Shown here: positions 1-64,000 of the stretch, piece after piece | Layout of the letters: every line of letters starts with the position of its first letter | How positions within the stretch are numbered: the stretch's first letter is position 1 | DNA from: Octopus vulgaris | Taxonomy: Eukaryota | Assembly (NCBI GenBank): GCA_951406725.2 | Contig: OX597816.1 | Location: 126,356,001 to 126,420,000 of the forward strand | Reading direction: 5' to 3' | DNA: 64,000 nt | Program-made: the position numbers and the translations under genes | The notes under the pieces: model-generated | Seen by the model: only the letters and a program-made list of their open reading frames with translations | Database searches by the model: none | Told to the model about the DNA's origin: nothing

Positions 1-635
1 TCCAAAATATGCAAAAATTAGTGTATGTAAATATAACTGGTTTCTGTTTTTCAAGCAAGAGCTAATTATTTCTAAGGCAAGGGTGTTGCTGATTAAATTG
101 TTGACAAGATATTTGAATACATTTTGCAAGCTCTTTGTTGAGTGAAAAAAGTTGTTTTTTTTCCTAATTTCACAAGGTATTGTATAGAACAATACACATC
201 ACTGATTTGGCAATGCAGTGATTTTATTCCACCTAGCTTTCCTGTTTGGTTCAAAATATCCAACAGTTAACTTCAATATTATGTTGCATACATTTACCAT
301 TAATTTCATTGTGTTTGGACTAAATGTTGTGATACTTTCATTTAAAATTCAATTACAAATGTTAATACATGATAAATATAATTAGCTTAACGACTTGTTG
401 GGTGTTCCCATAGTACTTACATATCTTTCATCTATACCAATAAAATTGCCACAAACATGTTTGTTAATGATACATATAACCTTAATGTTTTGAGTAAAAT
501 AAGGAGTTTAGATATTTGTATATTTTGTACACATATTGGTGGAATATGCAAAGTTATTGCAGTAGAGGACAGTAATTATGTTGCATGATTTGTTTCTAAA
601 GATGGAGAAAAAATTTATAGTATATGTATACATTA

Positions 636-638
<3 letters not shown>

Positions 639-672
<34 letters not shown>

Positions 673-712
673 CACACACACACATGTTAATATATATACA
701 TTAATATACATA

Positions 713-748
<36 letters not shown>

Positions 749-900
749 TATATGCATATATATATATGCATATGTGTGTATATATGCATATGCATACACA
801 CACACAAATGTACGTTTCTGTACATGTTTCAAAATTCAAACATTTTTTCAAATCAGTTCTCTTAGTTGAGATTCCTGCGGCCAAATAACTATGTAAAAAG

Positions 901-946
<46 letters not shown>
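639..946. repeat. Compound (CA)n/(TA)n microsatellite cluster
   Basis: Dinucleotide runs seen directly; they explain the spurious HTHT/YIYI ORFs. Confidence 0.95.
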
Positions 947-948
<2 letters not shown>

Positions 949-988
949 TATGTGTATTTTTCCCTTGTTAATAATTATCACTGAAAAG

Positions 989-1260
989 ATAGATAGTTAC
1001 CAGGGTAGCAAAAACTCACACAAGTAAAAAGGTTGTAGCTCCTTGTTTTTAAATGTAGAAACTCTGACTTTACTTGAAATATTTTGTATAATATATATAA
1101 ATAAATAAATGGAGTTAAACGCTGATGTTTTACTTCCGACACATGTTTCAAAGATATCACTGGTATTATGCCTAAGGAATAAAATGGTGTAAAACAATGT
1201 AATCTTCTCTTCAGGGAAATGAAGAAATGAAACTCGTCAATAAGACATTTTAACAGAATA
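989..1260 (-). mobile_element. Solo PLE terminal repeat (pLTR) fragment carrying a hammerhead motif
   Basis: Lies between (TA)n tracts and contains a full hammerhead motif followed by an AT-rich tail, like the other PLE ends in this window. Boundaries approximate. Confidence 0.6.
1132..1220 (-). ncRNA. Type I hammerhead ribozyme, canonical core, long loop II
   Basis: Minus strand reads ATTTCC-CTGAAGA-GAAGAT...ATCTTT-GAAA-CATGT-GTC-GGAAGT: stem I 6 bp, stem II 6 bp, palindromic ACATGT stem III, GUC cleavage triplet. Confidence 0.8.
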
Positions 1261-1300
1261 TGATGAGTATGTATAGTGATATATATATATATATATATAT

Positions 1301-1491
1301 ATAAAAGTAAATAAATGGCACAACAAAGTACCGATATTTACTGGAAAATAGCGAACGTAATAAATATTTATTACGTTCGCTATTTTCCAGTAAATATCGG
1401 TACTTCGTTGTGCCATTTATTTACTTTTATGTATAATTTTACCCTCACGGGCTATCCTTTACTGGAAAGCAATACTCTCGTATTGCATTAC
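1301..1491. repeat. 130-bp near-perfect palindrome (1301-1430) plus ~60-bp one-sided tail, flanked by (TA)n
   Basis: 65-bp arms with one mismatch (1325/1406), centre at 1365/1366 with no spacer. Confidence 0.9.
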
Positions 1492-2611
1492 TATATATAT
1501 ATATATGTATATATATATGCCCCAGCATGACCACATCCTTGAAGCTGAAATGTAAAAGAAAAAAGAGAATGTCACAGTGTCAGAAACTAAAAAATTACTA
1601 GGCAATAGAATACTTGTTTGTATTAGATAATCAACTCATATTTCAGTACTTTAATTTTGTGTCAAAATTTTACCCACACTAATATATTCTTTCACCTATT
1701 GAAAAGTATTTGGTATGGCTTATGAAAGAATAAGCTATATCTATCAGGTGAACTATATCTGGTAACTAGATCTATGATATGAAAAGTAAATAATACATCT
1801 CTCTTATAAATCCTTGTAACTAATCCATCTCACCAGTGAGAATGATATTAACACCTTTTTTTTTTCAAGATAAAAGAATAGGATATTTTATCTAAAAATA
1901 CTGGATTTTGGATGATTTAATCCTTTCTACATAAAAGCATTCATCTGCACTTTGTTTTGACTGAGTGCAAATTATTACTAATATGAAACAATATTCATAA
2001 CATTTTACTTCAGAGCTGCATTGAAAAGAAGGATGTTTGAAAATATGTGCTTATTCTTTCTTCACTCAGAATTCATTGAAGTGAATAGGATCATGATTTA
2101 TTCTTATTTATTAAACCATTCTTAGAAATTTTTCATCTTGAAGAAAATATCTCTCAGCAAGAGATTATTGGCTTTGTTGTAGTTGTTGCTTAACCTTAGC
2201 TCAGACATTCTAGTTATGTCTATCTTTTCTTTTTGGATAGTTTGTCTCAGTCTACATTATCCAATATTTATAATTTTCTTTTGTTTTAAAGGTAAGATTG
2301 TACAGGGCATGATTCTATGCAGATTTGCCTGTTATTTATGTAGCAACTTAATTTTGTTTTCTTCATAACTGTTCATTGTAATCTTACATTTCCCCAAAAA
2401 ATAATAGAAATATAGCTTTAAGTAGCAAGGAAATGTAAAATTGTTTCATATATTATGTAAAGTCCCTTTATTTTGAGTTCCTGAAATTTACTGAAAAAAT
2501 ATTAAATTCCTAAGGAATATGCTTTGTGTATACCAGTTGTTCTCTCAGGATTGCTAGGAACAAAACCATTCATACCTTAGGAGCTAGCCATCATCGACCA
2601 TTGTTTGTAAT

Positions 2612-2695
<84 letters not shown>

Positions 2696-2744
2696 AAACA
2701 AGTCAAAAATAGAAAATGCTAAGATAATTTTATAGTGAATCTTT

Positions 2745-2782
2745 CAGTACTGGTTTCGGTCATTTTGAGACCTTTTCAACTG
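2745..2782 (-). ncRNA. Minimal hammerhead motif (U3-A8 variant) in the inverted terminal repeat
   Basis: Minus strand CAG-TTGAAAA-GGTC-TCAAAAT-GACC-GAAA-CCAGTA-CTG; the stem III palindrome is broken (ACCAGT versus ACCGGT in the right copy). Confidence 0.65.
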
Positions 2783-3189
2783 TAACGATTAAATAATTAA
2801 ATTTAGAAAAATTAGAAGAAAAGTTTTTTTAAAAGAATATTTCTGTAGTAGTGTTCAGATATAAGTAGCATTCTGCCTTTCTCTGACTCCCTTGTTTGCA
2901 CTTGTGTGTTCGAGGTCGTTTTGAGTTCTTGGTAGGATAGGTGAAGAATAATGAGGCTGATGTGGAGAGGGGGTGGGGAAATCTGGGAATGCCTTAATGG
3001 TCGTATTTTGAATGGTCAGTGGCTGACAGTAGTCGCAGTTCAATTCAGGAATTGTTTATGGAATTTGCGTAGGCGTTATACTGAAAGACATTAGTGACAA
3101 GGTTAAGGGGTGGAAGGTGAAGTAGAAGAAGAAGAAGATGACGATGTTGATGATGATGATGAAGAAGAAGAAGAACACCACACCCGAAT

Positions 3190-3351
3190 ATGGGATATCG
3201 GGATGCTCTCCTCAATACTGCTCCAAGAACATACACCATAAATCACAACAGGAGACCCCACATCAACAAAGAACAACTATATAATAGCTACCGTCCCAAC
3301 CACCGCATTCATTTTTTAGACCCAATACGCAAACACAGAGACACAAGATAG
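3190..3351 (+). CDS. Short upstream ORF (53 aa, MGYRDALLNTAPRTY...HRIHFLDPIRKHRDTR*), probably the C-terminus of a 5'-truncated PLE ORF1
   Basis: Manual translation; the frame is open from the inversion junction (~3175) to TAG 3349-3351 and overlaps the RT frame, which is open from 3288. Confidence 0.5.
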   Translation: MGYRDALLNTAPRTYTINHNRRPHINKEQLYNSYRPNHRIHFLDPIRKHRDTR

Positions 3352-3488
3352 CACCAAACAAGCAGGAGGAACCAAAAGTAATAAAAATTATCAATCTAAC
3401 TCACAAGGAACTAACAGCAAACCAAATTAACATACTTTCCAAAGGACTCAAGTTTACACCCACCCCACAACACCCCAACTACAACGAA

Positions 3489-5642
3489 ATGAAAGAAGAC
3501 ATCGCAGAATTCTACAGAAAATTAAGACTTACTGAGGAGCTATACGATAAATACAACGAGGACGAATCGTTAGCCAGAAATAGGAGTAACTACACCCCCT
3601 CGAAAGGTAAGAACAAAACACTTGATGATTTCTGTGACCACATATCTAATTACCCATATCAACATATGCACAAACAAAAACACAAACCAAACTTCAGCAA
3701 AAAAGAATGGGCTGAATTGAACAAATTAAAACAAGATAAAACAATAACAATCAAAGAGGCCGATAAAGGGAGTGCTGTTGTCTTAATGGATACAACATTT
3801 TACATAACTTTGGTACTTTCTATGCTGGAAGACACAACATACTATGAAAAGGCACAAAACTACAGTCAACAAAAAATAATGAGGGAACTAAAATCCATAT
3901 TAAACCCATACAAAGCAGGACTCACCGACAAAGAATATGATTATATGACCAATTTCACAAGTAAAACTAGCCAATTCTACGGTATACCTAAGATCCACAA
4001 AAGTGAAAAAATAAGCAACGCATGCAAGATAGCTACAGACAAAATAATTAAAGTCCCTAATCCTAATGACCTCAAATTGAGACCCATAATAGCAGGTCCC
4101 GCATGCGAAACCCACCGCCTCAGTAACTTTTTAGACACCCTGTTAAAACCACTCCTCAAACATGTCAAAAGCTATATAAGGGACGACTTAGATATGCTCA
4201 ATCACCTACCGAATACTATAAACAAAAACACCATACTGGTATCCTTCGATGTAGTCAACCTCTACTCCAATATCCCCCACAACCTAGGACTAGAGGCAAT
4301 CCAATTCTGGCTAGAGAATCACGCCAACGAACTACCACACCGCATCAAAAAAGAATTTGTGATAGAAGGGGTTAAATTCATCCTGGAAAATAACTTCTTC
4401 GCCTTCAATGACAACTTCTACCGACAAAAATCGGGGACTGCGATGGGTACACGAATGGCCCCCTCCTTTGCCAACCTAGTCATAGGATACCTAGAGATCA
4501 GTCTGTATCGTAAGGTTCTAGAAAGATATGGCAGCCCTTTCTCCATCTACATAGAAAACAACTGGAAGAGATATCTAGATGACTGTTTCATCCTTTGGCA
4601 TAAAAATATAGAAAAACTCATAGAATTCCAGAAAATTTTAAACGGACTGGACGTAAACATCCAATTCACGATGGAATATAGCCAACAACAACTCCCCTTC
4701 CTCGATATCCTCATTAAGAAAGCTAATAATATAATAGAAACAGACATATACTATAAGCCTACAGACTCTAAGCAATATCTTCCATTCAATTCATGCCACC
4801 CCAGACACACCAGGATGAATATCCCCTTCAATCTAGTAAAAAGGATATGCACTATAGTCTCTAACGCAAACACCAGAGACACACGACTACAAGAACTAAA
4901 AGATACCCTTATCACCAGGAACTATCCACCTTCACTTATTGACAAGTGCATTCAACGTGCCCTTCAACTTAACATCAAGGAACTGAGACATCCTAAATCA
5001 AAGAAAAACTTACAACCAAAAGCCTTACCATACATCTCCACACACAACCCTCTCAATAACGAAGCCTTCGACACCATCCTCCACAACATACCCCTCCTAA
5101 AAAAAGACCACAGAATGAACACAATCCTCCAAACACACACGATCATAAAAAGCAAAAGACAGCCTAGATCCATGAAAAGTCTCCTTACACAAGCCCGAAT
5201 TCACTCTTCAACACAGAAGCCGACAGTAAAAAAATGTGGAAGACCCAATTGCGGGATATGCGACTATCTAATTGAGGGATCAGAGTTCTCCTTCAAACAG
5301 GGACAACGGTTTACAGTGAAAAGCAACTTCACATGTGCTTCGGAGAACCTAATATACTCACTAACCTGCTCCGGGTGTCAAGAGCAGTACATAGGCCAAA
5401 CAAAAAATGGTTTGCGTAAACGAATGGCCCTGTACAGATCCCAGATAAAAATTCCCCAAAACAGAAAAATAGCTTTTAGCCAACACATAGATACTTGCGC
5501 CAACAAAAAAACACCAAACTTCAGAATTTTCCCCCTCTACCAATTTAGGGACGATACAACCTCGAGACAACGAATAAGTAAAGAAAATCTCTTTATTACA
5601 AAATACAAGCCACTTCTTAACGGGTCTACGACAAACAATTAA
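3489..5642 (+). CDS. PLE reverse transcriptase + GIY-YIG endonuclease
   Basis: Motifs ADKG, FYGIPKIHK, LRPII, SFDVVNLYSNI, GTAMG..MAPSFANL, RYLDD, FLD, YYKPT; CX4CX2C linker (CGRPNCGIC); LIY..TC..C..YIGQT. The frame extends upstream without ATG to 3288 and encodes IINLTHKEL...ILSKGLKFTPTP. Confidence 0.97.
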   Translation: MKEDIAEFYRKLRLTEELYDKYNEDESLARNRSNYTPSKGKNKTLDDFCDHISNYPYQHMHKQKHKPNFSKKEWAELNKLKQDKTITIKEADKGSAVVLMDTTFYITLVLSMLEDTTYYEKAQNYSQQKIMRELKSILNPYKAGLTDKEYDYMTNFTSKTSQFYGIPKIHKSEKISNACKIATDKIIKVPNPNDLKLRPIIAGPACETHRLSNFLDTLLKPLLKHVKSYIRDDLDMLNHLPNTINKNTILVSFDVVNLYSNIPHNLGLEAIQFWLENHANELPHRIKKEFVIEGVKFILENNFFAFNDNFYRQKSGTAMGTRMAPSFANLVIGYLEISLYRKVLERYGSPFSIYIENNWKRYLDDCFILWHKNIEKLIEFQKILNGLDVNIQFTMEYSQQQLPFLDILIKKANNIIETDIYYKPTDSKQYLPFNSCHPRHTRMNIPFNLVKRICTIVSNANTRDTRLQELKDTLITRNYPPSLIDKCIQRALQLNIKELRHPKSKKNLQPKALPYISTHNPLNNEAFDTILHNIPLLKKDHRMNTILQTHTIIKSKRQPRSMKSLLTQARIHSSTQKPTVKKCGRPNCGICDYLIEGSEFSFKQGQRFTVKSNFTCASENLIYSLTCSGCQEQYIGQTKNGLRKRMALYRSQIKIPQNRKIAFSQHIDTCANKKTPNFRIFPLYQFRDDTTSRQRISKENLFITKYKPLLNGSTTNN

Positions 5643-5759
5643 TATACCTCAACTTTAGAATAAAAGAAATATATACACACACAAATATTACACTCCATAG
5701 AATCCATTACTAATCAGCCCCATCACTTACACCCATTCATATTCTCCCTTCTCTGTTTT

Positions 5760-5935
5760 TTTCTTCTTCTTCTTCTTCCTCTTCTTCTTCATCATCATCA
5801 TTATCATCATCATCGTCGTCATCATCATCACCACCATCTTCTCCTTCTCCTTCTTCTTCTTCTTCTTCTTCTTCTTCTTCTTCTTCTTCATCATCATCAA
5901 CATCGTCATCTTCTTCTTCTTCTACTTCTCCACCT
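5760..5935. repeat. (TTC)n/(ATC)n trinucleotide tract in the PLE 3' UTR
   Basis: Seen directly; the inversion junction of the left repeat falls within this tract. Confidence 0.9.
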
Positions 5936-6266
5936 TCCACCCCTTAACCTTGTCACTAATGTCTTTCAGTATAACGCCTACGCAAATTCCATAAACAATT
6001 CCTGAATTGAACTGGACTACTGTCAGCCACTGACCATTCAAAATACGACCATTAAGGCATTCCCAGATTTCCCCACCCCCTCTCCACATTAGCCTCATTA
6101 TTCTTCACCTATCCTACCAAGAACTCAAAACGACCTCGAACACACAACTGCAAACAAGGGAGTCAGAGAAAGGCAGAATGCTACTTATATCTGAACACTA
6201 CTACAGAAATATTCTTTTGAAAAAACTTTTCTTCTAATTTTTCTAAATTTAATTATTTAATCGTTA

Positions 6267-6304
6267 CAGTTGAAAAGGTCTCAAAATGACCGAAACCGGT
6301 ACTG
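6267..6304 (+). ncRNA. Minimal type I hammerhead ribozyme (U3-A8 core variant)
   Basis: CAG-TTGAAAA-GGTC-TCAAAAT-GACC-GAAA-CCGGTA-CTG: stem I CAG/CTG, stem II GGTC/GACC, palindromic ACCGGT stem III, GUA triplet (predicted cut after 6301). Confidence 0.75.
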
Positions 6305-6391
6305 AAAGATTCACTATAAAATTATCTTAGCATTTTCTATTTTCGACTTGTTTTTTCATATATATCAACTCGTGTGTTCCTTTCCACCCTT

Positions 6392-6434
<43 letters not shown>

Positions 6435-6436
<2 letters not shown>

Positions 6437-6859
6437 GTAATGTCTTGATATACGAGTTAATTTGTTCCCAGAGACTGCTTGTAAAATTAAAACTCATAAA
6501 TAAATGGCAATAAAACAACAGTAGAATATAAAGAATATTTTATGTAAAGTAAAAAGATTCTCAATATCAGCTATAATACAAAATGTTATTATTATAATCG
6601 TTTGCTGAATCATTTTCACTTGCACTGGATGCATGCAAACCATCTCACTTAGAGACTTGTAGATTTCTTTTTAAAAAACAAGTCTAGAATTGTTTGCTTA
6701 GAAGAAGCATTTTGCTCTTGATTTCTATAAATTTCTCGGTACCACATAAGCATTTGTTGAAACTTTTGCACTTCATTCAAAATTTGGATCTTGTGCTTGG
6801 AAAATAAGACTCATAAACCCAGGGTCTCATAAACCAGGTCCTCATATAGTGAAGTATTA

Positions 6860-6862
<3 letters not shown>
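6435..6862. mobile_element. Non-autonomous Tc1/pogo(Tigger)-like DNA transposon (MITE)
   Basis: Imperfect TIRs CAGTAATGTCTTGATATACGAG / CTCATATAGTGAAGTATTACTG with TA flanks. Confidence 0.65.
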
Positions 6863-6899
<37 letters not shown>

Positions 6900-7129
6900 C
6901 AAAAATGTTAAGTCACTTGAGATTTCTTCAATGTTAAGAAGACATCAAATGGAAGAGAATTTCTTTCTTGAAATATTAAATTGCTTTGTAGAAATTAACA
7001 TGTAAAGAAGAAATTAAATAATTTTTTATGCTACAAAGTATATGGAAAGAGGGAGAATGCCTGTAATATTCATAGACTTTTCTCACTTTTTGAGGTTAGT
7101 GCAATTAATGTTTAACTTGAATTTCTGTA

Positions 7130-8900
7130 AGTTTATAACTGCATGGAAAGTGTGAACAGTGTAAGATTTAACAGTGTAAGATTTTCTGAGGAATATGAAT
7201 TTAAATAAAATAGTTATGGGTGCTAGGAAGAGAAGTTGTAGGTATGGCATGAGAAAGAGAAGCAGTTTTGTTTCTTAGTCTAGAGGAGCAGAATCCATTG
7301 TAGGAACATTATATGCAACATAAAGCAAAGCCTATCGATTAGTAGGATAATCATTGTAGTGAGTAAAGAGTTATTAATTAATAGAAGAGACTTTTTCCAC
7401 AATATCATGAAAAATAGTTTTGTCTAGAAGCTGTTCACCTCATACACAGGTGCAATATTCCAGTATAGGTCATATTTCTACTTTGTGTTTGCAACTGTTC
7501 AAGCATGAAATAGTTTCTCAATTAGAAAGATTAATCATAACGTTTGAATATGCTGAGATATGGAGCCACTCTGGCATGTTAGTAGAAACATCAAGGCCTT
7601 TTCTAAAGTTTATAAAAATTTTAATTATATTTTGCTCACAATTAAGGAAGGTATCATGGTAGATGTATTTATTCCATATGTATAATGAGTGCATCCTGAG
7701 ACCATTGAATGAGAGTAAATCACCATAGTGTCAGGTAATGTCTACAAAGTCTCAGTTCGTAGATATACATGCAGTATATTTTTTTTATATTAGTGTTGAG
7801 ATATGGGGAAAACACCTGTGTGTAAAACGTTATTGAGTAATGGCAATATGTATAGAACTGACATTGTAATGACAATATGTATAGAACTCACATTGAGATT
7901 ATTAATGTAAAGGATACATAATCAAACATTGAGATACATCTCAGTTGTTAAAATATCAAACGGAGAGATGCTCATCAGTAGATACTGCTAGATAGTGGTT
8001 CAGCAAGAAATTTCCCTCCAAGAGATTACAATTGGATGGAGCCTATGTATGGGAAACTATGAAAGACTGTTCTAAATCTAGATGTGTTTAAGCATTTTGC
8101 TGATTCAAAAATAACAATATTGCTTTCTAAATCTTCAAATGTGAGACACTACTTGTGCATTGTGCATGGAAGCACTAGTATGATTTCTGTATAACTACAG
8201 AACTGAAAGTGAAGAGAGAATGAAGATGATAAATGTGGTTGTCCTTTACTATCATTTTCAAAAGCTGTTGAAATTTTGGAAGTTGGGATGATATAGCAGA
8301 TGTTGATAGAATGACAAACACTACTATTTTAGAATGAGTAATTCAATCAAGTGCTGGGTTCCATAACTATAAAGAAAGAATGAGAGAGATAGGAAGTGTG
8401 AGAGAGAGACTTCAAAGTTTACTGAGAGTAACAGCTGCTTTGTGTTGGAATAATCAGATAGGTTTCCAGACTTAGTGCATTGTACATAGTGTATTGCGGA
8501 CAATAAAGATCAACACAAAAATGTTTCAAAGGTGTTCTGTTCAGCTGCAAGTAAATTTGATGGTAACGAAAGAATACTTATAGAAGCATTTTCAGTGATG
8601 AGTGGAAAGTAAAACAAGTCCAACAAATCCAGCAAATCCAGTTGAAATTATGGAGATGTGTGTGCTTGAAAGCTATAAAATATATGAAAAAAATATTTTT
8701 ACTAGCACTGTGGTGATGTGCAAGCTCCTCCCAGTTTTATGATGGAGGTTTCACACCAGCTGATTAAAGTGGTAGCAGCTGCAGTAGTGAGTGACGATTT
8801 TGGTGGATTTGAAGTTTTCGGCATTAGTAGTGGAAGAGTATCTCAGAGGAGAAATTTAGTTATTTTTTTAACTGTTTTGGATACATTTGGTTTTGGTTAT
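7130..8900 (-). mobile_element. Heavily decayed CR1/Jockey-like LINE RT remnant
   Basis: Minus strand near 7450-7475 reads I*PILEYCTCV*, matching the RPILEY..VW motif; many stops; boundaries approximate. Confidence 0.45.
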
Positions 8901-10319
8901 CTGATCATCAGTTTTATAAGCTGAATTTTTTGGTTACTTCTTACTTGTCTCAGCTAGATGATGGTTTGATTTACTTAGTTGTCTCCAACAGTGGAGCGTT
9001 TGAGTTACTTAACAATTTAATAGATCCAGTGTATTTAAATTGAATGTAATGTAATGATCAAGATTTCAGTTTGTTTCAGCTTCATATATAATCAAGTGAA
9101 AAACTGTCTGGAACTAAACAAACAAGATAAGCAAAAACTATACAAACAAGATAAACAAGAAATAAATAAAAGCAATCAAAAGTACACTGATTATAGTTTT
9201 TAGCTTTACACAATGAAAAAAAAAGACAAAAACAAAGAGTTTGTGTTTTGCTTAACTGCTTAGTTTTTTTTTTTTTTTTCAACAGCATTTTTCTTAAGAC
9301 GTTGAATGAAATATATAAACCACAAATTAGATAATTTACAAAAGCACAATCTGCCCAGCCTGTCTGTCATTGCTTCCTTAGTATGATGAAACAAAGCAAG
9401 GAGTAACTAGAATTCAAAATTAAACATTATCTTTTGTTGGCATGTCAAAATTACATTATAGCTGAAATTTGTACTAAACTTCCAATGTACACACAAAACT
9501 TTATTCTGTTAGTTCAACTGTTTTTTTGTCTTCAATTTGTTTTCATAATTTAAAAACTGTAAGGTTAAGATGCTGCGCTACTAACTACATGAATACAAAA
9601 TCAAATCTTGCTTCAGTTATTGTGCTGTATTCTTGGGTAAAGTTTTACATGCCAGTGTACTTGGCAATACCTGACTTTACTCTTAATCTGTGATTAGAGC
9701 ATTAATGGTTTGGAAATACAGATTTTTGCAACTGCATGTAAATACAGGTATTTGTATATGATTTCCATACATTCTTGGAAAAAAAGCATCATTATAAAAG
9801 AGTATAAAAATATAAAAAGTAAAATGAAAAGCGTTTTCAGCTAGAACTACTCTCTTTGAAAAGGGGCATGTTTTGAAGCAAACTCTACTACACAAATTCA
9901 CAAGTATAATCATGATATGCATGGTATATCATTGCAAATAATACTAATGTCTCCTTCTCCTAAGATAAAACAATATTCCTTGGAGGGCTTTATTAAACTA
10001 CACTTCTTATAAAATTAAAATATTTTGGTTCGTAAAATGATTTACATAAAAAAAATGCATTTGTATATACTGCTTTAAGGAAAATTTGTTTTTATTATAT
10101 ACCTAATTGAATAGATGAAAAACAATATAGATTACATTTTTCTTTTCTAACTATTTGTATTGTTTTCATTTACAAGTTTCCTAATTCCTTCAGTCTTTAT
10201 ATCCGAAGTATTTTTTCTAGCTTTTATGCTGAAAAAGAAAACTATACAAATTCAGTTATGTTGTTTCTCCAGCTTTGAAATCAAAAGAAGTTAGGATGAT
10301 TTTAAAAATATAAATTAAT

Positions 10320-10350
<31 letters not shown>

Positions 10351-13300
10351 AGTACAATATAGTTTCCATTTAGAAAATTAAATTTGATTAAGAATATTTC
10401 TGTAAGTTGCTCATTTAAACATAGGAGCATATAATTTAATATTACTATTTTAACTTGTAATATGTTAAAAAATTAATACCATATTTGCCCACATATAATG
10501 TGCACACTCACATAAAATGCACTTCTACTTAATTTTTTACATCAATCCAAATAAAAATCTCGAATATAAAATAAATTCATACTATTTGATAAAAACGAAG
10601 TAATTTACACAGGCATGTGTTTTATGCATTAACTTGGAATTTGATGGGCTATGTGACCCCTTGTCTCACTTTAATTTAGTGCTGACAGTTGATTAGTTAT
10701 GAAAGCTAATATTTATCAGGTGAAATATGCATGTGAAACAAGTTACATAATTATAGCAATGCAGTAAACATAATAAAATGAACCCTTAACGATGACTGAA
10801 GTTGAAAATTAAGTTGAGAATACTAATGACATAACTGTTGAAATTATGGCTACTTTGTTTTAGATATTTTTAAAAAATGATTTATAAAACTTGAATTAAC
10901 AATAATAACCTATGACAAAAATCTATAATAAAAATTTTGTAATTTTATTTATTTAATACCTTTTAGGGGCATCATTTGTAATTTATGGATTGAAACACCA
11001 AATTATGTAAGAGCTACTATATAGCAAATGTATCTAATAAAAAGTAACATCGAACCATGTATAAAAGTAAAGCAAAGCAATTTGTAGCTATGACTGTTTT
11101 AGAAATGTAGGTTATTTGATAACACAGGAAAGAAAGTTCTAAATACAAATATCAGAAATCAGAATGCTGCAGTGAAATACTTTTCCAATAAAATATGTAA
11201 ACCATAAGAATGAAAGAAATAGCAGTTTTGATCCAAGTTTATTCTAATATGACTTTATATTACTTGTTTACTCTTTTTCACATGATACTCATTATTTGGA
11301 AAATATTTGGCATCTTATTGCTTTAATAAACTAAGATTGTTTTTGAGAATATGTCTTTCATCATATCATCTATCAACATGAATACATAAGTTTAAAACTT
11401 TACAATATTGAAAATACTAGTGTCATAGATAAAACTGCAAAATGCAGAACAAAGTGATAACCTCATATAAAAATAAGCAATTATTTTTTCATTATAATTT
11501 AGTAAAAGGTGTAAAACAATTGAAATTTTATGGTATTACATGTCATTTTATTTTACTTATACACAGAAAAATATAATACATAGAAGTAAAGATATTCATT
11601 TCAATTGTCTAAGTAATATTATGAAAATAAAAAATGTGACTAAATATTCACTTTTGTATCAATAAGTTTTAACATAATGGGTGTTGTTCTTTATCAACCA
11701 TGTTACAATAACATTTTCTATCACTATAATCATTATCATTGTGACTATCATTCATTTTCTCATGCTATTAAGAAGTGGATTACTATATAATGAAAATGCT
11801 TCATCCTGCTATGCCTATTAACTGAAGAATCCAATCAGTAATCCTAATTTCTATCCTATATTCATGTCAGCACTATCATCTCTTTTGTTTGGTCAACTAG
11901 GACAGAAATTGTAACCTTATTCAATAGAAATCTTCCCTTTCTGAATGTATTCTAAAATTTTACACATGAAATACATTTTCATTTCTTGATCAGAAAAGCT
12001 TGTATATTTTCTGCTCTTCATTCACATATTTCAATATTTTATTTGCATTTGAAACTTTTTCATAAGTACACACTTATATGTGCCATATGTGGAATAGTAT
12101 TTTTGAGCAATTCATATTAATTTTTAGCATTCATATATATATACATGGTTATCAATCTTAGAATAAACATTTCCTATGTAATTATCATTGCTTTTAATAA
12201 TTGTTTAGAGTATTTCTTATTGTGTTCCAGAGAAATTTACAATTGTTTATGCTATTAATAATATGTGAGTTATAATAATTTGTGTAGATTCATTGGTTTA
12301 GATGAAATTTCTGAAAGTTGTTGGCATGAAATATTTATGGGATCTTTTTATACTATTTCTTATTTATATAGAGCTTTTATTAGAAGAATATTTATTAACA
12401 CTCAGTATGCAGAACAGTTACAAATTAAAATTTTAATCCTCCCACTTAGCAAAAAAAAAAGGATTAGGAAAAGCAAATTTCAAGGTATCTTGTATAGCAA
12501 TAACAAAACCAATCTGCACCCTTATTGTACAAAGATACAATCAAACCAAAGAATTTCATTTTAACGGTTAATTTTCTTCAATTTTCCTGTAACTGTATTT
12601 TTGGTTCATTTTCAATTGCTCTTAAGATATGAGGAATATAAAAGTTAATTAGATAGTTTTCTCACTAATGGTAATTTTTGTGAATGAACATATAGACATA
12701 TCCTTTCCACAGTCATACTAGTTTTGTTCTAATACAATGTTGCTAGAGATTTTAGTTGAGGCTGATGCTGGTATTGTGATAATTTCTATGTGACTCAATT
12801 TCAGTTCTCTCAAGAATTTATTCACCTCTCAGTACTAAACTTCTTTTTAAAAAATCCTGAACATATATCCTATCTCTTAAATGTGTCAAGTATCAAGTAA
12901 GCTTTTAATAAGCATTGAGCTGCTATAACTTCATGATAGAGGAATTTCATGATAAATTTTGTTCACTGAAATTTAAAATTTGTCTAATAGTACAGTCTAG
13001 CATATGAACTTTTCTGTCTATCTTTTTTCTCAGTGCATTTTTCTTTAAATAATTCTCGACACTTCTTACAATTTTTAGATTCTCTTTTTTTTATTATAAA
13101 TTTTCACAGATTAGTAGATAATTATTTAAATTTAATTTTTTCTCAACAAAAATTCATAGATTATTTGTTCTAATATCTCTTAACAACTCATTCTGATACT
13201 TTTCTTCACCCTCTCACTTTGTATATACATCTGTGTTATTGCGTATATATTTTTCTCTTGCCCAGACTTTCTGCTTTTCTACTCACATACCCAAATTTCA

Positions 13301-14689
13301 CGATCTGCCTTTCAACATACTTTATCATGACCCTTTTATTACAATATTTCTCTTGAAATACACTGACTTCGTTTTAATTAATTCTGAAAATAAGGAAAAA
13401 TTTAATAAAATAACTTTGCCATTATTGAACTAGTATTCGTGCTTAAATTAACAATGTTCTTACTCCTTATTTTTAATTTGAATCACTTAGTACAATAAAT
13501 TTTAAATGCCTTTTACAGTAAGCTCAGATTATAAAGACAAATTTTATTTAATTTTCAAATTGGATATTAATTTGTACAATTCTTTGTTTGATATATTTTT
13601 TAAGAAGTCTTATACAGTGTTTTTTTTGTTGTACTTTTCATTATCAATAAAACTGAGTAGATGAATTACATAACACTAGCCTAATTTTCTAAAGCAATAA
13701 ATCTTTAAATTTTAGTCATTGTAGATCAGAGTTGATGTCCATTAGAAAATATTTCAAAGAATAATTTAAATGATCGTCATATAGCTTATAGAATTTCTCT
13801 TTGTGAACTGATAACTGCAGCAGGTAATTAATATGAAACAGTTGTCCACAATATAGAGACAGTTTCTAAACCGTATAATAAATAACTGTCAGCTGCAAAA
13901 AATCATAATACAAAAAGTGTGTTCCAAGTAAATCATAGCAATTAATTACCAATTCTCAAAGTTATGTGCCATTTTTTTTAAAGACATTATAGCAAAATTA
14001 GTAAGTAACTTGTTTGAGTGGATAAGTGTCCTCAAGTCCCCTCTAAATCTATTACTGATTGTTATATATTTTACTTTTAGTCAAGACATTTTATGAAGTG
14101 GAGAATCAGAATGTATTTGCACATTTTTTAATCAAGAAGCATTAACTTGTAGCATTCATTTTTTTGTTTATTTTGTATTTTCCTACATAAGTCTTACTGA
14201 TAAATAGCTTTTCTAAATTTGCTAGTTTCCCTTTCAATATCTCCATTGATGAAGATTCTTTATCTAGCTTCTTACTCTTCCAATATGTCAACTGCTGAAA
14301 GTATTTCCTCTAATTTTGTCATCTCTTCACAATGTCTCTGCTGATAAAGCCTATTGACCAAATAGCCACAAAATTTCATAAATCATGCTGACAATGTACC
14401 TCTGCGTGACAGCTTGTGTCACCCTTTGTTAACTTTGTTGATAACCAGTCAAGAAAAAATAAGGTAAGGTAGAATCCACTTCTAAATTCAAACCCCCCAA
14501 ATTCTCCAAGTAATACGTTTATTTAATTTTTTCATTTGTTGTGTTAAAATATATGCAATCACTAAAATAACATAATCTCATACTTGTCAAACTCACACTG
14601 TCTTCCTCATAGCTCTATTTCTAAAGAATGGCAATAAGCTTGGATATTTGCAAGTATAGGAAATTGAGTTCCAGTGATTAAGATACTCA

Positions 14690-16450
14690 CTAGAAATTGG
14701 TGAAATGAATTGCAGACATTGTTTTATATTCAGTTATCATATATCGGCTACTGGCTCCTGCAACTACAGAATTAAAAAACGTTCCATTCTGTGATTGGAA
14801 AATTGCTTTAGGTGATAAACATTGCATGATTAACAACCATGCAAAAAGCATCAAGTATGAAAACAATGCAATTCACTTTGTACAAGTTCTTCATCAAGTT
14901 GATGGTAAACACCGTCCATAAAATTATCAAGCAAAACAAAGAAAGAAATACTGTTAATATTCCATTTAATAATTCAGCTGGCCAAAAAGAACTACATGGA
15001 TCATAGAATTTTAAAAAATACAGGGATTTAGGTTACTTTCGGTATTTCATTAGGTGAAAAGCAGAGTAAAAAAGCTACACATTTATTATTACACATGCAA
15101 AATAAATCAATAAATTTTTCTGTTGTTGTGTCAGACGAAATTAGGTCACTATTTGTAAATGACTTGAAGGATGCTAATTTTTTGTCAGTGACTACCAATG
15201 AAATACAGGATGCATCTATTGAATCACAACTTTTGTTAGTAGTGTAGAAAATGTTTAACTTTTTGGTGAGTGCATGAAAATTCCTCAAGCAAATGCATCA
15301 GTAACAAATAAATGCTATTGCTAAAACTTTTAATGGTTGGGCATACCAATTGAAAAATTCAGTGGGCAGAGATATATCACTTTTTTTATAATGACTAACT
15401 ACTGATTATGAAAAGCTGCAAAGATGTACTTGTCAGGAATTCCAGGGCTGTGTTGGAATGATTATCATGGTTTCTCTTGAGTAGTGTGAATTGTAAAAAT
15501 ATCAATTATTCTCTATTGGGGGATTTAAGAATAAGATCAACATTTTTGATTTTGACTTGATGCATGAAACTATAAATTATTTGTTTAAAAAAATACTGGT
15601 AAACCATGCCAACACTTTCTGAAACTAGGTGGATATCTGAAACATACTCCCTTTTTTGGACAATGAGGTCATTATACAGATATATCCATGCTACTGCACA
15701 TATTCAGTTCTGAATCAATTTGTAATTTTTCATGCTGTCTTTGCACACATAAGAAAAATGCAAAATAAATTTATCAATTTCTTTTTATTGTATCAAAAAT
15801 AAAATGAGGTTAATACTGTTTGACCTAAGAAAGCTAAGCTTTTTGTCAATGAGGTTTATAAAGAAGTAAAAACAATTGTATACAAAATTAATATGGACTG
15901 CATCCAGCTAAAGAAACAACAAGTAATGTCACCAGTCAAACTCCCCTAGTAATTCAGTTAAAAATTATCATCACCAAAACACTAATTATTGCTTATGAAT
16001 CTCATAAAACTCTCTTTAAAAATAAGGTTTCCAAGCTCAGTCTTGTGTTTCTTGCCAATTTGATCATGTGACACCAAATTTTAATATCAATCAGGGAACA
16101 ATATAAGGAAGAAATGATAAAATTATGACTCATTTCATCAAGAAGTTGATGTTTAACGAGTAATGAGTACTAAAATTTCTAAGGAAATTCTCACTCTGCA
16201 AGATCTGTATATTTCTTCACAAATATTCATGTGATCTTAGAGTTTCTAGCTTCTCTACCAGTTAGGTCTGTGGTGAGTAGAAGATCAATCACTGTACTAC
16301 AAAGACTGAAAACATGTTGCTAAACCACTAGAGTGGCAAAATAACTCATAGTTTAGTCTCATTGAATATTTATCAAAATGACCAGAAGATGATGGCCATT
16401 AACAAAGAAAATATACTGTGCAGAAATAATTTGTCAAGCTGTCTAAAGAC
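14690..16450 (+). pseudogene. Decayed hAT transposase
   Basis: ~15170 reads DANFLSVTTNEIQDASIESQL (FS...DE..D.S..EQL type); ~16250-16370 reads LASLPVRSVVSRRSITVLQRLKTCC*TT (hAT C-terminal dimerisation motif). Confidence 0.55.
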
Positions 16451-16809
16451 AGGTAATTATTTCTCTTTTTCATGCCAGTAATACACTTATATTACATTGT
16501 ATTGATACTTTACTTCATAAATGAGAACTGGCATTTAATGAGCACTCTAAACATCTGCAAATGGCACCCTGTAAAGTTTTTCAGTAATTAATTTTTGAAG
16601 AAATGATTGTAAATGGCATGAATATAATGTTGTTACTTTTCTGATTTGTTTCAACACAGAAACATCAAAATATTATAAAAACTGTTTAATTTATGAATAA
16701 AATTTCAGAAAATTAATTGGGATTTTGAGGAAATCGAAACAAATATGATTGTTTGGATATATTACATCATTTTAATTCAAATATAGTAAGATGTCAATTT
16801 GTATATATA

Positions 16810-17729
16810 TATTGGGTCATCCCATAAATAATGCAGTTTTTAAAAATTTCTTTTATTTTTCAAAATTATGATAAACAAAGTTCTTTTTCAATCTAAAATA
16901 TACTCTACTTCATTTTTTGCAATGCTCTTCCAGCTCTCTGGTAGACTTGCAAGGCCCCTCTTACAAAATTCACTTCTCTGTGATGAAAAATACTTCTACT
17001 GTACTGTTCTAACCTCGTCTACAGAATTCATATTGTTTCCGTCCAAATGATTTGGAATTCTGCAGAATAAATTGTAATTTGATGGGGGTAATGTGCAGTG
17101 AACATGTTGGGTGGAGTATCGTTTCTCATTCAAACTGTTCCAGCCTTTGAAATGTCAGCCTCACTGTATGTAGCCAAGCATTATCCTGATGGAAGAATAC
17201 CTGTCCTCTTGAAACCAATGTTGGATATATTTCTTCTAGCGCTGGTGTCGATGAATGGTTGAATGACCAAATCCAAGTTTCTCTGTTAGTTCCTCAAAAG
17301 TTACGATGGGATACTGATCCCCCAGAGTTTGCAGGACGTCCTCATCTAGCTCTGCAGATCATCTGGATTGAGGCTCGACTTCTAGGCTGTAGTTTCCAGG
17401 TCAGAATTTCTGGAACCACTATTGACACTGGCTTACACTTATTGGTCCGATCCCCATATATGGCCTTAGTATTCCTCGCATTTCCCCTTGCTTTGTTGCC
17501 TTTATTGAACTCGTAAAGCAAAATATATCGAATATGCTCTTTGTCACTTCCATTATAGCTTTGGAAAAATAACTTTTAAAATCATACTGCACTCTCCAAA
17601 ACTTGCACAAAGAATAAGTACATGTTAAAATTACTATCTGCTTTGATGGCAAGTTGATACAGATAGTTTATTCCCTCCCCCTCCAACTTTTAGTTCATGC
17701 AATTGAAACAACCACATTATTTATGAGAT

Positions 17730-17732
<3 letters not shown>
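16810..17732 (-). mobile_element. Internally deleted mariner element
   Basis: TIRs GTCATCCCATAAATAATG / CATTATTTATGAGATGAC within TA tracts; frameshifted minus-strand MEVTK/HIRYILLYEFNKGNKA...YGDRTIS...WFQKF. Confidence 0.8.
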
Positions 17733-17773
<41 letters not shown>

Positions 17774-18444
17774 GATTAAAGTCTAGATATGAAATTTTAC
17801 AATCTAGCTACGAAACCTTATTTTCAGTAGTGTGTTGGCAGAGCACGTTCACCACTTAAGACAACCAGACGTCATCCACGGTAAATGGTGTTAGGCCGTT
17901 GGATCTACGTTAGGAATTCTTCGCTGCACATTGAGTACATTCTAAATGATAGATACAGAAGACACAATGTATTGTAAACATTATTTATCACAACAATCTT
18001 TTTGGCATACTTCTCCACTGCTCCCAAGTGGGTGGGGAACGATATAATGAAATCGAATGCACCCCACAGTGCAGAAGGAACCTCATCAGGTGACATAATT
18101 GGCTTCTAAGTCATAAAATTTACATTTCGTTCGTAGGTGTAGCTAGATGATGTTGTTATTATTGGTATGTTGGTAGTAGTCGGTTCCCAAAATACGTTCG
18201 TGAAACAGAATAAGCGTGGTGTGTATTCAGAGTTCAACAGGCAGGAAGTGGTTGATAAAAAATACAAAATAGAATGCAAAGAATATAGAGGTAGGTCTTA
18301 ATGGCTTTGGAATGACCGATGGATTCACTACCACCTACGGTTATTTACTGTCCTAAATAATGTACTTTGCCATGATATGTCTTTTTTTAGAGATGAGCAT
18401 CCCACCACATACAATACATGCTTAAATGTCTCAAATATGTGTAT

Positions 18445-19445
18445 ATGCTGAAGTGTCATTATCCTGGCATAGAAGAACTCTTTTGTTTCAGACTCCAAGA
18501 AACTTCCTACAGCGTCTATGACGTCCTTGTCACTGGCAAAATGGCGACCAGCCAGGGCATTTTTCATTTTTGGGAATAGATGAAAAGCAAAGGGAGCTAA
18601 GTTTGGCAAATAAGGTGGATGGGGAACAAGCTCGTATCTACAATCACGAATTCTTGCCATGGCAACCACTGAGGTGTGGGCTGGAGCATTGTTATAATGA
18701 AAAAGGACTCCTTTGGTGAGCATTCTTGGCCTTTTTTCTTTGATTGCTTCTCGGAGGCGTTTCAGTAGCTGAGAATAATACAGCCCTGTCACGGTGTGAC
18801 CCTTTTCAAGGTAATCGATCAGGACACCTTGAGAATCCAAAAACAGAAACGGACGCCATGACCTTGCCAGCTGAAGGAATGACCCTGGCCTTCTTTGGAG
18901 TAGGAGAAGATATGTGTTTCCACTGCTTTGATTGTTCTTTGGTTTCAGACTGGTAGTGATGAACCCAGTTTTTGTCCATAGTAATGAAACAAGCAAGAAA
19001 ATTCCCTTCATTGGCTTCATACAATTCCAGATTGTACGTAGGCAAAGTGCACCTGGTGCGTTTCTGTTCAGAAGTCAAAAGGCGAGGGACCCACTTTGCG
19101 GAAACCTTTGAGAACCCAAGTTCTTTTGTCACAATGTTGTCTGCTATTTCAGTTGAGATGCCCAGTCTCTCAGCTATCAGACATGATATTCGGTGATCTT
19201 GCATTATCATACCAAGAGCAAAGCCAAGGTTGTCCTTGGTGGTTGCAGTTGGAGGTCTCCCTGGTGTGGGATCATATTCCACACTCTCCCTGCCAAGCTT
19301 GAATTCATTTACCCAGCGTTTGACTGTTGCATATGAAGAAGCATTGTCTGTTAAGGTTCTCACCATATCTTCATAGATTTCTGATGAAGTCATGCTTTCA
19401 AATGAAAGTACTTCATGACAGCATGATACTCAGTTTTCTCCATTC
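18445..19445 (-). pseudogene. Mariner transposase pseudogene (frameshifted, ends truncated)
   Basis: ORFs 18806-19393 and 18328-19020 give WVPRLLT, ITMDKNWVHHY, FHYNNAPAH, HPPYLPNLAP; catalytic aspartates partly mutated; start MEKTEYHAV at 19443. Confidence 0.93.
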
Positions 19446-19499
19446 TCCTTGTAACCTCGACATTTGTTAATTCAAAAATTTGCAACAAGAATAAATTAG

Positions 19500-20378
19500 A
19501 ATATCCAAAAATTAGTATAACCAAAAATAGTGAATCTCTCAAACATAAACCTTTCAACCCAGCAAATCAAAATCCTTTCAAAAGGACTAAACTTCACTCC
19601 AACCCCACAATACCCTAACCTGAGTGAAATACAGGATGCTGTCTCATACTTTTGCAGAAAATTACACCTCACAGAGGAATTTTTTGACAAAGAAATTAAT
19701 AACGAGGAATCAAGACCAATTATAAGGCAGAAACAAAATTTTGGACAAATTTTGTGACTACATTACAAACTTTCCTTATAGCGAATTTCCACAACCTAAA
19801 CCCAAGCCCAATATCAGTAAAAGGGAATGGGAAATCATCTATGAGTTACAAAACAATCATGACATGACAATCAAGGGAACAGAAAAGAGTAGTACTGTCG
19901 TCATTATGGATACTGAACAGTACAAAAACTCTGTATCTCACCTCTTACAAGATACTACCTACTATGAAAGAGTAGTCAACCACCAACAATCAATAACAAT
20001 TACCAAATTAAACACATTCATTTGCCAACATCGAAATAACTTAACGGCAAAGGAAGGTGACTACCTAACAAATTTTAATTGCAAAACCAGCATCCTCTAT
20101 GGGCTTCCAAGAATCCACAAGAGCAAGATAATTACCAAAGCTTGCAAAAAGTTCACTTCAACCTGCATCACTGTACCACATCCCACTGATCTCAAACTGA
20201 GACCAACTGTGGCAGGTGCAAACCGCGAAGCACACAGATTAAGCAACTTCATCGATGTACTCTTAAAACCAATACTTAAATACATACCAAGTATTGTAAG
20301 AGATGATGGACCTACTAAATCCTCTCCCCAAACATACCAATAAAGACATTTTCATTGTCTCCTTTGATGTAATTAACC
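19500..20378 (+). pseudogene. Decayed PLE RT N-terminal fragment, related to the 3489 element
   Basis: IVNLSNINLS...ILSKGLNFTPTP, LYGLPRIHK, LKLRP, HRLSNFID, SFDVIN; contains frameshifts and is 3' truncated. Confidence 0.9.
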
Positions 20379-20868
20379 ATTTTTAAGATTGTCATTTAAA
20401 TGTTTACTAGCATAACCAATTCTATTAATAATTATTGTGATAAGTGTGAATTTATAATCTGGATAGAGTAATTGCAAGTTTTAAATCAGTTGTCCATAAT
20501 TATTCTTCTCACTGATTTTGGAAGAGATGCTCACATTTTCATAGGAATTGATCACTATGACTATACATGGTTCTTCTTTTCTCTCCTGAGCAACTATATG
20601 TATGTATGTGCATGTATATGTAGGTATGTACGTGTGTGTGTGTGCATGTGGTGTTTATGTGTTCGGCAGAATATCAATTGGTGAAAGGAATGGTTATGTA
20701 ACAATGTGAGTTTTGTAAAGTTATTTAGTATGTTATTTAATGGTTTTCATATTTGGAAACTGACCATACTATTGAGATGCCTGTAGTGATGTTATGAACT
20801 AGCCACCTGTTTTTGTTTAGTATATATATATTTATGTATATATATCTATATCTATCTATATATATATA

Positions 20869-21149
20869 GTGGTGGTGGTGTTACACACCATACTAATCAT
20901 ATCTGTCAGGCATGTGGAAGAGAGTGTAATTCGGCAGGAGGACTTAAATGACATGCAAAGGTACATGAAGCCCAGTTACAACTACAGCCGGTTATTACCG
21001 GTAAAGGTTTTAGTTGCCAATTCTGTACAAGACATTGTAGATCTTTGGGTGGGCTAAAAAGTCACATTCGATCACAGCACCAGTAACAGTTAAGCTTCGT
21101 GCAATGGCCATACTCGATAATGAGGGGGCAGCCATAATAATAATAATAA

Positions 21150-21150
<1 letters not shown>
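20869..21150 (+). mobile_element. RTE-clade LINE 3' end with C2H2 finger and (TAA)n tail
   Basis: [25 protein letters not shown] followed by a short UTR and (ATA)n. Confidence 0.7.
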
Positions 21151-21512
<362 letters not shown>

Positions 21513-24500
21513 AAGATCTCTGTTTGGAGTCATCAGTGATAAACTATATGAGTTATGGCAACTAAATAAATATGCAGTCATTTAAGTGGGTATTTTGGAA
21601 TTACCTATTTGGTCATGGAACACATAATGTAGGTGTTACAATTTTATATCTAAGATAAGGCATTGCATCTCCTGGATCAACTCTATGAAAATTAGTGAGT
21701 TTATCACTATGGAATTAAACTTACCAATAAAAGTTTAAGGTTACTAATTCACAGAAGACTGGTGGTTTGGTTTGAGAATAACTAGAAACTGATGGGCTCA
21801 TAAGGATTTATACATAAATACTACTTGAATATACTTGCAAGATATACATTCAGTTTGGATGGTACTCTGAAAATTATTTACCAAAATATAAGTAAATAAT
21901 TTTTTCAGAATATAAATTGAACTGATATGTACTTTGGTTGATAATTTTCTAATTTGTAGATGCTTGTAAATTTAGTTTCTAAGAGAAAATCAGATTCTAA
22001 TATGTTAGTATTGTCTCATACAAATTCTACTTTAATGATTTGATATTTTGTAATACTTCCAAATCTCAGATAAACTATCATAGTTTTCAGCTAGAAGCAG
22101 CTCAGTTCATGACTAATCTAATAGTACTGCGTGTTAAGAAGTTGTTTATATGTTGGTATAACAAGAATTCATCTTAGCCAGATTAGTGTTTTTCAAAGAC
22201 TTTGCTTAATTCTGCAAGAGAGTTCTTAAAGAATATATTTCAGCTATTGTATGCTTTAACATAGTGGAATGTTGAAACAGTAGTGTGTATGAATCATATT
22301 GTATTTAGCAACATGCTTTTACATTCTGAGTTCAAATCTTGGTGTGATAACATTTTTTTAGCTTAAATCTTGGTATGTGTTTATTTACCACTAGAGTTGG
22401 AAAAAGAATACATTTAAGATAAAGGACTCAAGTTTGCCTCTCCCTTACAAATTTGTAGCCATGTGCTAAATATGAAAAATCATTATTACTTTTGATATTG
22501 TTTATATTTTTAATTTCACACTTTAATTAGTAGGGATTTTTAAGCATTATTTTGATGGTTTAGTTTTTTTCTTCAATAACTTTCATTTAAAACTTTTCAT
22601 TTGATGATTTTTATTCAGACCTTTTAATGAAGATATTGTTTCTGATCGCCAAAATTTATTCTTTGCATAATTAAGCAAGTACTATTTCTTTTTCTCTGAG
22701 AAAAATTTTCTACATATTTATTTTGAATTTTTGATGTGGAATTATATTTTAGTTTTTCTTATCTATGTTTTTAATATTTCCATTCTATTGAATTTCTAAC
22801 ATTTGAAAATCATTGTTGTGTCTTTTGAGTTGTCTAGTATTCCATGTGTATCTGTGTAGGGTTTTCCAATTGTCATTTACAAGAAGTTCTTGAGGTGTAA
22901 TGTGATATCAAGCAGAAGTCCCATAGCCTTCCTTGTGTCTTATTTCCATTTTTCTTTTCAATTATCATCCCTAGTGTGTCAAAATTGAAGAGAAGCTAAA
23001 CCAAGAAATAAGTTTTAATGGCAAGCTCTCATTTAGTATTTAATTCCCACAAGACCTAGATAACTCTATGTTGAATTAATGAATGGTACAGTGCATATCT
23101 TATGAAACATTAATAAGTTTGTTTCAGCACCATATCTAAGCAAATGTTTGTTTTAAATGCTGTGTGTTATACAATCAGAAACATTTCATTAAGAAAATAT
23201 CTGTGAAAATCTATTTTACTATACATTTTGCTGTTCTCCTTTTTTTTTACTACTGTTATATATTTTGAAGGTAAACTACTGTCAAATTATCTTATATAGC
23301 ACATTCATTTGTTTAAATGCAAAAATGTAATTTTCATGTAGATTTGTAGTATTTAATCAAGTCGCTATTTCTTTAAAACATAATGTGAGAAAATATGTAT
23401 TCCTAATCTTATAACTTATTTTACATTGATATGTTGTGGTACCTCTAAGTATTCATTTTTCTTTGAAATGAAACATATTTATTCTCTATTTTTGTTAATT
23501 ACTTTTAAATAGAGAAATAAGAAATTTTTTTAAAGTTTATTTTGATTTCCATTTATTTATTTTATGTACAGAATATTTAACATTATACATGAGTGTTTTT
23601 TTAACATAAAAGCAGGTTTAGAATGAAGACTTGCTATTCAGTGCCCTTTTTAATTCCATTCTCAAATTTTGTTCATGCTTTACATCTAGACTTCCTACAA
23701 CTCTCATTATTTTGAGCTGTTGAAGAGCAGTGTTTAATAATAGGGCATTTTATGTTAGATTCATTCAGGAAATTAAACTTAACAATTTACCTGGAAATTA
23801 AAAAAATGCAAACACTGTTTATTGAGTAAAGTTAAATGTTAAGGTGGTATGGTGATAAATATTGCTAAAAAAGGATGAAAAGGAAAAACTTCTCAAGTTG
23901 TCAGCAAGAAGGAGCTGTATAAAAGCTGTGTAAAAAAGTTGGAAAAAATATTATTTTCATCTCATAATAAAATCTGAAAATCTATTAAAAGGTTGGTTGG
24001 AAGAATATATCCAATAGAAACAATAATTTTTGACGGTGCAAAACATTTGTCCATGCAATATTCCCTTTTCTACCATATTTTTAAATGTATTTTTCTATAC
24101 TTCTCACTTTTTTGCGTGATCTTTCAGTATATTTAATTTTTTTCAACTTATGTAATCAATTTTTGTTTTTGCATGTTTCCCCTTTTATTGTAAGCCTACA
24201 AAAATCAAAGCAAATATTATTTCCATTGAAGTAATGCATCTATTTCTTCTCTTCTGTGTACAAAATGCCTTTCTATAATATATGTTTACCCATTCTTTCC
24301 CTAATTGAATAAAAAAGAAAAGATAGAAAGGTTTCCAATATGGCAAATAGGTTGATGTATATTAATATTTGACAGTGGGTTGATGTATATTAATATTTGA
24401 CAGTGGAAAGATTAGATGATGCTCTTTTCACATCTGTTTCTCTATTGAGAAGAAACTTGTAATATTAAATATTTACCCTCAAAACCTAATATATATAGTG

Positions 24501-25559
24501 TAAAAAAAGATAGATTTTATTTTGGTTTTACTTTATATAAGAACACTTTTCATCAATGAAATCTCAAGTGATAGAAGTAAGATGGCAGAGTATGTATGAT
24601 ACTGAGTTTCCAGCTTATGGTTTATGAGTTCAGATGCTCTTCAGTATATTATTGTGTTTCTAAACATGACATTATTCTATGTTTCAGGGTCGTTGTTACT
24701 AGCCTTAGATCTGCAAGTTAGTTATGACCATCCCATCTTTTTTACAAACATAGTATATCTAAGACTATTTTACTCTATACATTCATTTTTAATCCAAATG
24801 CATGTAATTTGCAGGAGATTTATCTGACAAGTGAAAAATGTCAAACACACCACATCCATCTAGAAGGCAGTGGTTTAGAGGCCTCTTTGACATGTTCCTA
24901 GTTTCTAGTGATATATACATTGGACTGACTTTCTATTCAATATGATGTTTATTTCTCCTGCAAATATCAATAGGTTTCTGAAATTTGTGTATTGATGAAT
25001 TTTTTATAGGATAGCTCTGATTTTATAAATATATGTATAATATATGTCCTTTCTTCCAATAGTCATAAAAAGCATTATACTGTTTAGATTTCATGAGAAA
25101 GAAATATTAAAGCTATTGAGAATTACTCATGGATCTGTAGCAGGTGTAGTAACAAAAAGTATTGGCAAAGAATGCAAAACTGTCTTAGGTGATTATCTTT
25201 GTTCATTGCTTTTTGTTCCTTTTTACTTCATTACTTTAAGCATTATCAATTTTATTATCCTAAAAATTTATATCTAATGATTCTTAAATATGATATCACT
25301 CAACACTTTCTATATAATGTTGCCTAATTATTCATTCAAGTCTTTTCAATATTTTGTGGTTGTGGTCATAGTTTGAAATTCACACAAAGATTGTGAACAT
25401 GAATTGCAATAGAAGAAAATATTTAGAAATTTCCTCGTAACATTATTTTAAATTATATATATATATATACATCATACTAATATTGGTTGGATGGCCAACT
25501 AAATGACATATAAGCAAGTATCATCCACTTTTTTTTCTTTTTTGTTTCTTATTTTCAGT

Positions 25560-26340
25560 ATTTAACATTCTGAACCAATCAGCAAACTTTTGTGTTTCCC
25601 ATGGGTTCACTCTAATGTTAGCATGAAGCAAGCTTTTCATAAGCACACATCATCCTTTCACCTCATCTGTCTATTCTTCATACATCAGGAGATAGTCCTA
25701 TGCTCTTCTTGTCCAACATCCACAGGTTTTCCATGCTCAGCACCCATCTCTCACCATAATACAACATCACACCTCTTACAAATGCTTTATATAGTCTGAG
25801 TCTTTAAGGAGAGAGAAATCTTTTTACCAATAGAGGCAATAAGTTCCTGAATTAATTCCAAATCTTCTTTCCTTCTGGCTACACTTCTTTCACTGCAATT
25901 ATCACAAATTAGTGCTGGATATACTCTCTTCAATGTCTACCCTGCTACCTCTACAAATTATCTGGACTACCTGAACCCTATCTTTTCTCTCAATCTACTA
26001 GAGATTCTATGGCATATCTTGTGAGACCCCTATTTACAATGACTACACAGTTCATAACTGTTTCTTACATAAACAGTTAGATCACCTATCAGAGGATTCT
26101 ACAAATATTTTCCTTTTCTGATTATCACATAAAACTACTGTCTTTTGGACCATACTATTAAGATAAATTTCTTAGCCCTTCATCAGATTCTTCTCAAAGA
26201 TAGCCAGTGTATTTCCTTAAATATATTATAACAGATAAATGGAAGGTAAATAGAGCCCTTGTAATCATCCGCCTGAACAATAAATTTCTTGCTAAAGCTT
26301 TCAAGATTCTTATACATGGTTTCAACAACTCCTATAACCC
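25560..26340 (-). mobile_element. Old RTE-like LINE remnant
   Basis: Minus strand VMLYYGERWVLSMENLWMLD resembles the RTE motif LYGSETW; boundaries approximate. Confidence 0.4.
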
Positions 26341-26606
26341 ATCCTTTTAAAAGTATATTTTGTTATGTCCCCCCAAGGTAAAGAGGGTGTGGGGAACTAT
26401 CAAAAATATTCTCCAAAAGAATGTATGCAAAAGTCTAATACCATTTCATCCTTCTTTAGAATCAACAGCACTGCATAACTTGAAGCAAATAAATTACACT
26501 AAATTAAATGTTTCATGAATTTGACAATTGTTGTAGAGAGAAAATAATTTATAGTTTAAAAGTCATCCTTTCAATGTTCTTTTCCTGTCTCTTCACAAAT
26601 TAATTG

Positions 26607-26642
<36 letters not shown>

Positions 26643-27690
26643 TATGAATTTTTTTGGTACAGGTTAGTAATACCAGGGCAAGTCTGTCTTGCAAAAAGTT
26701 CTTCCTCTAGTTGCAATTAATGTCTTCACTACAAACGAATTTCTGAAGCCTGTTTTAGTATTCTATTTCTGAGTGCCGATAAAGGTTTGATGCTGCTATT
26801 CCATATTGTTCTGTTCATTGTTATGAGTTAGAAGAGACATTCTTCATATTCATATTACCATTACTATCACTGCAAATTAAAATGGATATTTTAAGAAATC
26901 ACTGCTAGAGCAGTTTATGTATGTGTTGTAGCTCTGATGATCAGCTGTCATAAGAGAGATAATCCTTTCTAGATTAAGTTAAGATAAGTCTGAAAGTTTG
27001 AATTTTAAATCAAAGAGTAAAGTATATAGTGCACAGAATATACACATTTGTTACTTGATAGCTTACCATTTAATATTTAATAGTTTAGCATTTATTAGTT
27101 ATCTTGATTTTGCATTGTTATTCTTTTATTCTACTGTTTTTATGTTGGCATGTAATTTCATTAGACATTATGAAATTTTAAAAGCAGAAATTAACTAACA
27201 AAATGCTCACAAAAATTTCAATGTTTAATTTAAAATAGTGTATCAGCTAATTTATGGATTACAATAGAAAAATAAATATGGTTTAAAAGGCATTTGCTCT
27301 TCTTAATCATCTACAATTCATGGTTTCTTGAAGTATGTTATGAGCAGAAATTATGTGTGATTGCTTCAGGGAAGAAGTTTTTCTTCTTCCCTGATCCAGT
27401 TGGATGTGAACATACCTTTGCTCTGTGGCATATGCCATTAATTTGCTTGGACTGTTTTGATAATACATGTAATGATACAACACCTCTCCAAATATTGATT
27501 TTATCCCCAATTAAAATAGAAAACTAAATCAATATTTACTTCATCGTTTCTGGTGTAAAATAAAATTGATAGAGATAGATAAGCAGTTATTGATCCATGT
27601 TTTTATTGGATAACATTCTTGAACTTATTGTGTGGGTTTACTTTTCATAGCAAGGAAATATTTTGGCCCTTTAAAAATGCTCATACATAT

Positions 27691-28969
27691 ATCATCATCA
27701 TCATCATCATCATCGTTTAGCGTCCGCTTTCCATGCTAGCATGGGTTAGACAGGTCAACTGGGGTCTGTGAAGCTGGAAGGCTTCGTCAGGCCCAGTCAG
27801 ATCTGGCAGTGTTTCTACGGCTGGATGCCCTTCCTAACGCCAACCACTCCACGAGTGTAGTGGGTGTTTTTTACGTGCCACCTGCACAGGTGCCAGACAG
27901 AGCTGGCGAACGGCCACGAACGGATGGTGCTTTTACGTGTCACCGGCACGGGGCCAGGCGATGCTGGCAACGGACACGAACGGATGGTGCTTTTACGTGC
28001 CACCGACACGGGGCCAGACAGAGCTGGCAAACGGCCACGAACGGACGGTGCTTTTACGTGTCACCGGCACGGGGACCAGCCGAGGCTGGCAACGGACGCG
28101 AACGGATGGTGCTTTTACGTGCCACCGACACGGTTGCCAGACAGAGCTGGCAAACGGCAACGAGCGGACGGTGCTTTTACGTGTCACCGGCACGGGGGCC
28201 AGCCAAGGCTGGCAATGGACACGAACGGATGGTGCTTTTACGTGCCACCGACATGGGGCCAGACAGAGCTGGCAAACGGCCACGAACGGATGGTGCTTTT
28301 ACATGCCACCGACACAGGGCCAGACAAAGCTGGCAAACGGCCACGAACGGACGGTGCTTTTACGTGTCACCGGCACGGGGCCAGGCGAGGCTGGCAACGA
28401 ACACAAATGGATGGTGCTTTTACGTGCCACCGACACGGGGCCAGGCAGAGCTGGCAAACGGCCAAGAGCGAATGGTGCTTTTACGTATCACCGGCACGGG
28501 TGCCAGACGAGGCTGACAGCGGACACGAACGGATGGGTCACTTAACCCCTGCTTTCTGATATATGATTTGATTTTGATTGTTCTCACTGGTTTTGCCGGG
28601 TCTTCTCACGTACAGCATACTTCCATAGGTCTCGGCCTCTGGTCATTTCCTTGGTGAGACCTAGAGTTCGAAGGTCGTGCTTCACCACCTCGACCCAGGT
28701 TTTCCTGGGTCTACCTCTTCCACAGGTCCCCTCAACTGCCAGGGTGTGGCACTTTTTCACACACCTATCTTCATCCATTCTCACCACATGACCATACCAG
28801 CGCAATCGTCTCTCTTGCACACAACATCTGATTCCTCTTAGGTCCAACTTTTCTCTCAAGGTACTTACACTCTGTCGACTATGAACACTGACATTACACA
28901 TCCAACGGAGCATACTAGCTTCATTTCTCGCGAGCTTACGCATGTCCTCAGCAGTCACGGCCCATGTTT
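27691..28969 (-). mobile_element. Young 5'-truncated RTE LINE (RT C-terminus, 3' UTR minisatellite, (GAT)n tail)
   Basis: ORF 28584-28958 with MLRWMC, RRLRWYGHVVRM, GRGRPRKTW; ends ...GGACGCTAAACGATGATGAT. Confidence 0.92.
27864..28537. repeat. GC-rich ~60-bp minisatellite, about 11 units, alternating A/B subtypes
   Basis: Core GGTGCTTTTACGTG recurs every 60-63 bp; GCCACCGACAC and GTCACCGGCAC units mostly alternate. Confidence 0.95.
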
Positions 28970-29414
28970 ATATATATATAATATGTAAATCACTACACTG
29001 CATTACTGCTCATACAACTGAAGTAGTTTATTCAATATACTCAAACACATTCTAGACTGTATCCCAAAACATCTATTGCCTTAGTAGCTAAACTTCCACT
29101 CATCAACATTAAGGGAAAAACTTAATTGAAGGCTTCCATCTTCTCTCTCAAACTAATTTATAAAGAAGCATAATGTTTATAAATAAATATCATATATCAT
29201 GAAAGTTTTATTTAATCTTTGAAGCCATAATAAAACATTATTTAATCACTAAAACATTTTTGCATTCTTTTTGTTTTTCAGCTTTCTAAAAGATATTAAG
29301 TTCTATTATGTAAATGAATTAAAACCTCATATTATTTTCAGTAATTCTTATTTTATTAGATGTTTAATTTAATGTATCATTTAAAGATAACAGATTAATA
29401 TTATGTGTGTGTGC

Positions 29415-29461
<47 letters not shown>

Positions 29462-29575
29462 ATATAATGTATGTGTGTGTATATAATATATATGTATAAA
29501 ATATATAAATAATGTTTCTATATATATATATATACATACACACACACAAACACATATATATATACATACACATAT

Positions 29576-29612
<37 letters not shown>

Positions 29613-30553
29613 CATATATATATCATGTGTATATGTATGTATCTTACAAATGCATATTTGAAAGCTTGTGTTTTCAGATTTAAAATAATTAACATAATTA
29701 ATGGGAGCAATAATATCTACGTTATGAAATGATTACATAATACATTTTGAAAATATATTTGAAATATGAAGCAGCTACAAAGTACATGTATTAAACACAA
29801 AAAACTAATTTCTTGAAGCGTTCTACTATGAAACAATACCAAATTTAATATAAAATGTTTTAATCAGATATGTTTGTGTAAAGAAATTTCTTATAAAAGA
29901 GTCAGTACTAAAAGGATTTGTTTCATAATAAAGATTAATATCTCCTAAGTCAGCTGCATTTTGGTTACATAAATTACATTTCTAAAGTAGTTCAAAAACA
30001 TAAAAAAGTTATTTAATTCTTGATCAGTAAAATGCTATTTTATAGCAGGTATTATTACATAAAATGAATCTAAATCAAAATGAATTACATAAGCATTTTG
30101 AAATTTCAAAAAATAATTTTCAGAAAAATTCATTGTAATTGTATTGATTTTGTATTTCTTTTCATTTGATTTTTATATATTTCAACGCTGTTTATCACAT
30201 TAAAACTAAATCCTAGAGTGAAGTCCACAAATTGGTAAGATATGGTTATTCTTAAAAGGCTTTGTAGCTGATTGAGAATAAAAACTAGACTTAATTCCTA
30301 CTTAAAATGGCTTATTAACTGAAACTGTATTAACAAAGAACATTTAATGAAAACTATCTCCTAAGTTTGCAAATCATGAACTCTGCATTGAAAATATTAA
30401 GGATTTGTCAATCTTTAAACTGCATTTAAGTGGAAAGCTTTTCCAATCATATGATAACGTCAAAGTTCTCAAATATATTTTATATGTGTATCAGAACATG
30501 AAATATCTTTGGAAATCACATATAGTATATAATGTTTGTTTTCCTGATAGATC

Positions 30554-31393
30554 TACAGGGTGTTCAGGCTAGATTTGACAGTTTGCATAAGAGAGAAAGG
30601 AAGCATAATATCCCATCTACAAATAGGAGTAAAAAAAAATTAAATATCAACTAGATTATAGCTGGGAGATAACAATTTACTCAATGTAGCTGCCCTCAGC
30701 TTCCACCATGACCTCAAGGCGACTCCAGAACCTGGGATATATATTCCTCACTATGTCCCTGGGAAGGTCTTTGAACACCTCCTTAATCTTGGCCACTAGC
30801 TTGAATTTGGTATTGCAGGCTGAGCAGATGGTGTCTTTGTCAGCTGTGCTCCATGCATAGTAATCCATGGAATTACAATTAGGGGAATTAAGAAGCTAGA
30901 AATTGGGGTTGGTGAAGTCGTAGAAATTCTCTGACAACTACTTGTGACCCTTTTCAGAGGTATGGCAAGAGGCCAAAGCCTGCTTCCACACTTATGACCT
31001 TTCAGCAATAACTTACACGAGTCAGGAATGACCACAGACTCTAGCAGCTTCACTTAACTAGCTGAATTAAGCCTAAAGACCTGTTCAAAGATGTGGGTAT
31101 GAACTCTTGTGTGTGGATACAGGCAGAACACCTACTGTGTACCTACCTGCTTTGTAGTCTCCATCACAGCAGTCATGATGTTGGCATTCTGAAACCTCAG
31201 AGCAAATCATCATGCTACGTATAACACTTTTCTAATATTTAAATGGCTTCTCGTCCTCCATATCATTTAACTTTTTCTCAACTACAACTTTAATCACTAT
31301 GCTCTCTATGCCATTGACTGTTCACCAACACATCAAACTGTTGCTGAAAAAAGAAGCACAAAAAATTGTCAGATTTATCCCAAACACTCTGTA
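30554..31393 (-). mobile_element. Deleted Tc1/mariner element (DD37D/maT-like C-terminus)
   Basis: TIRs TACAGGGTGTTCAGGCTAGATTTGACAGTTT / AAATTGTCAGATTTATCCCAAACACTCTGTA; peptide MDYYAWS...RFWSRLEVMVEAEGSYIE*. Confidence 0.8.
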
Positions 31394-33651
31394 TATGTGC
31401 AAAAATTGTTTGTCTTTTACAATCTAAATATCTTTATCAGAAGTGGAAGTGATTATATACTTGCACTAAATCCTAGTGACCATAATTGTGCTATCTAATC
31501 ATCTATTAATTACCTCTAATACATTGCAGATACTATGTTGGTAATATTGTTCATATGTCTTTTGTAACACATCAAAGTTATACCACAATAGCATATACAC
31601 ATAAGCTAACATAAGCTAATCTTTCTCTATAATGTATTTGTGCACAATCACAAAACATATTGCTTGCCTGAACTTACCTCTCCCTACAGCTACTTCTGTT
31701 TCTTTTCGCATTGCTATTACATTTTAGAAATCTTATAAATGTTTGCTTATAATTCTTATATTCTTTCTGGATCATTATGGACTCAAATGTAAAATATGTG
31801 AAGGGGACTTTCTGGAAGAATACAATTCTGGAGAGGCAGGATCTCCAAAATATTCTGTGTGAGGCACAATGATGTTGTGGGGAAAATTACTACATACATA
31901 TAGTTAACTTTGCACCATGTATGTGCTTAGTTGCTATTTGAATAGGAAGTATTTGTAGCTGAGAAAATGAATCCCAAACCTTATAGTGCAACCTTAGTTG
32001 TGGAATATATGTAGTCATTATGAAAAGTCATCAGAGCTAATAGGACCGAGTATTAGTAGTGAGTGTGAGAGATTTTTATGTTTTTCAGTGGCAGTATGTG
32101 TACAGTATTTATCCTTGTCATTATCATTATCAGCATTAACAGTGTCATTGTCATCTGTATCGTTATCCTCATCACCCTTTTGCTATCTGAAATATCACCA
32201 CTTGTCTGAATACTGTGTGTGTGGCTCAGTATATCTTCAGATCTAAACTTGCCACTTCATCCTATATCTTCTTTGGTCTTCTGCTGCCATAAGTACATTC
32301 CATAATCTGGTGATAGCCTTTTTTCCTATAATCCATCATCTATTTGCCCTACATTTTCAAAATATTGCAGTCCTTCAACATACATCAAATGATCTTTTTC
32401 ATGCTTGGTTTCTCATACAGCTACGGAGAGAGAGAAAGGGAGGGAGAGAGAGAGAAAGGGAGGGAGAGAGAGAGAGACTGACAGAGTGTGACATAAATTG
32501 ACAGCTTATTTATCACTAGGGATATATCGAGTTGCAATTAAGAATATTTTGTGTTTGGAATGGTGTATGTTGAGAAGCCAGCTGCCAAACAATACTAATT
32601 ATTAAGACTAACGAATTTTTTACTAAATGATTTGTTAAGGGGCTTACTACTTTTGTTAAAAACTACTACAAAAACTTGTAAATTTGTTCCCCAAAGCAAT
32701 CCTTGATTCTTGTTTATTTATGCTTATATATGATTCTTTCTGTCTATGTATTTGTGTGTGCTAAGATATTTTATGTGTGCTAAGATATTTTATGTAAAAA
32801 TGTGGACTATTTACTGAATAGAGTGGCATAGAAATAAAGTCTGAACAATCAAAAGTATTACCATACACATATATCAAAAGGGTTTGTTGTTTTAAGAAAG
32901 CATTGTATTTTAGCAAAAAGAAATATAAATTATTTGATATATTATAACTATATATATATATCTCCACATGTGAAATAAAAGAGATAGGCAAAGTTAAACT
33001 TTTGAAATTTGAACTTGGAACAGTGAGGTAACAAACTAGCATTTTTTTTTAGGACATTTTACCATCCTAATATTTAAATATTTAGATATGTTGATGGATG
33101 CATTTTGATTTGTTTTGAATGGAAGTTGAAAATATTGTCATTCAGAAAAACTAAGGCTGTCTTTTCTAAAGGTTAGAAAGTTCACAATATAAAGCATATT
33201 GATATAGAAATACTTTCATGTTTAAAATAATACTCTGACATATCTGCTATAAATTTACTCATCTCAATCATATTCAGATGTAAATACTGTCAGACAATAT
33301 GCATAAATATATTTATATATTGTTAAATATTTCAATAATAGTAGAATGTTTATTGGATTTAAGTACTTGATATTATCTAATGTCTGAATATATGACGAAA
33401 TTCTATAGATTTCAAAGCATATCTGTTATATGAAATGCTCTCATTAAAATCACTATGTGCATAATTTATATTAACATGCCATATGATATACAACTGTCTG
33501 GAAGCAATAGACTAAATATGTAAAAGATTGCTCATTCAAAAACTATAGCAAAATATTGAGAAAATAGTAATCTTGCTTCCAGAAAAACATTAAAATCTTT
33601 ATAAAAGTAATCCAGTTTGCTACCTTAAAGAAATCTAGACACAAACACACT

Positions 33652-33684
<33 letters not shown>

Positions 33685-33701
33685 ACACACACACACACAC
33701 A

Positions 33702-34200
33702 AATAGCTTTCCAGAAGTTTTGAGACTTGTTTTAAGAGAGGCAATTATAACTGTCTTACATCACTGTAATTTTAGTATATCACTGCTACACATCTAATTA
33801 GCTGACCTGCCAACATTCCAGATTGAAGGTTACAGCTGTATCAGCACTTTGAACACCTTTTGCTAAACACTGCTTGTCACAGCTGACTAGTTTGCAGAAT
33901 GGGATATGAAGACACTTTGGAAGCTCACTATACAAAAGACTTATGTGTTAAACAGCTACGGAGTGTTATGAAATGCTCCAGACTGCTTAGGAATTAATCT
34001 AGATTAACTGAGCATCTGTTTGTACTAGTATAAGAGGCCAGACAAAGCAAGTCCATGATCCCCTCTTTTAACAGCAAAGACATCATCTACAATCACTGGG
34101 TTCCCTCTGGCCAGACAGTCAACAAAGGGTACTTTGTAGAGATTTTGAGGGTGTTCAGGAAGAGATTGTTTTACAAAAGGAAGAGAACCTGCACCAGTAC
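33702..34200 (+). mobile_element. Mariner remnant
   Basis: KARQSKSM...IIYNHWVPSGQTVNKGYFVEILR is typical of mariner transposases. Confidence 0.7.
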
Positions 34201-34206
34201 ACAAAT

Positions 34207-34256
<50 letters not shown>

Positions 34257-34339
34257 ATTTGGGGATGGTAATGTTGCCAGTTTAGCCAATAAAACACGCG
34301 CACTGTATATTTGGTGTTAATTTGCTTCAGCTTTATTCT

Positions 34340-35250
34340 ATTTTTTACATTAATTGTATTTCGGCCAGAGTTTTTTCTTCACACTTCTGTGACCTCATTA
34401 GTGGTCCTTTGCTTTCTTCTTTATTTGTGTGTCTTTTCTTAGCAACGATCAGCTATTTTGCATTTTGTATTCCTATTGTATGTGTCACATACAATAGGAA
34501 TACAAAATTACTGGTACTGAGTATAACAGTATAGAGAATTTGTGTAGGGAGTAGAGGAGGAGGGGCAGTGGAAGGTGGGAGGTATGTGGTGTAAGTGTGT
34601 GTCTGTGGAGAGGTTAGTTTTCATGAAGTGAGATGATGAAGTGAAACTATATGGGGCCAAAGAATAAAGAGAGAAAATAAATTTCTGTTCTCAATGGAGG
34701 CAAGAGTCCGGGTGGCATCTGTGCAAGCCCAGTCCAAGCACTGATAGATGTTGTAGCGAATGACCAAGCAGAAGTGGTGCAAGACAGAGGTGTCATTACT
34801 GAGTCTGATGTGCCAGAGTTGTTCAGCAAACTGGTCAGCTGATGACAGCCAATTTGACTAATGTACAAGGAACAAAAGAGAGCAGAGGATACAACAGATT
34901 ATATTGCTGGAGGTACAGGTGAATGAATAAATGTTGTGGTAGTGGTAATGATGGGTGCTGGTGAGGATAGTGGTGCTGGAGAGTTCAGGGTAGGTGTGGC
35001 AATATGGGTGAGAGCAAGGGAAGGAGTCAGTTTGAATGCCAGGAGTGGGGAAGAAACTACAGACCTGAAGGTCATGTAGGTTATGCCTTGCATTTGAATG
35101 GGGTGATGAGGAAGATGTGGAAGAATAGTACATTGGAGGGCGAGGATGGATGGGTGGTAGGTGAGGAGAAAGGGAGGTGCATAAGGGGATGGGGGTGGAG
35201 AGAAGCAATTCAGAGAGAGGACGAGTTCAGCCAAATGGAAGAGGGTAGAT
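34340..35250 (-). mobile_element. Decayed PLE 3' half (GIY-YIG region) with degenerate hammerhead
   Basis: Minus strand LTYHP, SFTCTSSNIICCILCSL and LYISQIG (shifted frames); downstream CTAATGA-GGTCA...TGGCC-GAAA at 34348-34403. Confidence 0.7.
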
Positions 35251-38200
35251 GTTGAAGATCAGGACAAAGATTGAGGAAATATTTTAATGCTTGTGTGTGC
35301 ATGTAACAAAATTGGAATGTTCTGTAAATATTACTTGACAATATCATTGTTTTCTATCACAATTTCATTGATATGTGGTCCTGTCACATTTCCTTATGTC
35401 TAGCTTTTCAGAGATTAGTACTTGCTATGTTGGGTGGGAATTTGTTTCAGAATCTTACAATGCTGAAGGTGAATAAATTAATTAGACTTACTGAAATGAT
35501 CACTCTTTAGATCACCTTTTTTTTAAGATGAGACAGTTATGGACAAGAAAAGCATAATGTCTATGCATGTACACATGATAATCTAGCCAACTGAGCTGTA
35601 GCAGAACTTATTGTCTGGGTTAGTTCCCTCTGGCTCTTGCTTATCGAGGAGCTCCTTGTAAAAGAAAGTAGCCATCAGAAGAATTAATGTAAAACACTTA
35701 TGATATTTAAATTCTTGGGTAACTTTTGCTTTTAAGATTTGAATTGAGAGACAAATATTGTTGATGTAATATTTTGTTTTAAATCCTGTGGAGGTTAACT
35801 TGGCTTTTCATTTTTCTCATGTAATTGTAGTTCTAAACACATGTACTACCTGATACTCTTCAGTTGAATAAATCTTTTTCCTCTGAATTTGTGTAATTTT
35901 CCCTATGTTGGACATCAGTATACTCAAGATTTTCCTTTTTCTTTTTTAGGTAAGTTTTTCAACATTATGTTACAGACGGATTAAAACAAAGTTTATGTAA
36001 GTTGAGTTAAATATATTTTCATATTATTTCAAAATTTATTTTACATATATGTAGTACCCATGACTCTTCCTGAAAGTATTAAAATTTGATTAGTAATTTC
36101 ATATTTATTGGTAAAAGTAAATTTGAATGTTGAGAAACTGAAGGCTTATAAAAAATTTTCTTGCTTTAGTGCTTGAATTAACATAGTGGATACTAGCTAT
36201 AAAATCTGAAATATATTGTTTGCATACATCACACCCACGTACTGTTTTCTGGTTTCCATTAAGAAGTTTCTTTTAATACTGAGAAAGTGAAATGTAGTTC
36301 TATACTTTGAATCATTATGTAGATGAAGGCAGACTATCATAAAATTTTTAAATGATATATTTGCAAAATCCAACTTATATTTAGACGTAATATTTCACTT
36401 AAATCCATTTAATTCCTGCATACATTGATTAAACATAAAAAGTGGAAAGTTGTTATGAATTGATGATTTGTTAATATTGTTATTATTAATCACATTTAAG
36501 TTTACTTTGTATTTTATCTTTCTGAAATAGATAACATATGTACACATCAAATACTGGGATTGCTATAATATATTGTTCCCTTCCCAAAACATGTCATTGT
36601 GCCTGCATTAAATCTCAATATTAGTATTGTGAGGAAGGTGGCAGATTAATAGAACTGATACAATGGCAGGCAAAATAGCTAGCATTTAGTTGCAGCTCTA
36701 TACTTTTATATTATGAGTTCATGTTCCACTGAGATCAAGTTCATCTTTTTAGTGGTTGATAAAATGAGTACCAGTTAAATTCATCTAGTTTATTACACCT
36801 TTCCCCAAATTTAAAGTATTGTGTCTATATTAGAAATGATTTTTGTGGGAACAGTTATTGGGGAGGAATTGGTAAAGTATTGGACAAAATTCCACACACT
36901 ATTTAATACATACCATTATATTATGTATATAAACTCATCTTGGGTCAACTTTGAATTTCATTCTTTCAGGACTAATAAAATAGGTATCAATCAAGTATTG
37001 TAGTTGGTTTAATCAACTGCATCAACTCTCAGTGCTAAGGTTTGAAATCAATTCTATTATTGTGAGGTGAATTGGCAGACTTGTTAAAACATCAGACAAG
37101 ATAACTTGCATTTTGTAATATCCCTTTAAATTCTGTGTTCTAATCTTACAAAGTCTACTTCTCCTTTCATTTTTTCAGGGTTAATACATCCAGTACCAAT
37201 CAAGTACTGGGATCTTTTCCCAAAATTCTCTAGCTTTTGGCCTATGTAACAAATTATTTGTGGTGGCTGGAGGCAATGAGTAGCAGAATCAGTAGAACAC
37301 TGCACTGAGCAACATTTTCCCATTTCATTCTGTGATCAAATCCTGCAAAATTCAGTTTTAGCTTACATCGTAATCCCCTTGTTAAAAATAAGTATGACTA
37401 ATGTATTAGGTCTATAAATAATCATAATTCATATTTCAAGTGTTGTGGTCATGTACCAAAGTAAGAAATTACTATTAAGAGAAAAATGCAATGTAGGTAA
37501 GAAGAATGCATATAAAAGTTATTGTGATGCAACCTTTCAGGAATGTGCAGGTACATATAAGCAAATCAAACACAGTCTGTTAAATATTACCATGAGGTGC
37601 CTTTAGTAAAGTTCACTCCATTACTAACCTTTGGAAAAATGCTTGATTCCTATCCTGTTCATGTTTTTTCTGCAGATTTTGTCTGATTTTGGAACTCACC
37701 TTTATATATATTTAATGACATTTTTATTGAAGATGTTATAGAATGTAATCTAAGATTAGTTTGGCTTGCTTATGAGATAAAATATCATAAATTTAACTTG
37801 AATTGTCTTTTATCTGATATATATATATATATATTGTTATTAGTGGTACCATTGCCACTGCTATCATCATTGTCATAGCTTTAATACCTGTTTCCCATAC
37901 TATTAAATTACAGTTTTCTATGAAATTTAGGTCATATCAAAAAAGTTTTATTCTTGAATTCCCTTACTGGTATTAGAAACAGCTACATTTGTTACACAAA
38001 CAGTAATTTTTTCTGACAGCTGCAGAAGGTTTGCCATAGTATCATTAAACATTTTACAGGTTTTCTATAGACTATATACAATATTTTAACCATCACTACT
38101 TTCATGAATAAATTTACTAGATATATAAGATAGCTGTAAATGTCTATTATGTTTATATAATCTCAATGTGAGTCCAAATGGACAACACTGTTTCAGCTGT

Positions 38201-41200
38201 TCTGAGAGCTTAATCAGCAACAGGTTGTCTTACATTTTGCAGCCTCCTCAAAACTATATTTATAGCTACTGTTGAAACGTTTATAATTAAATCACATAAA
38301 AACTCTTTTACAAATTCAGTAATGTTTAAAATCTTTGGGTATGCTCCATAGTAAACATTTGCATGGAAAGTAAACACTGTTAGCATATACATAATTTATG
38401 TAAATAGAATCAACAGCCAAATATACAAATATACAATGCATGAAATGTGCCAAATGTACGATTCTGTCGATCTAATTTTGTTATAAGTTTAACACCAGCA
38501 ACTCTAAAAATTTTGCAGTAGCAGAAAAATGTGGAGGGGCAATTAATGATAAAACTTTAAAAATAATTTATACAGCATCATCCAGTCAGTCCCTCTTTTG
38601 TTGTCCATGATGAGATTGTAGAATCAAGACAGACATTTATGCTGGTCGTACATATCTAGTAAATTTATTTAATTTGTGTATGCAAAAGTCTTTGGGTATA
38701 TACCAAAGTAACATTTAGTATGAAAAATAAATAATGCTGATGTGTCAGTAATTTATATAACAAAAAATTATATACTTAGCCAATTAAGAATTTATAGAAC
38801 ACATATTCTTAATACAAGTGTATTTCATCCATATTTATTATGTAGAATTTTTGCTTCAACAATGATGGACAGTTTCATCAGATAACAAAAAAAAAATAAA
38901 TAAAGAGATGAACAACCACACAAATAGTCAAATACCAGAGGTTATATAGATGTACAACAAATATAGTGGTATATACAAAATTGTTGAGGGAAAGATAAAT
39001 AATTGACATCAGCACTTTTTCATTATAGTTTATTTATTATATTTTAACACTTTAATGTGGTTTGGAAGGAGCTGATCACAAATTTAATATTTATGCCATA
39101 TTTATGTCATTTGGTTTATAATTTTGCATGAAGTAGGTGTTGAAATGCTTAACCAGTTAATAAATTTCTGATGTAGAAATGAAATCATTGCACATACAAT
39201 GCATATAATTTTTTTTCACTTGTTGAGGGAAGTAGTATGTACAGCAGCAACTGTAACAGTAGCTGTAATAGCAATAATAATGGAAGTAACAGTGTTTGTT
39301 TATCATATTTAAAGAAGTTTTCTTTCAAACGATTATCTGTTTCTTGATTCACATTAATTATGGAAGTTTGACGATTGCGTTGTAGTCTTGGATTTTAAAT
39401 AGTAACACAAACAAATTTAAAATGGTTCTGAATTTCTTCTACAGACTCTTCTGTCAATATATATTTTATAAGCATTAAGGACAGCTGGAAGTTCAGTTTG
39501 AGCTTTGCAAGGTTCAAGGGTAGAATTTTAGAACAAGAAAGATAAATAAAAGTTCTTAAGGAGAATGTTGTGTATATAACCTCTGGGAGTTAGATACTCA
39601 ATATTTCAGCACAGGGAAGAGGAAAGGCAAGCGAAAAAGAAATTTACAGGGAGTTGAATAATGTCCACTGGAGGGCATAGATAGCAGTAGCAGTAGGGGA
39701 GATTTCGTGACCTATTCTCACAAGTAGTTTATCTAAATCTAAATGTTTTAGTATCTACCAGAATATGGAATCCTATCAGAGTTCTTTTCTACAAGCTAAA
39801 CAGTTATGATTTCAAACTTTACAGCTGAGCTTATGGACAAAGAACACAACTTCATTCATTCTGCTTATCTGTTTATATGGTTCACTTGTCATTTATACTT
39901 TAATGATTAGTGGTAAGAATAGCTTGCCACTCTGAAAGCATTATGTGGTTATTCTAACTTGCAAAAGCCATTTCAACCATGCTATCATGAAGAATTGGAT
40001 GTAAAACAATAAAAATAAAATGTTGAACAATGACAAGATAACATTAATAGTTACAGTAATTTCTAAAATCCAATATATCTTATCTAAAGCAAATTACAAA
40101 TGCTGACTAAACTTGTTAACCTTAAGAGCATATTATTTGCAAAAATGAATTACTATCTATTCATCCGTTCATCCATCTGTCTGTCTGTCCATCCAATCAT
40201 CCATCTGTTCTTCTCTGTCTGTCAATCTGTCTGTCAAGCTCTCTGTCTGTTTATCTGTCTGTTTGTCTGTCAATTTGTCTGTCTGTTTGTCTTTCTGTCT
40301 ATCTGTTTGTCTGCCTATCTATGATGCATCTTTTTAAATAATGAAGATAGAGAAAATTCATATAAAATTGCAGCATCATTAGAGAAAATTATGTTACCAC
40401 TTCATAATTATTGTGTTCCCATTAAAGAAGCTGTTGCAAGATGATACATTAGTTTTAGTTCAGTTGTACAATGCAATTTGGTTTCCAAATTTGAAGTAGT
40501 CATCTTAAAAGCTATATTGATACACATGACGTGAAATAGAAGTTTAGCTTTATTATTAATAAAAAAAGATTTAATACTTATGAGATATGAAATATTCTTT
40601 CATCCCTGTAAACAAGGATTTGTGGAAAGCTATGAATTGTTAATTGAGTAAACAACTACAAATTAATTACTAATTAATATTTTATTGATTAGTTGAAATA
40701 AGATTGAAATTCCCAAGCAATGGAAGAGTGCTACCTCAATTTAATGTTCTGCATTTTGTCTTTTGTTTTTACATATTTCTTATATTGCCTTCATCAACAT
40801 GAAATACTAGTATATAATATACTTTTCTGAATTATTTAATTTTGTGAGTTCTGCATTAGACTAAATGCTTTCTAGTATGGAATTACACTCTTTTATTTTC
40901 TTAGTTCAAATTCTGCAAAAACAAAGTGTCCTATAATTGATATAGACTATTATTTACGACCACATTTTAATAAAGATATTTTGGTTTTCCTAACTTTGTC
41001 TATCTTGCATTTTACTATCATATTAGTTGCTGAACAGAGAGCTGTTCATTGGGAATAGTCAGTTCTAACATGTCTCTTGAGATTCTGAGAAGTTAATGTG
41101 TTGCCATTAATTTAGCTAGAACATTGCAATATGTTTAATATACTGAAAGGAATGGTTTCTTGATATGCAGTCTATAAATTGTAGGCAGATAAATGTAGAG

Positions 41201-41403
41201 AAACACATTCTAACATTACTGAAATGGTAGAGTGCCAAGTCCAATTGTAATAATTTTGCTGTATTTGAATTGAAATCCTGGTGGTAGTGTTAGGTCAACT
41301 TTGAATTTAGCATCTTATTATATATAAGTACCTGAAATATACTGAAAATAATTTAATAGACAGTGCCCCCATCTGAAATTATAGCTTTGCACTGTAGTTT
41401 GAT

Positions 41404-41478
41404 ATCATCATCATCATCATCATTATTATTATTATTATTATTATTATGATTATTATTATTATTATTATTATTATTATG
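41404..41478. repeat. (ATC)n(ATT)n microsatellite
   Basis: Seen directly. Confidence 0.95.
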
Positions 41479-41848
41479 AAATGTGAAGAAATAATCACCA
41501 ATATTTATGTTAATTGATGCTTTGCAGCACTTGTGGTTGATTCTTATGATTTAATTGTATTTTAAGAAATTGTTGTTGTTAGTATTAGTGTAGGACAGTA
41601 GATGACAGAACAAATTTACAGAACCAAAATGACTGGCTATATCTAATTTCACTTCTTCATGTTCTGAGTTCAAATACTTTCAGAGCTGATTTTCAATTTA
41701 ATATTTCTGAGGTCTATCAAAAAATACTATATCAAATACAACTCTTCCATTTGACCTTGTGCTAAATGTGACCTGTCTAAAATGTGTGTGTGTGTGTGTG
41801 TGTGTGTATTTATGCATGTATGTATAATTATATGTGTGTAGGTGTGTG

Positions 41849-42101
41849 CAGTGGCAGACTGGCCAGGTTGCCAGCTTGCCTGATGTCAAGTGGGCCCCTG
41901 CACCATTAGAATCCACAGTTGGAGAATTTTTTATTCACTCCTGGAAGAATGCATTAGTTATTTCAGCCTGGCTCTGTTTGTAGACAGTTGAAAAGAATAC
42001 TTTTAACAAAAAAAAAAGAAAATTAAATGATAGCATTGTAGTTGCGGGTGGGCCCCCTTAGTCTCCTGGCAACCAATATTTTTAGACCCAGTCCACCACT
42101 G
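41849..42101. mobile_element. MITE, hAT-like termini
   Basis: TIRs CAGTGGCAGACTGG / CCAGTCCACCACTG, internal GGGCCCC motifs, inserted in (TG)n; TSD unclear. Confidence 0.65.
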
Positions 42102-42479
42102 TGTGCGTGTGTGTACATAGCAATATATCTATGTATACTTATTGATGATTGTTTTAAATGTGGATAACTCAGTAAATACTTTAGAAAAATACAGCATTCT
42201 TCTGAATAATTTACATCAAAAGACTAAATTTTCAAGAGTAACAAGTACTATAAAATTGTCATCAGCTATATATAAAACATGGCATTCCATATTGTCTGGC
42301 CAAGAAAGTTTGTACCATTGTTGGTTATTGAACAGAGCAGAATGATGCTAAGAATGCAAAAGACTTCTATTTAAACAAAACTGTTCACCACTGCTTAAAC
42401 AAAATAGTGCAGAATGTGCAAAATAAATATAGAATATCTTTGGACAATATGAGAAAGAAACACAGTACCAAAATATAGT

Positions 42480-42990
42480 ACTTTTTGTACTGTCACATAA
42501 TCCATGTAATCATATTACTTTTAATGTTGCTAAATCAGGTTTTGTGATTATCAAAGTAATTAGTTAAAAGATTTAAATACAAGTAAACCTCTTTTTCAAA
42601 GGAAACAACAATCTAAGAACTTGAAACAATTCTTTGTGAAAGCAAATGTTGAACTGAGTATTGGTGACAAAACCTTTACTGTATCTAAGTGTGATGATAA
42701 TCGTTGTGAGATGTCATATATTGACCATTATAACAACACAAAGCCAAGAAGAACATATTTTAAAATGCAGATATCAACTGTAAAAGCATAGATCTATTTT
42801 ACTGTACTAGATGCCAGAATTGTGCAGAAATGTATATTACCAAGAGTGAAAATTAATGATCAGAATGCATTCTATTACACCAGTAATAATTTTTGAATAA
42901 AAATTCTTTAAAATACCAAATTTGTGAAATTTATCACTCAAAGTAAGATTAAAAGAAGAGTAAAAGAAAAGAATAGCCAATGATATTTAT
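42480..42990 (+). pseudogene. Very old PLE GIY-YIG remnant
   Basis: SHNPCN, VSKCDDNRCEM and NADINCKSIDLFYCTRCQNCAEMYI align by eye to the C-terminus of the 3489 ORF. Confidence 0.55.
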
Positions 42991-43347
42991 TTGAATTTCA
43001 TTTGATTTGAAAATAATATTCACACCAAAATTGTAAAACTGAATTATTTAATGTACATCACCTTTTAACTATACAGAGACATAACATAATTGTAGTTGCA
43101 TTACCATGTAAACATATACCTAAAGGTAGTTGAGTGACAATCTGGCTATGTTGGAAGTTGATGGACTAATTCATTGTGAATCCAATAGAAAAACTTGAAG
43201 AACGCACCTTTCATTTGAAGATTGCTCCAAATGTTGTTTAACTTAGATTTTATAATTTTATTTACACAATGGTCCAAGTCAATCATTTTCTCTGTGTGAA
43301 AGACATACAGTTACTAAAAATTATACAACATCCTTCCACAAACACAT

Positions 43348-43348
43348 G

Positions 43349-43380
<32 letters not shown>

Positions 43381-43470
43381 TGTATGTATGTATGTATGTA
43401 TGTATGTATGTATGTATGTATGTATGTATGTGTGTGTGTGTGTATGTGTGTATGTATGTACGTATGCATG
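43348..43470. repeat. (TATG)n microsatellite
   Basis: Seen directly. Confidence 0.95.
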
Positions 43471-43518
43471 TATCTGCACACATGTATGTATAAATATATT
43501 CAGTTATATGTGAATAGA

Positions 43519-43773
43519 TATTTGGCTGGTGCATAATTATTGCAGTTTTTTTTCAACAAATTTTATTCAACAAAAGCAAAAACAATGTTTAACAAAAACA
43601 TCTTTAAATGATGGTCTGGCTGTCTCCCAAGCAAATGGGAAGCAGTAAATGAAGTAGATGGTAAATATGCTCCGGAATAATCACTTAAAGATGTTTTTGT
43701 TACATGTTGCTATTGTTTTTGTTGAATAAAATTTGTTGAGAAAACACTGCAGTAATTATGCACCAAACCAATA
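43519..43773. mobile_element. Mariner-derived MITE with ~90-bp inverted arms
   Basis: TATTTGGCTGGTGCATAATTATTGCAGTTTT / CACTGCAGTAATTATGCACCAAACCAATA resemble Hsmar1/MADE1-type TIRs; TA flanks. Confidence 0.85.
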
Positions 43774-46102
43774 CACACACACACACACACACACATATAC
43801 ATACATAGATATATTTCTATGTTTACAAATGCATGCATATGTATGAGTATGTGTGTATGTGCTTGGTTATTGTGTCAAGGGGTTGCATTTCTAATATTTT
43901 ATCCTATGCTAAGTGTATGCATGTTATATTTTGCAGTTAATTAGACAGAGATTTGTCTTGATCAAGTAGAAGTATGATCATAACCCTCCCAGCTTTGGCA
44001 GTTGCATCTTTTTTGCAATTAATTATATTGTCCATTGTATATCTTTAGACAAGTACTATTTGATTTGAGACAAATTTCATTATTATTTCTAGCAATATTG
44101 AGATGTATAGACTATATTGAGATGTATGGTTATGCTCTCTGTTGAAATATCTTGTTCTAATATTTTCTTCGGTTCCTCCTCACATTGATGAAATTTGATA
44201 CTTGGTGGTTTTCAATATTCGTTTTATTCAGACTCTTATTTTTGTGCCATAAGAATTTTATAGCTGAAGAATCTTTTTTAATTTCATACTTGTGTTTCTT
44301 AGCTTCTGAATTCTATTGTATAATTTCAAGTATTGGCATTATGTTGCATTGGCATTGTTCCTATTTACTGAAATTTTACACAAATGATGATTGTTATCAT
44401 TGAATATATTTGCTGTAATGTATTGATAAAGATGGTGCAATTTAAAACATCTCTATAATTGCAATATATATTTCTATATAATTTTATCTTTTTTATCAAA
44501 GTAATATTTATTTCAGTATTAAAGAAACTCTAGATAAAGTCATGAATTTCAAAGAGGATGTATCTATGTATTATATTTCATTTTTTGCCCTAATGCTAAA
44601 CACATCAGCAATAATTCAACTGTTTTAAGGATGTACAACATTGCTGTAGACAGTAACTGTCTAAACTACAAGACTGGGGTAATGTAAACATCATTACAGA
44701 TAACAAGTAAGCTATGATATGAGTCTGAATTGTATTTAACTATTTTTGGCTTACAAAAATTATATAATACATGATTTCAAAGAATAGTTCCTTATGTAAA
44801 AAGAATTATATATATTATCTACTTCTTAAGAATTTTATTCTTAAATTGTTAGGAGTATTTATACCTTACAATGCAATCATTATCACTGTTACCTAACTGT
44901 ATATCATTTGGCTTTAGGTCAAGGTCAATCATAGTTTGTAATCAGATTCTTAAATATGGATTGACAAACAGAACTGTTATTCTGGAATTATAAATTCAAT
45001 AAGTACTTGACAAAAATTCTAAATAACACTATAAACAGTTTTATTTAATACTGTATAAGAGTATATATTATTGTTTTAACCTAATTTTCTGGGTTGCTTG
45101 CCATTAGTTAAAAGTTATCTATCTCTAAATATTAGAATCCTGTATTTGTAACTGTTTTTGATACCATTTTCTTCCCTTTGATTTACTCTTTGTGGCAATT
45201 AAGGCTAATGGCAAATTATATTCAATAATCATTTTAAGTTTATTTTTTCCTGCAAGCATTTTAATATGAATATATTAATTTTCGATAATTTTCTACTTCA
45301 AAATTTGCAATTTAATTTATAATGACTTTTGCAAACATAAAACATTTTTCAAAAATAAAGATAATTTTAAATGCTATACAAAACTCAAAATTTTCATGAA
45401 TAGTATAACATACAAAAGTTTTATGACTTGTCTATTACTCACCAGATGAAACCAAATTTCTTCTTCCAGCACTGTCAATGGTTTTAAATTTAGCTATGTA
45501 AAGTTTTCTTGGCATTATTGTGAACAAGAATATGAATACATTGAGTAATATATATATATAGCCATACATAAATTACACAGAACATTCTAAATAGCTATGA
45601 TGATATAAATTGTGTGTTAGGCAGAGAACTTATTCAAATTATTTCAATAAGCAAAGAATATATATATAGATTAAGTAAAGCTATCAATTTATATCATACT
45701 GCAGATAAATATTTCACTTTGACGTGTTAATTTGGAAATGCACTTTCCGCTTAAAAGGTTCTAAATTTATTTTTGAACTTATCTATCTATCACTTATATT
45801 TCAGATGGGCACATTCCTAATCTGTTAAATTATATGACAGGTGTTGGACATAATGTGTATCTTCATACATAGTGCATGCACACACACACACATAGACACA
45901 CACACACACACACAGAGGCGCACACACATATATGTGTGTGTGTATATGATTTATTAATTTTATATCAGGATTTCTTAACAGGAGGGTCATTTGTCATTTG
46001 TTACATATTTGCAATAGAACAACACCGGTGTATTGCATTTCTGACAGCTTGTGTCACAAGGGAATATAATTAATTCAGTAACTCAGTGAAGTCTTGATGT
46101 CT

Positions 46103-46138
<36 letters not shown>

Positions 46139-46192
46139 TTTAACGTCCGCTTTACATGCTAGCATGGGTATATATATATATTTATATATATA

Positions 46193-47560
46193 TGGTAAGA
46201 AGTTCAGTTTCTAACCACAGGGTGCCAGGTTCAGTCTCTCTGCATGGCACTTTCAGAAAGTGTTTTCTATCAGGTTAAGTGAAATGTAAGCAATGTTTTG
46301 AACCCTGAAGAATATGTGTTCCAGATTCTTGTAGTGTTTTGAATTTTTGAAAACATTTTTTGCAATTGTCTGATAACACAGACATAGGCTTGCTCAAATG
46401 CATCAATAAATTAACTTTGTTGTTTTTTTTCACCTTTGTTACAATCATTTGAAGTGGAACTGTCAAGCGCGATATTTGAGAAATTTTGCTATTCAACTTC
46501 AAAAAAGGATGTAAAGCAACTGAAACTGCTCATAATATCAACGAAACATTTGGTGAGGAAATGACTAGTGAGTGGTCAGCTCAAAAGTGGTTTAAGCATA
46601 TTGGACGCCCATCTCTCATCGATGACAGTCAATTAAAAACAGTCATTGAGAAAGCTCTATGTAAAACCACTTGAGAATGGGCAAATGAACTTCAAATTAG
46701 CCACAAAACTGCCTGCAATCATTAGCATGTGACCGGAAGATCAAAAAAGCTTGACAAATAGGTACCACACGATTTGAATGAAGATCAGAAAATGCACAGA
46801 TATGAAATTTGCACCTCACTTCTTCACCATAACCAGACTGATCCATTTCTTGACCGTATTGTAACTTGCAATGAAAATTAGATCCTGTACAGTAACAAAA
46901 ACGTTCTTCACAGAGGTTGGACTAAAATGAAGCCTCGAAAACTTTCCCTGAATCTAAGCTCTTCAAAAAGAAAGTTATGGTAACTGTTTGGTTATGTACT
47001 GCTGGGCTCAGCCACTATAACTTCTTAAAACCCATACAAACCATTATTGCAGAAAAATATTGCCATGAAATTACTAAAATGAAAGAAAAACTGCTACTCC
47101 TCTGTCCCAGACTGGTCAACAGAAAAGGGCCAGTCATTCTTCACTAATGATGCTCCAGAAGTTGAGGGATCTTGGGTACGAAGTTCTTCCCCACTTTGCT
47201 TATTCCCCAGACCTTTCTCCTACCGACTACTACTTTTTCAGGTACCTTGATGGTTTCCTGTGAGAGAAGGAGTTAAAAAATCAAACCGATGCTGAAAGTG
47301 CATTTAAAGAGTTCATCAGCTCCAGACCTCCAGATTTTTATGTTACCAGAATAAACAAACTCGTAACTCATTGATAAAAATATGTTGATTGTAATGGTAC
47401 TTACTTTGATGAATAGAATTTCCACATTGTTGAAATATATTGTGATGAATTTCATGTCTCACGATGTTGCTTACTTTTTACTCATCCTGATAGTATAGTC
47501 TCAAGACAACCAAAGCTTTGTAAGTGGATTTAGTAAAGGGTAGCTTATAGAAGAACAATG
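46193..47560 (+). mobile_element. tRNA-derived SINE interrupted by a mariner
   Basis: 46193-46267 and 47494-47560 are colinear with the intact SINE at 56619. Confidence 0.75.
46267..47493 (+). mobile_element. Near full-length decayed mariner (Hsmar1/Mos1-like transposase pseudogene ~46450-47415)
   Basis: TIRs CTATCAGGTTAAGTGAAATGTAAGCAA / TTGCTTACTTTTTACTCATCCTGATAG; peptides VPHDL, FLDRIVTC, KKVMVTVW, YSPDLSPTDYYFF, CNGTYFDE*. Confidence 0.9.
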
Positions 47561-47769
47561 AGCATATATGTATGCACGTGTGTCTGTACATGTGTGTGTG
47601 TGCATGTGTGTCTATATATGTATACACGTGTATATACTTTGTGTAGGCACAATGGTCCAGTGGTTAGGGCAGCAGACTCACGATCAGAGGATCACAGTTT
47701 TGATTCCTAGACCGGGCATTGTGTGTGTATATCAAAAAAGGCGATGTCAACAAAGATAATATAACCAAA

Positions 47770-49010
47770 GTGCATTACAGAGTATTATACCAATCTAAAA
47801 CAGATATGGTAGTCGGAGCTTTTCTCTTGCAAGACTTCACAGTGCATTAACAGTAACAGTTCTGATACCTAAACTTATGATACTTGACAGTTTGTAGAAT
47901 AAATCTATTATGAAGACATTAAAAACTATAAGGTTCTGATAACTGTAAATTTCTACAGAAGCAGTGATAGTGAGAGACTGTTTTACAAAAGAAAACTGGG
48001 CAGAAATGGCTTAAGATTAGTACTGATAGTTTTAAGTGTGAAATGGCATAACTCAGAGGACATCTGCTAAATACCAGCAACAATGCATTAACCAAGTGCT
48101 CACAGACGAAGTGAGCAATCTCCTACAGGCTGGCAGTGAATTCATCTAGAAGCACCCACTCCTTGATGACCTCACTTGTGAACACAGAAGTACAGGACTA
48201 GTATACCTGACCAAAGATTTGAACAAGACACATTTTACATATCATATGAAAAGAGATACGTGGATATGTTTTCCATAAACTTGTATGAATGATAATATTT
48301 ACATGAAGTGTAGCTTCTATTGGGCTGAGAGACCAATCACATCACATCTCAGAGGTTATAATTTTGCAATTCAAGAGCAGAAGATAGCTGTGAAATAGCT
48401 AGTGAACAATGAGAAAATGAAGCCCTTAAATTCACAAGATGAAATCGTAAATATCAATTATGCCACTCTACAGTGGAGTATATAACACGTATCAGCAGTA
48501 ACTATTCAAAAATGTCATTGAGGCAAAACTTCCTATCGTAGTTTGACATTACTGCTAATGTAAAATACCATGCCATCTGTAGAAACAGCTGCTTTGGGTT
48601 ATATATAAACAACATCTCAGTTATTGAATATTTACATTCAGACATATCAACACAAGGAATATTGGTTAAATATTCTCATCAAAACTTCAATCAAGTGAAC
48701 ATGCAGTATGACCAGTAGACTTATTGTGGGCAGAAAAGAAAACTCATGCATAGTTGTAGAGGATACCTGTTCAGCAATGCAAATGTCTCTTCCCAAATTA
48801 TTGAGAAGAAGATTTTTAACAGCTGCTTCAAAACCTGCAGGCCTTCTAACCTAAGTACAAATTTAACTGTATCCCAATAATTATTGGTGCACTTGGTTTG
48901 CTAGTAAATGCTTAACTGACAATCAAGGAAAGCTAGGATTTTCAGGCATAAAAAAGGACTGGCAACTATACAATTTGCAAATACAGTTAATAAGTGGAAC
49001 TGTGAAAATA
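47770..49010 (+). pseudogene. Decayed RLE-type non-LTR retrotransposon (R4/NeSL/Hero-like) 3' region
   Basis: GYNFAIQEQKI (~48355-48390) and IPIIIGALG (~48872-48898) are C-terminal motifs of restriction-like-endonuclease LINEs; many indels. Confidence 0.55.
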
Positions 49011-49556
49011 AACAAGACTTTTAATGTTCAACATATAATACCTATCATTGATGTTTACTAATTTTCAGGGATGGAGCTTTGTTACCATGGTAGGAAAGAA
49101 TTCCATTCTTCTAGGGAGTATTATAATAAATAAAAAAAGGAAAAGGAAACAGAGAGAGAGAGAAACACACACACATGCACAGGACAAACTTCCATCCATT
49201 TTCCATCCAATAAATTCTCACAAGGTATTGGTAAATTAAAAGCTACAAGAGGAGATATATTAGTCCATGGTCTACCATTGAATTGAACTTGATACAGTGT
49301 GGATGCAAAGCAAACATCTCAATTACACAGCCATATTTGCACTCATATATAAGTGTATATGTCTCTCTCTCTCTCTCTCTCTCTACTGTTGCATCTGCTG
49401 TTTCTGCTAGTCAGCACAGCTGTGCATTATGTAATGGAATGTGCAAAACTTTTGCCAGGCTCAAGAGGCATACAAGGGCCTCACATTGTATCAATAATGA
49501 CTCATTTCAGTGATTCTTTCTAACAATGGCTTTACTCATATATGAGAAAGCAGTTA

Positions 49557-49591
<35 letters not shown>

Positions 49592-49595
<4 letters not shown>

Positions 49596-50037
49596 ATAAT
49601 ATACATCTGGAAGATCCTGGAAGGACTTGTCCCAAACTTTGGCATTGAGAGTTACACAAATGCCAGAACTGGGCGCAACTGTGTGGTGCCTAGGACTCCA
49701 AATTTGCCATCAAGATGTAGGACAAGATACTGTGATAGCCTGGGCTTCTGAGGCCCACAGCTCTTCAATATCCTCCTGAAGAACCTAAGAGACCTGCATG
49801 GGGTGGATGCAGATGTCTTTAAAATGAAACTGGATCTCTTCTTGTCAGGTATCCCAGATGAACCAACTTCACGGCAGGAGGTGCAGATGAGGGCAGCTGC
49901 ATCGAACTCTCTCATGCACCAAATGGCAGTTGCTAAAAAGCATTCATGAAGTAAAACCATGTAGCAACACCAAATGGCGGTGCCCCAGCATGGCCACAGC
50001 TCGTGAGCTGAAACTAGAATCAATCAATCAATCAATC

Positions 50038-50038
<1 letters not shown>
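49592..50038 (+). mobile_element. CR1/Jockey-group LINE 3' fragment with (AATC)n tail
   Basis: AIIYIWKILEGLVPN...GPQLFNIL...FKMKLDLFLSGIPDEP; one in-frame stop. Confidence 0.8.
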
Positions 50039-50085
<47 letters not shown>

Positions 50086-50087
<2 letters not shown>

Positions 50088-50833
50088 GCCAAACTGCGCA
50101 ACATGCCCAAACCTTCTAGAAGGATCAGAATTTCTTTTCAAAGAGGAACAAAAATTCAAGATCAGATCTAATTTTACTTGTGCTTCTGAAAACATAATTT
50201 ATGTCATAAGGTGCTCGGGCTGCCACTAAAACTACGTGGGGTCCACGGGATTATCACTCAGACATAGATTCACTCTGCATCGACAACAGATTGCATTCCC
50301 AGAATACAGAATGATACCCTTTAGTGAGCATATGGAGAAATGCGCAACGCAACTACTACCACAATTTTTAATCTTTCCATTCTATCAATGTGCCATCGGA
50401 ACACCAACACAAATTAGATTAAACAAGGAAACATTCTTCATTGAAAAATATAAGCCTGAACTTAACCATCCTAACATTCTTATACAGAGAAACTCATCTC
50501 ATTAGATAAGGGAAAAGAAATATAAAGCGATTACCTCCCTTATACCGGAAGAAATCGCTTATTACCTCCCCCTGCCTGGAACTCTTCTTTGCACTGCATA
50601 ACGAAGACATAACACGATGTAGGTAAAGACATTTAAGAAATTTGAAAAGTTAACATGAAACCGGTAATTTCTTCAAAAACTATGTTACTATATGCAAAAT
50701 TTTATAACATTCTTCTAACATAACGACTTAAATATATTCTTTAACCTTATAAAACAAGCCTTCTGTAGTTTCTTCACTCTTTTCTATTTTCTATATATCC
50801 AACCACATGCTTTCACACACCAACTTTCTCACC
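50086..50833 (+). mobile_element. 5'-truncated PLE (GIY-YIG + 3' terminal repeat), second family
   Basis: RPNCATC...NFTCASENIIYVIRCSGCH*NYVGST...RFTLHRQQI...EKYKPELN; microsatellite flanks; hammerhead in the 3' region. Confidence 0.92.
50635..50673 (+). ncRNA. Minimal type I hammerhead ribozyme (U3-A8 core variant)
   Basis: AAGAAAT-TTGAAAA-GTTAACAT-GAAA-CCGGTA-ATTTCTT: perfect 7-bp stem I, very short stem II, palindromic ACCGGT stem III. Confidence 0.75.
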
Positions 50834-50925
<92 letters not shown>

Positions 50926-50926
50926 G

Positions 50927-51415
50927 ATTGAAAATATGGAGAATGAGAATTTGAAAATTCAAACTCTAAGTTTATTTCCAGTTAGTATAATAGTTTGGCA
51001 CGTGTTTTGATTGCACCAACTGCATACTGTTGCATATTCATATGCTGTGATTTATACATTATTAGTATGATCTCTTCAGGGCATATGAATATGACATTAT
51101 TTGAAGAGGAACAAACAATGTCATATTTATATACCCTGAAGAGATCATACCAATAATGCATAAATCACTTTATATGAATATGCAACAGTATGCAGTTGGT
51201 GCAATCGAAAAACGTATCAGACTATTATACTAACTGGAAATAAACTTTAAGTTTGAATATTCAAATTCTTCATTCTCCTTATTTTCAATATTGTACTTTA
51301 CACTCTAAGTAGTCAAGAAATAAACTGGGACATTGGATGATAGTTAAAAGTAGATTACTAAAAAACGTATCAGAGAAATTCAGTATCTGCCTGGATTTCA
51401 TATCCCTCCTTTTAC
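50927..51415. mobile_element. Inverted pair of PLE-like termini (arms ~177 bp, 8-nt spacer) plus one-sided tail
   Basis: 50927-51103 is the diverged reverse complement of 51112-51289; each arm has CTGAAGA-GAT...ATC-(G)AAA; microsatellite flanks. Confidence 0.7.
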
Positions 51416-52456
51416 TATATATATATAGATATGTGTGTGTATATCAATCCATCCACCAATCCAATCACAACTTCAACCATCCATCTATTCATTCATCCAC
51501 ACACACACACACACATGTATGTATGTATGTATGAAGACAATGCTATCTGTTACAGATATAGTGATTAATATCTTCCTACCAACCCATGCTAGCATGGAGA
51601 ACGGACGTTAAACGATGATGATGATGCTAGAAAATCTATTTATTTTTCAATAATTCCATCTGGATTAAACACTATCAAATGTGTTCTTTGAGATTACTAT
51701 GAGATCAAAGAATTCTGCCAAGTGTTGAGGTCAACAGCATTCTAAGGCTAGATATTCTGTATGTTTTATATTTCAAGTTCTCAAAAAACCTCCTTAGGAA
51801 TTTTTAAGAAATGCTGGATGATTAATATTCTGCAACATGAACCCATAGCATACTGCAGAATTCTGCAAAAATCTTCACATTTTTGTTATAGATGTAATAT
51901 TTTCTATTATAACTAGAGACAATTTAAAAGTTGTAATAAACTTGCTAGCTGTTACCTTAAGTTTAGGCACCACGCAGAAAAATCAAATGAAAGTTTCAAT
52001 TTCTTTAACAAGCTCTCAAACAACTCCCCAAATATTCTTAATAATCTAATGGGAAAAACATTTCTTAATGGCTCTCCAACATGTTGTCCACTACAGGATT
52101 CTTCCATCGCTCAAATTTCTATAACATCAGCCTTAGTTAAAACGATGCCTCCATCAAGGTAGAATGCATCAGCAAAAACAACTTAGAACCATATACATAT
52201 CCAAAGAGTTACTATATAATTTAATGCACAATTTAACTTATACAATGCCAGACCTGTAGCAAAAATCTTTTTCTGATTTATATTTTTTGCAGGAAATATT
52301 TATATTATATTATTGTAATTTAGAGATAGGAGGGAATATTTGTATTTAAATATTCCCTCTAGTTACAAATACTATAAAATGCTTAAGTAAGTAATATTAC
52401 TTTGAGACACAACTTCACATCAGTATACAGTACCTGTTACACTATATGGTGATAAT

Positions 52457-52684
52457 TCTTTTATTCTTTTACTTGTTTCAGTCATTCCACTGATGCCATG
52501 CTGGAGCACTAACTTGATTTTTTTAGTCAACCAAATCGACTCCCGATCTTATCTTTTAAGCCTCGTACTTATTCTATCAGTCTCTTTTGCTGAACTACTG
52601 AGTTGCAGCAACATAAACAACCCAACACTAGTTGTCAAGCAGTGATGGGGGATGCCAAACACAGACACAATCACACACATACAT

Positions 52685-52744
<60 letters not shown>

Positions 52745-52902
52745 ACACAAACACAGCTTCTGTCTACCAAATCTATCTACAAGGCTTTGGTCAGCCTGAG
52801 GCTACAGTAGGAGATATTTGCCCAAGGTGTCATGCAGTGGGACTGAAACCAGAACCATGTGATTGGGAAGCAAGCTTCTTACCATATGGCCATACCTGCA
52901 CC
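52457..52902 (-). mobile_element. tRNA-derived SINE with internal (CA)n
   Basis: Reverse-complement homologue of 56619-57024. Confidence 0.85.
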
Positions 52903-55594
52903 TATATATGTTGACAATAAATCATAAACTGTCACTAATTTTACCCTTTCATTACCAACCTGGCTGAAACTGGTTCTGGCTCTGAGTACAAATGTCCTGT
53001 TTCCATAAGTTTTGAATTAAAATCTTCCACCAAACCTTAGTCACATTTTATGTTCCTAACACTAGCTTAATGATAACCATGTTATTTTACTAAATTCTGC
53101 TACGAACTTTTAATAATGGATCAAAGGAATAGTCACAAATAAACACTGCCATGTCCTCCATATCATGTCTGCACCCCGTTGCACTTTGAGCTACACATAA
53201 AACCTTATTGTTATAGTCATGATTATCTCATTTAATTTATCTTGCATTATTTTATTTTATGCCTTTATTAGCTTTACAGTTTTTAATGGTTATTTCATCC
53301 AATTTATCTTAAGTTATCATATCCTCTTATATTCAACTTAATTTATTTCACTGTACCAAATTCCTGTGCATATCCAGTTATGTTAAAAACCATATAACTC
53401 AACTGTACTCTAAATCCTCATATACAGGAGTGAGAATGCAAGCAACATTCTTGTTCAAATGCTTGTGTAAATAACCAAGGAACTGATGAAAAACTTTACG
53501 TGAGGAGAAATAAAATATGTTTTGTACACATGTGTATGGTAGCATCCAATTGCACACGTATGTTTACATATATACATATATATATTTATATATATATATT
53601 GTTTACATATCTATATATATATGTATATATATATATATATTTATGTATATATTTATACACATACATACACACTTATGCAAATACAGCAGAGTTACCAACA
53701 AGATGACAATCCATGCTCATGTTCATGAATATGAATGTGCAAAGCGAATATATCTCAAAAGCGAGTGCATCCAAGTGAACATGGCTCATATAATTTCCTT
53801 ATCTATCCAACCATTACTCTACTTATCCATCATTCATCAATTATTTATTTACCTATCCATAATTATTCATTAATTCCTTTATTCACCCGCTCATTACCCA
53901 CAATTGCACTTCTAGATAAACATGCACTCTGAGCATGCAAGAATACACATACTCATGTATTGAGAGATGTAGAAACCACGCATATAAACTTAATAAGATG
54001 AAGGTGTGAAAGAATGCATTATGATGTGCTAAGTGCTGGCAAAGTCACTGACCATGTTCAAGTTATTTCTTCCATCTAATCATTCACCTTAATTCAATTT
54101 CAATATTATTTACATCACATTATATTTATATTTCTACATCAAAGTGATTCTGCTTTCCTCATTTTAACAGCAAGTAAAGGCAAGATTTGAGTTGACCAAT
54201 TGGAAGTTAATATTCTATTTATCATAGGGTTTGTTTATTGTATGTCTTTGGCCTAAATAGCTAACTGGTGATTTAAATATGACATAAATGTTGTCACACT
54301 TCAAGGAAGTTAGAGTTTTAGCCAGTTTAGGTTTAGTCTAGCTGAATTAAAGTATTTATACACTATTCCAACATTCTGTACTTTCACTTCTGTTCATTAC
54401 CATTAATACACACACACACACACACTTACACACACACACACTTACACACACACACACTTACACACACACACACAGTCAGTGTAAGATGGTTTCCCCTTGT
54501 CCTCACAAACAGAAATATATCTCAGCTAACTGGTTAGTTCCATGTTAATAGTAAAGCTATGCTCTCCCACCATTAGCTGTTCTCTAACCATAAATATGCA
54601 GTTTATTTCTGTCAACACACAACATTTACACACTTCCATTCATATACATGACCACACTTCCCACCATCTCTTCTCTCATCCTCCCTCAATCTCATCTTTA
54701 CCTACTTTTCATCCTACAAACACATTTGTAAACAAATTGGAGTGGACAATTGCCACTTGAATGTTGAAATGCAGTTGAATGGCTGAAGAGAAAAAATCAA
54801 TCTAAGAAATGTAACTGTTGGGCTGAACCACCCTTGTTTTGGTTCTGTTTCTTTGATCTTGTCTTTTTCATTCAGAAGTTTTGTTCCCATGTTTAACAAT
54901 ACCACACAAACTCATAAACTGGATGTGGTAGCTTCATACTTTTGGTAAAAAAGAGTTCACTCTACACTTTCATATTCAGCCATGTTGGACGATTGATAAA
55001 TTACCTTTTCACATTCTGTATAGTAAAGTCATTACTGCTTGGAACTAATTGAATAACAACCTGATAACAAGAGTTAATTGTAACATGTCCAAACTAAACC
55101 CTCTCAAAAGCTCACTAGTACATGCAGTAGCATGAGAAATGGAGTGTGATGACACTTCAAATGCAGAGAAGAGAGATTCTTGATAATTTTCTAGGGAATG
55201 ACAAGGTGTGTTATTATGATGCTCAAGTTGATGAGATCACAAGCAAAATTTTGAAACATGTTTTGAGCAAAGATTTTTGTGCCCCTCATTGACAATGTTA
55301 GATGATGCTAAAATATGTACAAAAGAATGTGGGAACAATATATTCTGATGGCTTCTTACTACAGTAAGAATACTACCTGATATATCTATAAAATAAATGA
55401 TGTAGTAGAACTAGCAATATAACCATATGTTGAAAATATGCATTGTTGCAAAGGTGTTTCCACTAACACCATCTCCAGCTCTTTTTGTTATTCACAATAC
55501 TGGAAAGGGCTCAATATAAATGTGTTGCATACAAATATTATTTATTATTATTTATTAAAATAAACTTTTGTTTTCTTTTTGATGTGATTAAAAT

Positions 55595-55835
55595 CTTTGA
55601 TAAAAATTATAAGATCATCACTGTTGTCAGAATCATCATCATCATCGTTTAGCGTCTGCTTTCCATGCTAGCATGGGTTGGACGGTTCAACTGGGGTCTG
55701 GGAAGCCAGAAGGCTGCATCAGACCGGGCCTGGTGCAGCCTGTTGAACTGTCCAACCCATGCTAGCATGGAAAGCGGACGCTAGACGATGATGATGATGA
55801 TGATGATTCTGACAACAGTGATGATCTTATCAAAG
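55595..55835. repeat. Palindrome built from two RTE 3' ends plus inverted flanking sequence
   Basis: Arms 55609-55691 and 55742-55830; nested hairpin at 55711-55741. Confidence 0.9.
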
Positions 55836-56618
55836 TTCATAAAGAATTTAGACAGGAAGCAGATGCTGCCTACAGGCAATAAGACATATAAGTTCAAAGA
55901 TGCAATGTCATATTGTTTTTGCCCTTTTTTCCCCCTCATTTTAAAACCTGCAGCTATTTGTCTATCCACATTGAACAAAGCGCACTGTAAACATTCATAA
56001 GACTACTGTAAAAAGTCATAGATTTTGTTTTGATTTTTGTGTCTATTCAAATCCTGAAAGGAATACCGAAGAAAAAAAATACATTTTAGCATAAATGGCC
56101 AAAGAATTTAGATTTATTGCTAGAAGTAACAAATATAATTTTCATGACTTTTGTGCTGTATGTTGCTATTATATGAAATTGGCAATACTGATCAAAGTTC
56201 CTTTCAGCAACAAGCAAAAAAAAGTTAACACTTGTACTATTCATATATTATCATTGTCAAGATTTTCTCCCTAGCTCGAAGAATTCAGGATAACAGAATT
56301 TTGGTCACCGAACTGTATAAAGTGTATCATATAAAGTGTACAAAGTGTAGTCATACAGAACTGTTGATTTTGGGGAAAAAGTTGACAAAGAAATATGGTA
56401 TCTTATTGTTAGTGAAAATGCAGCATGTTAGAAAACTAAGGCTAAAGATGAATGTGAAAATATTCTTGCATTCCATTCTGGGCTAAAGCAAGTGGAATAT
56501 ATTAAAGAACAAGGGTCTTTTTTTCTATTGCCAAACTGGTGCTTTAAATAAAGGTGCAGCAAAATATTTCCAATAGTTCTGCAATACTTTCATGTTTGAG
56601 AAAGAAATGCAGTATATA

Positions 56619-57024
56619 GGCGTAGAAGTGGCTGTGTGGTAAGTAGCTTGCTTAAAAACCACATGGTTCCAGGTTCAGTCTCACTGTGTGGCACCTTGGG
56701 CAAGTGTCTTCTACTATAGCCTCGGGCCAACCAAAGCCTTGTGAGTGGATTTGGTAGACAGAAACTAAAAGAAGCCCGTCGTATATATGTATATATATAT
56801 GTATGTGTGTGTATATGTTTGTGTGTCTGTGTTTGTCCCCCCCCCCCCACATAGCTTGACAACCGATGGTGGTGTGTTTACATCCTTGTAACTTAGCGGT
56901 TCAGCAAAAGAGGTCGATAGAATAAGTACTAGGCTTACAAAGAATAAGTTCTGGGGTCGATTTGCTCAATTAAAGGTGATGCTCCAGCATGGCGACAATC
57001 ACATGACTGAAACATGTAAAAGAG
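56619..57024 (+). mobile_element. tRNA-derived SINE (resembles octopus SINE families)
   Basis: A-box-like GTGGCTGTGTGGT and B-box-like GGTTCAGTCTC, central (TA/TG)n, several homologous copies in the window. Confidence 0.85.
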
Positions 57025-57357
57025 TTTCTCAGCTTTTACAGCAATAATAATGATTCATCACAAAAAATAACAAATCAGCTCTTAAATAAATTCCAGATGT
57101 CAGGTTTGAACCTCAATCAAGTGCCTGCATTGTCTGCTGACAATGCAAAAGTATTACTGTGTTAACTATGTTTTGTTTCATTGCTATAAAGTGTCATAGA
57201 ACATATCTACTGATTTATTAGTCAACATTATGTGTTACTATTAGTGTAAAGAATGCACCAATTATGCGTTAAATATCCAAATTGGCCGTTTTAGTTTTCT
57301 TTAACTCCAAATATTAGTAATACATATGCAGTGTGTTTATGGTTTGCAAAAGGTTGA

Positions 57358-57567
57358 ATGCAGTTTCGGTGTAACTTCGGTATAGGTACCAGAAATACTG
57401 GATACATTTCAAGAAAGTGTTTTTTTATATATATATGGGGGATTAGGATTAGGGTTAGGGTTAGGGTAAGGGTTTGGGGTGGAAGAAAAGGGTTTCTGTT
57501 ATATTCAGAAATGTAAACAAAACCACTTCCGGTACTTACAGTACCTATACCAAAGGATCGCCTGCAT
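57358..57567. mobile_element. Small inverted-repeat element with internal (TTAGGG)n
   Basis: ATGCAG/CTGCAT ends; subterminal CTTCGGTATAGGTAC / GTACCTATACCAAAG; telomere-like units at 57443-57479. Confidence 0.6.
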
Positions 57568-57720
57568 TTTCTGACAAGGATTTGTACAGGAACTAAAATA
57601 TCTGTACAGATGTTCCTTAATTTTCTTTCCTTCAACATACTGTAGCCATACTGATTACAATCGATGTAACATCGGTGTTGACTAATAAATCTATGTATAT
57701 GCTCTATAGTACAATATATA

Positions 57721-57985
57721 TATTTATTTAAATGACACAATACATGTATTTAAGTGGTACTAATAGTTTCATATGTTGAGAAATACTCAAACATATTCTT
57801 CAGGTGCAAACCACATATCATAAAGATATGATATGTGGTTTGTACCTGAAGAATATTTTTGAGTATTTCTCAACATATGAAACTATTAGTAGCACTTAAA
57901 TACATGTATTGTACTCTTTAAATAAATAACATTTATCTTTCACCATATGGAGTACTTGTTTTGTTGAATTTTCTATCACAGAACA

Positions 57986-57989
<4 letters not shown>
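57721..57989. mobile_element. Inverted pair of PLE-like termini (arms ~100 bp, 6-nt spacer) plus one-sided tail
   Basis: 57721-57821 pairs with 57828-57928; hammerhead motif in each arm; TA-rich flanks. Confidence 0.75.
57842..57895 (+). ncRNA. Type I hammerhead motif (mirror copy 57754-57807 on minus strand)
   Basis: GTAC-CTGAAGA-ATAT.TTGAG...CTCAA.ATAT-GAAA-CTATTA-GTA-GCAC; canonical core, good stem II, one mismatch in stem I. Confidence 0.7.
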
Positions 57990-58041
<52 letters not shown>

Positions 58042-60131
58042 TAGATAAGTAGATAGATATATAGGCATACATACACGCATACATACATATATATGTCTGC
58101 ATGTATGACTGAGGAGTTCATGTCATTACTTTGATTTTATAACTTTTTTGAACTTCAGTTCTACATTTGTTAAGTTATGGAGTGAAATCTTTTAGTTGTC
58201 TTTGAACTTCCCAAGGGATAAAATTTCAGGATCATTAGTAAAGGTTAATTTCAAAAAAGATTTAAAACAGCATGTCTAATACTGTTTTAAAGTAATGACA
58301 TTAATCTGTGAGTTAGATACTTCATTTAGGATATTTTGATTGTTTACAGAGTCAAATTCCTTGAAAAAGTCTCTAAGTGTTATCATAAAATTGTGTTGTC
58401 TTGAAAAGCAGACATCACTGAATATTCTTGATGATAGTTTTTATTCAGTTAAATTTGGCCTAAAGCCAATCTGAAAACCTAAAATTAATTCCTCAATTCT
58501 TGCTATTAATATTGTGAAAAACACTGAATTGAAGATTTTTGCACTGATTGATTCAGAGAATATTTGTTGTGAATGGGGTAGATCACTAATTGATTCTAAG
58601 TTGTTGGTAGCTGTAGGAAAATTTGATTATTTTTCAAAGTAAAATGAATTCGTTATTATATTATTCTCAGTGGGATATTTTGTCACAACTGGGGTTTATT
58701 TTGTTATTCTATTAGTGATTTTAAAAATACTTTCCAAATCAGCTGTATTCTTCTAGCTTCATTATGTTGTGTCATTTCAGTGATCAAGCTAATTCTTCCA
58801 CAATTTCCTGTCTTTGTCAATTATTGGTAGTTTGTTGCCCATGTTCTAACTCTGTACATAAAGCTGTACAGAACATCGTTTTGACTTGTTTTAAATGTCA
58901 TCTTGCGTGAATTTGTTCCTGATAACTATCTCATGAATACATATTTTGTTACGGTCATCATTTTAAAGTACATTATTGACTGTTTTGTAAATTCCAGGAA
59001 AACTTTATATCTCGTATGAAAGTGGTATTTTATTACATTGCTGCATAGTGCAAACCAAAATATTTTCTTTTCTCTTGTTTTCCTGATGGACTCCATAGTT
59101 TTAAAGAGAAAGTAGAAGTAATTTTTTTATGATCAGGCCAGATGCTCTTCAGTCTCAGTGTCTTAACTTTAGTTCCAACCACAGCCTCAGAGGTCTAGGG
59201 TAATTTGTATGGTGAAGGTCATGTTGGTTTTGGTCTATGTACCCTTCAGATGTTTCTCCTTGAAAATGTTGCCATCTCAGAACATTTTCCTGGTAACAAA
59301 TGTTTTTGGTTTGTACCATTCAAACACATGAAACACAGCTCACCAGGTTTAAGACATGAAGGCTTACAAATATGTAATTACAATGTTAGAAAATAGAACT
59401 TCTCAGAATGGCATATAAAGCACATCACATCATTCCATTGTTGTATGAGGTGCTCATTCACAAGATTTCAAGTTATGGTGGGGATGGAATTTTAAACTTC
59501 AGTGTCTTTTCATTTCCAGACATTGGATAAGATAACTTATGCCCAAAATTAATCTAAGTGATGTGAACACACCAAATCTATGTGAATCTATTTCTTTGAA
59601 AACTAAGCATATATATATGTTTATTACAGTTCATTCTAATGATCATTTATAAGGAATTTTTATTCTTTCTATTTTAAAGAATTTTCCATTATTATAACAT
59701 CACTTACTAATTTAGTTTTCATTTTGTGTTTTTAGTAAGTATTTACAAAGTTATTTTTTCTTACAAATGTGAAAAGTTATAAATTTCTTTCGTGATTTTC
59801 ACATGTAAATGTTTCATTTCAATCTACATGTGTAAGTCTTTAGCTGACATCAGACATCATTACAAAAACTAATTGAAAATGTAAGTCGAAGTTTCAAATA
59901 CATACAGAGACTGAAAAAATGGCTGCTGTTTCCAACTTTTTATCAATTTATTTTACTAAATACCCTCAATTACCATGTCTCAGTATAAGAATCAAGTATT
60001 TTGAGAAAGTGTCTTAGAAAAGGAAATTTTCTGTGTAATGCTAAATGAATGTATTATATGAAGACTCATTGTTTTATGTAATTAGTTTACAATATCCAGG
60101 AAAATGTAATATGCAGATCATTGTAGCTATG

Positions 60132-60871
60132 TTATATGATAGTGAAACATAGGCTGTGACCACAGAGGACTTGCAAAAGCTTGAAAGAAATGAAGCCAGC
60201 ATGCTCCACAGGGTGGGTAATGTCAGTGTGCATGTATGACAGAGTGTAAATGATTTTTTTGGTGGGTATATGAGGCGTCAGATGTAGTGTGCAAGAGAAA
60301 AGACTGTGCTGGTATGGTCTTGTGATGCATATTGATGAGAACAGCTGCATAAAGAAATGCTGATTTCTAGTTGTAGCAGAAATGTGTGGAAGAGGTTGAC
60401 CCAGGAAGACGTGGGATGAAGAGGTGAGAAACGATCTTCTGAGATTGAGCCCCACAGAGATGACAAGGAACTGAAAATTTTGGTTATTTGCTGTGCTTGA
60501 GAAGACCGTATCAAGCTAAGTAAAATCATGGGCACACCACGTATAAAGTATCCATGCTGGTACTGCATAAAAAGCGCCTGTATTGGTGCCATGTAAAATG
60601 CACTCTTGTCATGTGAAAAGCATCTGGCACCATGAAAAGAGTACTTGTGCCAGTACCATGTAAAAAGAACCTGTGCTGGTGCCACATGAAAAGCACCCAG
60701 TACACTCTGTAAAGTGGTTGGCATTAGGAAGGGCATCCAGCCATAAAAACCATGCCAAAACAGATGACTGGAGCCTGGTGCAGCTCTCTGGTATGCCAGC
60801 TCCTGTCAAAACATCCAACCCATGCCAGAATGGAAAATGGACATTAATTGATAATGATTATGATGATGATG
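60132..60871 (+). mobile_element. Older RTE LINE 3' copy, same family as 27691-28969
   Basis: Colinear decayed RT C-terminus, GTGGTTGGCATTAGGAAGGGCATCCAGCC block and (GAT)n tail. Confidence 0.85.
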
Positions 60872-63800
60872 TTTACTTTGTTTCCAAATAACATGTATTG
60901 ATCTATTCTTATAATGTAAGAAGCTATCTATGAAGAATAACTTTTGTCAACATGAATTGTATTTTACAGAAACAAAATAAAACAGAAAATCAAATATCAC
61001 TGATAAATTAATGTATTGTAAATTAAACAGATTTCTTTCAGTTCATAGAAATGACAATCCATAGTTAATATGTCTAATTATATTTGATAAAAATAATTTT
61101 CTGGAAACTGACAGAAAACTGCCACAGGATATTAATACACTAAATGAAATTACCAAAAGTTTATGTCTACAAATAACAAAAGAGAAAATAAACTTTGTGA
61201 TTCAATGATTAAAAATATTACAAAGTATTTTCAAAAGCACTTTAAAAAAGTTTTCTAGAGATAAAAATATTTTAGAAACTTAGAAATAAGCCATCAGAAT
61301 AACTTGAAAATAAACATGAGTAAGTGTTTTATAATTTCTTAAACTAACAACTAGCTTGAAGTAATGTGAAAGGCTAAATTGAAAAATAAGAAACAAGTAA
61401 TAAAGAAATGAGATGAAGGAAAAATCATATGGAACAAAATTTTCATCTGTTCATATATTATGTTTTTGTATACTCATTTTAGAAATGAGAAAGATATAAA
61501 AAAGAAATGCTATCAAAGTTCTTTTATGTCACTTATTCACTTTGTATAATTCTTTAGAGGCTAGTTTTTAATTTCCCAACTTGTTTAGAATATAAAAGGA
61601 ATATAAATAATTCGTAGATATATATATTCCAAGTAATTTTTCTGTTTACTTTGTTAAACAATGTACATTTATGAAAAATGTAATGGGTAAATTAGATTAA
61701 TCTTTAGAATTTTTCCATTCAAGTAGTATTAAATCAGGGTAGATATACTTTTGTTGTATGATAAATTTGCTAATCAATATTTTGTGTCTATTGAAATTTC
61801 AGATATTATTTCTCTATAATGGCTCATAGTGAAAAACATTGTGATTTCTGTCTTTAATATAGTGAGTTCATTATTCATATTGTGACTCTAAATGAATATT
61901 CATAAAAGGTATGAACAATACTTTTAACATGTTAAAGTTCAATATCATATTGACAAAGAATTATTCATTGTATCCCATTCTTAGTCTCACTTTCATGTTT
62001 CTATAAAACCCTGCATTGAATATTTTCATATGTTAACCTTCGTTAACCATTTGTGTAGTAGAGTTAAGCTGAGAGATGTTTTGTCTCTATCGATTTTAAT
62101 CCTATACACATCAATTTTGTTTAATTAGATGAAGTGTGTAATCATAACTTTGTACATAAAATTATACAAGTTTGAAATTAACATCTTCTACTTATATATA
62201 AAATACAATTTTCTTTTATAGTTCAGAATCATGACAACACTAAATAAATGTAGAAATCGTTAGTTAAGTCAAAAGTTTTACTTGTAGTATAATCATATCT
62301 TTTAGAATAAAAAATAAACCATCCAACAGTTGTAATATATAATTGAAATAATTACAGTCACTTACATATATGTTATGAAGTATATATTCAAATTTTAAAA
62401 AATGGTTCTTACTTGCACTTGAATTAGTTTTATGCTTGGCTGCTTAGTTAATGAGTACTATCAGATAAAGAATTCCATCAGGATAGAAAGCATTGAGAAA
62501 GTTTCAAAACTAATTTTACATAAACATTTATAAACATCAGTCAGTACATTTCAAAATTTATGTAAATGATGTTCTAGCATCAATGAAATATTTTTTAATT
62601 TTCTTTTATTAATTTACAGCCATATTTTTTTTTTTACAGTATTGCATGACTAGTATAATTTGTTGTTGGAGCAATTGTCTGCAGTATGGGGTTATCCTTT
62701 ATTTGCAAAACATTCACGGGAAATGATAATGGGAGTTATTTTTGTGTAAAATACAAACTGAGTTACGTATTTGGATCAGATGCACATCACAGCTGTATTG
62801 ATATATTCTGAAAACTAATTTTAGAAAAATATGTAAGCAAAGTGCAAAAGAAAAAATGGCTTAATAGGTTATATATTAATTGAAGTGTTCAGGTCATATC
62901 TACTTAGAACATATATTCTGTGCCTCCTGTTGAGTGAAAAATTGATGTATGTTGTCATAGGTTAATCATGGAAAGAGGTGGATACTGATGAAATATTTTC
63001 TTTTTCGTTTTTTTTTTTTGTTGGTAAGAGAATGAAAAATGGTGAGCATATCTTTGTAATTTTAAGACTAAATAAAATAATGATTGATCCTCATTACTAA
63101 AGTATCTATTTCTACAAATAAAAAGTAAAATAATAATGCACTTGTTAGAGTGATGTTGATGTATGGCAGTGAAGCATTTGTAATGCAAGCATAGCATCTA
63201 CAATGTGTAAAACACAAGCTTAATATAATATAGGGAAGAGCTGAAGAAAGTTTCACATTAAACTACAATTGTGAATGTAAGAAGAAATCCTCCATTCATA
63301 GTTATCTAAAAAAAAATTGCTATCAGCTCAGATCAAGTGAAAACAATTTTGTTTCTACAAATTGTTACTTTTAAATATGACTACTGAAGCAAAGTGTTAG
63401 ACATACACAAATGAAAGAATGTATTTTTGCTTTCTTGATGGTTTAGTCATATAGGCTGTTTCAGGAGATAAAGTGAATTGGTTTCAGTGAAGCATCTTTT
63501 CCATATGTTGAAATTTCCATTCTTTGAAAAGTATTTACTTAGCCATTGTGCAATAATTTAGTATTTGTTATCATTTTGTCTACTGTAGACTCTTTGGCAA
63601 CTTTATGCTGTGCTGACAGGAAATGCACATTAATGAGTTTCTATTAGTCTTTGTCATATCTGAAGTCTTTCTACCTGATTTTCTTTCCAAGCTTGATAAC
63701 AATTAAGCAGCTTGAATAGATTCTAGAAATTTCTTTTCATATTATTGTCACTCTATCATTTAATCTATCACAGGTTCAGATCTTTTATTACCTAAAGTTT

Positions 63801-64000
63801 AATTTTAAAACAAATGGCCATAGAAATATTATATTTCACTTCATACATTATATCATTTCAATAATCTTCATGGGAATTTTCTTTATTCTTTAATATCACT
63901 CCTATTGTAATGAACGAGGATATATTTCCAAACCAAACACTATATATGAACAATTATTAGTTTAATTTGAATAGAATATGATACATAAGATATCAATATA

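Follow-up and report, generated by a model that had tools for sequence, protein, structure and literature searches.

A conserved slippery heptamer in the overlap of ORF1 and the RT-EN frame of EN-bearing Penelope-like elements of Octopus vulgaris and other organisms

Introduction

Penelope-like elements (PLEs) that carry an EN (EN+ PLEs) are called single-ORF elements in two earlier papers (PMC8557442; PMC11167929), and a third divides PLEs into those with a single ORF and EN and those with two ORFs lacking EN (PMC6431247). The legend to Fig. 1 of one of these papers lists a PLE ORF1 separable by a frameshift with a pseudoknot, together with a coiled coil (PMC8557442). An ORF1 with a coil domain is reported for Coprina-1_Alen (PMC13159263), and a short, non-overlapping ORF1 is described for a killifish Neptune, with no frameshift claim (PMC12602865). 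Esterases are mentioned for Neptune-like PLEs (PMC5408684).

Neptune/Nematis-type EN+ PLEs share with the elements described here an RT followed by a C-terminal GIY-YIG domain, a CX2-5CxxC finger in the linker, direct and inverted pseudo-LTRs (pLTRs), (TA)n flanks and a hammerhead-like motif. They are described as single-ORF, whereas the elements presented here combine two ORFs with EN. Athena/Terminon PLEs also have two ORFs; these are EN-deficient and telomeric, in contrast to the EN-bearing, dispersed elements studied here, for which no conserved hairpin or pseudoknot was found. The frameshifted, pseudoknot-separated ORF1 of the Fig. 1 legend mentioned above is said to be that of the EN-less Athena.

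Outside PLEs, retroviral and LTR-element gag-pol and coronavirus ORF1a/1b use the same heptamers as those reported below, U UUU UUA being the HIV-1 site and U UUA AAC the coronavirus site. In those systems the structural ORF is made in excess over the polymerase fusion, as would be the case here; they differ in that no Gag homology was found for ORF1 of the present elements and no conserved RNA structure 3' of the site. The literature searched, from which key papers and Repbase reports were absent, did not yield any account of a slippery-site junction in EN+ PLEs, and there is a real, if minority, chance that specialists have already noted ORF1 and a frameshift in Neptune.

Materials and Methods

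The window is a stretch of 64,000 nt from Octopus vulgaris contig OX597816.1. Copies of its element (family A) were collected from the 2.8-Gb genome in two ways. A DNA search returned 661 candidates, of which 40 were scored and 30 taken, all 98-100% identical. Since these had been picked by similarity at the junction, a second set was chosen by a stretch of ORF1 800 nt upstream, resulting in 30 copies, partly the same ones, of which 29 had RT downstream.

A scan of metagenome contigs with an alignment of the RT N terminus confirmed 241 loci, and the 80 best were kept. Thirty junctions, from seven octopus genome families and 23 metagenome loci, were chosen for detailed analysis. ORF1 residues 1-300 were searched against protein clusters, giving 566 clusters at 50% identity, the best 150 of which were examined. 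A quick tree of 49 rows was built with SH-aLRT support only, leaving out near-duplicates and copies with fewer than 280 RT residues.

Results

Anatomy of the window copy

The window contains a young, 5'-truncated copy of a GIY-YIG PLE (Table 1). Its RT-EN frame matched Pfam RVT_1 (E 3.5e-08) and GIY-YIG (E 0.0034, below the Pfam cut-off), and a CxxC...YIG motif is visible in it. As originally predicted, this frame is open without an ATG until 3489, and the ATG-less part encodes the conserved N motif IINL...LSKGLKFTPTP. The prediction had also placed this motif in a copy near 19500, where it was located in an older fragment. Genomic relatives of that fragment (family D) have ORF1 and T TTT TTA.

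Table 1. Features of the PLE copy and of a related fragment in the window.
Feature	Position	Strand	Remark
Inverted copy of the 3' pLTR, joined to the 5'-truncated body	2684..3175	-	95-98% identity to 5872-6365
ORF1 3' remnant, last ~57 codons	3176..3351	+	full ORF1 in long copies
RT-thumb-Zn linker (CGRPNCGIC)-GIY-YIG frame, 784 codons	3288..5642	+
Slippery heptamer T TTT TTA, ORF1 codons Phe400-Leu401, -1 phase to RT	3312..3318	+
ORF1 stop TAG, 10 sense codons past the heptamer; candidate pause element	3349..3351	+
3' UTR / pLTR; in full and tandem copies repeated immediately 5' of ORF1	5643..6399	+
Hammerhead-like core in the pLTR, TTGAAAA replacing CTGANGA, 4-bp stem II, palindromic CCGG stem III	6270..6301	+	pattern scan
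Older broken fragment of related family D, truncated before the junction	19524..20377	+	N motif present

A second frame, predicted to run through an ATG at 3190 to the TAG at 3351, overlaps the RT frame by 61 nt. The frame itself is real; the ATG was rejected as its start, being the internal Met359 of a 411-aa ORF1. Through 5' truncation the window copy is without the first ~353 codons of this ORF1. From stop to stop its ORF1 frame begins at 3163, within the inverted pLTR, and the inversion junction lies at ~3172-3176, the point at which other copies run on into ORF1. The heptamer T TTT TTA was confirmed to be phased, as proposed, for a -1 slip into the RT frame. Taken alone, a single heptamer in a single copy is weak evidence: a similar pattern matches 13 times within the element (3170-5700), and when in-phase stretches of ORF1 of equal length are examined in this family, 19% include a heptamer.

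The EN region of the window copy has Tyr at ~5430-5435 where four other loci (L101-L104) have His in RMALHRSQ, a change that likely damages the EN zinc site. Elsewhere in the window, 50089-50466 holds a further, separate GIY-YIG fragment that belongs to a different PLE family (52% identical, with a stop), and near-perfect long palindromes lie at 1310-1430 and 50946-51269, with arms of ~60 nt and 158 nt; these are possibly PLE inversion junctions or MITEs.

The hammerhead-like core reads TTGAnAA, not CTGAnGA, in families A, B and E (the window copy and the pLTRs of L061 and L214). By pattern scan, the canonical CTGAnGA core is present in 6-7 group II loci (see the RT tree below); four loci gave no Rfam match. 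Hammerhead positions 3 and 8 base-pair, and the two cores differ by a paired change at these positions.

The two-frame junction in other family A copies

Both the run of six T and the two-frame junction are kept in all 30 DNA-selected copies (of 661 candidates). Among the ORF1-selected copies the run has six T in 29/29, and the ORF1 core and RT stand in -1 phase in 25; the other four show another phase and have indels elsewhere. Counting matches at overlapping loci and not unique copies, six T were found at 77/77; one old copy (L074) has seven. The idea of a 1-nt indel in the T run of the window copy, held out as an alternative in the original prediction, is contradicted by both sets.

The long ORF1 sought in longer copies was found. 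These have an open frame of 437-446 codons, with 411 aa from an ATG after the 5' pLTR (P0001), and retain the two-frame junction; full examples lie at L014:441-1676 and, stop to stop, L104:1418-2758. Intact ORF1 and RT-EN occur together in L101-L104, tandems among them. Family A copies have the PLE-type RT and C-terminal GIY-YIG in one frame, the Zn-finger-like CX2-5CxxC linker between RT and EN (CGRPNCGIC in the window), and pLTRs, partial tandems and inversions, as expected of EN+ PLEs and, for the linker, of the Neptune/Nematis clade. They depart from the single-ORF description by the separate 411-aa ORF1, which overlaps in -1 phase. Being dispersed over many contigs and having EN, they do not fit the EN-less, telomeric Athena/Terminon type.

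The junction in other families and organisms

The arrangement recurs in six more octopus families and in metagenome contigs. In families B, C, D, F and G, ORF1 is followed by RT-EN in -1 phase, with T TTT TTA as the heptamer in B, C, D and F and T TTT TTT in G. The ORF1 cores of families B and C are 64-66% identical, and CATTTTTTAGAC is invariant in families A-C while the DNA upstream differs widely. All eight family E copies have the heptamer and six show -1 phase relative to the RT motif, but an unbroken ORF1 occurs in none. One of the eight (L230), whose ORF1 core is in frame with RT, was considered as a natural ORF1-RT fusion and rejected, the phase being explained by C-run (homopolymer) indels in an old copy; its heptamer is retained.

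The N motif is shown by 70 of the best 80 of 241 confirmed metagenome loci. A canonical in-phase X XXY YYZ heptamer was present at 29 of the 30 chosen junctions, against 2.1 expected over the 28 with a control; the junctions had been picked after an overlapping frame had been seen, and shared ancestry of the families inflates P-values. The heptamers were TTTTTTA (14), TTTAAAC (12), TTTTTTG (2) and TTTTTTT (1), with the phase kept throughout, and the last junction (L114) reads G GTA AAC. Conservation of heptamer and phase, anticipated in the original prediction, leaves chance no longer an explanation.

The ORF1 stop is TAA or TAG at 27 of the 30 junctions. The commonest codon before the heptamer is His (CAT), with both heptamer types; His also stands there in 24/67 of the proteins described next.

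The ORF1 protein

Among the best 150 of the 566 clusters, 84 ORF1 homologues of at least 300 aa were found, the named ones coming from Mytilus and Pinctada. Phe-Leu occurs within the last 45 aa in 67 of the 84, compared with 4 and 5 in two preceding control windows. The residue before it is never K, E, Q, M or W (0/67; background 19%), so that a codon ending in T is possible there in every case. Linkage of ORF1 to a PLE RT was confirmed by Mytilus gene models, in which the two are joined, presumably by a predicted intron. In one Mytilus gene model (P0160) the annotation splices ORF1 and a partial RT to a gene with a fibrinogen domain; mollusc protein sets are thus contaminated by these elements. 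A weak search for natural in-frame ORF1-RT fusions of at least 976 aa found none.

For the ORF1 core, dN/dS was 0.10 between families A and B and 0.17 between A and C, with B-C saturated; both the ORF1 and the RT frame are under purifying selection. The predicted structure is all-helical, with N-terminal helices, a helical core at 92-243 (pLDDT >90) and a disordered basic tail, and it gave generic bundle matches only (best Z 8.8). ORF1 has no Pfam family and no Atlas match, and PDB sequences gave generic coiled coils only. Gag features (CA fold, CCHC knuckle) were looked for, and neither Pfam nor PDB nor fold comparison gave a specific match; no ORF1 relatives were found in viral contigs. The likening of the locus to gag-pol holds for the arrangement of the two frames and does not extend to ORF1, for which no Gag homology was found.

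The group I ORF1 core (groups as defined below) aligned with the 130-190-aa N-terminal region of single-ORF PLEs at an hhalign score of 23.6 (probability 8%), with controls at 12.9 (reversed) and up to 12.9 (shuffled); this likeness is suggestive only. Group II ORF1 showed no homology to group I ORF1 above controls. Five group II loci (L127, L129, L130, L134 and L135) have, immediately 5' of the heptamer, a C-terminal ORF1 region resembling SGNH/GDSL esterases (IGDSN...DGxH, judged by eye, no Pfam match), which is missing from the ORF1s of other group II loci.

RT tree

Three groups were obtained, each at 99 support. An overlapping -1 frame with heptamer was present in 12/12 rows of group I, which includes the window family, and in 14/15 rows of group II, in which L175 is single-ORF, L126 has CAT TTA AAC TAA at the contig start and L114 is the locus with G GTA AAC. 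Heptamer and phase are conserved among members whose RT identity to family A goes down to 25-34%. In group III, a -1 upstream frame of at least 100 codons was found in 0/21 rows, ten of which have less than 300 nt of upstream DNA. The linker Zn finger occurs in the two-ORF rows of groups I and II with complete EN and is absent from the ten group III rows with EN. We call the two Zn-linker clades Neptune-like, a label given by the linker motif to tree rows that are unnamed loci. Penelope/Poseidon-type single-ORF PLEs have the same RT N motif as the two-ORF elements, and their N-terminal region is the one that aligns weakly with the ORF1 core; they differ in lacking the linker Zn finger and in having the N-terminal domain in frame with RT, behind an ATG of its own (16/21 rows of group III). 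In L168, a long-branch PLE that is perhaps Coprina-like and in which no EN was seen, the upstream frame stands in -1 phase, is 413 codons long and is rich in Q, N and H.

Expression of the RT-EN frame

The two-ORF arrangement at a frameshift-type junction is, at the level of sequence, real, conserved and widespread in EN+ PLEs. ORF1 overlaps RT-EN at the conserved heptamer, and very probably free ORF1 and a minority ORF1-RT-EN fusion are made by programmed -1 frameshifting. With the phase fixed, U UUU UUA and U UUA AAC replace each other, which is expected under -1 ribosomal frameshifting but not under splicing, reinitiation or polymerase slippage. The same proposal in the original prediction is well supported by the conserved heptamer and phase, and came through when tested for an indel in the T run, for splicing at the AG and for loss of the heptamer in other families.

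Translation would start at the ORF1 ATG just 3' of the 5' pLTR. On the heptamer the tRNAs would slip by -1, giving ...His-Phe-Leu-Arg-Pro-Asn... with entry into RT at AGA 3318 and, in full copies, a fusion of ~1,175 aa. The abundant ORF1, with its helical bundle and basic disordered tail, may coat or package RNA, as ORF1/Gag proteins do.

Alternatively, RT-EN might be made as a separate protein through termination-reinitiation or leaky or non-AUG initiation near the ORF1 stop, for which LINE-1 ORF2 is a precedent. The ORF1 stop is indeed close to the RT N terminus, an RT-frame ATG lies 10 codons past the heptamer in families B and D, and families A and C have an ATA that overlaps the ORF1 stop. 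We consider this improbable: the open RT frame has no Met before the N motif at 25/30 junctions (five have one), and a canonical in-phase heptamer, across which the RT frame is open, would be left unexplained. A conserved ATG overlapping the ORF1 stop was rejected as a candidate, since the RT codon at this position is ATG at 1/30 junctions and otherwise varies (ATA, CTA, GTA, TTA, TTG, CTG).

Still less probable is that the T run and a following AG serve as a 3' splice site, joining the pLTR or ORF1 to RT, an alternative raised in the original prediction. PLE introns are documented (PMC8557442), and ORF1 is fused to RT in the gene models of mussel, where the join falls after the Phe-Leu motif and not at it. 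An AG follows the heptamer at 13/30 junctions, the window family included, and a G-starting codon is possible after Phe-Leu in 47/67 homologues, making AG often available. At the other 17 junctions, among them family G and all T TTA AAC elements, AG is missing, which rules out a splice acceptor as a general explanation; 20/67 homologues cannot have G after the heptamer. A GTRAG donor common to families A, B, C and F was not found, and splicing needs no codon phase with ORF1, yet the phase of Phe-Leu is fixed. In contigs from four public runs, each of a different study, the site is spanned without splicing and no joint is seen at it, a weak indication because none of the listed runs is on record as RNA, so that their RNA status was guessed, and because contigs drop rare forms.

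RNA polymerase slippage on the T run, adding a base in some transcripts and so fusing the frames, would suit the six or seven T at 17/30 junctions and the seven T of the old copy L074. It is highly improbable: a long run is missing from T TTA AAC, the 77 family A matches all keep six T though retrotransposition would fix slipped transcripts, and the contigs of the same four runs, with RNA status guessed, have no insertion at the T run. That a single-ORF element was broken by an indel in individual copies or by a dead mutation passed on by descent, which could be read from L230 and from the four family A copies in another phase, has next to no probability and is refuted by conservation across families, as those copies carry indels elsewhere and keep the heptamer, and as the -1 phase is common to intact two-ORF copies from six families and to contigs of other organisms, with both frames under purifying selection.

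Downstream structure and distance to the ORF1 stop

The region 3' of the heptamer was folded. The original prediction had noted no obvious hairpin there, and no conserved structure emerged. Families A-D gave no 3' hairpin (z +0.7 to +1.8), and among the 30 junctions folding was better than z -2 in only three (L114, L118 and L121). No stimulatory hairpin or pseudoknot was found 5-9 nt downstream, by folding that did not model pseudoknots explicitly, and long-range pairing was not consistent and no better than controls. RNA at the junctions is A-rich.

The distance from heptamer to ORF1 stop was 0-1 codons at 12 junctions, 10-12 at 13 and 17-23 at five, with 0/30 at 2-9 codons. Among the proteins, 22/67 homologues end exactly 10 residues after Phe-Leu, 0/67 at 0-8, and 38/67 have tails of at least 13 residues. 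The ten tail residues are unlike each other among homologues; at the junctions, the stop distance does not depend on how far away the RT motif lies (20-68 codons where the stop is at 10).

This non-random distance, whose statistics are inflated by shared ancestry, suggests termination-driven pausing. More speculatively, the pause would come from termination itself: either a stop within the following one or two codons would act, or the slip-prone translocation step would be blocked by a ribosome that terminates ~10 codons ahead. Collided ribosomes sit ~10 codons apart, a spacing at which a ribosome terminating at the stop would meet its follower translocating off the heptamer. That the pause driving slippage comes from termination in either form is possible, if doubtful. 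For SARS-CoV-2, the site of the 0-frame stop affects frameshift efficiency, and a proposed mode of action is that the stop lets the pseudoknot refold (PMC8168617). Since no conserved 3' RNA structure was found in the present elements, that route cannot apply to them.

Discussion

The full proposal, namely an overlooked gag-pol-like frameshift in two deep EN+ PLE clades that is stimulated without RNA structure by termination, with the terminating ribosome as roadblock, is on balance unlikely to hold in every part. If true, it would be a natural collision-programmed -1 frameshift. The elements supply many natural, putative -1 sites that make up one large family, show no evident RNA structure and have a stop codon at fixed spacing, so that the programming of frameshifting by ribosome queuing can be put to a direct test.

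With the upstream ORF1, the accepted anatomy of EN+ PLEs changes. Repeat libraries that start at the internal Met would miss a protein of 400-750 aa and the true N terminus of RT, and biochemistry or genome engineering on Neptune-type enzymes would need both the fusion and free ORF1. The weak likeness between ORF1 and the in-frame N-terminal domain suggests how one- and two-ORF PLEs relate.

Follow-up and report, generated by a model that had tools for sequence, protein, structure and literature searches.

A 39-nt type I hammerhead motif of the U3-A8 variant lies at positions 50635-50673 of the window, the whole 64-kb stretch of Octopus vulgaris DNA analysed here, inside a 5'-truncated Penelope-like element (PLE). 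Shuffling excludes chance and confirms the motif as real. As to how its RNA would function, we lean towards a reading in which tandem transcripts are cut after A50666 only as dimers joined through ACCGGU, with a weak helix II of two pairs formed within each strand.

The motif and its host element

The motif reads AAGAAAT / TTGAAAA / GTTAACAT / GAA / ACCGGT / A / ATTTCTT (Table 1). It presents the U3-A8 core with U4 G5 A6 and A9, followed by G12 A13 A14, the A15.1-U16.1 pair (A50660 and T50665) and A50666, which by hammerhead numbering we take to be H17, with predicted cleavage 3' of this A. Its 5' and 3' ends lie on helix I, where seven Watson-Crick pairs form, as a preliminary description of this DNA had said of a perfect 7-bp stem I. 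The same description was right that TTGAAAA and GAAACCGGTA recur letter for letter in a second motif near 6267 (6270-6301), which belongs to another PLE, element 1. The window holds exactly two occurrences of this joint pattern, a count that none of 100 shuffles reached.

Chance was gauged with a generic hammerhead descriptor that allowed either 3-8 pair and any palindrome and set a threshold on helix I length. When a helix I of 7 bp or more was required, no match arose in 40,000 dinucleotide-preserving randomizations of the 356-nt 3' region or in 150 shuffles of the whole window; when 3 bp sufficed but the palindrome had to span 6 nt, there were 2 in 40,000 and 3 in 150, respectively. Together with the sequence parse, these counts bear out the original call of a 39-nt U3-A8 hammerhead. 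Two weak matches in the window, with 2- or 4-nt palindromes, were dropped, as shuffled windows yield such matches by chance at a mean of 0.26 each. Rfam gave no match at gathering scores in the 64-kb window and, with E up to 10, no hammerhead family in 50400-50900, where its matches were mostly miRNA entries driven by microsatellites. The monomer folding z-score of the motif (0.32) is uninformative.

The host, element 2, has no second copy within the window by blastn. Just upstream of it lie, by eye, what we take to be a tRNA-head-like SINE remnant (47640-47725) and, presumably, a LINE-like 3' fragment (49595-49960). The endonuclease (EN) of element 2 is 52% identical to residues 653-778 of P0001, the element 1 protein (tblastn, E 4e-37), and 71% identical to P0007. 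Among animal-named proteins the closest are bivalve ones, at 45-47%, which points to a mollusc as the probable host. An in-frame stop stands at 50227-50229 and the frame ends at 50503-50505. Decay of the copy is nonetheless slight: of the 27 columns that 90% or more of 121 proteins have in common, the EN keeps 26, and the CpG observed/expected ratio is 0.67, against 0.29 for the window. Like the in-frame stop, the branch of element 2 in the EN tree points the other way, since at 0.29 it is longer than that of the nearest protein (0.13). The hammerhead lies on the sense strand, 136 nt 3' of the EN-frame stop and 160 nt before the end of the element. In the translations, a CxxC linker Zn finger with a long spacer precedes the C-terminal GIY-YIG domain, and by eye this linker resembles the Neptune rather than the Nematis rows in the portion of Fig. 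S2 of PMC8557442 drawn on here; on that comparison the host appears to be a Neptune-like PLE, element 2 itself having no reverse transcriptase (RT). Tails of 30-40 bp are described for PLEs in the excerpted text of the same source.

Table 1. Coordinates, within the window, of the two Penelope-like elements and of the parts of their hammerhead motifs
Feature	Positions	Strand	Basis or remark
Third hammerhead copy, in inverted 3'-end duplicate of element 1	2741..2786	-	Palindrome broken, one transition
Element 1, open RT + GIY-YIG frame (P0001), Neptune-like	3288..5642	+	Pfam RVT_1 E 3.5e-8, GIY-YIG E 0.0034
Element 1 hammerhead, 3-bp helix I, 4-bp helix II	6267..6304	+	Core and helix III as at 50635-50673
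Element 2, 5'-truncated Penelope-like element, 747 bp	50087..50833	+	(TA)n(GA)n microsatellites on both sides
GIY-YIG endonuclease remnant with CxxC linker	50089..50505	+	tblastn
Helix I, 5' strand	50635..50641	+	Pairs with 50667-50673 (7 bp, all Watson-Crick)
Core box 1, U3-A8 variant TTGAAAA	50642..50648	+	Sequence
Helix II segment, 8 nt	50649..50656	+	G10.1-U11.1 wobble, one U-A, 4-nt loop
G12 A13 A14	50657..50659	+	Sequence
Helix III, 6-nt palindrome ACCGGT (A15.1 to U16.1)	50660..50665	+	Predicted dimer interface
H17 (A), cleavage predicted on its 3' side	50666..50666	+	Hammerhead numbering
Helix I, 3' strand	50667..50673	+	7 Watson-Crick pairs
ATGTTA, complement of 50651-50656, weak pseudoknot lead	50682..50687	+	Duplex -3.4 kcal/mol
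35-nt terminal stretch after TATATAT, likely PLE tail	50799..50833	+	Parallels 6366-6395 of element 1

Kinship of the window motifs and their outside relatives

Elements 1 and 2 represent different families, because their DNA is 68% identical over 108 bases, and in this respect the earlier assignment of the motif to a second PLE family was sound. To call the motif independent, however, was to overstate the case. Both endonucleases fall in one 10-row group of a 27-row EN tree (support 91/92), so the common core is most simply explained by inheritance, and the two window hammerheads are most likely homologous. Nor do their surroundings differ completely, as had been claimed: the UTRs have TTTTCTATTTTC in common, as well as a run of TATATAT and a similar terminal tail of 30-35 nt. 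Five helix I positions form pairs in each of the two window motifs, and at four of these the base has changed on both strands. The covariation read from this pair holds in that a conserved core is combined with an exchanged helix I, at these four positions and in the six outside loci described below, which supports the hammerhead call; a statistic on two sequences does not carry it. The element 1 motif is matched by the Rfam family Hammerhead_HH9 with E 0.0026, its 22.9 bits falling short of the gathering score.

Several other features of the window deserve mention. The 3' end of element 1 (5872-6434, +) is duplicated in inverted orientation at its 5' side (2615-3175, -; 98% over 495 bp); the duplicate lacks the 30-nt tail, and its helix III palindrome is broken by a G-to-A change at a CpG. 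A TTTTC...TATATAT arrangement recurs 3' of the hammerhead at 50780-50798, at 6333-6365 and at the 3' end of the outside locus L001; it may be a sign of where the element ends or of a promoter in the pLTR. At 19524-20377 (+) lies a piece of another PLE that covers the N-terminus and the early part of the RT, apparently of a third family (50% to P0001, 65% to P0004); it adjoins a Mariner/Mos1-like transposase remnant in two frames at 18328-19429 (-; Transposase_1 E 8e-11, HTH_48 E 3e-4). What is left of a PLE thumb and endonuclease at 42209-42883 (+) is badly decayed and interrupted by many stops. Descriptor scans found no hammerhead near either of these PLE remnants, and none was seen on reading through 41800-43600. 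Finally, a GC-rich tandem repeat of period 61 (27869-28536, about 11 copies) has open frames throughout, one of which gave no Pfam match.

Relatives outside the window came from one scan of prokaryotic assemblies, which yielded 43 loci (L001-L043). They are animal-type PLE RT or RT-EN genes in assemblies filed as bacterial, 27 of them in a single Stappiaceae assembly, and most likely represent host contamination in GTDB representatives. Seven matches resulted from a strict motif scan of all 43 loci, five of them on the sense strand just 3' of the protein match; the remaining two, in L012 (+, 9129) and L023 (-, 1415), lie outside a PLE 3' UTR and were excluded. A relaxed scan of 14 loci, with no demand on palindrome or helix I, added L001. 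By eye, six of these 14 outside PLE loci carry a sense-strand motif 152-491 nt 3' of the protein match. Among the eight that do not, three have 66-257 nt of 3' sequence, two have protein matches that end before the EN, and the last three show no motif in 700 nt. The TTGAAAA core is combined with the ACCGGT palindrome in none of the 43 outside loci. L007 has another U3-A8 core with a 6-nt palindrome, and positions 10.1-11.1 are U-U in L002:1852 and L004:2705 and A-U in L007:2161.

Across the six outside motifs and the two in the window, the 3-8 pair is kept in all eight (five C-G, three U-A), and helix III is palindromic in all eight, with six different sequences. The first two helix I pairs likewise form in every motif, with three and four pair types; five of the six outside motifs were found by a scan that required pairing, which makes the pairing counts partly circular. 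Pairs were counted by a script anchored on the core; MAFFT alignments misplaced the core gaps. A covariance model built from two sequences, L001 and L007, detected both element 1 copies. It missed 50635-50673 along with L002, L005 and L011, and gave L004 an E of 3.9; having missed three of the four other outside motifs searched, this model is too insensitive to decide the matter.

Predicted dimerization and the two-pair helix II

Folding predictions place the homodimer minimum at -13.7 kcal/mol, in a structure where helix III has 6 bp and the two copies trade helix I strands, and give ACCGGT an intermolecular pair probability of 0.92-0.96. The monomer comes to +1.6 kcal/mol when drawn as a hammerhead, its minimum being -2.5 kcal/mol. 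In the model we favour, two copies would pair through the 6-bp helix III and exchange helix I strands, each core being made of the enzyme strand of one copy and the substrate strand of the other, while helix II would fold within each strand. The short helix II would be near the family state, its formation would need magnesium or an element protein, and cleavage would be slow; GTTAAC, a second palindrome in the motif, would be incidental. Tandem transcripts of an active family would in this way be cleaved after A50666 as helix-III dimers. A helix-III dimer with low activity in vitro is also the model published for PLE hammerheads in the excerpts of PMC4209133 used here, and protein assistance has been shown for an anole PLE hammerhead (PMC11167929, in part). 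Because helix I is intermolecular in the dimer, elements 1 and 2 should not complete each other's cores despite their common ACCGGU, and the predicted heterodimer with the element 1 motif lacks helix I of the 50635-50673 motif. The lone 5'-truncated copy of element 2 is probably inert in place, since it has neither a tandem partner nor an upstream pLTR.

The weakness of this model, which the preliminary description did not flag, is helix II, only two pairs (G-U and U-A) round its 4-nt loop. Its hairpin is put at +4.1 kcal/mol, compared with -5.4 for that of element 1; its pair probability is 0.01 for the monomer, against 0.003 for the homodimer, and imposing it shifts the dimer from -9.7 to -4.9 kcal/mol. 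With 8 nt and two pairs it falls outside the descriptor in Fig. S7 of PMC4209133, which asks for 3-7 pairs and a 3-10-nt loop, and the segments of the other seven motifs measure 11-19 nt. Precedents exist, however, as natural hammerheads often have a helix II of 2 bp and once of 1 bp (PMC3088659, in part), that of L004 forms U-U plus 2 bp, and G10.1-U11.1 followed by U-A occurs in two PLE families in the excerpted rows of File S2 of PMC8557442. We consider it rather likely that the short helix II is the native state of the family.

A possible though somewhat doubtful alternative is that this copy is eroded: the family would have a helix II of at least three pairs and act as a helix-III dimer, bases would have been lost after insertion, and the copy would be dead, with GTTAAC an accident. 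By eye, at least three pairs are present in all 56 motifs of PMC4209133 Fig. S3 and in all 34 rows of the File S2 excerpt of PMC8557442, but these lists were built on a descriptor requiring three pairs, by which shorter helices are missed as a rule. Erosion would also fit the longer segments of the other seven motifs and the in-frame stop of this copy, and the difference from the arrangement in L004 would be explained if two bases had been lost on the 5' strand. Yet outside helix II the motif is flawless, its CpG included, and decay of the EN is slight, both of which speak against erosion.

It is improbable that the short helix is instead rescued by a pseudoknot, in which loop II would pair with ATGTTA downstream of the motif, much as happens in bacterial hammerheads whose helix II has 1-2 bp. 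Pseudoknot support was present when the precedents of 2 bp and 1 bp in the excerpts of PMC3088659 were tested. The 6-nt complementarity is worth -3.4 kcal/mol, and in five of the eight motifs the 3' tail holds a complementary run of four bases or more (p 0.022 by permutation), but this run-length threshold was picked after looking, the summed runs give p 0.22, and the 5' side gives p 0.09 and 0.24. Furthermore, 50682-50687 lies farther out than the partners in L002, L004 and L011, full pairing would use up U11.1, and the excerpted rows of PMC8557442 File S2 show, by eye, a recurrent GTTG-like tail beside a variable loop II.

Pairing between molecules through both palindromes, as originally proposed for helices II and III, strikes us as very unlikely, whether as a doubly linked dimer or as a helix-II-swapped, maxizyme-like open chain. 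In maxizyme design, the shared helix II must stay in register with both cores. Like a maxizyme, the motif has helix II reduced to a linker able to pair between two strands; maxizymes are artificial, however, and GTTAAC, which is indeed present at 50649-50654 inside the helix II segment, is out of register with the core. It begins at 10.1 and stops two bases short of 11.1, and in register the segment self-pairs at four of eight positions, which is not the maxizyme-like pattern. Pairing in the register of GTTAAC would leave two unpaired bases before G12, where the published descriptor allows one (PMC4209133, in part). The palindrome is also not beyond chance, because 6-nt palindromes occur in 25 of 349 UTR 8-mers and 4,528 of 63,993 window 8-mers (5-7%), and helix II contains one in two of the eight motifs, with no enrichment among relatives.

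The same proposal draws some strength from the GTTAAC duplex, worth -6.4 kcal/mol alone, from the very weak intramolecular helix II, and from engineered minizymes that work as dimers without stem-loop II (PMC10766806, in part). In the active hammerhead fold, though, helices II and III are stacked coaxially (PMC4209133, in part), and a dimer closed through both would hold them side by side and should be inactive, which leaves the open chain alone as possible. ViennaRNA cannot hold both links at once, as the pairs cross, and a search of the open-access literature found no natural helix-II-swapped dimer. Equally hard to credit is a natural minizyme in which helix II is a self-complementary linker, open chains form through alternating helices III and II, and cleavage occurs only at three or more copies.

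Lastly, that the common words are a DNA-level pseudo-LTR signal or chance and no ribozyme is scarcely credible: Rfam and the covariance model do not match 50635-50673, and ribozyme mutants of the anole PLE were not impaired in insertion in vitro (PMC11167929, in part), but the shuffle tests (0 of 40,000, 0 of 150 and 0 of 100) argue against it, and compensated helix I and 3-8 pairs with changing palindromes in eight motifs fit an RNA structure and not an invariant DNA word.

Known systems and significance

The reading we favour, a helix-III dimer with a two-pair helix II, has its closest counterpart in the minimal PLE hammerheads of Cervera and De la Pena (2014; PMC4209133). In the excerpts drawn on here, these share the 3'-repeat position in a PLE, the open helix I, the U3-A8 core, the short palindromic helix III and the dimer model; U3-A8 hammerheads give about 1,300 matches in S. 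mansoni, and the UUGAAAA core is common to 50635-50673 and S. mansoni family 4 (Fig. S3). The octopus motif differs in having two helix II pairs instead of three to eight, G-U instead of G-C at 10.1-11.1, no extra base between 9 and 10.1, and a longer helix I of 7 bp; G10.1-C11.1 and the extra base are typical but not universal. In the hammerheads of the Hydra and Chlamys clades (Craig et al. 2021; PMC8557442 File S2, as excerpted), ACCGGT occurs in Chlamys-2 and -5_cBra, A17 in many rows, and G10.1-U11.1 followed by U-A in Penelope-13_HM and -17_HM. All 34 of those rows, by contrast, have C3-G8 and at least three helix II pairs, and the host here is Neptune-like.

Hammerheads with a helix II of 1-2 bp (Perreault et al. 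2011; PMC3088659, in part) resemble the motif in this very short helix, in U3-A8 covariation, the U3-A8 variant being natural and active, and in the palindromic helix III of repeat-type animal hammerheads. The short-helix example tested there is, however, a type II hammerhead with a six-pair pseudoknot, against a weak pseudoknot lead here. Lunse, Weinberg and Breaker (2017; PMC5785218), to go by the title and by papers that cite it, reported that PLE hammerheads cleave as dimers, and the resemblance lies in the PLE host and the short palindromic helix III. A search of the open-access literature on cephalopod PLE hammerheads yielded nothing on the element 2 family.

To judge from its sequence, then, the motif at 50635-50673 would work like a minimal PLE hammerhead and descends from one, departing from the published descriptor in one feature. 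PLE hammerheads already in print show each of the other features: the U3-A8 core, A17, G10.1-U11.1 and a helix III that is palindromic, even with the very sequence ACCGGT. Only the two-pair helix II is unseen, by eye, in the 56 and 34 published PLE rows consulted, lists that their descriptor limits to helices of at least three pairs.

As the most likely reading stands, the motif is of little import in itself, since PLE hammerheads with U3-A8 and a palindromic helix III have been published since 2014. If the two-pair helix II is the family state, however, it would point to a class of PLE hammerheads invisible to the standard descriptor and to Rfam, and counts of PLE hammerheads would be underestimates because that class escapes both. 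If this helix is native, the motif would also provide a natural construct of 39 nt for defining the minimum helix II of a dimeric hammerhead. Moreover, two families in the same genome that have the same core and palindrome and a different helix I would offer a simple test of whether helix I blocks cleavage in trans.
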